Shown here: positions 1 through 34,405 of the stretch, in pieces | Layout of the letters: each line of letters opens with the position of its first letter | Numbering within the stretch: position 1 is the stretch's first letter | From: a virus | Lineage: Duplodnaviria > Heunggongvirae > Uroviricota > Caudoviricetes | Virus record (IMG/VR): IMGVR_UViG_2639762844_000002 | Span: 1 to 34,405 of that record | Length of the DNA stretch: 34,405 bases | Reading direction: 5' to 3' (one strand) | Translations under genes and position numbers: made by a program | Notes under the pieces: generated by a model | What the model was told of the DNA's origin: nothing | Databases searched by the model: none | The model's input: the letters and a program-made list of their open reading frames with translations, nothing else

Positions 1-318
1 ATGAAAAAGATAGCTGCTATATCATTAATTAGTATTTTTATTATGTCTGGTTGTGCTGTGCATAATGATGAGACAAGTATCGGTAAATTTGGTCTTGCAT
101 ATAAAAGTAATATTCAGCGTAAACTCGATAACCAATACTACACCGAAGCCGAAGCTTCTTTAGCCAGGGGCAGAATATCTGGTGCAGAAAATATAGTAAA
201 AAATGATGCAGCCCATTTCTGTGTTACTCAGGGCAAAAAAATGCAGATAGTTGACCTGAAGACAGAAGGTGCAGGATTACATGGCGTCGCTCGTCTGACA
301 TTCAAATGTGGAGAGTGA
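1..318 (+). CDS. Host small lipoprotein-like protein (105 aa); possibly the yegR equivalent by synteny
   Basis: ORF begins MKKIAAISLISIFIMSGC: hydrophobic signal peptide ending in a Cys lipobox. Lies outside attL. The 105-aa length and position next to the cyaR-linked P2 site are consistent with K-12 yegR, but the sequence itself is not recognised. Confidence 0.5.
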   Translation: MKKIAAISLISIFIMSGCAVHNDETSIGKFGLAYKSNIQRKLDNQYYTEAEASLARGRISGAENIVKNDAAHFCVTQGKKMQIVDLKTEGAGLHGVARLTFKCGE

Positions 319-380
319 GAATATTTTTTGGTAAGCGTCAAACATGCGCGTTCTGGTTGTGCTTAGCCGGAACCTGTGCG

Positions 381-413
381 AGCACGATGCCGTTACGTGA
401 AAGGCATCGTGCT
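381..413. repeat. Perfect 11-bp inverted repeat (agcacgatgcc / ggcatcgtgct) with an 11-nt loop, in the host-side intergenic region
   Basis: Read directly from the sequence. No U-run follows on either strand, so it is not a classic intrinsic terminator. Confidence 0.4.
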
Positions 414-430
414 ATGAAGGGAGATTCTAT

Positions 431-459
431 CGATGTGGTCAATGGAAGACGGTGACCAG
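431..459 (+). repeat. P-arm-like sequence outside attL, homologous to the Int arm region at 32811..32839
   Basis: cgatgtggtcaatg is identical at both sites, followed by a closely similar gacg(g)tgaccag. This copy lies on the host side of the attL core. Confidence 0.4.
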
Positions 460-476
460 GGATAGGGCTTATGCAT

Positions 477-503
477 AAAAAATAAGCCCGTGTAAGGGAG
501 ATT
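477..503. repeat. attL core (aaaaaataagcccgtgtaagggagatt)
   Basis: Exact 27-bp direct repeat of 32873..32899, immediately upstream of the P-prime arm and int. Confidence 0.85.
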
Positions 504-582
504 TAGGGTGTCACCAGTAGGGGCTTTCAACGGTACAATGCGGGTTTGAGCGGCATAAATTACCACTGAAAGCCCTTAAACG

Positions 583-1596
583 TTACTCTACTGTGGACAC
601 TGTGTGGACACTCTCGGCCTCAGTACCACCTCTTAGCGGATTAAGAGAAATGGCGTCCTGAAGGTACTCTGGCGCAAAATGAGCGTAAACCATAGTTTGC
701 TCAATCCGCGTGTGACCTAGTATCCGTTGTAGCGTGATAATACTTCCTCCATTAATCATGAAATGAGTGGCAAAGCTGTGCCTTAGTGCATGTGTGGCTT
801 GCCCCATTGGCAAATCCGGTTTTATTGCTTTCATTGTTCGTCTGAAGCGAGGGTAATCAGCATCAGGGAATAAAAAACCTCGTTTGTTATCCGCGATCAT
901 TTTGGCAACAGCCTCTGAGATCGGGACGGTGCGTGGTTTGTTTGTTTTCGTTTTAACAAACGTGACGCGGTTATGGATGATATTTTCTGCTTTCAAACGA
1001 GCTGCTTCTCCCCAACGTGCTCCTGTACTCAGGCAAAGAATCGCAATCTTTTTATTGTCGCCGTCAAGTGCTGCAAGCAGTAAGGCAATTTCTTCCTGTG
1101 TGAGATAGCCTGTTTCTGGTTTTTCCTCCTTAAGCCTCTTTGTCCCTCTGATAGGGTGCTCACCAAAGAATAACTCCGCTTCAATCAGGGCTGTAAACAT
1201 GCCGCTAATACATGTTAAATCACGATTGATACTCGAAGGTTTAATACCCTGACTTCTTCGGGTGGCGCAGTACTGGCTGATAAGGGATTTCGTGATTTGA
1301 AATGCGCATGGGTCATTCGTTATTTTTGTGAAGATTTCAATTTTTCCAAGATTAGATTTCCCATGCTCTTCGTGTTTACCCTTTAAATCCCACCAGATCT
1401 GTGTCAGTTCCGACAGACGTCGTTTGTCTGTTGGTTTTGATAGCCATTCTTTATTGTGGTGGTTGTACAACGTGTATTTTTCGAAAGCGACAGCTTCGCT
1501 TTTCTTATCAAACTTCCTACGGATGCGTTTTCCGTTACGTCCAGTAGGGCGGATGTCCACTTCATATCGACCATCATCGAGTTTTTTGATTGCCAT
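583..1596 (-). CDS. int: Tyrosine integrase (P2 Int)
   Basis: 337 aa. C-terminal catalytic region with R...HxxR...Y (ATHALRHSFATH ... TMVYAH). Adjacent to attL. Length and sequence as P2 Int. Confidence 0.95.
   Translation of the reverse strand: MAIKKLDDGRYEVDIRPTGRNGKRIRRKFDKKSEAVAFEKYTLYNHHNKEWLSKPTDKRRLSELTQIWWDLKGKHEEHGKSNLGKIEIFTKITNDPCAFQITKSLISQYCATRRSQGIKPSSINRDLTCISGMFTALIEAELFFGEHPIRGTKRLKEEKPETGYLTQEEIALLLAALDGDNKKIAILCLSTGARWGEAARLKAENIIHNRVTFVKTKTNKPRTVPISEAVAKMIADNKRGFLFPDADYPRFRRTMKAIKPDLPMGQATHALRHSFATHFMINGGSIITLQRILGHTRIEQTMVYAHFAPEYLQDAISLNPLRGGTEAESVHTVSTVE
592..611. promoter_or_regulatory. Tandem direct repeats tgtggacac x2, likely Int arm-type binding sites (P-prime arm)
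   Basis: Two copies with 11-bp periodicity next to attL, overlapping the 3' end of int. A similar tgtggtc/tgtggac pair is at 32813..32835 in the P arm. Confidence 0.5.
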
Positions 1597-1711
1597 CAGA
1601 AAACCCTCCGAGTGGTACTTTTTTTTGCTACTACTAATCGCTTTTTTCGTGGTGGCTGAAATTTAGCCACCAATAGTAGGCACTTGTGATGAATATATTC
1701 ACGATAAATTG

Positions 1712-2011
1712 TTAACCAGTCTTTTGACCGGAGTGGGGCGACGTTGTTTCGTTTTGCCCAAAGTGTGCGAGAGCGGGCGCAATTTGCCCGGACTCAGGAG
1801 CGATCTGATTGGTCATGAACCATAAAGTGTATTTGGTGAATTGTGGGGTCTGCAGGATGTTCATCATGACATCTGTTGGAGGTGTTGAACGACCACTTTC
1901 ATAGTAACTCAGCGTGCCATACGGAACCCCTGTTAAATCAGCAAGTTGTTGTCTGCTCAAATACTCTGATTTTCGCATTAAGACTATCTTCTCGCTTATC
2001 GTGTTTGACAT
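1712..2011 (-). CDS. C: Immunity repressor C
   Basis: 99 aa, HTH-like segment (LSRQQLADLTGVPYGTLSYYE). Divergent from cox across an operator region. P2 C is 99 aa. Confidence 0.9.
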   Translation of the reverse strand: MSNTISEKIVLMRKSEYLSRQQLADLTGVPYGTLSYYESGRSTPPTDVMMNILQTPQFTKYTLWFMTNQIAPESGQIAPALAHFGQNETTSPHSGQKTG

Positions 2012-2125
2012 GGTGTTTAGATCTCAATAGTATTTAGTTTAGATGTAGATTGTTTAGTGCTTGGATGTGGGCACTAAAAGGCATTATAAGGCATTAAACG
2101 CAATTCATGAGGGCTAGAGGACGAC
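2012..2125. promoter_or_regulatory. Pc/Pe early switch region with C operator direct repeats
   Basis: gtttagat at 2015..2022 and 2037..2044, spaced 22 bp centre to centre as described for P2 C operators. A second direct repeat aaggcatta sits at 2078..2086 and 2088..2096. Confidence 0.6.
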
Positions 2126-2401
2126 ATGAGCAAGCAAGTAACACTCATGACTGATGCGATTCCTTATCAGGAGTTCGCAAAACTAATAGGAAAATCGACA
2201 GGAGCGGTTCGTCGGATGATCGATAAAGGAAAGCTGCCTGTAATTGATATGACCGATCCACAATCAGCTTCAGGTCGTGCAGGTGAATATTGGGTATACC
2301 TTCCGGCATGGAATAACGGACTAAAACTGGCTTATGAAAGCCGCCCTAAAGAGATTCGTGACGGCTGGTTGATGTGGTTAGGTCTCGGTGAACCACGTTA
2401 A
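2126..2401 (+). CDS. cox: Cox (excisionase / early repressor of Pc)
   Basis: 91 aa, divergent from C. RBS agagg lies 6 nt upstream. Confidence 0.9.
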   Translation: MSKQVTLMTDAIPYQEFAKLIGKSTGAVRRMIDKGKLPVIDMTDPQSASGRAGEYWVYLPAWNNGLKLAYESRPKEIRDGWLMWLGLGEPR

Positions 2402-2411
2402 GGAGAACCGT

Positions 2412-2582
2412 ATGAACGAGCCTCGTTGTATTGCTCAGTTACTGCGTAACGAAAGCCCCAGGGCGATTGACTTCACCATCACCCACGGGAAGGGACGCAA
2501 GGGAATCATTATCCGCACCAAAAAACAGAGTCCGTTAAAAAAGGCTCTGACCTTTCTGAAAAGCCGGAGGGTATGGAAATGA
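2412..2582 (+). CDS. Small early protein (P2 orf78-like)
   Basis: ATG at 2412 preceded by AGGAG; the track ORF opens at an in-frame GTG at 2388. Position matches P2 orf78. Confidence 0.55.
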   Translation: MNEPRCIAQLLRNESPRAIDFTITHGKGRKGIIIRTKKQSPLKKALTFLKSRRVWK

Positions 2583-3079
2583 CAGTGATGACGCTCAATC
2601 TCGTTGAAAAACAGCCAGCAACTATGCGCCGGATAATTGGTAAGCATCTGGCCGTCCCTCGCTGGCAGGAGACATGCGATTATTATAATCAGATGATGGA
2701 ACGCGAACGGTTAACGGTTTGCTTTCATGCGCAGTTAAAACAGCGTCACGCAACGATGCGTTTTGAAGAAATGAACGACGTCGAACGTGAACGACTGGTA
2801 TGTGCAATTGATGAATTGCGCGGGGCATTCTCAAAACGCCGTCAGGTTGGCGCAAGTGAGTATGCATATATTAGTTTTTTAACAGTCAGTCAGCGTCGCA
2901 CTTTATTTATGCACGCACGACTGACAGAAAAAGAATTTAACCAGCCATACTGGCGAATTAATGAAGAGTCATGTTACTGGCGTGATGCTTTATTCCGTGC
3001 ATTACGTGAATTATTCAGCCTGTTTGAGTATGCACCGACAATTCTGACGTCGGTAAAACCAGAGCAATATCTGCATTAA
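2579..3079 (+). CDS. B: Replication protein B (helicase loader-like)
   Basis: 166 aa when started at the ATG at 2579 (RBS GGAGG 8 nt upstream). The track ORF starts at 2573. Position and length as P2 B. Confidence 0.85.
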   Translation: MTVMTLNLVEKQPATMRRIIGKHLAVPRWQETCDYYNQMMERERLTVCFHAQLKQRHATMRFEEMNDVERERLVCAIDELRGAFSKRRQVGASEYAYISFLTVSQRRTLFMHARLTEKEFNQPYWRINEESCYWRDALFRALRELFSLFEYAPTILTSVKPEQYLH

Positions 3080-3142
3080 GTAATTAACCAGAGTTTTTAA
3101 CGCACTTAATTGTGCGGGGCTTCTTTTTGCCTGGAGAAAGTC

Positions 3143-3367
3143 ATGCATACAGTTTCTGAAAATCAGTGCGGTAAATACGCATTACTGCTGCAACAGGCCA
3201 GAACCGAAGCACAGGCCGACGCTGCGACGCGCTTTTCTTCTCATCTTGACGCCATGATTCGCCACATCACAAAGGCGGAGTTATCCCGCGTGGAGATAGT
3301 CGAGCTGCTCAGTCAGGAGTCGGAAAAATTTCACAATATCGGATTGTCTCGCGGGGAGGTGCTTTGA
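3143..3367 (+). CDS. Hypothetical early protein (P2 orf80 position)
   Basis: ATG at 3143 with RBS ggagaaag. Syntenic with P2 orf80. Confidence 0.6.
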
Positions 3368-3666
3368 TGTCCTGTTCTCATTCAGTTGTATTACTGAATA
3401 ACGCCTTAAAAATCGCCGTTATGAAAAATGGCGATTTGTCTCTTATTCAACTTTGCCTTGATAAAGAAAAACGCGACATAACTGAATCTGTTATCGCGAT
3501 TTATCAGAATGAATTAAACCTCCTGTCTGATGTGGTCAATTTACTTGTTAAACGCGCTGTATTCCACAAGCAAATTTCCTCAGTGGATGAACTGACAAAA
3601 TTAACGACAGAACTTGCCAGTTATTGCGCTGATGTATCCAGGAAACTTAACGATAAAAGGAGCTGA
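3367..3666 (+). CDS. Hypothetical early protein (P2 orf81 position)
   Basis: ATG overlaps the upstream stop (tgATG); RBS ggggagg. Confidence 0.6.
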   Translation: MSCSHSVVLLNNALKIAVMKNGDLSLIQLCLDKEKRDITESVIAIYQNELNLLSDVVNLLVKRAVFHKQISSVDELTKLTTELASYCADVSRKLNDKRS

Positions 3667-3668
3667 TA

Positions 3669-3893
3669 ATGCCGGACAACGTAGATTTTATTCAGGAACA
3701 ACAGGCTGAATTACTGGAGCGCCAGATTAACGCGGCAAGGGTAAAACATTGCGGTGCTTCTGCGCTGGTTTGCGAAGAGTGTGACGCGCCAATACCTGCT
3801 GCCCGTCGTGCGGCTTACCCGTCAGCCACGCGTTGTGTTTCCTGTCAGTCAGTCTTTGAAGCAAAAAACAAACATTACCGGAGAACGGCATGA
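3669..3893 (+). CDS. TraR/DksA-family C4 zinc-finger protein (P2 orf82 position)
   Basis: 74 aa with CxxC...CxxC (CEECDAP ... CVSCQ), typical of the DksA/TraR zinc finger. Confidence 0.75.
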   Translation: MPDNVDFIQEQQAELLERQINAARVKHCGASALVCEECDAPIPAARRAAYPSATRCVSCQSVFEAKNKHYRRTA

Positions 3894-4165
3894 GTATTCG
3901 TATTGAAATTGGCGAACGTTATGTCGTTACCAGTGACAGCTTTCAGTTTATTCTCCACGAGAAAAAGAGAGCGGAAAGCGGTAAAAACGCCGGTCAGGAA
4001 TGGCTGGCGGTGGTTGGTTATTACCCGAAATTAAGCCAGCTCGTTTCCGGCCTGATGCATCACGATATTCTGACCGGAAGCGCAAAGTCTTTTGCTGATT
4101 TAAACGCGCAGGTTGAGCAACTCAGCAAGCGTTGTTCAGAGGCTTTTGGCTCATATGGCCGTTAA
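3890..4165 (+). CDS. Hypothetical early protein (P2 orf83 position)
   Basis: 91 aa; start overlaps the upstream stop. Confidence 0.6.
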   Translation: MSIRIEIGERYVVTSDSFQFILHEKKRAESGKNAGQEWLAVVGYYPKLSQLVSGLMHHDILTGSAKSFADLNAQVEQLSKRCSEAFGSYGR

Positions 4166-6440
4166 AGCCTCCGGGCGTTTTGTCCCTCCGTCAGCATTTG
4201 CCGCAGGCACCGGTAAGACGTTTACCGGTGCTTATGCATGGAACGCGCCACGCGAGGCTGTCGGGCGCGAAAGACCCCTTACACGTGACGAGATGCGTCA
4301 GGTGCAAGGTGTTTTATCCACGATTAACCGCCTGCCTTACTTTTTGCGCTCGCTGTTTACTTCACGTTATGACTACATCCGGCGCAATAAAAGCCCGGTG
4401 CACGGGTTTTATTTCCTCACATCCACTTTTCAGCGTCGTTTATGGCCGCGCATTGAGCGTGTGAATCAGCGCCATGAAATGAACACCGACGCGTCGTTGC
4501 TGTTTCTGGCAGAGCGTGACCACTATGCGCGCCTGCCGGGAATGAATGACAAGGAGCTGAAAAAGTTTGCTGCCCGTATCTCATCGCAGCTTTTCATGAT
4601 GTATGAGGAACTCAGCGATGCCTGGGTGGATGCGCATGGCGAGAAAGAATCGCTGTTTACGGATGAGGCGCAGGCTCACCTCTATGGTCATGTTGCTGGC
4701 GCTGCACGTGCTTTCAATATTTCCCCGCTTTACTGGAAAAAATACCGTAAAGGACAGATGACCACGAGGCAGGCATATTCTGCAATTGCCCGTCTGTTTA
4801 ACGATGAGTGGTGGACTCATCAGCTTAAAGGCCAGCGTATGCGCTGGCATGAAGCGTTACTGATAGCTGTCGGGGAGGTCAATAAAGACCGTTCTCCTTA
4901 TGCCAGTAAACACGCCATTCGTGATGTGCGTGCGCGCCGCCAGGCAAATCTGGAATTTCTTAAATCGTGTGACCTTGAAAACAGGGAAACCGGCGAGCGC
5001 ATCGACCTTATCAGTAAGGTGATGGGCAGTATTTCTAATCCTGAAATTCGCCGGATGGAGCTGATGAACACCATTGCCGGTATTGAGCGTTACGCCGCCG
5101 CAGAGGGTGATGTGGGGATGTTTATCACGCTGACCGCGCCGTCAAAGTATCACCCGACACGTCAGGTCAGAAAAGGCGAAAGTAAAACCGTTCAGCTAAA
5201 TCACGGCTGGAACGATGAGGCATTTAATCCAAAGGATGCGCAGCGTTATCTCTGCCGCATCTGGAGCCTGATGCGCACGGCATTCAAGGATAATGATTTA
5301 CAGGTCTACGGTTTGCGTGTCGTCGAGCCACACCACGACGGAACGCCGCACTGGCATATGATGCTTTTTTGTAATCCACGCCAGCGTAACCAGATTATCG
5401 AAATCATGCGTCGCTACGCGCTCAAAGAGGATGGAGACGAAAGAGGAGCTGCGCGAAACCGTTTTCAGGCAAAGCACCTTAACCGGGGCGGTGCTGCGGG
5501 ATATATCGCGAAATACATTTCAAAAAATATCGACGGCTATGCACTGGATGGTCAGCTCGATAACGATACCGGTAAGCCGCTTAAAGATACTGCCGCGGCT
5601 GTTACCGCATGGGCGTCAACGTGGCGCATCCCGCAATTTAAAACGGTTGGCCTGCCGACAATGGGGGCTTACCGTGAACTACGCAAATTGCCGCGCGGCG
5701 TCAGCATTGCTGATGAGTTTGACGAGCGCGTCGAGGCTGCACGCGCCGCCGCAGACAGTGGTGATTTTGCGTTGTATATCAGCGCGCAGGGTGGGGCAAA
5801 TGTCCCGCGCGATTGTCAGACTGTCAGGGTCGCCCGTAGCCCGTCGGATGAAGTTAACGAGTACGAGGAAGAAGTCGAGAGAGTGGTCGGCATTTACGCG
5901 CCGCATCTCGGCGCGCGTCATATTCATATCACCAGAACGACGGACTGGCGCATTGTTCCGAAAGTTCCGGTCGTTGAGCCTTTGACTTTAAAAAGCGGCA
6001 TCGCCGCGCCTCGGAGTCCTGTCAATAACTGTGGAAAGCTCACCGGTGGTGATACTTCGTCACCGGCTCCCACGCCTTCTGAACACGCCGTAGCAGTGCT
6101 TAATCTGGTAGATGACGGTGTTATCGAATGGAATGACCAGGAGGTCGTGAGGGCGCTCAGAGGTGCATTAAAACACGGTCTGAGAAGACCAAACCGTCAG
6201 CAAAGAAACGGAAGCCCGTTAAAACCGCATGAAATAGCGCCATCGGCCAGACTGACCCGGTCGGAACGAATGCAAATTACCTGTATCCGCGTTGACCTTG
6301 CTCAGAACGGTATCAGGCCACAGCGATGGGAGCTTGAGGCGCTGGCTCGGGGAGCGACCATAAATTATGGCGGGAAAAAATTCACGTATCCGGTCATTGA
6401 TGAGTGGCCGGGATTCTCAACAGTAATGGAGTGGACATAA
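4155..6440 (+). CDS. A: Replication initiation endonuclease A (rolling-circle)
   Basis: 761 aa from the ATG at 4155, matching P2 A length. The track ORF extends to 4113 but that start overlaps orf83 by 53 nt. Confidence 0.9.
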   Translation: MAVKASGRFVPPSAFAAGTGKTFTGAYAWNAPREAVGRERPLTRDEMRQVQGVLSTINRLPYFLRSLFTSRYDYIRRNKSPVHGFYFLTSTFQRRLWPRIERVNQRHEMNTDASLLFLAERDHYARLPGMNDKELKKFAARISSQLFMMYEELSDAWVDAHGEKESLFTDEAQAHLYGHVAGAARAFNISPLYWKKYRKGQMTTRQAYSAIARLFNDEWWTHQLKGQRMRWHEALLIAVGEVNKDRSPYASKHAIRDVRARRQANLEFLKSCDLENRETGERIDLISKVMGSISNPEIRRMELMNTIAGIERYAAAEGDVGMFITLTAPSKYHPTRQVRKGESKTVQLNHGWNDEAFNPKDAQRYLCRIWSLMRTAFKDNDLQVYGLRVVEPHHDGTPHWHMMLFCNPRQRNQIIEIMRRYALKEDGDERGAARNRFQAKHLNRGGAAGYIAKYISKNIDGYALDGQLDNDTGKPLKDTAAAVTAWASTWRIPQFKTVGLPTMGAYRELRKLPRGVSIADEFDERVEAARAAADSGDFALYISAQGGANVPRDCQTVRVARSPSDEVNEYEEEVERVVGIYAPHLGARHIHITRTTDWRIVPKVPVVEPLTLKSGIAAPRSPVNNCGKLTGGDTSSPAPTPSEHAVAVLNLVDDGVIEWNDQEVVRALRGALKHGLRRPNRQQRNGSPLKPHEIAPSARLTRSERMQITCIRVDLAQNGIRPQRWELEALARGATINYGGKKFTYPVIDEWPGFSTVMEWT

Positions 6441-6507
6441 TGGCAAAAATTCACGCAATATTAGATAATTTCGTACTGTATATATTTAGTGTTATTGAAA
6501 AATCTCG

Positions 6508-6525
6508 ACAGAAAGAGTTTTCTGT
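6508..6525 (+). terminator. Weak hairpin (acagaaa / tttctgt) followed by an AT-run downstream of A
   Basis: 7-bp stem, 4-nt loop, then attta. Possible A terminator. Confidence 0.3.
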
Positions 6526-6593
6526 ATTTAATCGTTGCTTGCAGTTTGGTATTGTTTACCATGATTGTTTGTTAAGTGCTTTAAAGGTGAGGA

Positions 6594-8432
6594 ATGAGCG
6601 AGTTTGATGTTTTTTCTATTTCAGTTGATGATTTTAAAAAAAGTGAATACGCCAGTATATTATCATCGCCAAGAAGTTATTCTCATTTTGATATGGAGTC
6701 TTATTTTGTTCAGTTGTTGTCATCTTACAAGCTAAAAAACGATGTAAGTTCTTGGCGGCTTTGCTATTTATTACGTGCGTTGTTTAATTTTAAATTTTCT
6801 AGGTCTGGTGATATTATCGGTTTTGAGCCAAAAATCATTCTCTATCCTGAGAGGGGCTATAGGCCTTCAGATTATAAGGAGAGTTTTTCAACAATATTAA
6901 CTTGTATTAAAGAAAACTCCGATAATCCTTATATTATATCTAGGGTGTGTGATGTTTTATGGATAAATAACCGTAAGGATATAGACTCTGCCAATAAAGC
7001 AATAGAGTCATATTCTCTAATGGTTAATGATGCTTGCGATACTTTAATAGAAAAACAAGAGTCAGGTGATATCCATATTTTTGATGTTGTTGACTGCTTG
7101 GATAGAGGTATCGCAATATCGCGCATGCTTATTGGCAGGAAAAAACAACTACAAGGGGGGATAGTTGATTCGACATTAAGGTTATATCATGTATTAATAG
7201 ACTCTGGTATATTCACCGGTGTATTAAGAGTTTCTGAAATTCTTTATAAGAATAATTTATTGTGTCCCTTGCAATTGGCTGAGAATGCAGAAAAGATAGC
7301 TGATGAGCATTGTGGAGCGTCTTATTTTGATGCAGTGAAAAAATTGTTTTATTTTGCGTCTGAATTATATGTTAAAAACGATATGGAAGAGCAAGGAAGA
7401 CGGTGCAGAATTAAAGCGTCAGAAATAACATTGGCTCAATTTGAACAGTCTTCATCTTCAATATTGAAGGCTCATTGGTTAAGAGTTGCTCTTGGCGAAT
7501 TTAGAGCAATTGGTGGAATGAATGAAGAAATTAAAAAGATTAGAGAGGAATTGAATTCTATTCGAGATCAAATCAATGATGAAATGCACTTCTTTGCAAT
7601 ACCAATGGATCTTAGTGATGTTATCGCTCAGAAAGAGCATGTTTATAATCAATTGGATTTCTCAAGGGTAATTAAAACTTTAATTGCTAGATTTAAGATT
7701 GTAAGTGCCAGTGAAATTATGGAAAGAGCTCGTTCCGATGCTAAAAAACATTTTTTTCTTAATATGAGTGAAACGGTTGTTTATGATGATAGAGGGCGCG
7801 TTGTAGCAAGTCGTTCACCTTTGGATCCTGCGGGGGATATAAGTTTAAATGATGCTTGTGCAAATTATTTAAGAACTAGTAACATTGAGCATCAGGTCTA
7901 TGTTTGTGGTGAGTTTGAAGTCGTTAGGCAAAGTGTGTTGGCTAGGTATTCATTAAATGAAAATACATTTGACCCAATCTCACAACAAAGTGCATTTGTT
8001 CCACCTGGGTATGCAGAAATATTTTCTTTGGGGTTTTATAAGCTTTGGCAGGGAGATTATGTGTCTGCCTGTTATTTGTTATTGCCGCAATTGGAGAATT
8101 CAATTAGATGGATTTTAGAATTAAGAAGAAAAGAAACAACGAAAATAGATGTGTCGCTTTTTGAGGAGGCTACTAGCCTATCTCAAATGCTTGCAAATTA
8201 TAGGAGTGAAATGGAAGGTGTTTTTGATAGTGATCATGTATTGACTATGGATTTATTGTTCAATATGAAAGGTGGTGCTGCAATTAGACACACGATGGCT
8301 CATGGCAGGTATACTGTAAATCATTGTTATCAACCAACTTCAGTTTTTGCCTGTGTCTTTATCTTTTATTTAACTTGTTTGCCTTTATTTAGTGTATGGG
8401 AAGATAAAGTTGAACCTTATCTGGCTGATTAA
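6594..8432 (+). CDS. Cargo protein of unknown function (612 aa) at the tin/old hotspot; candidate anti-phage defence protein
   Basis: Long ORF in an AT-rich block between A and cos. RBS aggtgagg. No Walker A (GxxxxGK[ST]) motif, unlike P2 Old. C-terminal hydrophobic stretch SVFACVFIFYLTCLPLFSVW. An R-x4-H motif (AIRHTMAHG) sits near the C-terminus. Confidence 0.8.
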   Translation: MSEFDVFSISVDDFKKSEYASILSSPRSYSHFDMESYFVQLLSSYKLKNDVSSWRLCYLLRALFNFKFSRSGDIIGFEPKIILYPERGYRPSDYKESFSTILTCIKENSDNPYIISRVCDVLWINNRKDIDSANKAIESYSLMVNDACDTLIEKQESGDIHIFDVVDCLDRGIAISRMLIGRKKQLQGGIVDSTLRLYHVLIDSGIFTGVLRVSEILYKNNLLCPLQLAENAEKIADEHCGASYFDAVKKLFYFASELYVKNDMEEQGRRCRIKASEITLAQFEQSSSSILKAHWLRVALGEFRAIGGMNEEIKKIREELNSIRDQINDEMHFFAIPMDLSDVIAQKEHVYNQLDFSRVIKTLIARFKIVSASEIMERARSDAKKHFFLNMSETVVYDDRGRVVASRSPLDPAGDISLNDACANYLRTSNIEHQVYVCGEFEVVRQSVLARYSLNENTFDPISQQSAFVPPGYAEIFSLGFYKLWQGDYVSACYLLLPQLENSIRWILELRRKETTKIDVSLFEEATSLSQMLANYRSEMEGVFDSDHVLTMDLLFNMKGGAAIRHTMAHGRYTVNHCYQPTSVFACVFIFYLTCLPLFSVWEDKVEPYLAD

Positions 8433-8593
8433 TGGAAGTTGATTTAGGTATTTTGGCATTTATCTTTCTGCGTGCAATATGTGCATGGTTTTGCATGTGC
8501 CGGAGTTGCATGTTCCGGCCGTGCGTCCGCCAGGACGGGCGTGGCTCAAAAGCGGTATTGCACCTGCATTAAAACCGCCCCACGAAGCGGGCG

Positions 8594-8612
8594 GGCGAGG
8601 CGGGGAAAGCAC
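8594..8612. other. cos site: 19-nt cohesive end ggcgaggcggggaaagcac
   Basis: Matches the P2 cohesive-end sequence as I recall it. Embedded in a GC-rich non-coding island (about 8470..8650) inside AT-rich cargo, upstream of Q as in P2. Confidence 0.6.
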
Positions 8613-8745
8613 TGCGCGCAATGATGTCAGTTTGAGGGCATCAGGCATGGGGACACTACACAGTTTCATTTTTGTTATTAATTGTTTATCATATAAGTGT
8701 TTGTTTTTTGAACGGCATGTCGTGTGCTATATGGAGTGAATAGAA

Positions 8746-9015
8746 GTGACTAAATTTGACAAAAAAAAAGCAATTTCTATTTTAACAGAAAAAAAAGCCT
8801 TGCTCCCATGTCATCGGTGTGGAAATTCAAAGTTCATCATTTTGGATGGCATATCATCACTTCCATTAATGGAAAATATGGAAATGATTGGTAGTATTGT
8901 TGTTGGCGGAATGAATGCTCCTGTATTACATGTGGCATGTGAGAATTGTGGTGCAGTTACTTCACATTTGCTTGGGGCACTTGGTTTAATGCCGGAGATT
9001 AAATCAAATGACTAA
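8746..9015 (+). CDS. Small four-Cys zinc-ribbon protein (89 aa), cargo
   Basis: GTG start with GGAG 10 nt upstream. CHRCG ... CENCG is a two-CxxC zinc ribbon. Overlaps the downstream gene by 8 nt. Confidence 0.6.
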   Translation: MTKFDKKKAISILTEKKALLPCHRCGNSKFIILDGISSLPLMENMEMIGSIVVGGMNAPVLHVACENCGAVTSHLLGALGLMPEIKSND

Positions 9016-9478
9016 GGATGTTTTTTTCTCTGATGAAGGTAGTGGTAAAAAAAGTGCTGTCTTGCATGGGGCGCAGGTTACAATAAACCCTGATTCGCAA
9101 TTTACAAAAAAGATAATTAGGCAGACTGAGGTTGATGTTATTGTGATAAGTGATGATAAACTTCATATAATTTTGACGAATTGCTTATCTAAAATTGCAT
9201 CATTAAACCGCTGGTCAACACCTTTGGGTATTTTAATTACCTTGGCGGTAACTATGTTAACCACAAATTTTAAGAATTTTATTCTTCAGGATTCTGTGTG
9301 GGAGGCTGTTTTCTGGATGCTTATTTTTTTTAATATTATCTGGTTGGTGAAAAACATTCCATATAGACACTTATTTTTAACTGTTTGTCATTCTATAGGG
9401 GTTCGTAAAGATAAAAAAAGAATTAGTGATGTATACCACATTATAGATATAATTAAACAAGGTGATACACGCTTTTGA
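9008..9478 (+). CDS. Small membrane protein with two predicted TM helices (156 aa), cargo
   Basis: Hydrophobic segments LGILITLAVTMLTT and VFWMLIFFNIIWLV. Translationally coupled to the zinc-ribbon gene. AT-rich. Confidence 0.65.
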   Translation: MTKDVFFSDEGSGKKSAVLHGAQVTINPDSQFTKKIIRQTEVDVIVISDDKLHIILTNCLSKIASLNRWSTPLGILITLAVTMLTTNFKNFILQDSVWEAVFWMLIFFNIIWLVKNIPYRHLFLTVCHSIGVRKDKKRISDVYHIIDIIKQGDTRF

Positions 9479-9511
9479 TTTAATATCAATATTTGATTGA
9501 GTATATAATAA

Positions 9512-9534
9512 AGCCGCCTGAGTTTATGGCGGCT
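9512..9534. terminator. Hairpin terminator (agccgcc-N9-ggcggct), effective on the minus strand
   Basis: Stem-loop followed by tttattatata on the minus strand, terminating the leftward Q-P operon. Also lies just after the plus-strand small genes. Confidence 0.5.
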
Positions 9535-9554
9535 AATATAGGGTGTGTGCTAAG

Positions 9555-10574
9555 TCATAATGTGTATTTGTTGAATCTAATTATTTCTTCGCCAACCCAT
9601 TCATTAAGGGCAATAAAGCGAGATTGAATAGGAGTAAGCTCATTGCGGACAAAGACCTTTGCCACTTTCTCAATATCACCCAGCGACCCGACGTTCTCCG
9701 GCTTGCCGCCCATCAACTGAAAGGGGATGCGGTGCGCGTCCAGCAGGTCAGCGGCGCTGGCTTTTTTGATATTAAAAAAATCGTCCTTCGTTGCCACTTC
9801 ACTGAGCGGGATAATTTTAATGCCGTCGGCTTTCCCTTGCGGGGCATAGAGAAACAAATTTTTAAAGTTGTTGCGGCCTTTCGACTTCACCATGTTTTCG
9901 CGAAGCATTTCGATATCGTTGCGATCCTGCACGGCATCGGTGACGTACATGATGTATCCGGCATGTGCGCCGTTTTCGTAATACTTGCGGCGGAACAGCG
10001 TGGCCGACTCATTCAGCCAGGCAGAGTTAAGGGCGCTGAGATATTCCGGCAGGCCGTACAGCTCCTGATTAATATCGGGCTCCAGCAGGTGAAACACGGA
10101 GCCGGGCGCGAAGGCTGTCGGCTCGTTGAAGGACGGCACCCACCAGTAAACATCCTCTTCCACGCCACGACGGGTATATTTTGCCGGTGAGGTTTCCAGT
10201 CTGATGACCTTACCGGTGGTGCTGTAGCGCTTTTCCAGAAACGCATTACCGAACACCAGAAAATCCAGCACAAAGCGGCTGAAATCCTGCTGGGAAAGCC
10301 ACGGGTGCGGGATAAACGTTGAAGCCAGAATATTACGTTTGACGTAAATCGGTGAGCTGTGATGCACGGCAGCACGCAGACTTTTTGCCAGACCGGTAAA
10401 GCTGACCGGCGGCTCATACCATCTGCCGTTACTGATGCATTCGACGTAATCCAGAATGTCACGGCGGTCGAGTACCGGCACCGGCTCACCAAAGGTGAAT
10501 GCCTCCATTTTCGGGGCGCTGGCGGTCATTTTTTTTGCCGCAGGTTGCGGTATTTTCCCTTTTTTCTTGCTCAT
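9555..10574 (-). CDS. Q: Portal protein
   Basis: 339 aa; position and length as P2 Q (capsid portal). The extreme C-terminal codons are AT-rich. Confidence 0.9.
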   Translation of the reverse strand: MSKKKGKIPQPAAKKMTASAPKMEAFTFGEPVPVLDRRDILDYVECISNGRWYEPPVSFTGLAKSLRAAVHHSSPIYVKRNILASTFIPHPWLSQQDFSRFVLDFLVFGNAFLEKRYSTTGKVIRLETSPAKYTRRGVEEDVYWWVPSFNEPTAFAPGSVFHLLEPDINQELYGLPEYLSALNSAWLNESATLFRRKYYENGAHAGYIMYVTDAVQDRNDIEMLRENMVKSKGRNNFKNLFLYAPQGKADGIKIIPLSEVATKDDFFNIKKASAADLLDAHRIPFQLMGGKPENVGSLGDIEKVAKVFVRNELTPIQSRFIALNEWVGEEIIRFNKYTL

Positions 10575-12346
10575 CAGTAAAACTCCAGAATGGTGGATGT
10601 CAGCGGGGTGCTGATACCGGCGGTGAGTGGCTCATTTAACAGGGCGTGCATGGTCGCCCAGGCGAGGTCGGCGTGGCTGGCTTCCTCGCTGCGGCTGGCC
10701 TCATAGGTGGCGCTGCGTCCGCTGCTGGTCATGGTCTTGCGGATAGCCATAAACGAGCTGGTGATGTCGGTGGCGCTGACGTCATATTCCAGACAGCCAC
10801 GGCGGATAACGTCTTTTGCCTTGAGCACCATTGCGGTTTTCATTTCCGGCGTGTAGCGGATATCGCGCGCGGCGGGATAGAACGAGCGCACGAGCTGGAA
10901 CACGCCGACACCGAGGCCGGTGGCATCAATCCCGATGTATTCAACGTTATATTTTTCGGTGAGTTTGCGGATGGATTCCGCCTGGGTGGCAAAGTCCATG
11001 CCTTTCCACTGGTGACGCTCAAGTATTCTGAATTTGCCACCGGCCACCACCGGCGGTGCCAGCACCACGCATCCGGCGCTGTCGCCACGGTGTGACGGGT
11101 CGTAACCAATCCATACCGGGCGGGAGCCGAACGGATTGGCGGCAAACGGCGCATAGTCTTCCCATTCTTCCAGCGTGTCGACCATGCAGCGTTGCAGCTC
11201 CTCGAACGGGAACACCGACGCCTTGTCGTCAACAAATTCACACATGAACAGGTTTTTAAAATCGTCGGCGCTGTTTTCACGTTTGAGCTGCTCAATGTCG
11301 AACAGCGTGCAGCCACCTTTCAGGGCGTCCTCAATGGTGACAATCTGCCGCCACTGGCCGTCCGCACAGAGAAGCCCACCGGCAAGGGCGTTATGACTGA
11401 CGTCGATTTCCACGCGTTCGGCGGCGCTGGCGCGTCCCCGGTTGAACAGTTCACCTGACCAGAACGGGTAGGCGTCGTGCGCCAGCGTGGACGGGGTGGA
11501 GAAATAGGTCGAACGCAGGTGACTCTGTGAGGCCATACCTGATGCCACCTTACGCAGTACCTGAAAATTCGGGATCCAGAAAATCTCGTCGACGTACAGG
11601 TCGCCGTTATGGCTCTGTGCGGTGTTGGAGTTGGTGCCGAGAAAAATTAGTTTTGCGCCGTTATTGCCCAGGACAATCGGGTCACCGGTCAGGTCAACGT
11701 CAACCAGACGGGCAAAGGCGATGATGTATTCGCGGAACACATACGCCTGCGTTTTACTGGCCGACAGAAAAATCTGGTTATGACCGGTTTTCAGGGCGCG
11801 CAGCAGCGCCTCGCGGGAAAAATAAAACGTCGCGCCAATCTGGCGGGATTTCAGGATATCGCGGATGCGGTGCTCAAGCCCGGCGCGATACCAGTGCAAC
11901 TGATATTCGAAAGACTGCTCAAAGAAAATCTGCTCCAGCTTTTCGATGGCCTCGTCACTGAAAAAATTCTTTTTCGGTTTGCGACGCCCGCCTTTGTTGC
12001 GGTTAGCGACGTTCGGATTAAGGTCTGCCTCGTTGCCGGTCTGACTGTAGCGGTTGACCCGCGCCAGTCGTTCAATCTGGCGTCCCAGCAGGTCAATTTC
12101 CTTGAAGTCACCGCCGGTTTTCTGCGGTTTGATGATGAGCTGGGTCAGTCGCGCTTCCAGACTCATTTCGACACGGCTGATGGGGGCAACGCTGTCCCAG
12201 CCGTCGCGCTGTTTCCAGCTCTGCACCGTCGGGCGTTTCATCTGCAACATGGCGGCAATCTGCGGCACGGAAAATCCCTGCCAGTACAGCAGCGCCGCCT
12301 GACGACGCGGGTCGTGTAAAAGAGTGGTGTCTGTGGTGATGGTCAT
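10574..12346 (-). CDS. P: Terminase large subunit (ATPase)
   Basis: 590 aa from the ATG at 12346 (RBS ggcgagg), equal to P2 P length. The track ORF extends to a TTG at 12376. Confidence 0.9.
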   Translation of the reverse strand: MTITTDTTLLHDPRRQAALLYWQGFSVPQIAAMLQMKRPTVQSWKQRDGWDSVAPISRVEMSLEARLTQLIIKPQKTGGDFKEIDLLGRQIERLARVNRYSQTGNEADLNPNVANRNKGGRRKPKKNFFSDEAIEKLEQIFFEQSFEYQLHWYRAGLEHRIRDILKSRQIGATFYFSREALLRALKTGHNQIFLSASKTQAYVFREYIIAFARLVDVDLTGDPIVLGNNGAKLIFLGTNSNTAQSHNGDLYVDEIFWIPNFQVLRKVASGMASQSHLRSTYFSTPSTLAHDAYPFWSGELFNRGRASAAERVEIDVSHNALAGGLLCADGQWRQIVTIEDALKGGCTLFDIEQLKRENSADDFKNLFMCEFVDDKASVFPFEELQRCMVDTLEEWEDYAPFAANPFGSRPVWIGYDPSHRGDSAGCVVLAPPVVAGGKFRILERHQWKGMDFATQAESIRKLTEKYNVEYIGIDATGLGVGVFQLVRSFYPAARDIRYTPEMKTAMVLKAKDVIRRGCLEYDVSATDITSSFMAIRKTMTSSGRSATYEASRSEEASHADLAWATMHALLNEPLTAGISTPLTSTILEFY

Positions 12347-12519
12347 GAATACCTCGCCGTGATGAATACACGGCAAGGCTACTGAGTCGCGCCCCGCGAT
12401 TCGCTAAGGTGCTGTTGTGTCAGTGATAAGCCATCCGGGACTGATGGCGGAGGATGCGCATCGTCGGGAAACTGATGCCGACATGTGACTCCTCTAATCA
12501 CTATTCAGGACTCCTGACA
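12347..12519. promoter_or_regulatory. Divergent late promoter region (PP / PO)
   Basis: Intergenic region between the divergent P and O genes, as in P2 where Ogr-dependent late promoters lie. I could not pin down a specific motif. Confidence 0.4.
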
Positions 12520-13374
12520 ATGGCAAAAAAAGTCTCAAAATTCTTTCGTATCGGCGTTGAGGGTGACACCTGTGACGGGCGTGTCATCAGTGCGCAGGAT
12601 ATTCAGGAAATGGCCGAAACCTTTGACCCGCGTGTCTATGGTTGCCGCATTAACCTGGAACATCTGCGCGGCATCCTGCCTGACGGCATTTTTAAACGTT
12701 ATGGCGATGTGGCCGAACTGAAGGCCGAAAAAATTGACGATGATTCGGCGCTGAAAGGCAAATGGGCGCTGTTTGCGAAAATCACCCCGACCGATGACCT
12801 TATCGCGATGAACAAGGCTGCGCAGAAGGTCTACACCTCAATGGAAATTCAGCCGAACTTTGCCAACACCGGCAAATGTTATCTGGTGGGGCTGGCCGTC
12901 ACCGATGACCCGGCAAGCCTCGGCACGGAATACCTGGAATTCTGCCGCACGGCAAAACACAACCCCCTGAACCGCTTCAAATTAAGCCCTGAAAACCTGA
13001 TTTCAGTGGCAACGCCTGTTGAGCTGGAATTTGAAGACCTGCCTGAAACCGTGTTCACCGCCCTGACCGAAAAGGTGAAATCCATTTTTGGCCGCAAACA
13101 GGCCAGCGATGACGCCCGTCTGAATGACGTGCATGAAGCGGTGACCGCTGTTGCTGAACATGTGCAGGAAAAACTGAGCGCCACTGAGCAGCGCCTCGCT
13201 GAGGTGGAAACCGCCTTTTCCGCACTTAAGCAGGAGGTGACTGACAAGGTGGATGAAACCAGCCAGGCATTCACCCGCCTGAAAAACAGCCTCGACCACA
13301 CCGAAAGTCTGACCCAGCAGCGCCGCAGCAAGGCCACCGGTGGTGGCGGTGACGCCCTGATGACGAACTGCTGA
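12520..13374 (+). CDS. O: Capsid scaffolding protein
   Basis: 284 aa from the ATG at 12520; coiled-coil-rich C-terminus. Confidence 0.9.
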   Translation: MAKKVSKFFRIGVEGDTCDGRVISAQDIQEMAETFDPRVYGCRINLEHLRGILPDGIFKRYGDVAELKAEKIDDDSALKGKWALFAKITPTDDLIAMNKAAQKVYTSMEIQPNFANTGKCYLVGLAVTDDPASLGTEYLEFCRTAKHNPLNRFKLSPENLISVATPVELEFEDLPETVFTALTEKVKSIFGRKQASDDARLNDVHEAVTAVAEHVQEKLSATEQRLAEVETAFSALKQEVTDKVDETSQAFTRLKNSLDHTESLTQQRRSKATGGGGDALMTNC

Positions 13375-13432
13375 CCGGCGTCAGTCAGTCCGGGAAAACC
13401 TTCACGATTAACCCTTAATTTCAGGAAAAACT

Positions 13433-14506
13433 ATGCGCCAGGAAACCCGCTTTAAATTTAATGCCTACCTGTCCCGTGTTGCCGAACTGAACGGCATCGA
13501 CGCCGGTGATGTGTCGAAAAAATTCACCGTTGAACCGTCGGTCACCCAGACCCTGATGAACACCATGCAGGAGTCCTCTGACTTTCTGACCCGCATCAAC
13601 ATTGTGCCGGTCAGCGAAATGAAAGGGGAAAAAATTGGTATTGGTGTCACCGGCTCCATTGCCAGCACCACCGACACCGCCGGTGGCACCGAGCGTCAGC
13701 CGAAGGACTTCTCGAAGCTGGCGTCCAACAAGTACGAATGCGACCAGGTTAACTTCGATTTTTATATCCGCTACAAAACGCTGGACCTGTGGGCGCGTTA
13801 TCAGGATTTCCAGCTCCGTATCCGTAACGCCATTATCAAACGCCAGTCCCTTGATTTCATCATGGCCGGTTTTAACGGGGTGAAGCGTGCCGAAACCTCT
13901 GACCGCAACAGTAATCCGATGCTGCAGGATGTGGCGGTCGGCTGGCTGCAGAAATACCGCAATGAAGCACCGGCGCGCGTGATGAGCAAGGTCACTGACG
14001 AGGAAGGTCACACGACCTCTGAGGTCATCCGCGTGGGTAAGGGCGGTGATTATGCCAGCCTTGATGCACTGGTGATGGATGCGACCAACAACCTGATCGA
14101 ACCGTGGTATCAGGAAGACCCTGACCTTGTGGTGATAGTGGGACGTCAGTTACTGGCGGACAAGTATTTCCCCATCGTTAACAAGGAGCAGGACAACAGC
14201 GAAATGCTGGCCGCTGACGTCATCATCAGCCAGAAACGCATCGGTAACCTGCCGGCGGTACGCGTCCCGTACTTCCCGGCGGATGCGATGCTCATCACGA
14301 AGCTGGAAAACCTGTCCATCTACTACATGGATGACAGCCATCGCCGCGTGATTGAGGAAAACCCGAAACTCGACCGCGTGGAGAACTACGAGTCAATGAA
14401 CATTGATTACGTGGTGGAAGACTACGCCGCCGGTTGTCTGGTGGAAAAAATTAAGGTCGGTGATTTCTCCACACCGGCTAAAGCGACCGCAGAGCCGGGA
14501 GCGTAA
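13433..14506 (+). CDS. N: Major capsid protein
   Basis: 357 aa; length and position as P2 N. Confidence 0.92.
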   Translation: MRQETRFKFNAYLSRVAELNGIDAGDVSKKFTVEPSVTQTLMNTMQESSDFLTRINIVPVSEMKGEKIGIGVTGSIASTTDTAGGTERQPKDFSKLASNKYECDQVNFDFYIRYKTLDLWARYQDFQLRIRNAIIKRQSLDFIMAGFNGVKRAETSDRNSNPMLQDVAVGWLQKYRNEAPARVMSKVTDEEGHTTSEVIRVGKGGDYASLDALVMDATNNLIEPWYQEDPDLVVIVGRQLLADKYFPIVNKEQDNSEMLAADVIISQKRIGNLPAVRVPYFPADAMLITKLENLSIYYMDDSHRRVIEENPKLDRVENYESMNIDYVVEDYAAGCLVEKIKVGDFSTPAKATAEPGA

Positions 14507-14509
14507 CCG

Positions 14510-15253
14510 ATGACGAGTCCCGCACAGCGCCACATGATGCGGGTCTCGGCAGCGATGACCGCGCAGCGGGAAGCCGCCCCGCTGCGACATGCAACTGTCT
14601 ATGAGCAGATGCTGGTCAAGCTGGCCGCAGACCAGCGCACACTGAAAGCGATTTATTCAAAAGAGCTGAAGGCCGCGAAAAAGCGCGAACTGCTGCCGTT
14701 CTGGTTGCCGTGGGTGAACGGCGTGCTGGAGCAGGGCAAAGGTGCACAGGATGACATTCTGATGACGGTCATGCTGTGGCGTCTGGATACCGGCGATATT
14801 GCCGGTGCGCTGGAGATTGCCCGTTATGCCCTGAAGTACGGTCTGACCATGCCGGGTAAACACCGCCGTACCCCGCCGTACATGTTCACCGAGGAGGTGG
14901 CGCTTGCGGCCATGCGCGCTCACGCTGCCGGTGAGTCTGTGGATACCCGCCTGCTGACGGACACCCTTGAACTGACCGCCACGGCTGACATGCCTGATGA
15001 AGTGCGCGCAAAGCTGCACAAAATCACCGGTCTGTTTCTGCGTGACGCTGGTGATGCCGCAGGGGCGCTGGCGCACCTGCAACGCGCGACACAGCTCGAC
15101 TGTCAGGCAGGCGTCAAAAAAGAGATTGAGCGACTGGAGCGGGAGCTGAAACCGAAGCCGGAGCCGCAGCCAAAAGCGGCCACCCGCGCCCCGCGTAAGA
15201 CCCGGAGCGTGACACCGGCAAAACGTGGACGCCCGAAAAAGAAAGCCAGTTAA
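14510..15253 (+). CDS. M: Terminase small (endonuclease) subunit
   Basis: 247 aa, basic C-terminal tail. Position as P2 M. Confidence 0.9.
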   Translation: MTSPAQRHMMRVSAAMTAQREAAPLRHATVYEQMLVKLAADQRTLKAIYSKELKAAKKRELLPFWLPWVNGVLEQGKGAQDDILMTVMLWRLDTGDIAGALEIARYALKYGLTMPGKHRRTPPYMFTEEVALAAMRAHAAGESVDTRLLTDTLELTATADMPDEVRAKLHKITGLFLRDAGDAAGALAHLQRATQLDCQAGVKKEIERLERELKPKPEPQPKAATRAPRKTRSVTPAKRGRPKKKAS

Positions 15254-15352
15254 CAACCGAATGCGCCCCGCGCCAGGGCGGCACGCCGGTCAGTGTGGGT
15301 GAATCACCTGACACTGTACCGGCGTCCACCGCCCGACTTTTCAGAGGTAGTC

Positions 15353-15862
15353 ATGATGACGCTGATTATTCCGCGAAAGGAGGCTCCCGTATCCGGTGAG
15401 GGTACGGTGGTCATCCCGCAACCGGCAGGCGACGAGCCGGTGATTAAAAACACGTTCTTTTTTCCCGATATCGACCCGAAGCGCGTCCGGGAACGTATGC
15501 GCCTTGAGCAGACCGTCGCCCCTGCCCGTCTGCGTGAGGCCATCAAGTCAGGCATGGCTGAAACGAATGCGGAGCTGTACGAGTACCGCGAACAGAAAAT
15601 TGCCGCCGGTTTTACGCGTCTGGCTGACGTCCCGGCGGACGATATCGACGGTGAAAGCATCAAAGTTTTTTACTACGAGCGTGCCGTGTGTGCGATGGCG
15701 ACCGCATCGCTTTATGAGCGTTATCGCGGCGTGGATGCCAGTGCGAAAGGTGACAAGAAGGCTGACAGCATTGACAGCACCATTGATGAGCTGTGGCGGG
15801 ATATGCGCTGGGCGGTGGCGCGTATCCAGGACAAGCCGCGCTGCATCGTGAGTCAAATCTGA
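15353..15862 (+). CDS. L: Head completion protein
   Basis: 169 aa from the ATG at 15353 (RBS gagg). Confidence 0.88.
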   Translation: MMTLIIPRKEAPVSGEGTVVIPQPAGDEPVIKNTFFFPDIDPKRVRERMRLEQTVAPARLREAIKSGMAETNAELYEYREQKIAAGFTRLADVPADDIDGESIKVFYYERAVCAMATASLYERYRGVDASAKGDKKADSIDSTIDELWRDMRWAVARIQDKPRCIVSQI

Positions 15863-16065
15863 TGAAGACCTTTGCGCTACAGGGCGACACGCTCGACGCC
15901 ATTTGTGTCCGGTATTACGGGCGCACTGAGGGCGTGGTCGAGGCTGTGCTCGCCGCAAATCCGGGACTGGCTGAACTGGGCGCGGTGCTGCCACACGGCA
16001 CCGCCGTCGAGCTGCCCGACGTTCAGACCGCGCCCGTGGCTGAAACTGTCAATCTGTGGGAGTAA
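15862..16065 (+). CDS. X: Tail protein X (LysM-like)
   Basis: 67 aa from the ATG overlapping the L stop. Confidence 0.85.
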   Translation: MKTFALQGDTLDAICVRYYGRTEGVVEAVLAANPGLAELGAVLPHGTAVELPDVQTAPVAETVNLWE

Positions 16066-16068
16066 CGC

Positions 16069-16350
16069 ATGACAGCAGAAGAAAAAAGCGTCCTGTCGCT
16101 TTTCATGATTGGGGTGCTGATTGTTGTCGGCAAGGTGCTTGCCGGTGGTGAACCCATCACCCCGCGTCTGTTTATCGGGCGCATGTTGCTCGGTGGTTTT
16201 GTCTCGATGGTTGCCGGTGTTGTTCTGGTTCAGTTTCCTGACCTGTCACTGCCTGCGGTGTGCGGCATCGGCTCCATGCTGGGTATCGCCGGTTATCAGG
16301 TGATTGAGATTGCCATTCAGCGCCGCTTTAAGGGCAGGGGGAAACCGTAA
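16069..16350 (+). CDS. Y: Holin
   Basis: 93 aa with hydrophobic TM segments and a charged C-terminus. First gene of the lysis cassette. Confidence 0.88.
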   Translation: MTAEEKSVLSLFMIGVLIVVGKVLAGGEPITPRLFIGRMLLGGFVSMVAGVVLVQFPDLSLPAVCGIGSMLGIAGYQVIEIAIQRRFKGRGKP

Positions 16351-16847
16351 TGCCGGTAATTAACACGCATCAGAATATCGCCGCCTTTCTCGACATGCTG
16401 GCCGTGTCCGAAGGGACGGTGAACCATCCGCTGACGAAAAACCGGGGCTATGACGTGATAGTCACCGGACTGGACGGAAAGCCGGAAATTTTCACCGACT
16501 ACAGTGACCACCCGTTCGCGCATGGCCGACCGGCGAAGGTGTTTAACCGTCGCGGTGAAAAATCAACGGCCTCCGGTCGCTATCAGCAGCTTTACCTGTT
16601 CTGGCCGCATTACCGCAAACAGCTTGCCCTGCCGGATTTCAGTCCGTTGTCACAGGACAGGCTCGCCATTCAGTTGATCCGCGAACGCGGTGCACTGGAT
16701 GACATCCGGGCGGGACGCATTGAGCGCGCCATTTCACGCTGTCGCAATATCTGGGCGTCCCTGCCGGGTGCCGGTTACGGTCAGCGTGAGCATTCACTGG
16801 AAAAACTGGTCACCGTCTGGCGTACCGCTGGCGGCGTACCGGCTTAA
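16350..16847 (+). CDS. K: Endolysin (lysozyme)
   Basis: 165 aa; position and length as P2 K. Confidence 0.9.
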   Translation: MPVINTHQNIAAFLDMLAVSEGTVNHPLTKNRGYDVIVTGLDGKPEIFTDYSDHPFAHGRPAKVFNRRGEKSTASGRYQQLYLFWPHYRKQLALPDFSPLSQDRLAIQLIRERGALDDIRAGRIERAISRCRNIWASLPGAGYGQREHSLEKLVTVWRTAGGVPA

Positions 16848-16861
16848 ACGGAGTCAACACC

Positions 16862-17287
16862 ATGAAGAAATTATCCCTTTCACTGATGCTGAACGTGTCG
16901 CTGGCGCTGATGCTGGCACTGTCCCTGATTTACCCGCAGAGCGTGGCCGTCAGTTTTGTTGCCACCTGGGCGATTCTGGCGACGGTTATCTGTGTGGTTG
17001 CCGGTGGTGTCGGTGTGTATGCCACTGAGTATGTACTGGAACGCTACGGACGGGAGCTGCCGCCGGAATCGCTGGCCGTGAAGATTGTCACGTCGCTGTT
17101 TTTGCAGCCGGTGCCGTGGTGCAGACGGGTGGCGGCTCTGGTGGTGATGGTGGTGACGTTTATCTCGCTGGTCGCTGCCGGGTGGATTTTTACTGCGCTG
17201 ATTTATCTTGTGGCGTCGCTGTTTTTCCGGCTGATACGTACGGCCTGCCGTCAGCGTTTTGAGGGGCGGGAACCATGTCAAAGCTGA
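16862..17287 (+). CDS. lysA: Lysis regulatory membrane protein LysA
   Basis: 141 aa, multiple TM helices. Confidence 0.85.
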   Translation: MKKLSLSLMLNVSLALMLALSLIYPQSVAVSFVATWAILATVICVVAGGVGVYATEYVLERYGRELPPESLAVKIVTSLFLQPVPWCRRVAALVVMVVTFISLVAAGWIFTALIYLVASLFFRLIRTACRQRFEGREPCQS

Positions 17288-17700
17288 TGACTGTGCTGGT
17301 TGTGTTGTTATCACTGGCGGTGGCCGGTCTGTTTCTGGTGAAACATAAAAATGCCAGCCTGCGCGCCTCGCTGGACAGGGCGAACAACGTCGCCAGTGAA
17401 CAGCAGACGACTATCACCATGCTGAAAAATCAGCTTCATGTTGCGCTCACCAGGGCAGACAAAAACGAGCTGGCGCAGGTGGCTCTGCGTCAGGAACTGG
17501 AGAACGCCGCGAAGCGTGAAGCACAGCGCGAGAAAACCATCACGAGATTACTCAATGAAAACGAAGATTTTCGCCGCTGGTACGGTGCTGACCTGCCTGA
17601 TGCTGTGCGCCGGTTGCACCAGCGCCCCGCCTGCACTGACGCCAGTGATTGTCGCCAACGCCTGCCCGAAAGTGAGTCTTTGCCCGATGCCGGGCAGTGA
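17275..17700 (+). CDS. lysB: Rz-like spanin (inner membrane subunit) LysB
   Basis: 141 aa, N-terminal TM helix then coiled coil. Confidence 0.85.
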   Translation: MSKLMTVLVVLLSLAVAGLFLVKHKNASLRASLDRANNVASEQQTTITMLKNQLHVALTRADKNELAQVALRQELENAAKREAQREKTITRLLNENEDFRRWYGADLPDAVRRLHQRPACTDASDCRQRLPESESLPDAGQ

Positions 17701-17845
17701 CCCGGAGACGAACGGCGATTTAAGTGCCGATATCCGGCAGCTTGAGAACGCGCTGGCACGCTGTGCCAGCCAGGTAAAAATGATTAAACACTGTCAGGAC
17801 GAAAACGATGCTCAAACCCGACAGCCTGCGCAGGGCACTGACTGA
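17555..17845 (+). CDS. lysC: Rz1-like outer-membrane lipoprotein spanin LysC, overlapping lysB in another frame
   Basis: 96 aa from the ATG at 17555. Signal peptide ending LMLCAGC. Proline-rich. Confidence 0.8.
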   Translation: MKTKIFAAGTVLTCLMLCAGCTSAPPALTPVIVANACPKVSLCPMPGSDPETNGDLSADIRQLENALARCASQVKMIKHCQDENDAQTRQPAQGTD

Positions 17846-18275
17846 TGCCGTCACGGTGCTGAAAACCAGCCCCGAGATGCTGCGGATATTCGTGGATAAC
17901 GGGAGTATTGCCTCCACACTGGCGACGTCGCTGTCATTCGAAAAGCGTTACACGCTCAATGTCATTGTGACCGACTTTACCGGTGATTTTGACCTGCTCA
18001 TCGTGCCGGTGCTGGCGTGGCTGCGGGAAAATCAGCCCGACATCATGACCACCGACGAAGGCCAGAAAAAGGGCTTCACGTTTTATGCGGACATCAACAA
18101 TGACAGCAGCTTTGATATCAGCATCAGCCTGATGCTGACCGAGCGCACGCTGGTCAGTGAGGTGGACGGCGCACTGCATGTGAAGAATATCCCGGAACCT
18201 CCGCCGCCGGAGCCGGTCACCCGCCCGGTGGAGCTTTATATCAATGGCGAACTGGTGAGCAAGTGGGATGAATGA
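17808..18275 (+). CDS. R: Tail completion protein R
   Basis: 155 aa; position as P2 R. Confidence 0.88.
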   Translation: MLKPDSLRRALTDAVTVLKTSPEMLRIFVDNGSIASTLATSLSFEKRYTLNVIVTDFTGDFDLLIVPVLAWLRENQPDIMTTDEGQKKGFTFYADINNDSSFDISISLMLTERTLVSEVDGALHVKNIPEPPPPEPVTRPVELYINGELVSKWDE

Positions 18276-18726
18276 GTTTAAGCGTTTTGAAGACCGGCTG
18301 ACCGGACTTATTGAATCGCTGTCACCGTCAGGGCGTCGGCGACTGGCGGTAGATATTGCGAAGAAACTGCGCCAGCGCCAGCAGCAGCGAATTAAATTAC
18401 AAAAAGCCCCGGATGGTACGCCGTATATACCGAGAAAAAACCAGCCAGTGCGAAATAAGAAAGGCCGGATAAAGCGGGAAATGTTTGCGAAATTACGCAC
18501 AAACCGATTTATGAAAGCAACAGGTAGCGAGAGTGCGGCTGTGGTGGAGTTTGCCAGCGGAGTACAACGAATTGCGAGAGTACATCAATTAGGGCTTAGG
18601 GATAAGCCGGGGCGTAATAGTGCTGTGGTGGAATATCCTGTTCGTGAGTTATTAGGTTTTGACAAGGAATCTATACAATTGATAGAAAAGGAGTTATTAG
18701 TGATTCTATCGAAAGATGTTATATGA
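18268..18726 (+). CDS. S: Tail completion protein S (3' end recoded AT-rich)
   Basis: 152 aa. The N-terminal two thirds are GC-typical; composition turns AT-rich from about 18590. Confidence 0.85.
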   Translation: MNEFKRFEDRLTGLIESLSPSGRRRLAVDIAKKLRQRQQQRIKLQKAPDGTPYIPRKNQPVRNKKGRIKREMFAKLRTNRFMKATGSESAAVVEFASGVQRIARVHQLGLRDKPGRNSAVVEYPVRELLGFDKESIQLIEKELLVILSKDVI

Positions 18727-19478
18727 GATGGGTGTTTGTGGATAAAAAATTTTCCATTTTGAGAAAAAGAGTAAAGCATTCTCAAAAGAAAGTTATGGAT
18801 TGTATTATTGCTGACCATAATGCTGATGTATGTGTGTTATGCGGGAGTTCTGACGATATTACTCGTGAGCACATTATTCCTCAGTGGGCCTTTGAGTCAA
18901 ATGCTGAAAAACTTTTAATTAATAAAAAGAATAATCAGTCAACTCATTACATCAAAGCCACTGTACCAGCATGCAGAGTGTGCAATTCTGATTTGCTGGG
19001 AGCGTTTGAGTATAACCTGAAGAAATTTCTTACGGAAAAGAGGGGCGATGAGTTAACAGATTATGAATATGATTGCATCATATGGTGGTTGCAATACATG
19101 GGCTTTAAGTTGCAATTAATGGATTTACGGACCCGCTTTCTCAGGTATAAAGGGGGGGATTATATCCCTTTCCTTGCAAACTTCCCGGTTGCAATGTTTT
19201 GGGGGAATGTCGATACGACACCGGAGGATGTCTTCAGGATTATAAGAAAATCGCGACGCAATCTGATGTCGAAATGGAAGGATAAAAAACATAATTCTTT
19301 GATGGTTTTTGAAACATCAAACAAGAGTTTTCATTTCTTTCATAAGGTTGATGAATTTATTTTTATTGAAATGCCTCAGGTTAAGAAGGCGTTTTTCTTC
19401 TTTTTTAATAAAGAATTTGACAGCCATGATTTAGCTCATGAGGAGTGTATGAAGATTATAGAGAAGTGCTACAACTAA
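18723..19478 (+). CDS. HNH-motif nuclease-domain protein (251 aa), cargo inserted between S and V
   Basis: CVLCGSSDDITREHIIPQW ... CRVCNSDL fits the HNH signature (CxxC-EHIxP-N-CxxCN). AT-rich. Start overlaps the S stop (ATGA). Confidence 0.8.
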   Translation: MRWVFVDKKFSILRKRVKHSQKKVMDCIIADHNADVCVLCGSSDDITREHIIPQWAFESNAEKLLINKKNNQSTHYIKATVPACRVCNSDLLGAFEYNLKKFLTEKRGDELTDYEYDCIIWWLQYMGFKLQLMDLRTRFLRYKGGDYIPFLANFPVAMFWGNVDTTPEDVFRIIRKSRRNLMSKWKDKKHNSLMVFETSNKSFHFFHKVDEFIFIEMPQVKKAFFFFFNKEFDSHDLAHEECMKIIEKCYN

Positions 19479-19555
19479 TATTTATTATGTTGTGTCACGG
19501 CTGACAGAGTCCTCCATGATTGCTGCTGGTATCGTCCGGCGGCATCCTTCCCGTC

Positions 19556-20191
19556 ATGAACACTCTCGCAAATATTCAGGAACTCGCGCGCGCACTGCGC
19601 AACATGATTCGTACCGGCCTTGTCGTCGAAACCGACCTTAACGCCGGTCGCTGCCGTGTGCAGACCGGCGGCATGTGCACCGACTGGCTTCAGTGGCTGA
19701 CCCATCGCGCCGGGCGTTCGCGCACATGGTGGGCACCTTCCGTGGGGGAACAGGTGCTGATTCTGGCCGTGGGCGGTGAACTCGACACTGCGTTCGTTCT
19801 GCCGGGGATTTATTCCGGCGATAACCCCGCGCCGTCGGTGTCGGCGGATGCCCTGCATATCCGTTTCCCTGACGGGGCGGTGATTGAGTATGAACCTGAA
19901 ACCAGTGCACTCACGGTAAGCGGAATTAAAACGGCCAGCGTGACGGCTTCTGATTCTGTTACTGCCACGGTGCCGGTGGTCATGGTGAAAGCATCAACCC
20001 GCGTCACCCTGGACACACCGGAGGTGGTCTGCACCAACAAGCTGATTACCGGCACGCTGGAAGTGCAGAAGGGCGGGACGATGCGCGGCAACATTGAACA
20101 CACCGGCGGTGAACTTTCATCAAACGGGAAGGTACTGCATACCCATAAACACCCCGGCGACAGCGGCGGCAAAACCGGGAGTCCTCTATGA
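19556..20191 (+). CDS. V: Baseplate spike protein
   Basis: 211 aa from the ATG at 19556; begins MNTLANIQELARALRNMIRTG. Confidence 0.9.
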   Translation: MNTLANIQELARALRNMIRTGLVVETDLNAGRCRVQTGGMCTDWLQWLTHRAGRSRTWWAPSVGEQVLILAVGGELDTAFVLPGIYSGDNPAPSVSADALHIRFPDGAVIEYEPETSALTVSGIKTASVTASDSVTATVPVVMVKASTRVTLDTPEVVCTNKLITGTLEVQKGGTMRGNIEHTGGELSSNGKVLHTHKHPGDSGGKTGSPL

Positions 20192-20535
20192 CAGCGCGTT
20201 ATCTAGGGATGAATCGCAGTGATGGCCTGACTGTCACTGACCTTGAGCATATCAGCCAGAGTATCGGCGATATCCTGCGCACACCGGTCGGCTCACGGGT
20301 GATGCGTCGTGATTACGGCTCGTTGCTGGCATCAATGATTGACCAGCCGCAGACCCCCGCGCTTGAGTTGCAGATTAAGGTCGCCTGTTACATGGCGGTG
20401 CTGAAATGGGAACCCCGCGTAACCCTGTCATCCGTCACCACGGCGCGCAGTTTTGACGGGCGAATGACGGTCACGTTAACCGGTCAGCACAACGACACCG
20501 GCCAGCCACTTTCGTTAACCATCCCTGTGAGTTGA
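20188..20535 (+). CDS. W: Baseplate protein W (gp25-like)
   Basis: 115 aa. Confidence 0.9.
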   Translation: MTARYLGMNRSDGLTVTDLEHISQSIGDILRTPVGSRVMRRDYGSLLASMIDQPQTPALELQIKVACYMAVLKWEPRVTLSSVTTARSFDGRMTVTLTGQHNDTGQPLSLTIPVS

Positions 20536-20539
20536 AACC

Positions 20540-21448
20540 ATGCCGATTATCGACCTGAACCAGCTACCCGCACCGGATGTGGTCGAGGAGCTGGACTTTG
20601 AAACCATTCTCGCTGAACGCAAGGCGACACTGATTTCCCTTTACCCGGAAGACCAGCAGGAGGCGGTCGCCCGTACCCTGACGCTGGAATCTGAGCCTCT
20701 CGTCAAACTGCTGGAGGAAAATGCTTATCGTGAGCTTATCTGGCGTCAGCGTGTGAATGAGGCCGCACGGGCGGTGATGCTGGCCTGTGCCGCCGGTAAT
20801 GACCTTGATGTGATTGGTGCCAATTACAACACCACGCGCCTGATTATCACCCCGGCAGATGATTCGACCATCCCGCCGACACCGGCAGTGATGGAATCTG
20901 ACACGGATTATCGTCTGCGTATTCAGCAGGCGTTTGAAGGTTTAAGCGTCGCCGGGTCGGTGGGTGCCTATCAGTATCATGGTCGCAGTGCTGACGGGCG
21001 TGTCGCGGATATCTCTGTCACCAGTCCGTCTCCGGCCTGCGTCACCATCTCTGTGCTGTCACGTGAGAATAACGGTGTCGCATCCGAAGACCTGCTGGCG
21101 GTGGTGCGTAACGCCCTGAATGGCGAGGACGTCAGGCCGGTGGCCGACCGCGTGACCGTGCAGTCTGCCGCCATCGTTGAATACCAGATAAACGCCACGC
21201 TTTACCTTTACCCTGGTCCCGAAAGCGAACCCATACGCGCTGCCGCCGTGAAAAAACTGGAAGCGTACATCACGGCACAGCACCGGCTGGGGCGCGACAT
21301 CCGTCTGTCTGCCATTTATGCCGCTTTGCATGTGGAAGGCGTGCAGCGTGTCGAACTGGCTGCACCACTGGCTGACATCGTGCTCAACAGTACGCAGGCG
21401 TCTTTCTGTACCGAATACCGCGTCGTGACCGGAGGCTCGGATGAGTGA
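20540..21448 (+). CDS. J: Baseplate assembly protein J
   Basis: 302 aa. Confidence 0.9.
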   Translation: MPIIDLNQLPAPDVVEELDFETILAERKATLISLYPEDQQEAVARTLTLESEPLVKLLEENAYRELIWRQRVNEAARAVMLACAAGNDLDVIGANYNTTRLIITPADDSTIPPTPAVMESDTDYRLRIQQAFEGLSVAGSVGAYQYHGRSADGRVADISVTSPSPACVTISVLSRENNGVASEDLLAVVRNALNGEDVRPVADRVTVQSAAIVEYQINATLYLYPGPESEPIRAAAVKKLEAYITAQHRLGRDIRLSAIYAALHVEGVQRVELAAPLADIVLNSTQASFCTEYRVVTGGSDE

Positions 21449-21971
21449 TTCGCGACTGCTGCCGACCGGCTCATCACCGCTTGAAGTCGCCGCCGCAAAA
21501 GCCTGTGCGGAAATTGAAAAAACGCCGGTCAGTATTCGTGAACTGTGGAACCCGGACACCTGCCCGGCAAATCTGCTGCCGTGGCTGGCGTGGGCGTTTT
21601 CGGTCGACAGATGGGATGAAAAGTGGCCGGAAGCGACCAAACGCGCCGTTATTCGCGATGCCTATTTCATCCACTGTCATAAAGGCACTATAGGTGCAAT
21701 CCGGCGTGTGGTGGAGCCGCTGGGCTATCTCATCAACGTGACGGAGTGGTGGGAAACCAGTGACCCGCCGGGCACCTTCCGGCTTGATATTGGTGTACTG
21801 GAAAGCGGCATCACAGAGGCAATGTATCAGGAAATGGAACGGCTGATTGCTGATGCCAAACCTGCAAGCCGCCACCTTATTGGCCTGAACATTACCCGGG
21901 ACATTCCCGGCTACCTGTTCGCCGGTAGTGTGGCTTATGACGGCGATGTAATTACGGTTTACCCCGGATAA
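21441..21971 (+). CDS. I: Baseplate / tail protein I
   Basis: 176 aa. Confidence 0.9.
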   Translation: MSDSRLLPTGSSPLEVAAAKACAEIEKTPVSIRELWNPDTCPANLLPWLAWAFSVDRWDEKWPEATKRAVIRDAYFIHCHKGTIGAIRRVVEPLGYLINVTEWWETSDPPGTFRLDIGVLESGITEAMYQEMERLIADAKPASRHLIGLNITRDIPGYLFAGSVAYDGDVITVYPG

Positions 21972-21981
21972 GTGAGGAATA

Positions 21982-24111
21982 ATGAGCACAAAATTCAGAA
22001 CCGTTATCACCACTGCCGGTGCAGCAAAGCTGGCAGCGGCAACCGCGCCGGGAGGGCGGAAGGTCAACATTACCACGATGGCCGTCGGGGATGGCGGTGG
22101 TAAATTGCCTGTCCCGGATGCCGGACAGACCGGGCTTATCCATGAAGTCTGGCGACATGCGCTGAACAAAATCAGCCAGGACAAACGAAACAGTAATTAT
22201 ATTATCGCAGAGCTGGTTATTCCGCCGGAGGTGGGCGGTTTCTGGATGCGGGAGCTTGGCCTGTACGATGATGCGGGAACGTTAATTGCCGTGGCGAACA
22301 TGGCCGAAAGCTATAAGCCAGCTCTTGCCGAAGGCTCAGGGCGTTCGCAGACCTGCCGCATGGTCATCATCGTCAGCAGTGTGGCCTCAGTGGAGCTGAC
22401 CATTGACACCACAACGGTGATGGCGACGCAGGATTACGTTGATGACAAAATTGCAGAGCATGAACAGTCACGACGTCACCCGGACGCCTCGCTGACCGCA
22501 AAAGGTTTTACTCAGTTAAGCAATGCGACCAACAGCACGTCTGAAACACTGGCCGCAACGCCAAAAGCAGTAAAGACCGCCTATGACCTGGCTAACGGGA
22601 AATATACTGCACAGGACGCCACCACCGCGCGAAAAGGCCTTGTTCAGCTCAGTAGTGCGACTAACAGCACGTCTGAAACGCTCGCCGCAACGCCAAAAGC
22701 AGTAAAGACCGCCTATGACCTTGCTAACGGGAAATACACTGCACAGGACGCCACCACAGCGCGAAAAGGGCTTGCTCAGCTCAGTAGCGCCACCAACAGC
22801 GATTCTGAAACGCTTGCGGCAACGCCAAAGGCGGTAAAGGCAGCATATGACCTCGCTAACGGGAAATATACCGCACAGGATGCCACCACTGCGCGAAAAG
22901 GTCTTGTCCAGCTCAGTAGCGCCACAAACAGCGATTCTGAAACGCTTGCGGCAACGCCAAAGGCGGTAAAGGTCGCGTATGACCTTGCTAACGGGAAATA
23001 CACTGCACAGGATGCCACCACAGCGCGAAAAGGGCTTGTTCAGCTCAGTAGCGCCACCAACAGTGATTCGGAAACGCTGGCCGCAACACCAAAAGCGGTG
23101 AAGTCTGCCTATGACAATGCTGAAAAACGTCTTCAGAAAGATCAAAATGGCGCGGATATTCCTGATAAAAGATTATTCCTGCGCAATATTGGAGCAACAA
23201 ATTCAACAACCATGTCTTTTAGTGGTGGTACAGGATGGTTCAGGCTGGCAACTGTAACCATGCCACAGGCCAGTTCCGTGGTTTACATAAGTCTGATTGG
23301 TGGTGCTGGATATAATGTTAACTCCCCTATGCAGGCTGGTATATCTGAACTTGTTCTTCGTGCGGGAAATGGAAATCCAAAAGGTCTTACTGGTGCGTTA
23401 TGGCGACGGACATCGGTTGGATTTACTAATTTTGCATGGGTGAATACATCCGGTGATACCTATGATGTTTATGTTGAAATAGGTAATTACGCCACAGGTG
23501 TTAATATTCAGTGGGATTATACCAGTAACGCCAGCGTAACGATTCATACATCACCATCTTATACAGCGAATAAACCAACAGGCCTGACAGATGGAACTGT
23601 ATATGTAATTTACAGTTCGCACATTAAACCGACTGCTGCTGATGTTGGGGCGTTGTCATTATCTGGAGGTCAATTGAATGGTGCACTGGGCATCGGAACA
23701 TCCAGTGCTCTTGGCGGTAACTCGATTGTTTTGGGTGATAATGACACGGGCTTTAAACAAAATGGCGACGGTAATCTGGATGTTTATGCTAATAACGTCC
23801 ATGTTATGCGCTTTGTCTCCGGTAGCATTCAAAGTAATAAAACCATAAATATTACGGGGCGTGTTAATCCCACAGATTACGGTAACTTTGATTCCCGCTA
23901 TGTCCGGGATATCCGGCTTGGTGGTGCTGCCACATACAAACCTGCGAACAATGGCATGACATGGACACATCAGGCACCGTCCGGGTGTATATATTCCGGC
24001 ATTATTGTTCAGGATACCGGCTCAAACTCTGCCGATAACATTGGTGGCGTATATTACAGACCGGTTCAGAAATACATTAACGGGACATGGTATAACGTGG
24101 CACAGGTATAA
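21982..24111 (+). CDS. H: Tail fibre protein H (mosaic, with internal tandem repeats)
   Basis: 709 aa. Conserved N-terminus, a central repeat array, and an AT-richer Gly/Tyr/Thr-rich C-terminal domain. Confidence 0.9.
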   Translation: MSTKFRTVITTAGAAKLAAATAPGGRKVNITTMAVGDGGGKLPVPDAGQTGLIHEVWRHALNKISQDKRNSNYIIAELVIPPEVGGFWMRELGLYDDAGTLIAVANMAESYKPALAEGSGRSQTCRMVIIVSSVASVELTIDTTTVMATQDYVDDKIAEHEQSRRHPDASLTAKGFTQLSNATNSTSETLAATPKAVKTAYDLANGKYTAQDATTARKGLVQLSSATNSTSETLAATPKAVKTAYDLANGKYTAQDATTARKGLAQLSSATNSDSETLAATPKAVKAAYDLANGKYTAQDATTARKGLVQLSSATNSDSETLAATPKAVKVAYDLANGKYTAQDATTARKGLVQLSSATNSDSETLAATPKAVKSAYDNAEKRLQKDQNGADIPDKRLFLRNIGATNSTTMSFSGGTGWFRLATVTMPQASSVVYISLIGGAGYNVNSPMQAGISELVLRAGNGNPKGLTGALWRRTSVGFTNFAWVNTSGDTYDVYVEIGNYATGVNIQWDYTSNASVTIHTSPSYTANKPTGLTDGTVYVIYSSHIKPTAADVGALSLSGGQLNGALGIGTSSALGGNSIVLGDNDTGFKQNGDGNLDVYANNVHVMRFVSGSIQSNKTINITGRVNPTDYGNFDSRYVRDIRLGGAATYKPANNGMTWTHQAPSGCIYSGIIVQDTGSNSADNIGGVYYRPVQKYINGTWYNVAQV
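22501..23110 (+). repeat. About 4.6 tandem copies of a 132-bp (44-aa) in-frame repeat within H
   Basis: Copies begin at 22501, 22633, 22765, 22897 and 23029. Each encodes KGLVQLSSATNSxSETLAATPKAVKxAYDLANGKYTAQDATTAR. Confidence 0.9.
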
Positions 24112-24114
24112 TTT

Positions 24115-24642
24115 ATGCAGCATTTGATAAATATAACAGCGGGGAATCCAAAAACGGTTGAACAATATCAATTGACAAAGGGTTTTGATGTTGTCTGGTT
24201 TTTTTCAGAAGATGGTAAGAACTGGTACGAAGAACAAAAGTATTTTGCTGATGACACGATAAAAATAGCGTACGACAAAGATAATATTATCCGCTATGTG
24301 GAAAAGGATGTGACAGCTATCAGACCAGATGGATTAAGTGTTGTTGAAGTGCCAGATATTACTGCTAACCGACGGGCGGACATTTCAGGGAACTGGATGT
24401 TTAAGGACGGCACAGTGATTAAACGAATTTATACGGCGGAGGAATTGCAGCAGCAGGCAGAAAATCGGAAAGCCAGACTTCTAGCAGATGCTGAATCCGT
24501 GATTTTGCCGCTGGAGCGCTCTGTCAGGCTGAACATGGCAACAGAGGAGGAGCGCACACGGCTGGAGGCTTGGGAACGCTATAGCGTTCTGGTCAGTCGT
24601 GTGGATCCTGCAAATCCTGAATGGCCGGAAATGCCGCAATAA
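24115..24642 (+). CDS. G: Tail fibre assembly chaperone
   Basis: 175 aa, immediately downstream of H. Confidence 0.88.
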
Positions 24643-24694
24643 GTTGTATGAGCTCTGGTGGGAGCCTACATATCTATGGCACAGAGTAAAGCCT

Positions 24695-24730
24695 AATCTG
24701 ACAGTCCGCTCTGTGCCAAAAGCGGACGTT
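24695..24730. repeat. Left copy of a 36-nt imperfect inverted repeat flanking the Z/fun-locus cargo gene
   Basis: aatctgacagtccgctctgtgccaaaagcggacgtt; its reverse complement matches 25951..25986 at 32 of 36 positions. Overlapping hairpins ggcacagag/ctctgtgcc and gtccgct/agcggac are present. Confidence 0.6.
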
Positions 24731-24805
24731 ATAAATTTCTTTTAGGGCAACCGAAAAAAGAGGGGTACGACCTATACTTGATTTGTATTTTAGATCACGC
24801 TTGCA

Positions 24806-25846
24806 TCAGTATAAATTTAACCCAAGCTTACTAATTTCTTTTCTACGCATTCCAAAAATAACATCACCACTTCTAGAAATGAATGAAGCAATGCGTCGGT
24901 CATTGTCATCTACACCTTCCCAGAAGAAAGGGACATTATTGTTCATCAGACTTTCTGCAAAGGTTAAATGTGTTAACGCCAAGAAAATTCTAACAAAATT
25001 AGATGGCTCATTGAAATCCTGATTCAGCAAATGTAGTGTCAAATGTCTATTGAAGCTACCTTCATTAACACCTCCAGTTGGTTTATATATGACATTTTTA
25101 AAAAAAGATCTGGTTGAATTCATCACATCACACTGGGGGTTTAAATGTGTGAAAAAATCCACCTCAGTTTCAATGTCATAACCTTTGCCGGGATGCCAGT
25201 CAAAATTTGGGAGCTGCCGTCTTCCCCATGTAATAATGAGTTTTCTAATTTCCTTTTCAAATCTGTCTGCACTTGTATTTGTGTTGTCACCATCACAAAA
25301 TTTTACAAGTAAGTTCCTCAATCCACCTTCAAAGACAGGGAAGAGCGACATTATAGATATATGATCATACCCCAAATAAAAAGCTTCTATAGCTTCAAAA
25401 ATAATTGTCTTGTAGTTTTTTAGTGATTCGCTCTTTATAAAGTATTTGTTGAAGTAAGCAATTGCAATTTCTAATGAGAAATTTTCGAATAACCATTTAT
25501 TTGAATTATTAAGCGGATTTTCACTTCTTTTAATTTCATGGATTGCAGAAGAAAGAGTGCCTTCTCCAATATATAGGGGTAATGCTATACCAAGTGAATT
25601 TGCATGCGACTGAATATTCGAACATCGTCCCCAATGTCTATTTAAGTACGATATTGGCCTTTCGGTAAGCAAGAAGTTTAAATCATCAATTTTAACTGTG
25701 AAAGAAGCATAACAAAGTTCACTTTTTGAGATTACTGGTTCTACGCTATGATTTCTCCTGAATTGATTTAGAATTTCATTCTCAGAGAGTTTGTCTAATT
25801 TTGATAAGCGTTTCAAAGTTGGCAGGAATTTTTCTAAATCTGACAT
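24806..25846 (-). CDS. Cargo protein of unknown function (346 aa) at the Z/fun locus; candidate anti-phage or exclusion protein
   Basis: AT-rich ORF on the strand opposite the late genes, between G and FI where P2 carries Z/fun. Own AT-rich upstream region. No recognisable motif. Confidence 0.8.
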   Translation of the reverse strand: MSDLEKFLPTLKRLSKLDKLSENEILNQFRRNHSVEPVISKSELCYASFTVKIDDLNFLLTERPISYLNRHWGRCSNIQSHANSLGIALPLYIGEGTLSSAIHEIKRSENPLNNSNKWLFENFSLEIAIAYFNKYFIKSESLKNYKTIIFEAIEAFYLGYDHISIMSLFPVFEGGLRNLLVKFCDGDNTNTSADRFEKEIRKLIITWGRRQLPNFDWHPGKGYDIETEVDFFTHLNPQCDVMNSTRSFFKNVIYKPTGGVNEGSFNRHLTLHLLNQDFNEPSNFVRIFLALTHLTFAESLMNNNVPFFWEGVDDNDRRIASFISRSGDVIFGMRRKEISKLGLNLY

Positions 25847-25950
25847 AATAATCCTAAAAGTTAAGAATTAATCTTTACGAAAGATATCATATGATACTTT
25901 GATTAATTATACTATTTAATGGTGTTTTTATCAGCACAGAACTAAGCGTA

Positions 25951-25986
25951 AACGTCCGCTTTTCGCTCAAAGCAGACTGTCAGATT
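25951..25986. repeat. Right copy of the 36-nt imperfect inverted repeat flanking the Z/fun-locus cargo gene
   Basis: aacgtccgcttttcgctcaaagcagactgtcagatt; partner of 24695..24730. Confidence 0.6.
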
Positions 25987-26043
25987 TGATAGCGTTTGGG
26001 CTATGTAATAGTCAGTTGGAAAATGAGTGAGTACAAATCAGGA

Positions 26044-26072
26044 CAGGCGGGCTGATTGCCCGCCTTTTCTTT
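26044..26072 (+). terminator. Rho-independent terminator (aggcgggc-tgatt-gcccgcct + ttttcttt)
   Basis: Perfect GC stem followed by a T-run on the plus strand, upstream of FI. Probably the original V-G operon terminator, displaced by the cargo insertion. Confidence 0.6.
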
Positions 26073-26168
26073 ATCTGTTGTTTCATCCACTGACCAGCCA
26101 GGTCAAATAGCGTCTCATGTACTACCCAACGGAAAATAGTTGCACCCATTAACCACGGAGTTAAACGG

Positions 26169-27359
26169 ATGAGTGACTATCATCACGGCGTGCAGGTGCT
26201 GGAGATTAACGACGGCACCCGCGTCATTTCCACTGTATCCACGGCCATTGTCGGCATGGTCTGCACGGCCAGCGATGCGGATGCGGAAACCTTCCCCCTC
26301 AATAAACCGGTGCTGATTACCAATGTGCAAAGCGCAATTGCAAAGGCCGGTAAAAAAGGCACGCTGGCGGCTGCGTTGCAGGCCATCGCCGACCAGTCAA
26401 AACCGGTCACCGTTGTTGTGCGTGTGGAAGACGGCACCGGCGACGACGAGGAAACGAAGCTCGCGCAGACCGTTTCCAATATCATCGGCACCACCGACGA
26501 AAACGGTCAGTACACCGGACTGAAAGCCCTGCTGGCGGCGGAGTCGGTAACCGGTGTTAAACCGCGCATTCTCGGTGTGCCGGGACTGGACACCAAAGAG
26601 GTGGCTGTTGCACTGGCATCAGTCTGTCAGAAGCTGCGCGCTTTCGGGTATATCAGCGCATGGGGCTGTAAAACCATTTCTGAGGTGAAAGCCTACCGCC
26701 AGAATTTCAGCCAGCGTGAGCTGATGGTCATCTGGCCGGATTTCCTCGCATGGGATACGGTCACCAGTACCACCGCCACCGCGTATGCCACTGCCCGTGC
26801 GCTGGGTCTGCGCGCTAAAATCGACCAGGAGCAGGGCTGGCATAAAACGCTGTCCAACGTTGGGGTGAACGGTGTTACCGGCATCAGTGCATCTGTATTC
26901 TGGGATTTGCAGGAGTCCGGCACCGATGCTGACCTGTTGAACGAGTCAGGTGTCACAACGCTGATTCGCCGTGACGGTTTCCGCTTCTGGGGTAACCGTA
27001 CCTGCTCTGATGACCCGCTGTTCCTCTTTGAAAACTACACCCGCACCGCGCAGGTGCTGGCCGACACGATGGCTGAGGCGCACATGTGGGCGGTGGACAA
27101 GCCCATCACTGCAACGCTGATTCGCGACATCGTTGACGGCATCAATGCCAAATTCCGTGAGCTGAAAACAAACGGCTATATCGTGGATGCGACCTGCTGG
27201 TTCAGCGAAGAATCCAACGATGCGGAAACCCTCAAGGCCGGAAAACTGTATATCGACTACGACTATACACCGGTGCCTCCTCTCGAAAACCTGACCCTGC
27301 GCCAGCGTATTACCGATAAATACCTGGCAAATCTGGTCACCTCGGTTAACAGCAATTAA
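26169..27359 (+). CDS. FI: Tail sheath protein
   Basis: 396 aa; length as P2 FI. Confidence 0.92.
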   Translation: MSDYHHGVQVLEINDGTRVISTVSTAIVGMVCTASDADAETFPLNKPVLITNVQSAIAKAGKKGTLAAALQAIADQSKPVTVVVRVEDGTGDDEETKLAQTVSNIIGTTDENGQYTGLKALLAAESVTGVKPRILGVPGLDTKEVAVALASVCQKLRAFGYISAWGCKTISEVKAYRQNFSQRELMVIWPDFLAWDTVTSTTATAYATARALGLRAKIDQEQGWHKTLSNVGVNGVTGISASVFWDLQESGTDADLLNESGVTTLIRRDGFRFWGNRTCSDDPLFLFENYTRTAQVLADTMAEAHMWAVDKPITATLIRDIVDGINAKFRELKTNGYIVDATCWFSEESNDAETLKAGKLYIDYDYTPVPPLENLTLRQRITDKYLANLVTSVNSN

Positions 27360-27371
27360 GGAGCCTGACCG

Positions 27372-27890
27372 ATGGCAATGCCGCGCAAACTCAAGTTAAT
27401 GAATGTCTTTCTGAACGGCTACAGCTATCAGGGCGTTGCAAAGTCCGTCACGCTGCCAAAACTGACCCGTAAGCTCGAAAACTATCGCGGTGCGGGGATG
27501 AACGGCAGCGCACCGGTAGACCTCGGCCTTGATGACGATGCGCTGTCAATGGAGTGGTCGCTCGGTGGCTTCCCGGATTCGGTTATCTGGGAGCTTTACG
27601 CCGCAACCGGTGTGGATGCCGTACCGATTCGTTTTGCCGGTTCTTACCAGCGCGACGATACCGGCGAAACGGTGGCCGTTGAAGTGGTCATGCGTGGACG
27701 TCAGAAAGAAATCGACACCGGCGAGGGTAAACAGGGAGAAGACACCGAGTCGAAAATCTCCGTGGTCTGCACCTATTTCCGGCTGACGATGGACGGTAAG
27801 GAGCTGGTCGAAATCGACACCATCAACATGATTGAGAAGGTGAACGGCGTCGACCGGCTGGAGCAACACCGCCGCAATATCGGCCTGTGA
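27372..27890 (+). CDS. FII: Tail tube protein
   Basis: 172 aa. Confidence 0.92.
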   Translation: MAMPRKLKLMNVFLNGYSYQGVAKSVTLPKLTRKLENYRGAGMNGSAPVDLGLDDDALSMEWSLGGFPDSVIWELYAATGVDAVPIRFAGSYQRDDTGETVAVEVVMRGRQKEIDTGEGKQGEDTESKISVVCTYFRLTMDGKELVEIDTINMIEKVNGVDRLEQHRRNIGL

Positions 27891-27946
27891 TTTTCATCCG
27901 GTCAGCCAGGCTGACCGGTTAACCCTAATTCAGAAGTGAGAAAACC

Positions 27947-28222
27947 ATGAACAAAGAAAATGTGATTACCCTGGACAATCCGGTCAAGCGTGGTGAGCAG
28001 GTCATCGAACAGGTCACGCTGATGAAACCCAGTGCCGGGACGCTGCGCGGTGTCAGTCTGGCTGCGGTCGCAAACTCCGAAGTTGATGCACTAATTAAGG
28101 TGCTGCCGCGCATGACGGCACCGATGCTGACCGAGCAGGAAGTTGCCGCACTGGAACTGCCTGACCTTGTGGCGCTGGCCGGTAAGGTGGTCGGTTTTTT
28201 GTCGCCGAACTCGGTGCGGTAA
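27947..28222 (+). CDS. E: Tail assembly chaperone E
   Basis: 91 aa. Ends just after the slippery site ggttttttg. Confidence 0.88.
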   Translation: MNKENVITLDNPVKRGEQVIEQVTLMKPSAGTLRGVSLAAVANSEVDALIKVLPRMTAPMLTEQEVAALELPDLVALAGKVVGFLSPNSVR

Positions 28223-28374
28223 CGTTCCCGAAAAATCTCTCGGTCGATGACCTGATGGCGGATGTGGCAGTGATATTTCACTGGCCGCCATCAGAACTGT
28301 ATCCCATGAGCCTGACCGAACTCATCACATGGCGCGAAAAGGCGCTCCGGCGAAGCGGAAACACGAATGAGTAA
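27947..28374 (+). CDS. E': E+E-prime: -1 programmed frameshift extension of E
   Basis: Slippery heptamer T TTT TTG at 28195..28201. The -1 frame is open from 28201 to the TAA at 28372..28374 and encodes VAELGAVTFPKNLSVDDLMADVAVIFHWPPSELYPMSLTELITWREKALRRSGNTNE. Confidence 0.75.
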
Positions 28375-30814
28375 CAATGTAAAATTACAGGTATTGCTCA
28401 GGGCTGTTGACCAGGCATCCCGCCCGTTTAAATCCATCCGCACAGCGAGCAAATCGCTGTCGGGGGATATCCGGGAAACACAAAAATCACTGCGCGAGCT
28501 GAACGGTCAGGCATCCCGTATTGAGGGATTTCGCAAGACAAGTGCACAGCTCGCCGTGACTGGTCATGCACTTGAAAAGGCTCGGCAGGAAGCCGAAGCC
28601 CTTGCCACACAGTTTAAAAACACCGAACGTCCGACCCGTGCTCAGGCGAAAGTGCTGGAATCCGCAAAGCGTGCGGCGGAGGACTTACAGGCGAAATATA
28701 ACCGCCTGACGGATTCCGTTAAACGCCAGCAGCGGGAACTGGCCGCTGTGGGAATTAATACCCGCAATCTTGCACATGATGAGCAGGGGCTGAAAAACCG
28801 TATCAGTGAAACCACCGCACAGCTTAACCGGCAGCGTGACGCGCTGGCGCGTGTCAGTGCGCAACAGGCAAAACTTAACGCAGTAAAACAGCGTTATCAG
28901 GCAGGAAAGGAGCTGGCCGGAAATATGGCCTCAGTGGGCGCTGCCGGTGTGGGGATTGCGGCGGCGGGAACGATGGCCGGAGTTAAGTTGCTGATGCCCG
29001 GTTATGAGTTTGCGCAGAAAAACTCAGAATTGCAGGCCGTGCTCGGTGTGGCAAAAGACTCCGCCGAAATGACCGCACTACGCAAACAGGCGCGCCAGCT
29101 CGGCGACAATACCGCCGCCTCGGCGGATGATGCGGCCGGTGCACAGATAATCATCGCGAAAGCGGGTGGGGATGTTGATGCCATTCAGGCGGCAACGCCG
29201 GTCACGCTGAATATGGCGCTGGCGAACCGCCGCACGATGGAAGAAAACGCCGCCCTGCTGATGGGGATGAAATCCGCCTTTCAGCTTTCAAACGATAAGG
29301 TCGCTCATATCGGGGATGTTCTCTCCATGACGATGAACAAAACCGCCGCCGATTTTGACGGCATGAGCGATGCGCTGACCTATGCCGCACCTGTGGCAAA
29401 AAATGCCGGTGTCAGCATTGAAGAAACCGCCGCAATGGTCGGGGCGCTGCATGATGCAAAAATCACAGGCTCAATGGCGGGGACGGGAAGCCGTGCCGTG
29501 TTAAGCCGCCTGCAGGCACCGACGGGAAAAGCATGGGATGCACTCAAAGAGCTTGGAGTGAAAACCTCAGACAGCAAGGGAAACACCCGGCCAATATTTA
29601 CCATTCTGAAAGAAATGCAGGCCAGTTTTGAGAAAAACCGGCTCGGTACTGCCCAGCAGGCTGAATACATGAAAACTATTTTCGGGGAGGAGGCCAGCTC
29701 AGCCGCCGCCGTGCTGATGACTGCCGCCTCAACCGGAAAGCTGGACAAACTGACCGCTGCGTTTAAAGCCTCAGACGGGAAGACCGCCGAGCTGGTAAAT
29801 ATCATGCAGGACAACCTAGGCGGTGACTTTAAAGAGTTTCAGTCTGCTTATGAGGCGGTGGGGACTGACCTGTTTGACCAACAGGAAGGCGCACTGCGTA
29901 ATCTCACGCAGACGGCCACAAAGTATGTGTTAAAACTCGACGGCTGGATCCAGAAAAACAAATCACTGGCGTCAACCATCGGCCTTATTGTCGGTGGTGC
30001 ACTGGCACTTACTGGCATCATCGGTGCAATTGGTCTTGTAGCCTGGCCGGTTATCACCGGCATTAATGCCATCATCGCGGCAGCAGGCGCAATGGGGGCA
30101 ATCTTCACGACGGTTGGCAGTGCTGTTATGACGGCCATCGGGGCGATTAGCTGGCCGATTGTGGCTGTGGTGGCCGCCATTGTCGCCGGGGCGTTGCTTA
30201 TCCGTAAATACTGGGAGCCTGTCAGCGCATTCTTTGGCGGTGTGGTGGAAGGGCTGAAAGCAGCATTTGCGCCAGTGGGGGAACTGTTCACGCCACTTAA
30301 GCCGGTGTTTGACTGGCTGGGTGAAAAGTTACAGGCCGCGTGGCAGTGGTTTAAAAACCTGATTGCCCCGGTCAAAGCTACCCAGGACACCCTGAACCGT
30401 TGCCGTGACACGGGCGTCATGTTCGGGCAGGCACTGGCTGACGCGCTGATGCTGCCGCTTAATGCGTTCAACAAACTGCGCAGCGGTATTGACTGGGTAC
30501 TGGAAAAGCTCGGGGTCATCAACAAAGAGTCAGACACACTTGACCAGACCGCCGCCAGAACTCATGCCGCCACGTATGGCACCGGTGGTTATATTCCGGC
30601 GACCAGCTCTTATGCAGGCTATCAGGCTTATCAGCCAGTCACGGCACCGGCTGGCCGCTCTTATGTGGACCAGAGTAAAAACGAATATCACATCAGCCTG
30701 ACGGGTGGTACTGCACCGGGGACACAGCTTGACCGCCAGTTACAGGATGCGCTCGAAAAATACGAGCGGGATAAACGTGCGCGTGCCCGTGCCAGCATGA
30801 TGCATGACGGTTAA
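28367..30814 (+). CDS. T: Tail tape measure protein
   Basis: 815 aa, coiled-coil N-terminus and Gly/Ala-rich hydrophobic region. Length as P2 T. Confidence 0.92.
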   Translation: MSNNVKLQVLLRAVDQASRPFKSIRTASKSLSGDIRETQKSLRELNGQASRIEGFRKTSAQLAVTGHALEKARQEAEALATQFKNTERPTRAQAKVLESAKRAAEDLQAKYNRLTDSVKRQQRELAAVGINTRNLAHDEQGLKNRISETTAQLNRQRDALARVSAQQAKLNAVKQRYQAGKELAGNMASVGAAGVGIAAAGTMAGVKLLMPGYEFAQKNSELQAVLGVAKDSAEMTALRKQARQLGDNTAASADDAAGAQIIIAKAGGDVDAIQAATPVTLNMALANRRTMEENAALLMGMKSAFQLSNDKVAHIGDVLSMTMNKTAADFDGMSDALTYAAPVAKNAGVSIEETAAMVGALHDAKITGSMAGTGSRAVLSRLQAPTGKAWDALKELGVKTSDSKGNTRPIFTILKEMQASFEKNRLGTAQQAEYMKTIFGEEASSAAAVLMTAASTGKLDKLTAAFKASDGKTAELVNIMQDNLGGDFKEFQSAYEAVGTDLFDQQEGALRNLTQTATKYVLKLDGWIQKNKSLASTIGLIVGGALALTGIIGAIGLVAWPVITGINAIIAAAGAMGAIFTTVGSAVMTAIGAISWPIVAVVAAIVAGALLIRKYWEPVSAFFGGVVEGLKAAFAPVGELFTPLKPVFDWLGEKLQAAWQWFKNLIAPVKATQDTLNRCRDTGVMFGQALADALMLPLNAFNKLRSGIDWVLEKLGVINKESDTLDQTAARTHAATYGTGGYIPATSSYAGYQAYQPVTAPAGRSYVDQSKNEYHISLTGGTAPGTQLDRQLQDALEKYERDKRARARASMMHDG

Positions 30815-30828
30815 GGAGGTGACGAAAA

Positions 30829-31308
30829 ATGATGCTCGCGTTAGGTATGTTTGTTTTTATGCGCCAGACGCTGCCACACCAGACCATGCAGCGTGAATCA
30901 GATTATCGCTGGCCGTCAAATTCCCGTATCGGTAAACGGGATGCCTTTCAGTTTCTCGGTGTGGGTGAGGAAAACATGACGCTTGCCGGCGTGCTTTATC
31001 CCGAACTGACCGGCGGGAAGCTGACGATGACCACGCTCAGGCTGATGGCAGAGGAAGGCCGGGCGTGGCCGTTGCTGGATGGCACCGGCATGATTTACGG
31101 CATGTATGTCATCAGCAGGGTGAGTGAAACAGGGAGTATTTTCTTTGCAGACGGCACACCCCGGAAAATTGATTTTACGCTGTCGCTCACCCGCGTGGAT
31201 GAATCACTGGCCGCGCTTTATGGCGATATCGGTAAACAGGCGGAATCGCTCATCGGTAAGGCTGGCAGTGTGGCGACCAGATTCACGGGTATGACGGGGG
31301 CGGGATAA
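30829..31308 (+). CDS. U: Tail protein U
   Basis: 159 aa. Confidence 0.9.
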   Translation: MMLALGMFVFMRQTLPHQTMQRESDYRWPSNSRIGKRDAFQFLGVGEENMTLAGVLYPELTGGKLTMTTLRLMAEEGRAWPLLDGTGMIYGMYVISRVSETGSIFFADGTPRKIDFTLSLTRVDESLAALYGDIGKQAESLIGKAGSVATRFTGMTGAG

Positions 31309-32471
31309 TGCTGGATGCGCTGACATTTGATGCAGGCAGTACGCTGACGCCGGATTACATGCTGATGCTCGACAGCAGGGATATTACCGGCAATATCAGT
31401 GACCGTCTGATGAGCATGACCCTGACGGATAACCGGGGCTTTGAGGCTGACCAGCTTGATATTGAACTGAACGATGCCGACGGGCAGGTCGGGCTGCCGG
31501 TTCGTGGCGCTGTCCTGACGGTGTATATCGGCTGGAAAGGTTTTGCCCTGGTATGCAAGGGGAAATTCACCGTTGATGAGGTTGAACACCGGGGCGCACC
31601 GGATGTGGTCACCATCCGCGCCCGGAGTGCAGATTTTCGCGGGACACTCAATTCCCGCCGGGAAGGCTCCTGGCATGACACTACGCTCGGTGCGATTGTT
31701 GATGCGATTGCCTCCCGTAACAGGCTGGAAGCCAGTGTCGCTCCGTCACTGGCCGGAATTAAAATCCCGCACATCGATCAGTCGCAGGAGTCTGATGCGA
31801 AATTCCTGACCCGTCTAGCAGAACGCAACGGCGGTGAGGTGTCGGTAAAAATGGGAAAACTGTTGTTTCTCAAAGCCGGGCAGGGGGTGACGGCCAGCGG
31901 TAAAAAAATCCCGCAGATTACCATCACCCGCAGCGACGGCGACCGTCATCATTTTGCGATTGCTGACCGTGGAGCCTACACCGGCGTAACGGCAAAGTGG
32001 TTACACACCAAAGACCCGAAGCCACAAAAGCAGAAGGTAAAACTGAAACGCAAAAAGAAAGAGAAACACCTGCGCGCACTGGAGCACCCGAAAGCGAAAC
32101 CGGTCACGCAGAAGAAAGCGCCAAAAGTACCGGAAGCGCGCGAAGGTGAATACATGGCCGGTGAGGCTGACAACGTTTTTGCCCTGACCACGGTATATGC
32201 CACGAAAGCACAGGCCATGCGTGCCGCTCAGGCGAAGTGGGATAAACTGCAACGGGGCGTTGCGGAGTTCTCCATCAGCCTGGCTACCGGTCGTGCAGAT
32301 ATTTACACGGAAACGCCGGTCAAAGTGTCAGGCTTTAAGCGTGTCATAGACGAGCAGGACTGGACAATCACTAAGGTGACACATTTTCTGAATAATAGCG
32401 GCTTCACGACGTCCTTAGAGCTTGAGGTCAGGCTTTCTGATGTGGAGTACGAAACAGAAGGTAATGAGTGA
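31308..32471 (+). CDS. D: Tail protein D (late control D)
   Basis: 387 aa; start overlaps the U stop (taATG). Confidence 0.9.
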   Translation: MLDALTFDAGSTLTPDYMLMLDSRDITGNISDRLMSMTLTDNRGFEADQLDIELNDADGQVGLPVRGAVLTVYIGWKGFALVCKGKFTVDEVEHRGAPDVVTIRARSADFRGTLNSRREGSWHDTTLGAIVDAIASRNRLEASVAPSLAGIKIPHIDQSQESDAKFLTRLAERNGGEVSVKMGKLLFLKAGQGVTASGKKIPQITITRSDGDRHHFAIADRGAYTGVTAKWLHTKDPKPQKQKVKLKRKKKEKHLRALEHPKAKPVTQKKAPKVPEAREGEYMAGEADNVFALTTVYATKAQAMRAAQAKWDKLQRGVAEFSISLATGRADIYTETPVKVSGFKRVIDEQDWTITKVTHFLNNSGFTTSLELEVRLSDVEYETEGNE

Positions 32472-32552
32472 TGTGTTTTATTTATCTGTTTGTTTTATAG
32501 GGATAAATTAACTAAAATGGCACCATCAACAAAACCGGAAGAGGTGCTCGCG

Positions 32553-32771
32553 ATGTTTCATTGTCCTTTATGCCAGCATGCCGCACATGCGCGTACAAGC
32601 CGCTATATCACTGACACGACAAAAGAGCGTTATCACCAGTGCCAGAACGTGAATTGCAGCGCCACGTTCATCACTTATGAGTCGGTACAGCGATACATCG
32701 TGAAGCCGGGAGAAGTCCACGCCGTGAGGCCGCACCCGTTGCCGTCAGGGCAGCAAATTATGTGGATGTAA
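32553..32771 (+). CDS. ogr: Late gene transcriptional activator Ogr (C4 zinc finger)
   Basis: 72 aa from the ATG at 32553: MFHCPLCQHAAHARTSRYI...CQNVNCSATF. The track ORF starts upstream at 32490. Confidence 0.9.
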   Translation: MFHCPLCQHAAHARTSRYITDTTKERYHQCQNVNCSATFITYESVQRYIVKPGEVHAVRPHPLPSGQQIMWM

Positions 32772-32782
32772 TTACAAACAGA

Positions 32783-32808
32783 AAGCCCCTCAGTCGAGGG
32801 GCTTTTTT
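32783..32808 (+). terminator. Rho-independent terminator after ogr
   Basis: aagcccctc-agt-cgaggggctt followed by tttttt. Confidence 0.8.
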
Positions 32809-32810
32809 GT

Positions 32811-32839
32811 CGATGTGGTCAATGTGTGGACGTGACCAG
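32811..32839 (+). promoter_or_regulatory. P-arm Int arm-type sites (tgtggtc ... tgtggac)
   Basis: Direct repeats of the tgtgg(t/a)c motif between ogr and the att core. Confidence 0.45.
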
Positions 32840-32872
32840 AAATAAATCCTTTTATTTCAATTTGTTGTACGT

Positions 32873-32899
32873 AAAAAATAAGCCCGTGTAAGGGAGATT
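32873..32899. repeat. attR core (aaaaaataagcccgtgtaagggagatt)
   Basis: Exact 27-bp repeat of attL. Forms the 3' terminator hairpin and U-tail of cyaR. Confidence 0.85.
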
Positions 32900-32959
32900 A
32901 CACAGGCTAAGGAGGTGGTTCCTGGTACAGCTAGCATTTTATGGGTTATGTTTTTCAGC
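32873..32959 (-). ncRNA. cyaR: CyaR (RyeE) Hfq-dependent small RNA
   Basis: The minus strand reads GCTGAAAAACATAACCCATAAAATGCTAGCTGTACCAGGAACCACCTCCTTAGCCTGTGTAATCTCCCTTACACGGGCTTATTTTTT, matching my recollection of E. coli CyaR, including the CCACCTCCTTA seed and a terminator hairpin with U-tail. Confidence 0.85.
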
Positions 32960-32993
32960 GAAACGGATGATAACCTTAATAAATGCAGCTGTA

Positions 32994-33009
32994 TGTGATC
33001 GGTTTCTAA
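32994..33009. promoter_or_regulatory. Candidate CRP site of the cyaR promoter (class II position)
   Basis: tgtga-N6-tctaa, centred about 42 bp upstream of the cyaR 5' end. cyaR is known to be CRP-activated. Confidence 0.45.
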
Positions 33010-33043
33010 GAATTTTCCATCCGGGAAAAATAATCGAAATTAA

Positions 33044-34405
33044 TCACTTACCGTGGGGATTACGCGTGGTTTCCCCGGAGAAATTACGCATCAGCAGCGC
33101 GTAATTGAGCTCAAGATCCTGCGGGACCGGGAGCCACACAGTATAACCATCGCCTGGTGCTATCGGCATAGCTTCGCCTTTGGCGTTTTCCATGTGCTCA
33201 AGGGTAAAATTAATGTTGCCTTGCGGCGTCATCAGCTCAAGGCTGTCGCCAACGGAGAATTTATTTTTCACCGCTACCGCCGCGAGGTCCCCCTTGCGCT
33301 CACCGGTAAACTCACCAACAAACTGCTGGCGGTCAGAAACTGAATAACCGTATTCGTAGTTCTGATAATCGTCGTGAGTATGACGACGCAGGAAACCTTC
33401 GGTATAGCCACGATGCGCCAGACCTTCCAGAGTTTCCAGCAGGCTGGTATCGAACGGTTTTCCCGCAGCGGCGTCATCGATAGCTTTGCGGTAAACCTGT
33501 GCGGTGCGTGCACAATAGTAGAAAGATTTGGTACGACCTTCGATTTTCAGCGAATGCACGCCCATTTTGGTCAGGCGTTCTACATGGGCGATGGCGCGCA
33601 GATCTTTCGAGTTCATGATGTAAGTGCCGTGCTCATCTTCAAACGCGGTCATATACTCGCCCGGACGCTGGGCCTCTTCGATCATAAACACTTTGTCGGT
33701 TGGTGCGCCGATACCCAGCGTCGGCTCAACATTTTGCACCGGAATCGGCTCGTACTTGTGTACGATGTTGCCAACATCATCTTCTTTCCCTTCCTGGACG
33801 TTGTACTCCCAGCGGCAGGCGTTGGTGCAGGTGCCCTGGTTCGGGTCGCGCTTGTTGATATAGCCAGAGAGCAGGCAGCGACCGGAGTAGGCCATGCACA
33901 GCGCGCCGTGAACGAAGATCTCGATCTCCATATCCGGCACCTGATTGCGGATCTCTTCAATCTCTTTCAGCGACAGCTCGCGAGAGAGGATCACGCGGGT
34001 CAGGCCCATTTGCTGCCAGAATTTCACCGTCGCCCAGTTCACGGCGTTAGCCTGCACCGAAAGGTGGATCGGCATTTCAGGGAAGTGCTCACGCACCAGC
34101 ATAATCAGCCCTGGATCGGACATAATCAGCGCATCCGGCCCCATTTCCACCACCGGTTTCAGGTCACGGATAAAGGTTTTCAGCTTGGCGTTGTGCGGTG
34201 CAATGTTGACCACGACATAAAACTTTTTCCCCAGCGCGTGGGCTTCATTGATGCCGAGCTGAAGATTTTCGTGGTTGAATTCGTTGTTGCGCACACGCAG
34301 GGAATAACGCGGCTGGCCCGCATAAACAGCATCTGCGCCATAAGCGAAAGCGTAACGCATATTTTTCAGCGTTCCCGCCGGGGAAAGGAGTTCCGGTTTA
34401 AACAT
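33044..34405 (-). CDS. trhP: Peptidase U32-family protein YegQ/TrhP (tRNA hydroxylation protein P)
   Basis: 453 aa beginning MFKPELLSPAGTLKNMRYAFAYGADAVYAGQPRY. Adjacent to cyaR as in E. coli. The ORF starts exactly at the window end. Confidence 0.8.
   Translation of the reverse strand: MFKPELLSPAGTLKNMRYAFAYGADAVYAGQPRYSLRVRNNEFNHENLQLGINEAHALGKKFYVVVNIAPHNAKLKTFIRDLKPVVEMGPDALIMSDPGLIMLVREHFPEMPIHLSVQANAVNWATVKFWQQMGLTRVILSRELSLKEIEEIRNQVPDMEIEIFVHGALCMAYSGRCLLSGYINKRDPNQGTCTNACRWEYNVQEGKEDDVGNIVHKYEPIPVQNVEPTLGIGAPTDKVFMIEEAQRPGEYMTAFEDEHGTYIMNSKDLRAIAHVERLTKMGVHSLKIEGRTKSFYYCARTAQVYRKAIDDAAAGKPFDTSLLETLEGLAHRGYTEGFLRRHTHDDYQNYEYGYSVSDRQQFVGEFTGERKGDLAAVAVKNKFSVGDSLELMTPQGNINFTLEHMENAKGEAMPIAPGDGYTVWLPVPQDLELNYALLMRNFSGETTRNPHGK

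Follow-up and report, generated by a model that had tools for sequence, protein, structure and literature searches.

ORF612, a cargo gene in the tin/old slot of a P2-like Escherichia coli prophage, encodes a DUF7380 protein with a predicted C-terminal HEPN domain and is a catalogued defence candidate

The gpA-gpQ locus of P2 prophages, the site of tin and old, is a defence hotspot (Rousset et al. 2022), and a gene that is found there raises the question of what its product is and whether it serves in defence. In this study, we addressed this question for ORF612, a 612-aa reading frame that had been proposed as an anti-phage effector of no recognisable family that is anchored in the membrane.

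The cargo slot and its gene

The window, i.e., the whole stretch of 34,405 nt that was analysed, is a P2-like prophage in which the integrase, C, cox, B and gpA genes lie on the left and those for the portal Q, terminase P, scaffold O and capsid N lie on the right. The part that surrounds the gene is made up of the following features:

4155..6440, plus strand: P2 gpA replication endonuclease, the left flank of the slot (ORF call, RefSeq)
6441..6593, plus strand: AT-rich intergenic leader from the gpA stop to ORF612
6584..6587, plus strand: AAGG, which resembles a Shine-Dalgarno sequence, lies 6 nt upstream of the ATG and corresponds to the ribosome-binding site that is annotated in GenBank AM157366
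6594..8432, plus strand: ORF612 coding sequence, 612 aa plus stop, ATG start (ORF call, same coordinates in RefSeq, dN/dS)
8594..8612, plus strand: P2 cos cohesive end, GGCGAGGCGGGGAAAGCAC, an exact match (19/19) with a single occurrence, which bounds the A-cos cargo slot
9555..10574, minus strand: P2 gpQ portal protein, the right flank of the hotspot (ORF call, RefSeq)

The initial annotation had placed the reading frame between A and cos at the tin/old hotspot, and this placement agrees with the end of gpA at 6440, with the exact 19-nt cos and with the slot between gpA and gpQ as described by Rousset et al. (2022). The gene is also as visibly AT-rich as had been noticed, with a GC content of 0.344 and a GC3 of 0.263 vs GC contents of 0.533 (gpA) and 0.516 (portal gene). 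That a single reading frame fills the slot is true of the interval from A to cos, in which ORF612 is the sole gene, but not of the whole A-to-Q hotspot; with another two AT-rich ORFs (8746-9015 and 9008-9478) in the interval from cos to Q, the hotspot here holds three cargo genes. The best explanation is that a P2-like E. coli prophage acquired ORF612 horizontally as cargo (a ‘moron’) of its A-cos (tin/old) slot.

Its coordinates in the RefSeq record of E. coli ECC-1470 are identical to those in the window, and the DNA of E. coli ECC-1470, EH41 and EH53 is 100% identical over 6300-9600. ORF612 is a real gene under purifying selection, with a dN/dS of 0.23 when compared with a 91.5%-identical allele (0.17-0.32 by domain). 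The signals for its expression are less clear. In the leader, the sigma-70-like matches were weak and none of them was above chance, which makes any promoter there putative at most, and the promoter and terminator scans of the locus revealed nothing beyond the shuffled expectation.

Family membership and domain architecture

Contrary to the initial annotation, in which no family could be named, the ORF612 protein matched Pfam DUF7380 (PF24098) over aa 8-184 (86.9 bits vs a cut-off of 27, E 1.9e-24), PHROG 5183 and, in a PADLOC run of the kind that had been suggested, the defence candidate PDC-S39 over its full length (PDLC05011, E 2e-68; PDLC05012, E 1e-67; aa 8-600 on profile positions 7-583 of 595), which PADLOC lists in its ‘candidate’ class only. 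Nor is it new. It is the same gene as ‘ORF612’ of P2-EC46 (GenBank AM157366, a phage record), whose protein is 99.7% identical and is encoded at the same locus of a P2-like prophage, and its protein is system #55, ‘DUF4209’, of the P2 hotspot in Rousset et al. (2022), with 76 occurrences among 18,150 loci. The accession of the protein, WP_001288417, has 24 entries in Table S5A of that paper; the start of protein1 of system #55 is identical to ORF612 over the stored part of the catalogued sequence, and the system is absent among the tested constructs in those parts of Table S2 that were consulted. A literature search on DUF7380, P2-EC46 and ERMARD as a HEPN protein returned nothing beyond Anantharaman et al. 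(2013), PDC-S39 being a detection label only, and no published anti-phage phenotype was found for any member of the DUF7380/DUF4209 family. ORF612 is an already catalogued, unvalidated defence candidate and not a new kind of system; since the exact protein had been listed as an unproven candidate, it is a reasonable target for experiments rather than a discovery.

The family is large. A profile search against 1.84 billion cluster representatives yielded 5,870 clusters (50% identity) at E<=1e-3 and 2,073 at E<=1e-30. Nearly all of the best 150 of the 5,870 matches were full-length proteins of about 590-660 aa, and its named members are proteins of E. coli, Citrobacter, Vibrio and Gluconobacter. 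When 80 members were scanned for domains, all 80 had DUF7380 and 71 had DUF4209 (PF13910; best E 6e-23). The ORF612 protein itself had no match in NCBIfam and, by sequence, nothing meaningful in the PDB with either a single-sequence or a profile query.

AlphaFold modelled the full-length protein with a pLDDT of 81.5. The predicted architecture is that of a soluble, all-alpha single chain that consists of DUF7380, a TPR/SNAP-like alpha-solenoid and a HEPN domain, with the following parts:

6615..7145, plus strand: DUF7380 domain, aa 8-184, all-alpha (Pfam, conservation)
7146..7598, plus strand: central helical-hairpin (TPR/SNAP-like) alpha-solenoid, aa 185-335
7599..7997, plus strand: linker region, aa 336-468, in which G401-R402 lie on a conserved beta-hairpin (model, conservation)
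7998..8429, plus strand: C-terminal HEPN domain of the DUF4209/C6orf70 type, aa 469-612
8085..8108, plus strand: PQLENSIR block in HEPN helix 2, with E501 as the conserved acidic residue of helix 2, plus R505 (conservation)
8286..8303, plus strand: R565-H-T-M-A-H570, the HEPN Rx4H catalytic signature, followed by the invariant G571 (conservation)
8334..8423, plus strand: hydrophobic C-terminal helix, aa 581-610, read as HEPN helix 4 (AF2 model, family comparison)

The HEPN assignment began with a short motif, AIRHTMAHG (aa 563-571), which had been pointed out as a possible R-x4-H signature (R565-x4-H570). Such a motif is expected 0.76 times by chance in the ORF612 protein and was observed twice, and therefore the motif alone proves nothing; its weight comes from its conservation across the family. 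Among 160 representatives, E501, H570 and G571 were conserved in 100% and R565, R505 and P498 in 99%, and both R565 and H570 were invariant in an 80-sequence alignment. Pfam DUF4209 had no match in the C-terminus of the query, even at E<=10, and the paralogue from E. coli S88 scored 19.9 bits against it, which is below the cut-off of 22.3; the 89-position model fails on ORF612 because the clade to which it belongs is divergent. The link to DUF4209 was therefore made through the members of the family: an HMM of the C-terminal region that was built from 50 members with less than 22% identity matched aa 471-599 of the query with 72.7 bits (E 1.2e-24).

The predicted structure points in the same direction. 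A comparison of the C-terminus with HEPN folds had been suggested, and the model of aa 415-612 alone (pLDDT 85.6, pTM 0.83) matched the MNT-associated HEPN toxins 7ae2, 8xdj and 5yep, HI0074 and AbiA, and then RnlA, LsoA and Las1. According to the published description, helix 2 of a HEPN domain carries an acidic residue, an insert separates it from helix 3, and an Rx4-6H motif ends helix 3. The predicted C-terminal helices of ORF612 fit this layout: helix 2 would span 489-510 and include E501, a variable insert would follow at 511-545, R565 is placed where helix 3 ends and H570 at the start of the next loop, with helix 4 after it. Conservation and the model together identify the C-terminal domain as HEPN of the DUF4209/C6orf70 type, its predicted catalytic signature (E501, R505 and R565-x4-H570) being intact, and in this respect the first reading of AIRHTMAHG was sound. 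Anantharaman et al. (2013) assigned DUF4209 to the C6orf70-type HEPN family, for which they recorded the Rx4-6H motif as ‘yes’, a fusion to TPR repeats and operons related to restriction-modification, and they predicted the C6orf70/DUF4209 family to be catalytically active. The ORF612 protein is probably a soluble HEPN protein, predicted to cut RNA, with a sensor-like helical front half. In DUF7380, the polar residues R87, D93, R117, D120, W123, Y140 and R171 were near-invariant in the 160 representatives and in the 80-sequence alignment, and they may mark a ligand-binding or regulatory surface.

The end of the protein had been interpreted differently. The hydrophobic segment that was noted there is present (SVFACVFIFYLTCLPLFSVW, aa 583-602), and it had been suggested to anchor the protein in the membrane; in this reading, a C-terminal transmembrane tail would place the HEPN domain or another toxic domain at the inner membrane. 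The ORF612 allele by itself would allow it, as its best 19-aa Kyte-Doolittle window reaches 2.17 and aa 581-600 are free of charged residues, and the eukaryotic C6orf70 proteins contain a transmembrane region (Anantharaman et al. 2013). The comparison with the family, however, largely refutes it: in the aligned segment of the 160 relatives, the mean hydropathy is about 1.0, the median number of charged residues is two, and just 11 relatives reach 1.6. In the AF2 model, aa 581-610 form a long final helix that is packed in the C-terminal bundle with a high pLDDT, the segment follows Rx4H at exactly the position of HEPN helix 4, and the equivalents of Y585 and W588 are about 90% conserved, as is expected for core positions. 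Because the relatives are less hydrophobic and carry charged residues, the segment is better described as a buried helix, the last of the HEPN core, than as a conserved transmembrane region, and we consider a membrane-anchored effector to be very improbable.

Proposed function and alternative readings

With moderate confidence, we regard a phage-triggered abortive-infection HEPN RNase that is made in the lysogen as the most likely function of ORF612. HEPN RNases are metal-independent endoribonucleases with a dimeric composite site, and a HEPN domain that occurs singly requires a partner to dimerise with. In the proposed mechanism, the protein would be produced in the lysogen and held inactive, with the helical N-terminal half (the alpha-solenoid) acting as a sensor or an autoinhibitor that responds to a component of the infecting phage. 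Sensing would relieve the autoinhibition or drive the dimerisation of the HEPN domains, which would assemble the composite RNase site; the cleavage of RNA (tRNA, rRNA or mRNA) would then arrest the cell and abort the infection, and this outcome would protect the lysogen population together with the prophage.

The distribution of the gene bears on this reading. ORF612 was present in 21 of the 5,426 complete E. coli genomes, and all 21 copies were full length and chromosomal; an IMG/VR scan found only seven loci, five of which were on contigs of 31-33 kb, a length that matches a P2-like genome. Two homologues (P0005 and P0009, with 52% and 35% identity) are found in other P2-like prophages in the same slot between gpA and the portal gene, and distant homologues (18-22% identity) stand alone in contexts that vary. 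The cos-Q cargo that is paired with ORF612 differs between strains and is either the two small ORFs of this window, retron Ec48 or nothing. These two downstream ORFs, which encode a protein with two transmembrane segments and a Zn-ribbon protein, were rejected as a conserved partner, as they lie beyond cos and segregate independently, and SLATT_5 was rejected as it adjoins only one distant homologue. The lack of a conserved partner across the contexts fits a single-gene system.

An active HEPN RNase could also have a role in the prophage other than defence, such as RNA processing or regulation in lysogeny and induction, manipulation of the host or an addiction-like stabilisation. The catalytic signature and the purifying selection are equally compatible with such a role, the distant homologues adjoin housekeeping genes and the hotspot is known to hold non-defence cargo as well, such as partition systems and the cytolethal distending toxin (Rousset et al. 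2022). Moreover, the paralogue of E. coli S88 was cloned as pFR103 with its native promoter and challenged with eight coliphages, and it appears among the additional tested systems of Table S2B but is missing from the validated ones of Table S2A (Rousset et al. 2022). This listing is the main counter-evidence to a role in defence. It is not simply transferable to ORF612, with which the paralogue shares 32.5% identity, and the same authors reported that PARIS of E. coli O42 was active only under an inducible promoter and that such negatives can reflect poor expression. Against a non-defence role, ORF612 is rare in E. coli and is exchanged for known defence genes in the slot, and for these reasons the P2 life cycle does not depend on it. 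No antitoxin-like gene was seen to adjoin it, and the Rfam and repeat scans of the locus found neither an ncRNA nor an antitoxin-like repeat array, and no ends of a mobile element. Additionally, the family is classed as a defence candidate by PADLOC, and Anantharaman et al. (2013) described its association with restriction-modification operons. On balance, we consider a non-defence RNase to be unlikely.

It is also conceivable that the HEPN domain is a non-catalytic scaffold that binds RNA, nucleotides or a partner protein, in which case the DUF7380 pocket, or else a partner that the host or the prophage supplies in trans, would produce the actual output. Some HEPN domains are non-catalytic, that of Swt1 for example, and the near-invariant polar residues of DUF7380 suggest that it has a functional site of its own. 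However, Rx4H and the acidic residue of helix 2 are essentially invariant (160 representatives of about 5,900 clusters), which is the pattern of active HEPN nucleases, and the absence of a conserved partner gene in the contexts described above also argues against a scaffold, which appears to us quite improbable.

Significance and comparison with known systems

The analysis re-identifies a known candidate and corrects the idea of a membrane anchor, and it singles out E501, R505, R565 and H570, together with the DUF7380 pocket, as the positions for mutagenesis. If ORF612 protects lysogens, a catalogue entry (PDC-S39, Rousset #55) would become a validated single-gene HEPN system, and the DUF4209/C6orf70 HEPN lineage, traced into eukaryotes by Anantharaman et al. 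(2013), would for the first time become accessible to functional study. What remains of interest is the validation of a HEPN family that is very large and for which ERMARD/C6orf70 has been proposed as a eukaryotic descendant. A broader reading, which is possible but which we hold to be doubtful, is that the DUF7380-DUF4209 family (about 5,900 clusters) is a widespread single-protein immune sensor-RNase, in which the N-terminal pocket recognises a phage product or a small molecule and the HEPN domain is the prokaryotic ancestor of human ERMARD/C6orf70. If that were true, the P2 ORF612 allele would offer a tractable E. coli model for an uncharacterised HEPN lineage that can be traced to LECA.

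Within the PDC-S39 (DUF7380 + DUF4209) family, ORF612 is an ordinary member, with the same architecture, length and single-gene organisation, and nothing structural sets it apart. Its closest counterpart among cloned systems is the S88 paralogue, Rousset system #13 (pFR103, ‘Putative HEPN’; ‘DUF4209 domain-containing protein’ in phage vB_EcoM-569R9), with which it has in common the gpA-to-portal slot, the DUF7380 + HEPN architecture and the invariant catalytic residues. P2 Old and Tin share with ORF612 the slot and the presumed role of exclusion genes that are expressed in the lysogen, but no homology. In agreement with the initial annotation, a motif scan found no Walker A in ORF612, neither Pfam nor PADLOC detected an ATPase or TOPRIM domain, and the protein does not belong to the OLD family, whose members combine an N-terminal ABC-type ATPase that carries Walker A with a TOPRIM domain. 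With the C6orf70/ERMARD-type HEPN proteins it has the Rx4-6H motif in common, and bacterial versions of these are fused to TPR-like repeats and found in conflict-system contexts (Anantharaman et al. 2013). By description, the eukaryotic C6orf70/ERMARD proteins have a transmembrane region and are predicted to reside in the ER, whereas the ORF612 protein appears to be soluble.

AbiD/AbiF (Abi_2), ApeA, RloC/PrrC and RnlA/LsoA likewise carry a C-terminal HEPN Rx4-6H nuclease on a larger sensor or regulatory protein, and the C-terminal model of ORF612 aligns to the HEPN domains of RnlA/LsoA and AbiA. ORF612 stands outside the AbiD/F, ApeA, RloC/PrrC and RnlA families because it has no matches to their profiles and a different N-terminal domain, which is an alpha-solenoid in the model, in contrast to the beta-rich NTD of ApeA, the ABC ATPase of RloC and PrrC and the NRD of RnlA. 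The resemblance to ApeA that had been considered at first did not hold, as PADLOC gave no ApeA match and the N-terminal region is all-alpha, whereas ApeA-NTD1 was described as ‘mostly beta strands’ (Anantharaman et al. 2013). RnlA also has an antitoxin partner, RnlB, and ORF612 is without one. By analogy with these proteins, ORF612 plausibly works in the same way as the single-protein HEPN Abi effectors AbiD/F, ApeA, RloC/PrrC and RnlA.

AT-rich cargo among the tail genes

A 346-aa ORF on the opposite strand falls within the stretch of the window where AT content is highest. It is flanked by the genes for tail-fibre assembly (24115-24642) and the tail sheath (26169-27359), and the interval between these two corresponds to the Z/fun position of P2. 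No match at E<=0.01 was obtained for this ORF in Pfam or PADLOC, a set of defence-system profiles. It is another cargo gene of the window. A second AT-rich ORF, of 251 aa, is flanked by a gpS-like tail-completion gene and a gpV-like baseplate spike gene; its only match was a weak, HNH-like one (E 0.008), and PADLOC returned none. Because a GmrSD_N protein occupies the equivalent S-V slot in L004, a related P2-like prophage, our comparison suggests that this slot is a further cargo hotspot. The translation of the tail-fibre ORF revealed a tandem repeat of roughly 43 aa in about five copies (…ATNS.SETLAATPKAVK.AYDLANGKYTAQDATTARKGL…). Close to the right end of the window we identified a CyaR/RyeE sRNA gene, and this region is taken to be host DNA that borders the prophage.

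Features of the tail region and right end
18723-19478, +: 251-aa AT-rich ORF, local GC about 0.38
21982-24111, +: tail-fibre ORF, 709 aa
24806-25846, -: 346-aa ORF, GC about 0.335
32876-32961, -: CyaR/RyeE sRNA gene, Rfam score 100.7 bits (gathering score 47)

Neighbours of the ORF612 homologues

Downstream of P0011, a distant member (18% identity) of the family of the candidate defence gene ORF612, a small gene is located about 210 nt 3' in all three metagenomic contigs. No neighbour of this kind was seen beside the other ORF612 homologues that were examined. L004, which is degraded, bears P0005 (52% identical to ORF612), and there a 303-aa ORF without a Pfam match begins 7 nt past the P0005 stop; its counterpart is absent from the window.

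Genes downstream of the homologues
L006 10028-10363: small gene after P0011, product matches SLATT_5
L007 8558-8893: small gene after P0011, product matches SLATT_5
L008 4559-4810: small gene after P0011, interrupted by the contig end, without a Pfam call
L004 9849-10760: 303-aa ORF after P0005

The cos-Q sub-slot

The interval from cos to the portal gene contains two overlapping ORFs:
8746-9478, +: AT-rich ORF pair, GC 0.337

The ORF of 89 aa encodes a zinc-ribbon protein (CxxC...CxxC) with a sub-threshold, Lar-like Pfam match (E 0.004), and the one of 156 aa has two hydrophobic helices and matches the phage protein family phrog_32870 (E 1.7e-9). Together they may form a small module of two genes for exclusion or defence. 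The segregation of this pair is independent of ORF612. The same sub-slot is empty in VE-V10-F, and in E. coli GN02461 it is occupied by the reverse transcriptase and effector of retron Ec48.

Follow-up and report, generated by a model that had tools for sequence, protein, structure and literature searches.

A coupled zinc-ribbon and two-helix membrane protein gene pair beside cos of a P2-like prophage: a conserved mobile cassette, probably a defence or toxin-antitoxin-like module

We found that two small, overlapping genes lying between cos and the portal gene Q of a P2-like prophage, ORF1 (a zinc-ribbon protein) and ORF2 (a protein with two transmembrane (TM) helices), form a conserved mobile cassette that is probably a defence or toxin-antitoxin (TA)-like module, as judged by comparison of their sequences and surroundings. 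The prophage lies in the window, i.e., the whole 34,405-nt stretch of DNA that was analyzed. In our main reading, to which we give a probability of roughly one half, the two genes make up a conflict module that is autonomous and horizontally mobile; ORF2 would be the membrane effector and ORF1 its small cytoplasmic regulator or sensor. The support for this reading comes from the reality of both genes, their coupling, their co-conservation across phyla, the swapping of one partner, and the movement of the pair among prophage hotspots, plasmids and defence islands. The hotspot was already known, and the two genes together with a third were already listed in a published supplementary table as hypotheticals; new from the present sequence comparison are the wide distribution of the pair across phyla, its strict coupling, and an alternative DUF6864 partner.

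The cassette between cos and Q

The window is 100% identical to the chromosome of E. coli ECC-1470 (NZ_CP010344) and contains a complete P2-like prophage adjoining yegR, in which the P2 cohesive-end 19-mer is matched exactly at 8594-8612. A BLAST comparison with the joined P2 ends confines the P2 homology around cos to a core of 55 nt with 96% identity (Table 1); homology restarts at 9631, which corresponds to P2 nt 279, at codon ~314 of Q. Thus 1,011 bp of DNA, with an overall GC content of 34% (range 0.30-0.37), stand in for ~250 bp of P2. The distance from cos to the Q stop is 942 nt in the window and 167 nt according to the P2 annotation, so that a first, sequence-only reading, which had placed P2 Q within ~100 bp of cos and put the separation here at ~0.85 kb, underestimated both distances. 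The same reading had called overlapping genes for an 89-aa protein with two CxxC pairs and a 156-aa protein with two TM helices, and in this it was right to the nucleotide: the two frames share 8 nt (ATGACTAA), and both helices are recovered by hydropathy and in the AF2 model.

Table 1. Features of the cos-Q interval, numbered from the first nucleotide of the window.
Feature	Coordinates	Strand	Remarks
Core cos region	8565-8619	.	Sole P2-homologous DNA between two cargo slots; BLAST, 19-mer, P2 annotation
AT-rich cassette leader	8620-8745	+	Starts 7 nt past cos; GGAG Shine-Dalgarno at 8733-8736
ORF1, zinc-ribbon protein	8746-9015	+	89 aa
ORF1 homopolymer tracts	8761-8796	+	A9 at 8761-8769, A8 at 8789-8796; natural length variants
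ORF2, 2TM protein	9008-9478	+	156 aa
GC hairpin	9512-9534	.	7-bp stem, AGCCGCC-N9-GGCGGCT; between convergent ORF2 and Q
Foreign AT-rich Q 3' end	9555-9630	-	Right recombination junction at ~9630/9631

The GC hairpin folds at -13.6 kcal/mol (z = -4.4, minus strand) and probably ends transcription of both the Q/P operon and the cassette, as a positional analogue of P2 tQ. Upstream of ORF1, a scan for sigma-70 consensus promoters gave nothing convincing and none above background. No direct or inverted repeats of note were found in the cassette flanks, on which ground a transposon-like insertion was rejected, and an antisense or cis-regulatory RNA in the cassette was likewise rejected, as no Rfam family matched.

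How the cassette arrived is indicated by the 3' end of Q. The last ~25-26 codons are a diverged homologue of the P2 tail, and Q is shorter by 5 codons. The cassette is present in 8 of 5,426 complete E. coli genomes, and the Q-tail variant occurs in exactly the same 8, indicating that both came in together by recombination. The earlier proposal that the AT-rich tail came with the cassette by recombination therefore holds, while its description of the tail as recoded does not, the end of Q having been swapped for a diverged homologous segment. A search of the phage collection for a donor of this segment gave nothing, even with low-stringency settings. The cassette is missing from every P2-like phage record that matches the flanks, and these records keep the canonical short cos-Q spacing. 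This absence and the rarity of the cassette in E. coli support the view that the pair was inserted as accessory cargo and does not belong to the P2 core genes.

The defence hotspot of P2 has been defined as the entire gpA-gpQ interval next to cos (Rousset et al. 2022, PMC9122126), and later work keeps the same definition. With gpA at 4155-6440 and Q at 9555-10574, ORF1 and ORF2 lie within this interval, and they vary between close relatives (absent from the matched phages, present in 8/5,426 E. coli genomes), as hotspot cargo does. The insertion site had been thought unusual. The short cos-Q spacing of the matched phages speaks for this, but the interval is the published hotspot, a second P2-like phage has a known defence gene, bSEFIR, between cos and Q, and Table S5A of the hotspot study lists the exact trio WP_001288417 + WP_087891114 + WP_023567683, as three hypotheticals (PMC9122126). 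The pair is not among the systems curated or tested there (Rousset 2022, PMC9122126), and we rejected its identity with the validated three-gene "three hypothetical proteins" (3HP) system, since the protein starts and conserved motifs are absent from the tested-systems table.

Both flanks of cos have been replaced up to the 55-bp core, and the Q-side cargo starts after TGCGCGC. This suggests that both flanks of a minimal cos are recombination-tolerant cargo slots. The cassette junction, 7 nt past cos and directly after this heptamer, is the junction found in P4 satellite hotspot sequences (Rousset Table S2A), so the flank used by the pair is positioned like the P4 satellite hotspot. That both sides of the core cos in P2-like phages accept cargo is missed by analyses that treat gpA-gpQ as a whole interval.

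On the A side of cos, in the old/tin slot, lies an AT-rich gene (6594-8432, + strand) for a 612-aa protein that matches DUF7380 (PF24098) and the PADLOC candidate PDC-S39 (E 2e-68). This gene and the pair are all adjacent, AT-rich and co-oriented, and they appear as one arrangement in Rousset Table S5A (PMC9122126), as would be expected if the three formed a single system spanning cos. We consider such a system very improbable, and essentially refuted by independent assortment. The 612-aa gene was catalogued as a single-gene system (system 55, "DUF4209") with 76 occurrences, also with other partners (Rousset 2022, PMC9122126); the conserved cos core lies between it and the pair; and in Klebsiella, Shewanella, plasmids and other settings the pair has no DUF7380 gene with it. 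In E. coli GF4 (L041, NZ_CP172217, 422-8242), a decayed P2-like prophage whose truncated portal is joined to the ogr region, most of Q is lost and the pair is still intact, accompanied by a 440-aa HEPN-annotated protein that replaces DUF7380. Thus the company that DUF7380 keeps elsewhere, and that of the pair in GF4, indicate that the zinc-ribbon/2TM pair is a module of its own.

The prophage has four AT-rich cargo islands in total. One holds an ORF of 246-251 aa (18723-19478, + strand, GC ~0.38) between tail genes S and V, which is the P2 orf30 slot and the slot that holds the zinc-ribbon/2TM pair in Klebsiella P2-like prophages. Another holds a 346-aa ORF (24806-25846, - strand, GC ~0.33) among the tail genes on the opposite strand, apparently in the Z/fun slot. 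Neither ORF has a Pfam or PADLOC match.

The two proteins and their coupling

Both ORF1 and ORF2 are annotated by PGAP. ORF1 has a GTG start with GGAG 9 nt upstream, and its two cysteine pairs are C22xxC25 and C65xxC68. The family shares the invariant signature PCHRCG...CxNCGAxTxHxLG with an N-terminal helix before it, and the AF2 model of ORF1 (pLDDT 78.8) contains a helix at residues 6-15 and three strands. The protein is predicted to be cytoplasmic. Its best Pfam match is the Lar-type model PF14354, with 17.8 bits against a gathering threshold of 28.6 and the model aligned only partly; TIGR03655 gave no match, so ORF1 falls outside the Lar family as delimited by the curated thresholds. The best PDB profile match, to the RpoM-2 zinc ribbon, is not significant (E 0.013), and we found no recognizable DNA-binding or autoregulatory domain in ORF1.

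ORF2 has an ATG start and TM helices at residues ~69-87 and ~97-116. The sequence is rich in K and R on both sides of the helices, which are joined by a 9-residue loop, and an N-in/C-in topology is therefore predicted, in what we predict to be an inner-membrane protein. In order, it comprises a conserved cytoplasmic juxtamembrane motif (residues 32-68), TM1, the short loop, TM2 and a basic C-terminal tail; the residues conserved in the family are F32, I45, I47, D50-K51-L52 and I55-L56, followed by W69/P72, which open TM1. In the AF2 model (pLDDT 62.9) the helices form a hairpin and the N-terminus is disordered. A structure search with this model matched generic helices alone, and fold searches were uninformative for both proteins.

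Class II holins have two TM helices with both termini inside, and the predicted topology of ORF2 resembles theirs. A role outside conflict, as a holin/antiholin-like timer of lysis or as a small membrane regulator of benefit to phage or host, might thus be considered, and in Arthrobacter phage Shoya hydrolase and esterase genes come immediately before the pair. We regard such a role as quite improbable. Holins of this class sit in a lysis cassette beside the endolysin, whereas the holin, endolysin and spanin genes of the window prophage form a complete lysis cassette elsewhere (holin family protein, GH24 glycoside hydrolase, LysB, LysC); at the plasmid and chromosomal loci there is no lysin gene among the annotated or called neighbours; the 68-aa cytoplasmic N-terminal region is atypical for holins; and the pair is rare and patchy, at 8/5,426 genomes.

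Database searches placed neither protein in a family of known function. No Pfam, NCBIfam, PADLOC 2.0 or PDB family matched ORF1 or ORF2 beyond sub-threshold zinc-ribbon and TM noise, and a PHROGs scan returned phrog_32870, of unknown function. PADLOC-DB 2.0, which covers RexAB, Kiwa, gop-beta-cII, hydrolase-TM, PD-T4/T7/lambda, PDC and others, gave no match to either protein at E≤1. When distant homologues (two of the ORF2 family, one of the ORF1 family and two DUF6864 proteins) were scanned in the same way, four had no match at E≤0.1, and one ORF2 homologue (L038) had sub-significant matches to KwaA (E 0.0099) and CorA (E 0.083). As for the SLATT/CBASS-type 2TM effectors, which go with an enzyme that makes a nucleotide signal, SLATT models were not among the Pfam matches at E≤1, and the genes beside ORF2 homologues encode zinc-ribbon or DUF6864 proteins, not cyclases. 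The pair showed no homology to validated families of defence, TA or holin proteins, and a literature search on DUF6864, PF21732, PF27874 (the precomputed Pfam label on two ORF2 homologues) and zinc-ribbon + TM defence pairs returned nothing relevant.

Are two such small ORFs real genes? In comparisons with homologues from Klebsiella, Proteus, Serratia and plasmids, pN is 0.14-0.30 and pS 0.67-0.85, with Ka/Ks of 0.11-0.16 for ORF1 and ORF2 where it could be computed. This purifying selection, together with the retention of the pair in dozens of loci, indicates that ORF1 and ORF2 are not chance ORFs. Close relatives were few in direct searches with the two proteins (12 and 9 clusters), while profile searches reached 1,295 representative proteins for the ORF1 family (exhaustive search, E≤1e-3) and 298 clusters for ORF2.

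More than 40 distinct loci carry the two genes as a unit coupled in translation. In 40 of 43 distinct pairs, the genes overlap by 4-14 nt and a purine-rich Shine-Dalgarno sequence lies within ORF1. Loci seeded with ORF2 always have a small same-strand gene directly upstream, usually an ORF1 homologue; conversely, metagenome loci seeded with ORF1 have an ORF2 homologue directly downstream in 23/26 cases, the remaining three being one different small 2TM protein, one contig end and one orphan. In five loci (Bacteroidota, Leptospira and one viral contig), what is coupled to the ORF2-family gene encodes not a zinc ribbon but DUF6864, a Cys-free protein of ~120 aa. These pairs retain the same ORF2-family protein and the same overlapping coupling to the upstream gene, and differ in the upstream partner. 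Thus ORF2 is the constant part of the module, and its small cytoplasmic partner is exchangeable.

This gene order, two small co-directional and overlapping genes with the small partner first and the putative effector second, coupled in translation, is that of type II TA loci. The pair might accordingly be a classical addiction module with no dedicated anti-phage role, in which ORF2 would act as membrane toxin and ORF1 as labile antitoxin, and the pair would stabilize the prophage or plasmid that bears it. In the loci found, ORF2-family genes never occur without a coupled upstream gene, whereas ORF1-like orphans exist. We nevertheless hold this explanation to be unlikely. The pair has no homology to type II TA systems and no match to any TA family, and ORF1 has no recognizable domain of the DNA-binding or autoregulatory kind that antitoxins carry. 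Natural variation in the two homopolymer tracts, which lie in the first 17 codons of ORF1, also bears on the question. In E. coli TK3889 the first tract has shortened from A9 to A8 (A8/A8), so that ORF1 is frameshifted and truncated while ORF2 is intact, a state that a strict antitoxin model predicts to be lethal. The allele speaks weakly against a simple antitoxin role; the frameshift may instead be a homopolymer sequencing or assembly error, or ORF2 may be silenced by the broken translational coupling. Another sequence (P0014) implies an in-frame A7/A7 allele with an ORF1 of 88 aa. The tract variants could reflect phase variation or errors of long-read assembly.

Two side observations concern the zinc-ribbon partner. 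A zinc-ribbon homologue at L073 785-1078 has an unrelated small 2TM protein as its coupled partner, and at L012 6250-6696 another is followed 4 nt downstream by a GNAT acetyltransferase; the zinc-ribbon module may work with effectors of more than one type.

Genomic company of the pair

The mobility of the pair is shown by where it is found. Besides the cos-Q slot of the E. coli P2-like prophage in the window, it lies between gpV and gpS, in the P2 orf30 slot and on the opposite strand, in Klebsiella P2-like prophages, and between gpA and cos in the IMG/VR P2-like phage IMGVR_UViG_2563366845_000004 (L026). In the latter the cos-Q slot is taken by the bSEFIR gene (9148-10584; PADLOC E 5e-104), so that the layout is a mirror image of that in the window. 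A Shewanella prophage carries the pair at its end, adjoining smpB, and in Arthrobacter phage Shoya (MN908684) it is encoded by gp27/gp28, between lysis-type genes and the integrase gene. The start of Shoya gp27 (L047 3010-3399) appears to be mis-annotated, since the open frame extends upstream; the full-length frame regains the first zinc knuckle, RPCYRCG, and gp27/gp28 is then a full homologue of the pair.

Outside phages, the pair is found directly after rep on a complete 4.6-kb Col-type plasmid of K. pneumoniae, and as cargo on a 6.4-kb MobC/relaxase plasmid and on an integrase/Rep_trans element. It stands beside HEPN_AbiU2 on a short metagenomic (ENA) contig, beside HicB on a viral contig, and in an Alteromonas island together with IS110, NERD-UvrD, ParE, CcdB and RelE. 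We scanned with PADLOC the 139 ORFs that lie within 3.5 kb of the pair at 28 non-P2 loci. In this raw tally, taken without a background rate, strong matches were to AbiEi/AbiEii, a type IIG RM enzyme, a second bSEFIR, PD-T4-6, a NERD+UvrD candidate and several MADS components. At many non-phage loci the genes around the pair are ordinary housekeeping genes.

This company strongly suggests that the pair is a conflict module of the defence, exclusion or TA type, and on this point the sequence-only reading, which had named the same classes, is upheld by the comparison of loci. Which of these classes applies is less clear from location. The pair is the main cargo of two tiny mobilizable plasmids and occurs in TA-rich islands, as an addiction module would; its repeated siting in phage defence hotspots by known defence genes fits defence at least equally, and the two roles are compatible.

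Location bears likewise on superinfection exclusion, in which ORF2, aided by ORF1, would block DNA entry or another early step at the membrane and the cell would survive. Sie/Imm-type proteins are prophage-borne inner-membrane proteins, and by analogy ORF2 could be one of them. The pair lies in regions of several temperate phages that are expressed during lysogeny, and ORF2 is tolerated beside the frameshifted ORF1 of TK3889. We judge exclusion improbable, because the pair is also carried by small plasmids and non-phage chromosomal islands, because strict reliance on a cytoplasmic partner for which DUF6864 can substitute points rather to sensor-effector or TA logic, and because no homology to known Sie proteins was found.

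Possible mode of action and relation to known systems

If the pair is a two-gene conflict module, how might it work? We infer from the sequences an interaction between the two proteins, the toxicity of ORF2, a trigger and a protective phenotype, which could be connected as follows. ORF1 would be made in a fixed ratio with ORF2 through translational coupling, and would bind the conserved cytoplasmic juxtamembrane segment of ORF2, holding it inactive. An infection cue, or the loss of ORF1, would then release ORF2, ORF1 being either a sensor that frees the effector on infection or a labile antidote. Freed ORF2 would oligomerize and make the membrane leaky, so that phage replication is aborted. 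On small plasmids, the same action of ORF2 would kill cells that lose the plasmid, making post-segregational killing possible.

RexA and RexB of phage lambda, both encoded by the prophage, form a system of two genes in which a cytoplasmic protein is paired with an inner-membrane effector, and this effector depolarizes the cell on infection. For the present pair this system can serve as a working analogy only: there is no sequence similarity and no PADLOC match at E≤1, RexA is large, and RexB has four TM helices. A second likeness is to gop-beta-cII of P4, which is also cargo immediately past cos plus TGCGCGC; one of its products, the 2-TM protein Gop, is toxic if the partner is missing. Unlike our pair, the P4 system has three genes, no zinc ribbon and a Gop whose TM helices are N-terminal, and the pair has no match to the PADLOC gop-beta-cII model. 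The P2 gpA-gpQ (old/tin) hotspot cargo shares with the pair the interval, the AT-richness and the variation between close relatives; old/tin lies on the A side of cos, in contrast to the Q side used by the pair, which is also found in other slots and outside phages. Lar-type phage zinc ribbons (PF14354) are small CxxC...CxxC proteins like ORF1, but have no membrane partner.

More tentatively, at something like one chance in three, the pair may represent a new and widespread family of two-component, membrane-acting abortive-infection systems, composed of a conserved 2TM effector and interchangeable sensors (zinc ribbon or DUF6864), which is missing from present defence catalogues and spans Proteobacteria, Bacteroidota, Myxococcota, Spirochaetes and an actinobacteriophage. 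Should the pair work in defence or addiction, it would extend the immune or TA repertoire of bacteria by a family that is so far unannotated. If the proposed action is true, the pair, being compact (0.73 kb), widespread and swappable in its partners, would offer a simple model of how small cytoplasmic proteins gate a membrane effector. The two HMM-ready alignments could enter defence-annotation tools once a phenotype is shown.

One ORF2 homologue departs from the common architecture. At L066 3182-4414, the reading frame runs on without a stop into a C-terminal extension of ~260 aa of unknown fold, possibly an effector fusion or a missed gene boundary.

What the first reader, a model, noticed from the sequence alone, without database searches (positions are those of the whole stretch)
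18590..19478. HNH-motif protein inserted between tail genes S and V, with the 3' end of S recoded
P2 has no gene between S and V. Here a 251-aa AT-rich ORF sits there, start-overlapping the S stop. It carries a clear HNH nuclease signature near the N-terminus (CVLCG ... EHIIPQW ... N ... CRVCN) followed by about 150 aa of unknown function. The last ~45 codons of S switch to AT-rich codon usage (from about 18590), so the junction lies inside S. Two explanations are plausible: a free-standing HNH homing endonuclease (a selfish element), or a nuclease-based anti-phage/abortive-infection protein riding in the prophage.
Basis: partly seen in the sequence, partly recalled or inferred. Interest (0 to 1): 0.65.

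Follow-up and report, generated by a model that had tools for sequence, protein, structure and literature searches.

The report
HNH nuclease cargo in P2 prophage
A P2-like E. coli prophage carries an uncharacterised zinc-type HNH nuclease gene in an already known accessory-gene slot between tail genes S and V; it is a reasonable candidate for a phage-versus-phage weapon, but it is not a new kind of element.

Summary
The ORF is real (18723/18738-19478, + strand, GC 0.36 against 0.55-0.62 in the flanks). It is under purifying selection. Its CxxCG...EH...N...CxxCN motif is invariant in relatives down to 41% identity, so it is very probably a Cys4-zinc HNH nuclease. The rest of the protein matches no known fold or family.

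P2 itself has the nonessential orf30 between S and V, and this is one of three classical moron regions. The same ORF was already described in phage R18C as a moron of unknown function.

The junction inside S at about 18590 is real. The last ~45 codons of S travel with the cargo. They are a divergent allele, not a synonymous recoding. In other E. coli P2-like prophages the slot is empty or holds orf30, Pycsar, PDC-S59, a RelA/SpoT-like protein or a PCRF-domain protein.

About 5% of E. coli P2-like prophages carry the HNH gene. It co-diverges with the tail genes and follows the S stop by 5-20 nt, so it is probably late-transcribed. Distant homologues sit in other phage slots and in chromosomal islands.

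My best reading is an inter-phage conflict or defence nuclease (about 0.45). Homing endonuclease is disfavoured (about 0.15). Interest is modest.

The parts
17808..18275 (+). gpR tail completion/terminator gene (conserved left flank)
   Evidence: Pfam P2_Phage_GpR 6.1e-45. It lies within a 93%-identical alignment to L-413C that spans 17302-18492.
18268..18726 (+). gpS tail completion gene, a mosaic allele
   Evidence: Pfam Phage_tail_S 6.7e-31 over residues 3-145. It diverges from P2/L-413C-type S from about 18340. R18C, a viable phage, has the same allele.
18590..18726 (+). Cargo-linked 3' end of S (last ~45 codons), AT-rich, inherited together with the HNH gene
   Evidence: GC is 0.385 here against 0.50-0.52 in P2/L-413C. 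Other-cargo prophages match this S allele only up to ~18588-18608. The C-terminal 45 aa are 30-38% identical to Pycsar/PDC-S59 carriers but 47-60% identical to HNH carriers of other genera. Pairwise Spearman correlation between HNH and the S C-terminus is 0.68.
18738..19478 (+). HNH-family ORF, 246 aa from the conserved start codon (GTG here). The longest-ORF ATG at 18723 would give 251 aa.
   Evidence: ORF list. The start position is conserved in 19 diverged carriers. PHROG 10503 matches full length at 4.8e-181, function unknown. dN/dS is 0.165. It is present in 77 of 5426 complete E. coli genomes, always next to gpS.
18831..18986 (+). Cys4-zinc HNH (beta-beta-alpha-metal) core, residues 37-88 in 251-aa numbering: C37xxC40G, E49-H50, N70, C84xxC87-N88
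   Evidence: These columns are invariant in alignment A2 and in the wider superfamily alignment A4. The AF2 model has strands 46-50, 64-66, 73-75 and 80-84 followed by helix 85-105, with pLDDT 89-95 on both Cys-pair segments. HNH_5 hits 23 of 24 relatives. Both motifs align to the solved HNH endonuclease 4H9D at E 0.09.
19490..19506 (+). TTGT-N10-ACA element, the activator (Ogr-type) site of late promoter P_V; right boundary of the cargo
   Evidence: Similarity to empty-site phage L-413C resumes here. A TTGT...ACA element lies about 65 nt before the V ATG in most of the loci compared (two end in ACC or AAA instead). It corresponds to the annotated activator site of P2.
19557..20191 (+). gpV baseplate spike gene (conserved right flank), true ATG start
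   Evidence: Pfam Phage_base_V 2.4e-20 and Phage_spike 2.7e-28. It lies within a 96.8%-identical alignment to L-413C that spans 19519-20700. The ATG matches the annotated V starts.

Best explanation
The ORF is an accessory (moron) cargo gene. It occupies the third, classical variable slot of P2-like phages, between the tail-completion gene S and the activator site of the late promoter P_V. This is the slot that holds orf30 in P2.

It encodes a stand-alone Cys4-zinc HNH (beta-beta-alpha-metal) nuclease of an uncharacterised family. An N-terminal helical hairpin and the HNH core (residues ~37-105) are followed by a family-specific C-terminal region of ~145 residues with no detectable relatives.

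The gene is inherited as one module with the last ~45 codons of S. The probable reason is that exchange between P2-like phages happens by homologous recombination, with crossovers in the conserved 'VHQxGL' coding stretch of S on the left and in the P_V region on the right.

It follows the S stop by 5-20 nt, with no terminator and no convincing promoter. It is therefore probably transcribed as the last cistron of the late O operon.

Most likely function (inferred, not shown): an inter-phage or anti-mobile-element conflict nuclease. His50 would activate water. Asn88, probably helped by Asn70, would hold the catalytic metal. The four Cys would hold a structural zinc. The C-terminal region would supply target or trigger specificity. 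The nuclease would cut the DNA of a competing phage or satellite, or act abortively on the cell's own DNA. It would act in the lysogen or when the late operons are switched on.

Shown here: gene, motif, selection, slot, module boundaries and distribution. Inferred: nuclease activity, timing of expression and biological role.
For: Slot identity:
- P2 has Orf30 at this position, with a terminator after S and the activator site before V.
- The R18C paper names this as one of three moron regions and describes this very ORF.

Polymorphism of the slot:
- Most of the P2-like phage records listed span only ~1632 bp here against 2401 bp in the window, so they lack ~770 bp.
- Among E. coli prophages sampled, the slot classes were empty 25, orf30-type 9, HNH 3, and GTP pyrophosphokinase, PCRF-domain protein and ATP-binding protein 1 each.
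- Pycsar (PycC 1.5e-128, PycTM 8.5e-29) and PDC-S59 (5.8e-31) occupy the same slot.

HNH assignment:
- C37, C40, E49, H50, N70, C84, C87 and N88 are invariant.
- The AF2 secondary structure has the expected strands and helix; pTM is 0.83.
- HNH_5 matches 23 of 24 relatives, best E 1.3e-08.
- Both Cys-pair motifs align to 4H9D.

Functional gene: dN/dS is 0.165, and copies are mostly intact.

Module including the S 3' end.

Cargo-like mobility of the family:
- A marine-clade homologue lies ~4 kb from a gpQ portal homologue in a P2-like contig, which is the hotspot #1 region.
- One homologue lies upstream of a lambda-type portal.
- About 25 homologues sit in chromosomal loci with no conserved partner. 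Their neighbours include five integrase-family proteins and some defence candidates.

Late-operon placement: there is no terminator or promoter, and the tight spacing to S is conserved.
Against: - There is no hit to any PADLOC defence model (best PDC-M01B, E 0.022). No experimental data exist for any family member.
- Among carriers the gene co-diverges with the tail genes (Spearman ~0.67). The 2026 P2/P4 preprint reports almost no linkage (<=0.2) between defence cargo and core genes. This fits a phage-lifecycle gene better than a rapidly swapped defence gene.
- Placement at the end of a late operon, with no detectable promoter of its own, argues against expression in the lysogen. Classical prophage defence needs such expression.
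- The HNH call for this protein alone is below Pfam's threshold. No fold search gave a significant match.
- Neighbourhoods of the chromosomal homologues are mostly housekeeping genes, so any defence-island signal is weak.
Confidence: 0.45

Rival explanations
1. Free-standing HNH homing endonuclease. During co-infection or induction it would cut the S 3' end or P_V region of P2-like genomes that lack it. Repair from the carrier genome would copy the gene together with its divergent, cleavage-immune S 3' end (intron-less homing with co-conversion).
For: - Presence/absence polymorphism at a fixed intergenic site between conserved genes.
- 48 of 50 viral-contig homologues are at exactly the same S-V position.
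- The gene is co-oriented and tightly apposed to the upstream late gene.
- The adjacent S segment is strongly diverged and linked to the gene.
- A few disrupted copies exist, as a homing cycle predicts.
Against: - The same S-internal junction and AT-rich S 3' ends accompany nuclease-free cargoes (Pycsar, PDC-S59, PCRF protein).
- No NUMOD, IENR1, AP2 or HTH DNA-binding module was found.
- Full-length homologues occur in a different P2 slot, in a lambda-like head operon and in about 25 non-phage chromosomal loci.
- No near-identical copies occur in divergent backbones. Frequency in E. coli P2-like prophages is only ~5%, and copy diversity equals backbone diversity.
- Long-term purifying selection applies over the whole protein.
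Confidence: 0.15
2. Late-expressed helper nuclease serving the phage's own lytic cycle. Possible roles are degrading host DNA, processing replication or packaging intermediates, or assisting terminase as HK97 gp74-type HNH proteins do. On this reading it is a non-essential but lineage-linked phage gene rather than a weapon.
For: - Divergence is linked with R, S, V and W across a 45-99% identity range.
- The position as last cistron of the late O operon is conserved, with no promoter of its own.
- It is retained in the plaque-forming phage R18C.
- A homologue is embedded between a terminase-sized ORF and the portal of a lambda-like prophage.
Against: - About 95% of E. coli P2-like prophages and most of the isolated P2-like phages listed, including P2, lack it and are viable.
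- It is not adjacent to the P2 terminase or portal genes.
- Most distant homologues are in non-phage chromosomal contexts.
- The slot otherwise holds defence-type cargo.
Confidence: 0.15
3. Not an active nuclease. The protein would be a zinc-ribbon protein that has kept the HNH scaffold for nucleic-acid or protein binding. Alternatively it is a toxin-like selfish gene with no benefit to phage or host.
For: - The HNH_5 score is below Pfam's threshold for this protein.
- No significant structural match was found.
- Residues 139-161 are conserved in sequence but modelled as disordered, which suggests a partner-dependent region.
Against: - The catalytic-type residues (E49-H50, N70, N88), and not only the zinc cysteines, are invariant down to 41% identity. 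E, H and the helix N are also invariant across the wider superfamily. Pseudo-enzymes usually lose these residues.
Confidence: 0.1

Closest known systems
P2 orf30 moron locus (S-V variable region of P2-like phages; Christie & Calendar review as cited in PMC6823313) and ORF16 of phage R18C
   Same: Same genomic slot, between gpS and the P_V activator site. The cargo is nonessential and AT-rich. The R18C ORF is 96% identical and was already described as replacing orf30.
   Different: The protein is unrelated to P2 Orf30 (BLASTP E 2.8). It is on the opposite strand. It directly follows S instead of being separated from it by the O-operon terminator.
HNH_5 (PF14279) / Cys4-zinc HNH endonucleases such as the Geobacter metallireducens HNH endonuclease (PDB 4H9D)
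   Same: CxxC ... (D/E)H ... N ... CxxCN arrangement. Both Cys-pair motifs align, and a beta-beta-alpha core is predicted.
   Different: The score is below Pfam's gathering cut-off. There is a longer insert between the His strand and the CxxCN helix. N-terminal helices and a ~145-aa C-terminal region have no known counterpart.
Prophage-borne single-gene or compact anti-phage systems of the P2 hotspots (old, tin, fun/Z; DUF4238, PD-T4/PD-lambda systems; Rousset 2022, Vassallo 2022), and Pycsar found in this same slot
   Same: AT-rich accessory cargo in a P2 variable slot, exchanged between otherwise similar prophages. The nuclease effector type is common in defence.
   Different: There is no model hit and no experimental support. 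The gene is embedded in a late operon. It is linked with backbone divergence rather than rapidly swapped.
Free-standing phage HNH homing endonucleases (T4 Mob proteins, I-HmuI type; recalled from general knowledge, not tested against their sequences)
   Same: An HNH gene lying between conserved phage genes, co-oriented, sporadic in distribution, with diverged flanking sequence.
   Different: There are no DNA-binding accessory modules. The site is shared with unrelated cargoes. Homologues exist outside phages. There is no sign of horizontal sweeps.

Membership tests
HNH / His-Me finger nucleases (Pfam HNH_5 PF14279) | Catalytic His at the end of the first beta strand, preceded by an acidic residue | tested here: met
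   E49-H50 are invariant in 21 family members and in 24 wider relatives. They lie in predicted strand 46-50.
HNH / His-Me finger nucleases (Pfam HNH_5 PF14279) | Asn in the second strand or loop, and Asn/His metal ligand at the start of the alpha helix | tested here: met
   N70 is invariant and N71 is at least 90% conserved. N88 is invariant, follows C84xxC87 and lies at the start of helix 85-105.
HNH / His-Me finger nucleases (Pfam HNH_5 PF14279) | Two CxxC pairs forming the structural zinc site | tested here: met
   C37, C40, C84 and C87 are invariant. Both pairs align to 4H9D.
HNH / His-Me finger nucleases (Pfam HNH_5 PF14279) | Score above the family's curated threshold | tested here: not met
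   16.5-19 bits against a gathering score of 27.5. The link is transitive: 23 of 24 superfamily members match HNH_5 at E <= 0.1, best 1.3e-08.
HNH / His-Me finger nucleases (Pfam HNH_5 PF14279) | Beta-beta-alpha-metal fold confirmed by structural comparison | tested here: inconclusive
HNH / His-Me finger nucleases (Pfam HNH_5 PF14279) | Metal-dependent nuclease activity | not testable with these tools
   This needs purified protein and H50A/N88A controls.
Free-standing HNH homing endonucleases | Presence/absence polymorphism at one fixed site between conserved genes | tested here: met
Free-standing HNH homing endonucleases | The site is specific to this gene, and the flanking divergence is explained by cleavage immunity | tested here: not met
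   At least five unrelated cargoes use the slot. Three nuclease-free cargoes have the same S-internal junction and AT-rich S 3' ends.
Free-standing HNH homing endonucleases | DNA-binding accessory modules (NUMOD, IENR1, AP2, HTH) | tested here: not met
   No such Pfam, PHROG or NCBIfam hits at E <= 1.
Free-standing HNH homing endonucleases | Cleavage of the gene-less allele and super-Mendelian inheritance | not testable with these tools
   This needs in vitro cleavage assays and mixed-infection crosses.
Known anti-phage defence systems (PADLOC-DB v2.0.0) | Match to a defence-protein model | tested here: not met
   Best hit is PDC-M01B at E 0.022 over the HNH motif only. Ten wider relatives also gave no hit.
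Known anti-phage defence systems (PADLOC-DB v2.0.0) | Location in a slot that carries validated defence systems | tested here: met
   A complete Pycsar system and candidate PDC-S59 occupy the same S-V slot in other E. coli prophages.
Known anti-phage defence systems (PADLOC-DB v2.0.0) | Protection against phage infection | not testable with these tools
   This needs efficiency-of-plating assays.
P2 Orf30 family | Sequence homology to P2 Orf30 | tested here: not met
   BLASTP best E is 2.8. tblastn of the ORF against 50,697 phage records found only R18C.
Packaging-associated HNH (HK97 gp74 type) | Gene adjacent to terminase/portal genes and required for cos cleavage | tested here: not met
   In P2-like phages it lies between tail genes S and V, and most P2-like phages lack it. 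One distant homologue does lie between a terminase-sized ORF and a lambda-type portal. The cos-cleavage requirement is not testable here.

The most novel reading that the evidence does not exclude
The late-operon placement may be the mechanism. On this reading the HNH gene, and the co-oriented Pycsar cassette in the same slot, is a 'trap' that stays silent in the lysogen. It would be switched on when a satellite (P4 delta) or a superinfecting P2-like phage (an Ogr-type activator) trans-activates the prophage's late operons. The nuclease would then destroy the hijacker's DNA or abort the hijacked cell. This would make the S-V slot a third P2 hotspot, specialised in activator-triggered defence. 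It would also define a new stand-alone HNH defence family with a novel C-terminal domain.
Probability: 0.12. Interest if true: 0.7.

Novelty: new member of a known kind. Interest (0 to 1): 0.35.

Why it matters
If the protein proves to be a defence or exclusion nuclease, it adds a compact single-gene HNH family that PADLOC-DB v2.0.0 does not detect.

It would also draw attention to the S-V (orf30) slot as a defence-carrying hotspot of P2-like phages. The slot already holds Pycsar, PDC-S59 and a RelA/SpoT-like protein. The papers read here treat it far less fully than the tin/old and Z/fun hotspots.

The module boundary inside the essential gene S is a concrete, sequence-resolved example of how hotspot cargo is exchanged by homologous recombination. 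The 2026 P2/P4 preprint explicitly leaves that mechanism open.

The practical value is modest: better annotation of PHROG 10503 and of about 5% of E. coli P2-like prophages.

Tried and rejected
- Profile searches of PDB sequences found nothing with the full-length profile. The N-terminal profile gave only weak HNH hits.
- PADLOC, NCBIfam and Pfam gave no informative hit for the C-terminal region.
- Homology to P2 Orf30 was rejected.
- Transposon-like or att-like insertion was rejected, because no flanking direct or inverted repeats exist.
- A conserved partner gene was rejected, because the distant homologues share no neighbour.
- A plasmid origin was rejected, with no hit in 72,556 plasmids.
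- A sigma-70 promoter for the ORF was not found. There is only a perfect -35 (TTGACA, 18659-18664) with a poor -10, read by eye, and the scan tool found nothing upstream.
- A possible link to DUF4238, the P2 hotspot anti-T7 protein, rests on one of 24 relatives at E 0.041.
- Public names for the wider 300-360-aa relatives were only 'hypothetical' or 'HNH endonuclease'.
Full report
**Observation**

The window is a complete P2-like prophage. Three query segments (the ORF, the S 3' part and the R/V-H flanks) are 100% identical to E. coli ECC-1470.

An ORF of 251 codons lies at 18723-19478 on the + strand. It sits between gpS (18268-18726; Phage_tail_S 6.7e-31) and gpV (true ATG at 19557).

GC falls to 0.30-0.42 across 18600-19500, against 0.55-0.64 on either side.

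C37, C40, G41, E49, H50, P53, W55, N70, C84, C87 and N88 are invariant in an alignment of 21 family members, including a Bacteroidota protein at 41% identity.

The gene is not a chance ORF:
- dN/dS against the R18C copy is 0.165, comparable to the essential neighbours R (0.15) and S (0.22).
- More than 100 conserved copies exist.

P2 does have a gene between S and V. NC_001895 annotates the nonessential Orf30 on the minus strand (9439-10224). It lies between the O-operon terminator that follows S and the activator-binding site of P_V.

The R18C paper (PMC6823313) lists this as one of three moron regions of P2-like phages. It describes this very ORF (its ORF16, 96% identical) as a 741-bp hypothetical gene that replaces orf30. 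That paper found seven prophage homologues and obtained no information from PSI-BLAST.

PHROGs already holds the family as phrog_10503, function unknown. P2 Orf30 itself is unrelated to this protein.

The start overlapping the S stop is probably not the real start. In 19 diverged carriers the ORF begins at the codon 43 residues upstream of the EH motif, which is ATG in most carriers outside the close E. coli/R18C group. In the window that codon is GTG 18738, 11 nt after the S stop, and gives 246 aa.

**The junction inside S**

Against the empty-site phage L-413C, high identity stops at about 18340 and resumes at about 19490-19519. Most of S is therefore a variant allele.

- 79 E. coli genomes carry this S allele in full, and 77 carry the ORF.
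- 18 further genomes match the allele only up to window ~18588-18608.
- The two of those genomes examined carry other cargo. One has a complete Pycsar system, co-oriented and directly after S (strain ST2747). The other has a 414-aa ATPase matching PADLOC candidate PDC-S59 (strain CFSAN061770).

Comparison of the S protein bears this out:

| Compared with the window's S | Residues 1-107 | Last ~45 residues |
|---|---|---|
| Pycsar and PDC-S59 carriers | 91-98% identical | 30-38% identical |
| HNH carriers from other genera | 69-77% identical | 47-60% identical |

The last 135 nt of S have GC 0.31-0.47 next to the HNH, Pycsar, PDC-S59 and PCRF cargoes. They have GC 0.50-0.52 in P2, in L-413C and next to a GTP-pyrophosphokinase cargo.

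The swapped unit is therefore the 3' end of S plus the cargo. The S tail is a divergent allele, not a synonymous recoding.

The inner junction coincides with the most conserved coding stretch of S (V105-H106-Q107-x-G109-L110). Every cargo ends directly upstream of the late-promoter activator element, about 65 nt before V; it reads TTGT...ACA in most of the loci compared. The simplest reading is homologous recombination between P2-like phages, with crossovers in the nearest conserved sequence on each side. No direct repeats flank the cassette.

I cannot explain why the S tails are AT-rich. I have recorded this as unexplained.

**Slot polymorphism**

Most of the P2-like phage records listed have about 770 bp less DNA in this interval.

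A flank-only query hit 2248 of 5426 complete E. coli genomes, 1475 of them over at least 80% of the query. Among 40 informative sampled rows, the S-plus-cargo classes were:

| Slot content | S-plus-cargo size | Rows |
|---|---|---|
| Empty | 520 bp | 25 |
| orf30-type | 1394 bp | 9 |
| HNH ORF | 1289 bp | 3 |
| RelA/SpoT-like 'GTP pyrophosphokinase' | 1759 bp | 1 |
| PCRF-domain protein | 2108 bp | 1 |
| ATP-binding protein (PDC-S59 type) | 1902 bp | 1 |

The sample is ranked by similarity to the window, so it is biased.

The HNH gene is in 77 genomes, roughly 5% of E. coli P2-like prophages. It is always beside gpS and never on a plasmid.

**What the protein is**

Pfam gives only a sub-threshold HNH_5 hit (16.5 bits against a cut-off of 27.5). 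Three further lines support the HNH assignment:
- A deep profile search found a small core family (34 representatives at E <= 1e-30). It also found about 860 further proteins, many of 300-360 aa, that share only positions 25-130.
- 23 of 24 of these N-terminal modules hit HNH_5, best E 1.3e-08.
- The N-terminal profile aligns both Cys-pair motifs with the solved HNH endonuclease 4H9D (E 0.09).

The AlphaFold model (pLDDT 78.8, pTM 0.83) places the CxxC pair before strand 46-50, which ends in E49-H50. A hairpin at 64-75 carries N70. Strand 80-84 leads into helix 85-105, which starts at C84xxC87-N88. This is the beta-beta-alpha-metal layout.

Residues 139-161 are conserved in sequence but modelled as disordered. 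The C-terminus forms a four-stranded sheet plus a helix.

No fold search gave a significant match. No PADLOC, NCBIfam or PDB-sequence hit exists. I am about 85% confident that it is an HNH-type nuclease. The rest of the protein is novel.

**Distribution and linkage**

In IMG/VR, 48 of 50 full-length homologues lie in the order R-S-HNH-V-W. HNH identity runs from 99% down to 45%, roughly in step with the flanking proteins.

Over 33 dereplicated loci, pairwise HNH identity correlates with R, V, W and the S C-terminus at Spearman ~0.67. The core tail genes correlate with each other at 0.76-0.86. There is no case of near-identical HNH in clearly divergent backbones. A few pairs show HNH allele replacement in near-identical backbones.

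This differs from the near-zero linkage (<=0.2) reported for P2 defence cargo in the 2026 preprint. It argues for an old, backbone-associated occupant of the slot.

The family is nevertheless not tied to this site:
- A marine-clade homologue lies ~4 kb from a gpQ portal homologue in a P2-like contig, which corresponds to the hotspot #1 region.
- One homologue lies between a terminase-sized ORF and a gpW-sized ORF plus a lambda-type portal in a Desulfobacterium prophage.
- About 25 homologues at ~40% identity lie in chromosomes with no P2 genes nearby and no conserved partner. Hosts include Vibrio, Photobacterium, Shewanella, Halomonas, Bacteroidota and a Gracilibacteria genome. Their neighbours include five integrase-family proteins and a few defence candidates, but mostly housekeeping genes.

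**Expression (inferred)**

No terminator separates S from the ORF, whereas P2 has one directly after S. No acceptable sigma-70 promoter precedes the ORF. The 5-20 nt spacing after the S stop is conserved. The gene therefore looks like the last cistron of the late O operon. I could not test whether it is also expressed in lysogens.

**Interpretation**

These points are secure:
- It is an accessory cargo gene in a known variable slot.
- It encodes an uncharacterised Cys4-zinc HNH protein under purifying selection.
- It is inherited as a module together with the S 3' end.

The biological role is inferred.

I favour an inter-phage or anti-mobile-element conflict nuclease (0.45). The slot carries bona fide and candidate defence systems, the family behaves as stand-alone cargo in several contexts, and the other two hotspots of this prophage are also loaded. 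The cargo at the tin/old position matches PDC-S39 at 2e-68.

Against this reading stand the lack of any defence-model hit, the late-operon placement and the backbone linkage.

Homing (0.15) would explain the positional fidelity and the diverged flank. Three observations undercut it: nuclease-free cargoes share the same junction, accessory DNA-binding modules are missing, and homologues occur at non-phage and alternative sites.

A lytic-cycle helper role (0.15) fits the linkage and operon position. It does not fit the gene's absence from ~95% of E. coli P2-like prophages and from P2 itself.

A non-catalytic zinc protein (0.1) is unlikely because the catalytic-type residues are invariant.

**Novelty and interest**

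The gene, its position and its 'unknown function' status are already in the literature and in PHROGs. One UniRef entry for a family member is already named 'HNH endonuclease'.

This analysis adds:
- solid support for the HNH assignment;
- the definition of the cargo module, including the S 3' end;
- evidence that the S-V slot carries defence systems such as Pycsar;
- the unexpected backbone linkage.

This is a new member of a known kind, and a reasonable candidate for experimental testing. It is not a surprising element. Interest 0.35.

Noticed in passing
window 6594-9478 (AT-rich island about 6600-9600, between gpA and gpQ): The classical tin/old hotspot of this prophage carries a 612-aa protein that matches PADLOC candidate PDC-S39 (2e-68). 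It also carries a 156-aa ORF with no hit. GC is 0.32-0.43.
   Followed up: partly
window 24806-25846 (minus strand; AT-rich island about 24600-26000, Z/fun position): A 346-aa ORF on the minus strand occupies the Z/fun hotspot position, between the tail-fibre genes and the sheath gene. GC is 0.33-0.39 and there is no PADLOC hit. All three variable slots of this prophage are therefore occupied.
   Followed up: partly
L055 2901-4803 (E. coli ST2747, NZ_CP007394); L054 2974-4218 (CFSAN061770); L056 1049-2128 (strain E1); L057 1046-2497 (strain 1500): The same S-V slot holds other cargo in other strains. These are a complete Pycsar system (PycTM plus PycC), a PDC-S59-type ATPase, a RelA/SpoT-like 'GTP pyrophosphokinase' and a PCRF-domain protein. 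In the papers I read, the S-V slot gets little or no explicit treatment as a P2 defence hotspot.
   Followed up: partly
window 18590-18726 and the equivalent S 3' ends in L054, L055, L057: Four unrelated cargoes each come with their own AT-rich last ~135 nt of the essential gene S (GC 0.31-0.39). The three tested against the window's version are only 55-60% identical to it at the nucleotide level. Cargoes that follow an intact P2-type S (orf30, GTP pyrophosphokinase) do not show this. The cause is unexplained. It could be a low-GC donor, embedded regulatory signals, or something else.
   Followed up: partly
L006 6785-7828; L089-L092 (0.8-1.1 kb extra between the HNH ORF and V): Some HNH carriers have a second cargo gene between the HNH ORF and V. 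In L006 it is a 347-aa ORF with a hydrophobic N-terminus and no Pfam or PADLOC hit. The slot can therefore stack cargo.
   Followed up: partly
L056 969-1048 and about 2200-2273: In the GTP-pyrophosphokinase carrier, an empty-site-like P_V activator sequence (TTGTGTCATTCCCGACACC) and a hairpin follow S. A second TTGT... element precedes V. This suggests insertion downstream of an original activator site, with duplication of the element.
   Followed up: no
proteins P0119-P0193 (deep-search hits): There is a much larger, unnamed superfamily of proteins, many of 300-360 aa. They share only the N-terminal CFLCG...EH.FP.W...PCC..CN module plus two helices, and have different C-termini. They score below threshold for HNH_5 and are absent from PADLOC. 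One member also has an OTU protease domain.
   Followed up: partly
PMC6823313 compared with NC_001895 annotation: The R18C paper calls P2 ORF30 'short, 261-bp-long'. The GenBank record shows a 786-bp gene encoding 261 aa, so the paper's figure is probably amino acids, not base pairs.
   Followed up: yes
L005 ('Sporobacter termitidis' MAG) and L006 ('Chryseobacterium sp.'): These two records are labelled as Firmicutes and Bacteroidota genomes. Both carry enterobacterial-type P2-like prophage segments that are 60-85% identical to the window's proteins. They are probably contaminating or mis-binned contigs.
   Followed up: no

Follow-up and report, generated by a model that had tools for sequence, protein, structure and literature searches.

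A mosaic tail fibre gene with five PF03406 units in a P2-like Escherichia coli prophage

Gene H and its closest described relatives

That P2, Mu, P1, lambda and the T-even phages exchange tail fibre modules has been a textbook fact since the early 1990s. The fibres of P2 bind LPS and require gpG for their assembly, and gpH tolerates replacement of its C terminus, which retargets the phage and has been put to use on P2 particles (PMC9594776). Mu fibres also bind LPS, and their N terminus anchors them to the baseplate (PMC11915804). According to PMC3368898, the repeat family PF03406 (Phage_fiber_2) was first recognised in Stf, the side tail fibre of lambda; little was known of the fold and role of its unit in 2012, and the methods used to model it in 2021 disagreed (PMC3368898, PMC8078820). 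The number of PF03406 units per fibre is one in Mu, two in P2, three in fiAA91-ss, four in vB_EcoM-12474III, five in the protein described here and six in relatives of it. StfR of E. coli K-12, considered as another fibre that might be rich in PF03406 units, turned out to carry PF03335 and has no PF03406 match.

The protein described here, H, is encoded in a window of 34,405 nucleotides, the whole stretch of phage DNA that we analysed. According to the ORF list, gene H (21982..24111, plus strand) encodes 709 amino acids, and its product is identical to RefSeq WP_041520905.1, annotated as "tail fiber protein". Its best PHROGs match is a tail fibre family (E = 4.8e-278), and a search of NCBIfam with the H fibre returned no matching model. 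The gene order V-W-J-I-H-G is that of the P2 map, both by the order of the ORFs and by the RefSeq annotation of an identical locus. H thus follows the baseplate genes V, W, J and I, the last of which is a PF09684 member by Pfam, and precedes a Tfa-family assembly gene and the sheath gene. The prophage extends from an integrase gene (583-1596) to gene D, which adjoins a host peptidase U32 gene. The 2,130-nt gene is present at full length and 100% identity in four complete E. coli genomes, about 60 further complete genomes carry it at equal length with 95 to 99% identity, and the exact 709-aa protein is found on 177 contigs. We consider it very likely that H is a real tail fibre gene of a complete, intact P2-like (Peduovirus-type) E. 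coli prophage, that it encodes a three-part fibre, and that gene G next to it encodes the assembly chaperone. No result speaks against this identification.

The N-terminal baseplate-anchor domain, aa 1-151 (21982..22434, plus strand), matches PF12571 (Phage_tail_fib; E = 1.1e-58). By blastp, aa 1-251 of H are 95.6% identical to P2 gpH, and by blastn, positions 19555-22709 are 97% identical to P2 DNA, which bears out an earlier description of a P2-like anchor. H and G share with P2 gpH and gpG their position in V-W-J-I-H-G, the PF12571 domain and the first two PF03406 units. Judged from the sequence, both the PF12571 anchor and the gene position make H a member of the P2-type (Peduovirus) gpH proteins, and by homology it would act as a trimeric virion fibre that mediates adsorption. 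P2 H differs in having two repeat units versus five, and in a mostly unrelated C-terminal module that has its junction within unit 2 ("KAVKTVMDETNKK"). H is a mosaic tail fibre of an already known and annotated kind. Its discovery value is small, since the protein is in RefSeq, the repeat is a Pfam family and module exchange is textbook.

The repeat array and its copy number

Five in-frame units of 132 bp, or 44 aa, occupy 22483..23142 on the plus strand (22483-22614, 22615-22746, 22747-22878, 22879-23010 and 23011-23142), as defined by TRF, Pfam and a unit HMM. They were found as PF03406 "phage tail fibre repeat" in five stretches with E = 6.6e-99 and 323.7 bits against a gathering score of 22. 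All five span the 42-position model end to end and are members of the family without distinction. Unit 5 diverges in its final 9 residues. TRF itself reports an array at 22528..23115 with a period of 132, 4.5 copies, 88% matches and a score of 861. The preliminary description, made from the sequence alone, had noted about 4.6 in-frame tandem repeats of 132 bp, and this agrees with the TRF count and with five units in codon register. Its further statement that the copies are nearly identical in DNA, implying recent expansion, did not hold. Identity between units ranges from 61 to 91%, the best pair (units 3 and 4, 90.9%) still differs at 12 of 132 nt, and identical runs in register between two units reach 46 nt at most. 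Among units 2-4, the plus frame has 33 synonymous versus 7 non-synonymous codon differences. Because identity is 61-91% and the differences are mostly synonymous, the units appear from their sequences to be old duplicates under purifying selection, with no recent expansion.

The units are of two types. Units 1-2 are P2-type ("NSTSETL") and units 3-5 are of a second type ("NSDSETL"), with unit 5 terminating in the Mu-Sc-like "AYDNAEKRLQKD". By blastn, collinear identity to P2 stops at 22709, within unit 2, and 22710-23133 gives paralogous matches only. Two unit types and P2 identity that ends in unit 2 point to recombination between two different H genes and not to local duplication. Phages fiAA91-ss and vB_EcoM-12474III resemble H in the anchor, in the two unit types and their order, and in the terminal unit "SAYDNAEKRLQKD" followed by the "QNGADIP" joint. 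They differ in having fewer units, three and four, and a Mu S'-like C-terminal module ("GKDTFTKNIGACRAYS...").

We determined PF03406 copy numbers in six isolated phages and in the 120 closest proteins listed. Close alleles of H carry 4, 5 or 6 units, giving proteins of 665, 709 or 753 aa, and they differ by whole units even where the flanks are identical: proteins sharing the same 489-aa flanks have 4 or 6. The 4-copy allele lacks exactly unit 2, and the 6-copy allele contains one unit more, which is 97% identical to unit 3; the flanks of both are 98-99% identical. The length variation of the fibre that had been anticipated, with a comparison of copy number among relatives as the check, is borne out by these whole-unit differences. 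No part of the protein varies more than the array, which takes 58 distinct forms among the best 120 near-identical proteins. A UPGMA tree of the flanks implies at least about 19 copy-number changes among the best 120 proteins listed, a rough count, since the flanks differ at a median of only 6 residues, which leaves the tree poorly resolved, and some short-read contigs may be mis-assembled. All 83 of the sampled 709-aa proteins, which are 98-100% identical, retain five units. Between alleles, units that correspond to each other are 94-100% identical, and the duplications are therefore older than the divergence of the alleles. One could imagine that the unit count gives the fibre an adaptive "length dial", which would change recurrently to suit how thick the host O-antigen or capsule layer is, with synonymous divergence kept as a brake on runaway recombination. 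We regard this as unlikely. Fibres of this kind do provide a natural series for probing the role of the repeat: 4, 5 or 6 units occur with one receptor-binding module, 3 or 4 with another.

A recent in situ expansion of one unit, at a fast-changing, contingency-like locus, would explain why alleles with identical flanks differ in copy number and why, in the 6-copy allele, the additional unit so closely resembles its neighbour. It would not account for the 12 differences between even the closest units of H and their largely synonymous character, for corresponding units that predate the alleles, for two unit types with P2 identity stopping inside the second unit, or for the constancy of five units in the 709-aa proteins. 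We therefore think expansion of this kind improbable, and favour old units reassorted by recombination between different H genes.

We also checked whether the five-copy array could be an assembly artefact, by collapse or expansion of the repeat. Assembly from short reads can go wrong at 132-bp tandem repeats, and some of the 4- or 6-copy relatives sit on short contigs. Nevertheless, the four complete genomes with the identical gene are independent, the other complete genomes and the 177 contigs agree with them, and ordinary reads can place the units because these differ by 9-39% with identical runs of at most 46 nt. An artefact, which would have refuted the preliminary description, is extremely improbable.

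Two open frames run antisense to the array, one of 209 aa (22516..23145, minus strand) and one of 81 aa (22776..23021, minus strand). That either is protein-coding is hardly credible: the longer one, kept open by the repeat, has 0 synonymous versus 40 non-synonymous codon differences among units 2-4; the apparent conservation of the shorter one (28 synonymous and 17 non-synonymous differences) arises because it shares its wobble positions with the plus frame, where the counts are 33 and 7, and its frame meets 8 stops across the array; RefSeq annotates neither of them; and both lie wholly within gene H, which is itself overwhelmingly supported by homology. They are by-products of the repeat, as had been suspected.

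The C-terminal module, its joint and gene G

The module joint is a conserved linker, "QKDQNGADIP" (23134..23163, plus strand), where a blastn boundary falls at 23134. The AT-rich C-terminal receptor-binding module has 322 aa (aa 388-709; 23143..24111, plus strand) and was delimited by composition, blastn and blastp. The GC content is 0.561 in the N-terminal part (GC3 0.617), 0.539 in the array and 0.442 in the module (GC3 0.356). The closest DNA relative of the module is the Sv segment of the Muvirus vB_YpM_5, a Yersinia phage, which is 93% identical in DNA over 23134-23921 (blastn) and 82% identical in protein over aa 411-709 (blastp). To P2 H, in contrast, identity is only 36% over aa 537-709. 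An early reading of the C-terminal 320 aa or so as compositionally distinct and swapped is thus well supported, and the domain is clearly not identical to that of P2 H, the outcome that would have refuted it. The swap may reasonably be taken to have altered host range.

Phage Mu supplies further homology. Residues 111-171 of Mu S are 69% identical to the last unit and linker of H (aa 344-404), and the crystallised tip of Mu S is 48% identical to aa 627-707. The homologous tip of H spans aa 624-708 (23851-24105), and the match to PDB 5yvq (Mu S; E = 3.4e-31) consists of two stretches, aa 338-408 and 624-708. Mu-type S/S' proteins differ from H in their N-terminal anchor, and Mu S has a single repeat unit. 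We looked at the spread of the module in phages by tblastn. At the same "QNGADIP" joint, fiAA91-ss and vB_EcoM-12474III carry the Mu S'-type module instead, and fibre engineering could use this motif as a natural place for in-frame fusion. A monomer model of aa 344-709 was predicted with AF2 from a shallow alignment of 14 sequences (97-99% identical); its mean pLDDT of 39.5 and pTM of 0.42 are too low for it to be of use. In this low-confidence model, residues of about 403-533 alone are moderately confident and form a run of beta strands.

In a Mu-like phage, the DNA most similar to the module is part of a hin-flanked invertible segment and comes with a gix-like site (TTATCTAAAACCTCGGTTTGCAGGAA). 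The module might therefore be a programmed switch, either an invertible segment of the Mu G or P1 C type or the product of a diversity-generating retroelement. H does share two traits of the invertible segments (Mu G / P1 C / Din), namely an S/S'-homologous C terminus and a U-type chaperone. However, a pair of gix/cix/hix sites, an adjacent serine invertase (Gin/Hin/Cin/Pin) and an opposite S'/U' pair, present in such systems, are absent from the window. A search for TTNNNNNAAACCNNGGTTTNNNNNAA across the whole window, allowing up to 2 mismatches, gave 0 matches and none at the joint; no inverted repeats were found in 21900-24700; and no invertase is annotated in the prophage, including in RefSeq for strain Ec40743, whose H locus is 100% identical. 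Next after gene G come an unrelated ORF on the minus strand and the sheath gene, in that order, and there is no second, inverted fibre/Tfa pair downstream. Mu and vB_YpM_5 have the gix site, which in Mu-like phages is flanked by two "NGADIP" motifs. At the H joint these two motifs are fused, and the gix site has therefore been removed, the stretch that bears it being deleted. Judged by these searches for crossover sites, inverted repeats and invertase genes, a programmed switch is almost certainly not the explanation, and we favour a module acquired by recombination.

Gene G (24115..24642, plus strand) begins 4 nt past the H stop codon and encodes a tail fibre assembly protein of 175 aa with matches to PF02413 (E = 1.1e-33) and phrog_136 (E = 4.5e-79). 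The PF02413 match and the placement directly after the fibre gene identify it as a Caudovirales tail fibre assembly protein (Tfa). The protein is 72-75% identical to P2 G, Mu U and vB_YpM_5 U; P2 G is equal in length and 74% identical, and Mu U is 72% identical. By blastn, positions 24052-24735 have 74-77% DNA identity to P2 G and Mu U. Like the fibre tip, the gene is AT-rich in its first half, with a GC content of 0.383 there versus 0.519 in the second half.

These homologies suggest how the fibre might work and evolve. The P2-type N-terminal domain would anchor a trimeric fibre to the baseplate, with the five 44-residue PF03406 units forming a segment of the shaft. A receptor-binding module from another lineage, common to the invertible S segment of Mu-like phages, is joined at the conserved "QNGADIP" linker and would fold with assistance from the Tfa protein encoded downstream. 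Both the units and the linker probably act as in-frame patches of homology. Equal or unequal homologous recombination in these patches would alter how many units there are, and with that presumably the shaft length, and could swap C-terminal modules between unrelated phages and so shift host range. What is known of P2 gpH/gpG and Mu S/U suggests that the fibre forms a trimer, that LPS is its likely receptor, that it depends on the chaperone, and that copy number may affect fibre length and host range.

Just downstream, at 24806..25846, lies a cargo ORF of 346 aa, which we judged more intriguing than H.

Tail fibre gene H and its prophage

The window carries a complete P2-like prophage, which begins with an integrase gene (583-1596) and runs through replication gene A, portal, terminase, capsid, lysis, baseplate, sheath, tube and tape measure genes to gene D; a host peptidase U32 gene comes next. 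The tail-fibre gene H is placed as in P2, in the order V-W-J-I-H-G, and the PF02413 tail fibre assembly gene G (24115..24642, + strand, 175 aa) begins four bases past its stop codon. H is an open reading frame of 709 aa (21982..24111, + strand), as the preliminary description had it. Pfam recognizes an N-terminal tail-collar fibre domain at aa 1-151 (PF12571, + strand) and five stretches of the PF03406 "Phage tail fibre repeat" (E 6.6e-99), one for each 44-residue repeat unit. H belongs to the P2 gpH family and has a receptor-binding module of the Mu Sv type, Sv being the variable segment of fibre gene S. RefSeq already lists the exact protein as a tail fibre protein.

A foreign C-terminal module

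The composition break previously noticed in H is real and sharp. GC content is 0.561 in the anchor (21982-22482; GC3 0.617) versus 0.442 in the C-terminal part (23143-24111; GC3 0.356), with the repeat array (22483-23142) at 0.539 (GC3 0.518). In the first half of G (24115-24378) GC is 0.383 and GC3 0.341; in the second half (24379-24642) they are 0.519 and 0.534. We mapped the mosaic by blastn against P2, the P2-like phage P2_AC1 and the Mu-like phage vB_YpM_5. Positions 19555-22709 are 97% identical to P2, 22710-23133 gave paralogous (repeat-to-repeat) matches only, and 23134-23921 is 93% identical to the Yersinia Muvirus vB_YpM_5. After a stretch with no DNA match in these three phages (23922-24051), 24052-24735 is 74-77% identical to P2 G and Mu-type U, 24736-25949 is unrelated cargo, and from 25950 onward the DNA is 96.6% identical to the P2_AC1 sheath gene.

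In vB_YpM_5 this DNA corresponds to the fibre gene's variable part, within an invertible segment adjoining a hin invertase. At the protein level, aa 411-709 of H share 82% identity with the vB_YpM_5 Sv product, versus just 36% with P2 gpH over aa 537-709; the C-terminal domain, suspected earlier to be swapped, is therefore not that of P2. In a search of solved structures, Mu fibre protein S (5yvq) matched H twice, at aa 338-408 (last unit and linker) and aa 624-708 (tip). Sub-modules of the C-terminal part are common to other phages: Peduovirus P24E6b shares the final ~167 aa at 93% identity, T-even gp37 distal subunits match the middle at 40-48%, and a 434-nt piece recurs with 96.8% identity on an E. 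coli plasmid of 90.9 kb, where the feature is annotated "tail fiber protein". There is also a 24-nt direct repeat of 75% identity, 23143..23166 (CAAAATGGCGCGGATATTCCTGAT) and 23758..23781 (CAAAATGGCGACGGTAATCTGGAT), whose copies encode QNGADIPD and QNGDGNLD; the linker motif may recur here in degenerate form within the module, or the similarity may be chance.

Gene S of Mu and vB_YpM_5 has a constant part closing with "…KDRNGADIPNKPLFIQNLGLQE", the gix crossover site in the IQNLGLQE codons, and a variable part opening with a second "…QKNQNGADIPDKKLFLRNIG". The gix-type site, at 3950..3975 of the vB_YpM_5 locus and around 2450..2475 of the Mu locus, lies between two "NGADIP…N(I/L)G" copies. In the window, the last unit continues directly into "QKDQNGADIPDKRLFLRNIGATNSTT", and DNA identity to vB_YpM_5 begins at 23134. 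In H the two NGADIP motifs are thus fused and the gix-bearing stretch is missing, which gives a tidy picture of an invertible-segment module turning into a fixed one. Across the whole window, no gix/hix-like site was found. We rejected H as an invertible-segment system, since crossover sites, invertase and alternative gene pair are all absent. P2-type fibres with Mu-type modules have the two NGADIP motifs fused and the gix site lost.

The isolated Peduoviruses fiAA91-ss and vB_EcoM-12474III (12474III) share the joint with H but carry a different, Mu S′-like module. P2, unlike H, has its own module attached inside unit 2, at "KAVKTVMDETNKK". Different modules are joined at these short conserved stretches, which therefore act as points of in-frame exchange. 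Haggård-Ljungquist et al. (1992) reportedly described, with the first sequencing of P2 H and G, that fibre modules pass horizontally between P2, Mu, P1, lambda and T-even phages.

By analogy with the fibres of P2 and Mu (PMC9594776, PMC11915804), the N terminus of H would anchor a trimeric fibre at the baseplate, and the C-terminal module would recognize a receptor that, as in those phages, is most likely the LPS core. The downstream Tfa protein would be required for folding of the tip, and swapping the C-terminal part would be expected to retarget the phage.

The repeat array and fibre length

The one strong array that Tandem Repeats Finder reported for the window spans 22528..23115 and has a period of 132, with 4.5 copies, 88% matches and no indels (score 861). 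In the codon register of H (+ strand), this resolves into five 44-residue units, at 22483-22614, 22615-22746, 22747-22878, 22879-23010 and 23011-23142; unit 5 differs over its final nine residues, with …AYDNAEKRLQKD in place of …AYDLANGKYTAQ. The copies had been described as nearly identical in DNA and recently expanded. Pairwise identity is in fact 61-91%; the closest pair, units 3 and 4, agrees at 120/132 nt, and the longest in-register identical run between units is 46 nt. Units 1-2 ("NSTSETL") belong to the P2 type and units 3-5 ("NSDSETL") to a second one, and collinear identity to P2 stops inside unit 2. This suggests that the array arose when two different H genes recombined within their repeats, rather than when a single unit was duplicated locally. 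Codon differences among units 2-4 are mostly synonymous (33, versus 7 non-synonymous), and matching units across other alleles are 94-100% identical. The units therefore predate the alleles, with purifying selection on the protein maintaining them; for this allele, a recent expansion is unsupported.

It had also been considered that the array might be an assembly artefact, collapsing to one copy on re-sequencing. Public data speak against this: four complete E. coli chromosomes (Ec40743, EH41, EH53 and PM22) carry the 2130-nt gene with 100% identity, ~60 further complete E. coli genomes have H of the same length at 95-99% identity, and the exact protein occurs on 177 contigs. Units this diverged can be placed by ordinary reads.

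Variation in fibre length, proposed from the repeats, proved real. Among the 120 closest proteins listed, lengths are 709 aa (83), 665 aa (33) and 753 aa (4), that is 5, 4 and 6 units. Whole units are gained or lost between close alleles: in a 4-unit allele taken from a complete genome, exactly unit 2 is missing, and a 6-unit allele has one additional unit, 97% identical to unit 3, with flanks 98-99% identical in DNA in both cases. Identical 489-aa flanks were found with either 4 or 6 units. These best 120 proteins hold 58 distinct arrays. By rough parsimony on a flank tree they need ~19 unit-number changes, an approximate count because the flanks differ little and some of the contigs were assembled from short reads. 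Isolated phages carry one unit (Mu), two (P2, P2_AC1, pro147), three (fiAA91-ss) or four (12474III). Unit number may plausibly set shaft length. The literature gives the fold of the PF03406 unit as little known or as modelled by methods that disagree (PMC3368898, PMC8078820), and our AF2 monomer model of aa 344-709, from a shallow alignment, was unusable (mean pLDDT 39.5).

Two antisense ORFs, 22516..23145 and 22776..23021 (both - strand), are present and, as first thought, are by-products of the repeats; RefSeq annotates neither. In the frame of the former, 40/40 codon differences among units 2-4 are non-synonymous. The latter frame has 28 synonymous and 17 non-synonymous differences, a pattern owed to wobble positions shared with the sense frame, and 8 stops across the array.

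Cargo loci and other ORFs

Between G and the sheath gene FI, where P2 has fun(Z), the window carries a 346-aa ORF (24806..25846, - strand, GC 0.34) with a promoter-like site upstream. It has no match in Pfam, PADLOC, PHROGs or NCBIfam. Its family of 54 proteins, "hypothetical" wherever the source names them, spans several gammaproteobacterial orders; named sources are Enterobacterales, Aeromonas, Vibrio, Photobacterium, Pseudomonas, Halomonas and Allopusillimonas. The predicted fold is confident (pLDDT 86.4) and mostly helical, and fold comparison gave no convincing structural relative. Distant homologues occupy variable regions: in Vibrio they neighbour TIR and kinase genes, and in Aeromonas they come after recD. 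The ORF may be anti-phage or abortive-infection cargo consisting of a single gene. The cargo in this slot differs in each of the P2-like relatives compared: P2 has fun(Z), P2_AC1 a 181-aa hypothetical protein, LR882050 a 720-aa AAA ATPase, SSJR01000019 a 484-aa ORF lacking a Pfam match, 12474III a SMEK-domain protein and pro147 a metal-binding-domain protein.

A 251-aa ORF (18723..19478, + strand), between the tail-completion genes and baseplate gene V, matches phrog_10503 and nothing in Pfam, PADLOC or NCBIfam; P2 orf30 has the same position, but the window ORF is instead on the + strand. Where P2 has its old/tin cargo, with the replication gene A region on one side and the portal gene on the other, a 612-aa ORF (6594..8432, + strand) matches the candidate defence family PDC-S39 (PADLOC, E 2e-68), Pfam DUF7380 and phrog_5183 (unknown function). 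In the prophage of E. coli Ec40743, whose H is identical, this position holds other cargo, a cytosine methyltransferase and an ATP-binding protein.

Follow-up and report, generated by a model that had tools for sequence, protein, structure and literature searches.

The junction between the tail genes G and FI of P2-like phages is among the best-known reservoirs of anti-phage genes, and the way in which new systems enter it is treated as open. What marks the edges of the segment that varies at this junction, and how does one cargo come to stand in the place of another? We addressed these questions with a stretch of virus DNA of 34,405 nucleotides (the window), a P2-like prophage that carries a cassette at the Z/fun position of P2, between G and FI; E. 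coli Ec40743 carries a stretch identical to this region. The original prediction, made from the sequence, was that two 36-nt imperfect inverted repeats around the cargo gene could be the recombination boundaries of the cassette, MITE-like ends, or bidirectional terminator/insulator elements.

Results

Features of the G-FI region

The features of the region are as follows; the A and B types of end are described below.

21982-24111: tail fibre gene H
24115-24642, plus strand: gene G, tail-fibre assembly protein of 175 aa, final gene of the late V operon (open reading frame; Pfam Caudo_TAP, E 1e-33)
24638-24644, no strand: left copy of the apparent 7-bp target-site duplication, AATAAGT, which includes the G stop codon TAA (5 of 7 bases as in the right copy)
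24645-24730, plus strand: A-type terminal repeat of 86 nt, comprising the terminus TGTATGAGCTCT, a sub-repeat and the 36-nt arm (nhmmer end profile; A signature GGCACAGAG...CTCTGTGCC; "left inverted repeat" in GenBank)
24695-24730, plus strand: left 36-nt arm, the inner part of the A end and the last conserved bases before the cargo (repeat search; conservation drop after 24730)
24731-25950, no strand: variable cargo segment, AT-rich, 29 to 39% G+C (composition; 33 alternative cargos at the same position elsewhere)
24806-25846, minus strand: cargo gene, 346 aa, of an uncharacterised family, antisense (open reading frame)
25906-25934, minus strand: putative sigma-70-like promoter of the cargo gene, CTGATA-17-TATAAT, within the cassette (a consensus match only, at 10 of 12 positions)
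25951-26035, minus strand: B-type terminal repeat of 85 nt, with the terminus TGTACTCACTCA (reverse complement) and the 36-nt arm (nhmmer end profile; B signature CTGCTTTGAGCGA; "right inverted repeat" in GenBank)
25951-25986, minus strand: right 36-nt arm, the inner part of the B end (repeat search; E. coli right-flank homology; conservation profile)
26036-26042, no strand: right copy of the apparent 7-bp target-site duplication, AATCAGG, decayed (flank comparison)
26044-26072, plus strand: intrinsic terminator, the displaced V-operon terminator (folding z -4.2; terminator call; empty junctions)
26169-27359, plus strand: gene FI, tail sheath (open reading frame; Pfam Phage_sheath_1, Phage_sheath_1C and Gp18_domIII_N)

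The predicted repeat was recovered: 24695-24730 and the reverse complement of 25951-25986 agreed at 32 of 36 positions, and an inverted-repeat search gave arms that were 89% complementary and 1,220 nt apart. When the window's two ends were compared with each other, no inverted repeat was found past about 36 to 38 nt and the outer 52 to 56 nt were at the level of shuffled sequence, although these outer parts matched the family profile.

The cassette is an insertion between G and its terminator

In P2-like junctions without cargo (seven counted, four inspected), the TAA of G was followed directly by ATACAGGCGGGCTGATTGCCCGCCTTTTCTTT, the terminator that the window has at 26044-26072. Because the terminator directly adjoins the G stop codon in these empty junctions, 24645-26035 is an insertion between that codon and G's own terminator, and the terminator at 26044-26072 is that of the V operon (G), displaced by the insertion. 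Each empty junction held exactly one 7-mer (AATAAAT or AATAAAC), located between GC and ACAGGCGGG, and the window held two, one on each side of the insert.

Pairing of ends across all loci examined yielded 77 pairs at 18 distinct sites. The 7-nt flanks outside the termini were identical at all seven positions at 12 of these sites, at six positions at two sites, and at five positions at the P2 site, where they read AATAAGT and AATCAGG. The mean flank match was 6.17 of 7, versus 3.39 for re-paired flanks (maximum, 4.67 in 2,000 trials), and when the register was shifted by 1 to 3 bases in either direction the match was only 1.3 to 2.2, the signal being present at offset 0 alone. The duplicated 7-mers varied by site (CTTAATC, GCTAACT, TTTAAAT and others), and because their sequence differs between sites they appear to be target duplications and not a recombination core. 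For the site in an ICE-like element, the predicted empty allele was present uninterrupted, as a 200-nt match, in 53 E. coli genomes; an empty allele was also looked for at one other site (L098) and not found. Like the P2 target, five or six of 15 reconstructed targets adjoined a strong terminator-like hairpin or fell within one.

The arms are constant while the cargo varies

A total of 85 P2-like junctions was compared; viral contigs, reached by way of the sheath protein, supplied 80 of them, and deposited phage genomes the other 5. In 48 of the 85, the two arms were present and inverted relative to each other as in the window, around interiors of 0.8 to 4.1 kb, and these 48 junctions plus the window fell into 33 cargo clusters. 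The 80 sheath-anchored junctions comprised 43 with both ends, 7 that were empty, 1 with a B end only, 28 with other content and 1 with too little upstream DNA. On both sides, column conservation was 80 to 100% through flank and arm and gave way to AT-rich background directly past arm position 36. In more than 2,000 E. coli genomes, homology to the left flank ended at 24727-24731, the inner edge of the left arm, and right-flank homology in E. coli started at 25948-25951, the inner edge of the right arm. These results demonstrate that the arms are kept at other P2-like G-FI junctions while the cargo changes, and they bear out the suggestion that the arms are the boundaries of the cassette.

The 64 largest cargo open reading frames, from 43 distinct interiors, were mostly known components of anti-phage defence, and a few were metabolic genes. 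They included a CBASS cyclase with a 4TM effector, DarT/DarG, AbiGi, LmuB, PD-T7-1, PD-T7-5, PDC-S31, ABC-3C, a pPIWI-associated nuclease, RES and SMEK. The 346-aa cargo protein of the window had no match in Pfam, PADLOC, NCBIfam or PHROGs, its confident structure model had no fold match in the PDB, and 84 homologues of it were found in Gammaproteobacteria. Homologues occurred in four other mobile-element contexts, of which those in Pantoea, Serratia and Ewingella lacked ends and the one in Brenneria had only a partial arm nearby; these four contexts rule out that the same cargo always travels with the same ends. Because homologues of the window cargo occur elsewhere without full ends, the ends are not a fixed component of a cargo.

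Each arm is the inner part of a longer end of one of two types

Each arm constituted the inner 36 nt of an end of about 86 nt; in non-P2 copies the sequence TGTATTAGCTCA starts exactly 50 nt further out, and across the 18 sites this start was present at both termini, so that the ends have TGTA...TACA termini. An nhmmer profile derived from 70 unique ends was matched along its whole length by both ends of the cassette, with 75.6 bits for 24645-24729 and 46.3 bits for 26035-25952; both the profile and the set used for covariation were seeded by a pattern inside the arm, which inflates the conservation of positions 3 to 22 outside the P2 set. Each of the 18 elements had an A end (...GGCACAGAGCYAAACCT AATCTGACAGKCNGCTCTGTGCCA...) on one side and a B end (...TTTTCACTGGCAGCACACAATCA AATCTGACAGTCTGCTTTGAGCGA...) on the other; in the window the left end is of the A type and the right end of the B type. 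Agreement between the A and B consensus sequences was 0.92 at the terminus, 0.46 in the middle and 0.83 in the arm. Because every element pairs one end of each type, the four positions at which the two copies of the 36-nt repeat disagree are fixed A/B differences and not drift.

Two direct copies of a motif of about 16 to 20 nt were found within each end, 33 nt apart, and the arms are putative protein-binding sites. The termini of the window, TGTATGAGCTCT and TGTACTCACTCA, deviated from the consensus TGTATTAGCTCA. Some loci had tandem or nested arms (L116, L124 and L044). A recurrent alternative interior, TGTGAGTTCAAYGGGTCGATGCAA, pursued as a lead to a conserved gene, turned out to be only a third subtype of arm, past which the sequences diverge. 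Taken together, the anatomy agrees with the MITE-like ends of the original prediction in an extended form, in which the arms would be the inner part of terminal inverted repeats of about 86 nt that are accompanied by 7-bp duplications.

The ends occur widely, and no transposase accompanies them

Ends were detected in 3,008 of 5,426 complete E. coli genomes, at one to five places in each, and on 68 plasmids. Outside P2 tail modules, copies of the arms lay beside nanQ, in CP4-44-type islands just past a GTPase gene, in a lambdoid prophage and in an ICE-like element, and the same A and B ends surrounded other cargo in lambdoid prophages, ICE-like elements, islands and plasmids. Full ends were found in many genera of Enterobacterales and in one Pseudomonas. 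In matches outside the Proteobacteria, the untested parts of the end were absent, and these were rejected as chance matches.

Besides one nested IS110, the 64 plus 10 cargo open reading frames included no transposase, and none of the DDE type. No transposase was located near the plasmid or chromosomal copies, and no autonomous copy was detected in plasmids, in consensus-like E. coli copies or in the largest elements. A "transposase" annotated beside the nanQ copy (L001) was a 101-aa open reading frame with no Pfam or NCBIfam match. A comparison of IS21 ends at another locus, L207, was uninformative.

Discussion

A probable passenger-carrying transposable element at the G-FI junction

Judged from the transposon anatomy of the sequence, the arms are very probably the inner parts of the approximately 86-nt ends of a non-autonomous, passenger-carrying transposable element. 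A single insertion of such an element, between the G stop codon and the G terminator of a phage ancestral to many P2-like phages, would have duplicated 7 bp of target. The P2 copy would now be a fossil with decayed termini and target duplication, the interior of which has presumably been replaced repeatedly, with new genes, most of them directed against phages, that join the arms exactly at their inner edges. We infer that a DDE-type transposase may have been supplied in trans, making a 7-bp staggered cut and recognising the two direct sub-repeats of each end, and the arms may be conserved as protein-binding sequence and not as hairpins.

The decayed termini and duplication were identical across all of the P2-like junctions. 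Because they were, new cargos at the P2 site appear to have replaced the interior and not to have arrived by fresh transposition. Turnover of cargo at this site would have come about through recombination and not renewed transposition, the partners probably being the conserved ends of copies resident in different mobile elements. Comparison of junctions that hold different cargos gave identities of 0.83 for the outer 50 nt, 0.91 for arm positions 1 to 23, 0.65 for positions 24 to 36 and 0.27 for the cargo itself. It is the first two-thirds of the arm that vary least, and the inner third in part moves along with the cargo, a pattern that fits exchange through the arms, homologous or site-specific alike; confidence in a mechanism of cargo replacement is low.

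A broader proposal, which we put forward tentatively and at somewhat below an even chance, is that a transposase, or a transposase and a recombinase, acts in trans to mobilise A/B-ended defence cassettes across the Enterobacterales, with P2 G/FI and similar hotspots (lambdoid, ICE-like, CP4-44-type and plasmid) serving as resident docking copies that swap cargo through their arms. If this were true, immunity genes would in effect be exchanged by an integron-like system without a known enzyme.

Several observations weigh against the transposon reading. The case is one of anatomy, with neither an autonomous copy nor a cognate transposase among the copies examined. At P2 the duplication holds at only 5 of 7 positions and the termini are off consensus, and a 7-bp duplication is unlike those of the best-known families with multi-site ends. 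Transposition also leaves unexplained the exact abutment of more than 30 cargos to the ends, and homologues of the window cargo are present in the four contexts with a partial arm or no ends.

Alternative explanations of the repeats

It is possible, on the unlikely side, that the arms are functionless relics and that cargo is exchanged when co-resident P2-like phages recombine homologously within G and FI, which are long and nearly identical between them. The P2 copy does look like a fossil in its decayed termini and duplication, and the backbone is 88 to 94% identical across P2-like phages. Junctions with the same cargo also share their ends, at an identity of at least 0.96, as transfer of whole segments through flanking homology would predict. 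Homologous recombination has been proposed for exchange at the hotspot in Rousset 2022 (PMC9122126), which speculates on cos-end and homologous recombination for the entry of new systems. Such exchange accounts for spread among P2-like phages but not for the entry of more than 30 cargos at the same two nucleotides. Moreover, conservation is higher in the arms than in the noncoding outer parts next to them, and it extends across genera in unrelated mobile elements, neither of which favors relics.

Alternatively, the repeats could be sites at which a site-specific recombinase exchanges the cassette between phages and bacterial genomes, which we regard as unlikely. This is the reading of Nilsson et al. 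2004 (Nilsson, Karlsson and Haggard-Ljungquist, Mol Biol Evol) as summarised in Benler and Koonin 2022 (PMC8987985), where the Z-region repeats are reported from bacterial genomes too. The sharp common boundaries of 33 cargos at the inner arm edges speak for it, as do the superior conservation of arm positions 1 to 23 among junctions with different cargos (0.91, versus 0.83 further out), the presence of the repeats in bacterial genomes and the 200-aa tyrosine recombinase, of the invertase/Xer type, that is encoded in the cargo of L207. Conversely, no recombinase was conserved within or beside the elements, the flanking 7-mers vary by site in the manner of a target duplication rather than a core, the cargo was inverted in 0 of 16 comparisons of junctions with the same cargo, and no attC-like GTTRRRY core was conserved past RTT. 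A site-specific recombinase could still act in cargo swapping, with transposition responsible for insertion. Upstream of FI, a recombinase was seen only in a different class of P2-like junctions, which lack the arms.

We consider it very improbable that the arms are hairpin terminators or insulators that shield the antisense cargo gene from late transcription. Both of the stems that had been predicted are present in the sequence, GGCACAGAG/CTCTGTGCC at 24679-24717 as the helix of the minimum free energy fold and GTCCGCT/AGCGGAC at 24704-24727, but the folding energies were ordinary (z of -0.6 to -2.2). A short palindrome, GTCYGCT-N10-AGCRGAC, is found in both arms, the left end is able to form a helix of 9 to 11 bp, and late transcription of G needs a stop once its terminator has been displaced by 1.4 kb, all of which would suit a terminator. 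The canonical terminator described outside the right repeat, at 26044-26072, was verified, with an 8-bp G+C stem, a T-run and a z of -4.2, and it was the sole element that folded better than shuffled sequence. Terminator calls were limited to 26045-26065 and an overlapping sub-call at 26046-26060; neither arm received one, and neither had a U-tract. Among the 70 unique ends, the paired fraction equalled the expectation from column shuffles, and compensatory pairs were found at 2 of 7 positions of the small stem and at 0 of 9 of the big stem, for which the test is weak because the search pattern had set some of the 3' columns. About one-quarter of the P2-site arms lacked the inner half of the small stem. 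No Rfam family was matched at E<0.29; sub-threshold matches were to STnc150 (18.7 bits, with 60 needed) and PrrB/RsmZ. Because neither proposed stem shows covariation, the arms look to be conserved as sequence rather than as hairpins, and the idea of a bidirectional terminator/insulator was not borne out.

Chance similarity, for which only the modest length of the repeat speaks, is excluded, as 60 dinucleotide-type shuffles of the 2.6 kb at 24000-26600 gave inverted 36-nt matches whose best per shuffle averaged 24.5 and never exceeded 28, versus the 32 observed, and the same pair of arms recurs in the 48 further junctions and in thousands of genomes.

Comparison with known systems

The ends of the proposed transposable element are the same feature, at the same place between G and FI, as the P2 Z-region repeats of GenBank AJ512677, AJ512680 and AJ512683. 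The repeat_region features of AJ512680 and AJ512677 aligned base for base with 24615-24727 and 25950-26043 of the window and were matched by the end profile. In these two records, a "left inverted repeat" of 113 nt and a "right inverted repeat" of 91 nt correspond to the A and B ends with a few bases of flanking sequence; AJ512683 bears the same "right inverted repeat" label. The repeats of the "proviral Z-region" flank open reading frames labelled "putative lysogenic conversion". The repeats and their reading as an exchange boundary were thus already published about 20 years ago. In contrast to the published reading of site-specific recombination, the 7-bp duplications, the TGTA...TACA termini, the A/B asymmetry and the empty alleles described here point to transposition, and this evidence may be the new part. 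The P2 anti-phage hotspot (PMC9122126; 10.64898/2026.02.27.708500) is the same G-FI locus with variable defence cargo, and in a word search of these two sources, neither repeats flanking the hotspot nor boundary motifs or transposition there were mentioned. A string search of literature texts for the end sequences gave no occurrence, and the transposon anatomy of the repeats seems to be absent from today's literature on defence hotspots. If the hotspot is a resident transposon-like cassette with relatives in many other mobile elements, it would offer a testable route for defence genes among phages, islands, ICEs and plasmids, and the A/B ends, which 55% of complete E. coli genomes contain, are a simple signature with which to mine for defence genes and seek the enzyme.

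Like integron cassettes and the pdif modules of Acinetobacter, the elements are small gene modules, promoter-containing or promoter-less, with sharp ends and inverted elements, and differing modules occupy one position. Integron and Xer recombination make no target-site duplications. Unlike those systems, the A/B elements have outer target duplications and no IntI/attI, XerC/D-like site or GTTRRRY core. An integron cassette with attC was rejected as a candidate, there being no integrase in the window region or recurrent in the cargos, and the arms ending in RTT with unconserved bases following. An invertible segment of the Hin/Gin/Cin or FimB/E type was also rejected, given the lack of inverted cargo and of an invertase in the window cassette. 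A relationship to ERIC/IRU, with the consensus taken from primer sequences, was rejected, as local alignment scores of 7 to 10 equalled the shuffle mean.

The ends share TG...CA termini, differing left and right ends and sub-sites within about 90 nt with those of Mu, Tn7, Tn552 and IS21, and like Tn7 at glmS the A/B elements often insert next to terminators. Mu, Tn7 and Tn5053 make a 5-bp target duplication; the A/B elements, unlike these, duplicate 7 bp. No TnsB/MuA/IstA-like gene was associated with the elements. Kinship with the ends of Mu, which also start with TGTATT, was rejected, as alignment to the real Mu L and R ends scored about as shuffles did and no profile match was obtained.

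We know of no parent IS or transposon for the A/B ends. Mobile insertion cassettes, such as MIC231 of Bacillus cereus, and the Tn3-derived TIMEs are passenger-carrying non-autonomous transposons. Like them, the elements described here have transposon ends without a transposase gene, carry one to a few passengers and are presumably mobilised in trans. They differ from MIC231 and the TIMEs in that their ends are far longer, at about 86 nt, and of two types, in that their cargo is overwhelmingly anti-phage defence, and in that dozens of alternative cargos are found in the same resident copy.

Other hotspots delimited by the same arms

The 36-nt arms that form the inner parts of the terminal repeats (the A and B ends) were also found in E. 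coli at loci other than the P2-like junction between the tail genes G and FI, as follows.

E. coli CP4-44-type island (locus L204), 15003-20543: A-type arm and B-like arm
E. coli CP4-44-type island (locus L207), 15003-18798: A-type arm and B-like arm
E. coli PSS-13 ICE-like element copy (locus L206), 15259-18858: perfect 7-bp duplication

At both CP4-44-type loci, the A-type arm lay immediately 3' of a yeeP-like GTPase gene and the B-like arm adjoined conserved backbone several kb away. The cargo between the arms was unlike in the two strains, and L204 carried an extra B-type arm mid-way. The CP4-44-type island locus is a further hotspot delimited by the same arms. The PSS-13 copy carried a pPIWI-associated nuclease, a 464-aa protein, and a DUF4365 protein, and its duplicated 7-bp site lay within a bidirectional terminator separating two convergent genes. 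A further arm of this locus, at 7114, adjoined an AAA ATPase and HNH pair.

Phage P2 and junctions without ends

Type phage P2 (AF063097.1) retained the B end alone, upstream of FI (17430-17514; also L331 2031-2115). The A end was absent, and downstream of G lay the gene's own annotated terminator, with fun(Z) beyond it; P2 is therefore an incomplete example of the architecture. Junctions without any ends made up a sizeable class, comprising 28 of the 80 viral-contig P2-like junctions as well as the E. coli genomes H107-H118 matched to the window. Some E. coli prophages of this class had a "recombinase family protein" directly upstream of FI, with homology to the window beginning only at 26078, which may represent a tail-fibre invertase arrangement.

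Multiple ends and a third arm subtype

Ends were also found in tandem, back-to-back, or nested (L116 1500-1600, L124 6022-7843, and L044 4318-4557); these cases included one P2 junction with three arms and a 240-nt A and B pair with ends only 68 nt apart. Such arrangements suggest elements inserted into or beside each other, or cassette arrays. Beyond arm position ~22, a third arm subtype reads TGTGAGTTCAAYGGGTCGATGCAA, whereas the A and B arms read SA-RRAGCGGACRTT. This subtype was kept in ten species, and the DNA following it was divergent.

Third arm subtype, loci: L237, L241, L254, L259, L279, L280, L282, L287, L297, L314

Cargo protein and other features of the window

22500-23150 (+): tandem-repeat region inside gene H (tail fibre protein)
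24806-25846 (-): cargo gene
25853-26075 (+): weak Rfam match across the B end and terminator

Homologues of the cargo protein occur in Enterobacterales, Aeromonas, Pseudomonas, Vibrio, and Shewanella, and together they form an uncharacterised family with 51 invariant residues in an alignment of 25 sequences. Searches against Pfam, PADLOC, NCBIfam, and PHROGs gave zero matches. The predicted model was mainly helical and confident (pLDDT 85, pTM 0.81), and comparison with PDB folds returned none matching. We consider the cargo gene a candidate new defence gene because its homologues also occur in other mobile-element hotspots.

Across the B end and the terminator, Rfam returned a weak STnc150 match (18.7 bits versus a gathering score of 60; E 0.29), and this identity was rejected as scoring under any useful threshold. 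Separately, in the translation of gene H a ~44-aa unit (…ATTARKGLVQLSSATNS.SETLAATPKAVK.AYDLANGKYTAQD…) occurs approximately five times in tandem, a pattern echoed in other frames as a series of repeated 40-aa ORFs.

IS110-family genes at the ends

An end matching positions 1-73 only was found in Klebsiella quasipneumoniae plasmid NZ_CP034130.1 (L334 9001-10704), in ~20 similar plasmids, and at L301 4885-6120. An IS110-family (ISEsa2) transposase gene lay ~400 nt beyond this partial end, and an IS110 ORF was also present inside one paired element. This looks like an IS110-family element for which the arm itself is the insertion target, resembling IS4321 and IS5075, which insert into the repeats of Tn21.

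Follow-up and report, generated by a model that had tools for sequence, protein, structure and literature searches.

The 346-aa protein encoded between the tail genes G and FI of a P2-like Escherichia coli prophage belongs to an undescribed family that has the conserved catalytic residues and, by prediction, the fold of HEPN ribonucleases, and its gene is therefore a credible candidate for a single-gene anti-phage system. The prophage takes up the whole stretch of DNA that was analysed (the window, 34,405 nt). We give an even chance to the interpretation that the protein is a self-contained HEPN-type ribonuclease, carried by the prophage as accessory cargo which excludes other phages.

The coding sequence lies at 24806–25846 on the minus strand and was defined by the list of open reading frames, the RefSeq annotation, homologues and dN/dS. 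It starts with ATG, and its product (40.2 kDa, pI 6.8) is soluble and without a transmembrane segment according to hydropathy (maximum 1.29). In the identical prophage of Escherichia coli ECC-1470, RefSeq lists the product as WP_023156269, ‘hypothetical protein’. The gene is flanked by the tail fibre assembly gene G (24115–24642, plus strand) and the tail sheath gene FI (26169–27359, plus strand). Its GC content is 33.9% (GC3 29%), and 500-nt windows across it have GC fractions of 0.33–0.34 compared with about 0.54–0.58 in the flanking late genes. The initial annotation, which described an AT-rich open reading frame of 346 codons on the opposite strand in the G–FI interval, was correct in each of these respects. 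A protein search found 84 homologues, nearly all of full length (about 341–367 aa) and all annotated as hypothetical, in Enterobacterales, Aeromonas, Vibrio, Photobacterium, Shewanella, Halomonas, Pseudomonas and one betaproteobacterium. The dN/dS ratios of 0.07–0.15 obtained against five homologues from other contexts indicate that the gene is under purifying selection. Since these ratios come together with so many nearly full-length homologues, a spurious open reading frame is excluded.

The G–FI interval is one of the two classical defence hotspots of P2 and has yielded three experimentally validated PD defence systems (PMC9519451; bioRxiv 10.1101/2024.10.15.618418). In P2 itself (NC_001895), the same interval is filled by fun(Z) on the strand opposite to the late operons, and a note in the record states that the cloned gene blocks T5 growth. 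At this site, further P2-like prophages of E. coli have DUF4145 genes, DUF6615 genes, genes for restriction endonucleases, or others annotated as hypothetical. The assignment of the locus to the Z/fun hotspot, which had been made from the sequence alone, was thus upheld by the interval and orientation of fun(Z) and by the alternative alleles. P2 fun(Z) resembles the gene studied here in its identical position and orientation, in having its own promoter and in being nonessential lysogenic-conversion cargo, but its 528-aa product is unrelated. That the 346-aa protein might be a diverged Fun(Z) (NP_046777) was rejected at an hhalign probability of 0.2%. A relationship to the DUF4145 and DUF6615 alleles of the hotspot was rejected as well, and hhalign comparison of the superfamily profile described below (A2) with a DUF4145 profile (A5) gave a probability of 0.15%. 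The DUF4145 (PF13643) allele occupies the same hotspot and is of similar size (292 aa), and DUF4145 has been classed within the HEPN superfamily (PMC3710099). It differs from the 346-aa protein, however, in its motif (R-x7-H with G-N), and this allele is transcribed in the opposite orientation.

Searches of Pfam, PADLOC 2.0.0, PHROGs, NCBIfam 20 and PDB sequences with the 346-aa protein produced nothing above noise, and none of the 5027 models of PADLOC-DB 2.0.0 matched it. Weak matches to DUF6709, Peptidase_C9, YjjI and Faf1 were dismissed as chance. Foldseek found no match at E ≤ 0.001 between the full-length model and the PDB; the pore-forming toxins and transporters that it returned had E values of about 0.5 and were rejected. 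We found no paper mentioning WP_023156269 and no prior description of this protein or of a similar system at the hotspot, and the P4-hotspot systems to which a 2026 preprint gave new names include none that resembles it. The description of the protein as uncharacterised therefore stands.

When 1.84 billion cluster representatives were searched exhaustively by profile (cut-off E ≤ 0.001), the family grew into a superfamily of 190 representatives, which includes versions of about 190–250 aa and of about 460–495 aa; 105 of the 190 were taken into the scans and the alignment. Nothing real was found for these 105 members in Pfam, PADLOC, NCBIfam or a PDB profile search. No curated HEPN profile was matched significantly, only two of the 105 relatives giving a weak match to HEPN_RiboL-PSP (E = 0.003), and the PADLOC scan yielded only weak single-member matches (E ≥ 0.003) that were treated as noise. 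Only noise came from PDB profile searches based on the alignments of the family (A1) and the superfamily (A2), and a zinc-finger match to ‘LNRHxxxH’ was discarded as chance. One distant relative, of 483 aa, is encoded by the Yersinia phage vB_YenM_56.17 (Peduoviridae), where its gene immediately follows those of the repressor and the integrase; lysogenic-conversion genes typically occupy this position.

HEPN domains are defined by an Rx4–6H motif, with N, D or H in most cases directly following the R, and by a second conserved acidic residue upstream, typically within an Ex3[KR] motif; together these build the metal-independent RNase site (PMC3710099). The 346-aa protein has R267-x4-H272 within N266-R267-H268-L-T-L-H272 (25031–25051, minus strand), with the polar H268 directly after R. 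Upstream, E173-G-G-L-R177 (25316–25330, minus strand) provides an Ex3[KR] motif with the acidic residue expected of a HEPN active site. The blocks N266-R267-H268-x3-H272 and E173-G-G-L-R177 are invariant in an alignment of 35 family sequences, so the initial statement that the protein has no recognisable motif does not hold. In the superfamily alignment (105 sequences, mean identity 15%), R267 and H272 form the only invariant columns. E173 and N266 are each kept in 104 of the 105 members, H268 is present in 95 and replaced by N in nine others, and position 177 is R in 80 and K in three more. The possibility of a metal-binding site (HxxxH plus acidic residues) was dismissed: E151, E154, D240 and E298 lack conservation within the superfamily, and too few metal ligands are therefore left.

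These hallmarks fall in the C-terminal two thirds of the protein (aa 135–346; 24809–25444, minus strand), for which an all-helical, HEPN-like fold is predicted. The model contains a four-helix up-down bundle like that of solved HEPN domains. From the distance of about 94 residues between E173 and R267, it follows that the core carries inserts. The N-terminal region (aa 1–134; 25445–25846, minus strand) is predicted by the AlphaFold2 model (pLDDT 86.8) to consist of two helices, a three-stranded sheet (aa 38–61) and a helical linker. No relatives of this region were found by structure or sequence match, and the superfamily members of about 190–250 aa are devoid of it. The region may be a sensor or autoinhibitory module.

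The upstream DNA contains signals from which the gene could be expressed independently of the late operons. An AGGA ribosome-binding site, read from the sequence, is located 5 nt before the ATG (25852–25855, minus strand), and about 60 nt upstream of the gene is a promoter-like site of the sigma-70 type (CTGATA-17 nt-TATAAT; 25906–25934, minus strand). The latter matches at 10 of 12 positions, is the best such site in the region, belongs to the swapped cargo DNA and is unchanged in the cassette copies from Brenneria and Enterobacter. A perfect 12-bp palindrome, TATCATATGATA (25885–25896, minus strand), is situated between the predicted −10 element and the ribosome-binding site. Its central ATGATA half is the same in all three near-identical cassettes, and one outer position is changed in the Brenneria copy (TATCATGTGATA). 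The palindrome is a possible operator, or it could be a chance product of AT-rich DNA. AT-rich cargo is frequently silenced in E. coli, which counts against the expression in the lysogen that we propose.

Alignments of four alleles (the 346-aa gene, P2 fun(Z), DUF4145 and DUF6615) across both junctions delimited a swapped cargo cassette of about 1.22 kb (24728–25950, minus strand), which comprises the promoter, the gene and its 3′ untranslated region. The shared backbone ends at about 24727 and resumes at about 25951. Both breakpoints are marked by the arms of a 36-nt inverted repeat, the left at 24695–24730 and the right at 25951–25986, which are 89% complementary. Each arm holds a GTCCGCT-loop-AGCGGAC hairpin, located on the left at 24704–24727 (GTCCGCT-N10-AGCGGAC) and on the right at 25954–25977. 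The cassette shows about 97% DNA identity, from hairpin to hairpin, with a Brenneria satellite and an Enterobacter island, and no similarity beyond. The hairpin is present at the ends of the Enterobacter cassette, and the Brenneria copy retains the junction motif at both ends. In E. coli, the homology of the neighbouring McrBC module itself ends about 120 bp before the hairpin.

A conserved non-coding element of about 85–90 nt begins with the right arm; this element also occurs, unannotated, on 66 Enterobacterales plasmids. On plasmid pYR7 of Yersinia ruckeri, two inverted copies of the element bracket a cargo gene for a 314-aa protein; a relationship of this protein to the 346-aa protein was rejected. 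Within the P2 backbone, a strong intrinsic terminator on the plus strand (26045–26065) comes after the element, and the 126-nt stretch of element and terminator folds unusually well (z = −3.6). Rfam gave only sub-threshold matches to this structured region, to STnc150 (18.7 bits, cut-off 60) and to PrrB/RsmZ. Integron attC-type core sites (GTTRRRY / RYYYAAC) were rejected as well, the junction sequences GTTTACG and TTATAAC being unlike the consensus. The boundary elements may be recombination sites, transcriptional insulators or something else.

A 1.6-kb query covering the cassette and its junctions (24600–26200) was 100% identical to the prophages of E. coli ECC-1470, Ec40743 and PM22, all of which adjoin yegQ. 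Among 5426 complete E. coli genomes, 1686 matched the query, almost all through the conserved flanks, and only five contained the cassette. It was present in 12 of 100,044 species-representative genomes. Outside the Z/fun hotspot, the family occurs in various surroundings. In the Enterobacter cloacae complex and on three metagenomic contigs, a 97% identical protein is encoded between McrBC and an SMEK_N protein with a GIY-YIG nuclease. In Brenneria, and similarly in Acerihabitans, a 98% copy is part of a P4-like satellite with integrase, AlpA, Ash and primase genes, where it adjoins a RelE/MqsA-like pair. An 82% copy in Pantoea vagans lies in a lambdoid prophage between replication genes and KilA-N/Q. 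Family members were also found at the end of an HP1/P2-like tail module in two Pseudomonas genomes, at the cargo end of an AlpA/Toprim/DUF927 satellite in Halomonas, beside a prophage in Vibrio tubiashii (right after genes for a TIR/SEFIR protein and a protein kinase), adjoining transposases in Shewanella, and as a lone insertion after recBCD in Aeromonas. Phage genes (lambdoid and HP1), integrases and an Mrr-type endonuclease were among the neighbours at twelve further loci, as were Tn7-like TnsB and TniQ, double-GTPase proteins, a TIR effector, ATPases of SMC/AriA/PtuA-like type and three PADLOC candidates (PDC-S31, mad3 and mad8). This rare and patchy distribution in hotspots, islands and mobile elements is that expected of accessory defence cargo. 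The finding of the gene on only six IMG/VR viral contigs was counted against the defence reading.

No partner gene is conserved across about 20 contexts, which agrees with the initial suggestion that the function resides in a single gene. A toxin–antitoxin pair of the HEPN-MNT or RnlAB type was rejected, there being no conserved adjacent antitoxin gene in any context. The cassette itself contains no other open reading frame of at least 60 aa outside the gene, those of its untranslated parts being 20–50 aa long. HEPN toxins usually require an antitoxin or an activating ligand; neither was evident for the 346-aa protein.

For the expression, dimerisation, RNase activity, autoinhibition, trigger and phenotype of the protein, we infer the following course of events. 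The protein would be made in the lysogen from its own promoter. Two Rx4H motifs, paired across a dimer, would form a metal-independent RNase site as in other HEPN enzymes, built from E173/R177 and N266-R267-H268…H272. The 134 N-terminal residues would hold this site inactive until a component or a consequence of infection by a heterologous phage is sensed. The activated enzyme would then cut RNA (tRNA, mRNA or rRNA) and stop translation, which would either block the invader directly or abort the infected cell, and the lysogenic population and its prophage would be protected.

Other explanations of the same data were weighed against this one. It is distinctly unlikely, in our estimate, that the conserved E, R and H serve a role other than RNase catalysis, such as nucleotide or nucleic-acid binding or another chemistry, in a helical fold that merely resembles HEPN; the protein would then act in phage exclusion, or in something else, by a non-RNase mechanism. 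We regard it as quite improbable that the protein is a HEPN-fold toxin with a mainly selfish role, in which it would stabilise its own element or act against rival ones (addiction or exclusion); any antitoxin function would then reside in the N-terminal region of the protein or be supplied by an unrecognised RNA. HEPN domains are common as toxins of toxin–antitoxin systems (PMC3710099), some loci have RelE/MqsA-like or ParE modules beside the family gene, and the tight unit of promoter and gene travels among mobile elements, but no cognate antitoxin gene is conserved in any context. The structured plus-strand RNA with its strong terminator just upstream of the gene might be taken for the missing control. 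This RNA, however, accompanies all alleles as part of the P2 backbone and is therefore outside the cassette. Moreover, the lone chromosomal copy next to recBCD in Aeromonas has no element to stabilise.

A counter-defence or host-takeover factor that helps the phage instead of defending the lysogen, for example an RNase destroying host or satellite transcripts or immune signals, seems very improbable to us. The cargo of phage hotspots is mixed and includes anti-defence genes (bioRxiv 10.1101/2024.10.15.618418), and the family is found in several prophage types. The near-identical copies in the chromosomal McrBC island and the solo chromosomal gene, however, have no phage to benefit. The orientation antisense to the late operons with a separate promoter-like site fits expression in the lysogen, and in P2 this site is occupied by an exclusion gene. 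The probability that the gene encodes a tail or morphogenesis accessory protein, or is a spurious open reading frame, is practically negligible. This idea could draw on the position between tail genes and on the RefSeq label, but it is contradicted by the opposite strand, the foreign base composition, the replacement by unrelated genes in other P2-like phages, the non-phage contexts, and the dN/dS ratios and full-length homologues described above. Homology to a morphogenesis protein, named in the initial annotation as an observation that would speak against a defence role, was searched for and none was found, with no match in PHROGs. Reading the gene as a candidate for defence or exclusion, as it was initially proposed, is thus supported, as a candidate only.

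As a candidate HEPN-type exclusion protein, the 346-aa protein can be compared with several groups of known systems. The abortive infection proteins AbiD/AbiF (‘Abi2’), AbiJ, AbiU2 and AbiV and the anticodon nucleases PrrC and RloC have been catalogued as HEPN (PMC3710099). They share with it the combination of a variable N-terminal region and a HEPN core (Rx4–6H, Ex3[KR]) and the patchy occurrence on mobile elements, and solo action is proposed for the 346-aa protein. It differs from them in having no Pfam or PADLOC sequence or profile match, in its unique N-terminal region and in the inserts within its core. Unlike the Csm6/Csx1 HEPN RNases (PDB 8jbc, 6tug, 8y7f), to which its sequence identity is 4–12%, it is without a CARF domain or any other domain recognisable as ligand-sensing, and its gene is not associated with CRISPR. 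RnlA is controlled by an antitoxin from the adjacent gene rnlB; in contrast to the anti-T4 HEPN toxins RnlA/LsoA (RNase LS; PDB 6y2r, 7aex), with which it has no sequence match, the 346-aa protein has no conserved neighbour.

The PD-T4, PD-lambda and PD-T7 systems, like the gene studied here, were formerly unannotated genes in P2 hotspots. The 5027 models of PADLOC 2.0.0 presumably include them, and the 346-aa protein differs from the PD systems and the PADLOC candidates in that no PADLOC 2.0.0 model matches it. Remote HEPN-like motifs were noted in six of the 21 PD discoveries from P2 hotspots (Vassallo et al. 2022, PMC9519451).

In a broader proposal, the protein would found a new family of HEPN defence proteins whose N-terminal sensor is novel, and its gene would be the cargo of an undescribed kind of mobile cassette bounded by dedicated recombination sites. 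We consider this proposal unlikely, though not markedly so. The unit of hairpin, promoter, gene and hairpin would be moved by its boundary sites between P2 hotspots, P4-like satellites, plasmids and defence islands on the chromosome. According to a recent survey, P2 and P4 almost never swap defence genes, and the recombination process behind hotspot swapping was called unresolved (bioRxiv 10.64898/2026.02.27.708500). The cassette with its defined ends is a counter-example to the rule that P2 and P4 almost never exchange such genes.

The presence of the same 1.2-kb cassette in a P2 prophage, a P4-like satellite and an McrBC island amounts to a natural experiment on the movement of defence cargo, and the boundary elements make the mechanism of swapping directly testable. 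The breakpoints coincide exactly with the hairpins in independent contexts, which makes the function of the elements worth asking about. If the cloned gene protects, it would establish a new HEPN family among the single-gene defence systems, with its own sensor region and without an existing database model. If protection is shown, annotation pipelines would also gain a model that covers about 190 protein clusters now called ‘hypothetical’.

The swapped cassette is bounded on both sides by 36-nt inverted repeats (24695-24730 and 25951-25986 of the window), each of which contains a GTCCGCT-loop-AGCGGAC hairpin. Copies of the cassette that are ~97% identical were found in a P4-like satellite (L028, Brenneria, CP135917) and in an McrBC island (L024, Enterobacter), where the boundary motifs lie at 6886-6896 and 8115-8125 and at 6871-6894 and 8117-8140, respectively. 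The DNA common to the window, the satellite and the island extends exactly from hairpin to hairpin, with no similarity outside.

The right boundary arm is a piece of an unannotated conserved non-coding element of ~85-90 nt with the pattern …CGCTCAAAGCAGACTGTCAGATTTGAT…GTCAG…TGAG. The element, located at 25951-26040 of the window, was also detected in three other loci, L029 (4003-4092), L030 (2818-2880 and 4011-4081) and L031 (about 4001-4085), and it is carried by 66 Enterobacterales plasmids. In the Yersinia ruckeri plasmid pYR7, a different cargo gene, encoding a 314-aa protein, lies between two inverted copies of the element. In the window, a stable plus-strand fold (25945-26070, z = -3.6) ends in a strong intrinsic terminator (26045-26065, plus strand), which is absent from the plasmid copies of the element. 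This layout is typical of small RNAs. The Rfam search of the structured region gave only sub-threshold matches, e.g. STnc150 (18.7 bits; cut-off, 60). It belongs to the conserved backbone and immediately precedes the FI late promoter region.

Within the cassette, a perfect 12-bp palindrome, TATCATATGATA, is located at 25885-25896, downstream of the predicted −10 element and ahead of the gene's ribosome-binding site. The palindrome is exact in the Enterobacter copy and changed at one position in the Brenneria copy. It could serve as an operator, or it could have arisen by chance, the DNA being AT-rich.

Two other homologues of the gene differ in orientation or position. An 84%-identical homologue in an IMG/VR contig (L019, 2288-4813) is located right after the tail-fibre genes H and G and on the same strand, i.e. 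in the reverse of the window orientation; no exact match to the hairpin motifs was found at this locus. The gp01 of the Yersinia phage vB_YenM_56.17 (Peduoviridae; L017, 3515-4966) is a distant 483-aa member of the superfamily, 27% identical in the core. Its gene directly follows those of the repressor and the integrase, a cargo position different from that in the window.

The other classical P2 hotspot of the window (31-36% GC), which separates the replication endonuclease gene from the portal gene, encodes a 612-aa DUF7380 protein (6594-8432, plus strand) matching the PADLOC candidate PDC-S39 (E = 2e-68) and contains two small hypothetical ORFs (8746-9015 and 9008-9478) with no PADLOC match. 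A third AT-rich insertion (36-39% GC), flanked by a virion-morphogenesis gene and the baseplate gene V, encodes a 246-aa hypothetical protein (18738-19478, plus strand), also with no PADLOC match, which may be additional cargo. The tail-fibre gene H contains a 132-bp (44-aa) tandem repeat (22528-23115, plus strand; 4.5 copies, 88% matches).

According to a 2026 preprint (10.64898/2026.02.27.708500), defence genes almost never pass between P2 phages and P4 satellites. Since the P4-like satellites of Brenneria and Acerihabitans (L032) encode a protein 98% identical to that of the window, the cassette appears to be an exception to this rarity of P2/P4 defence-gene exchange.
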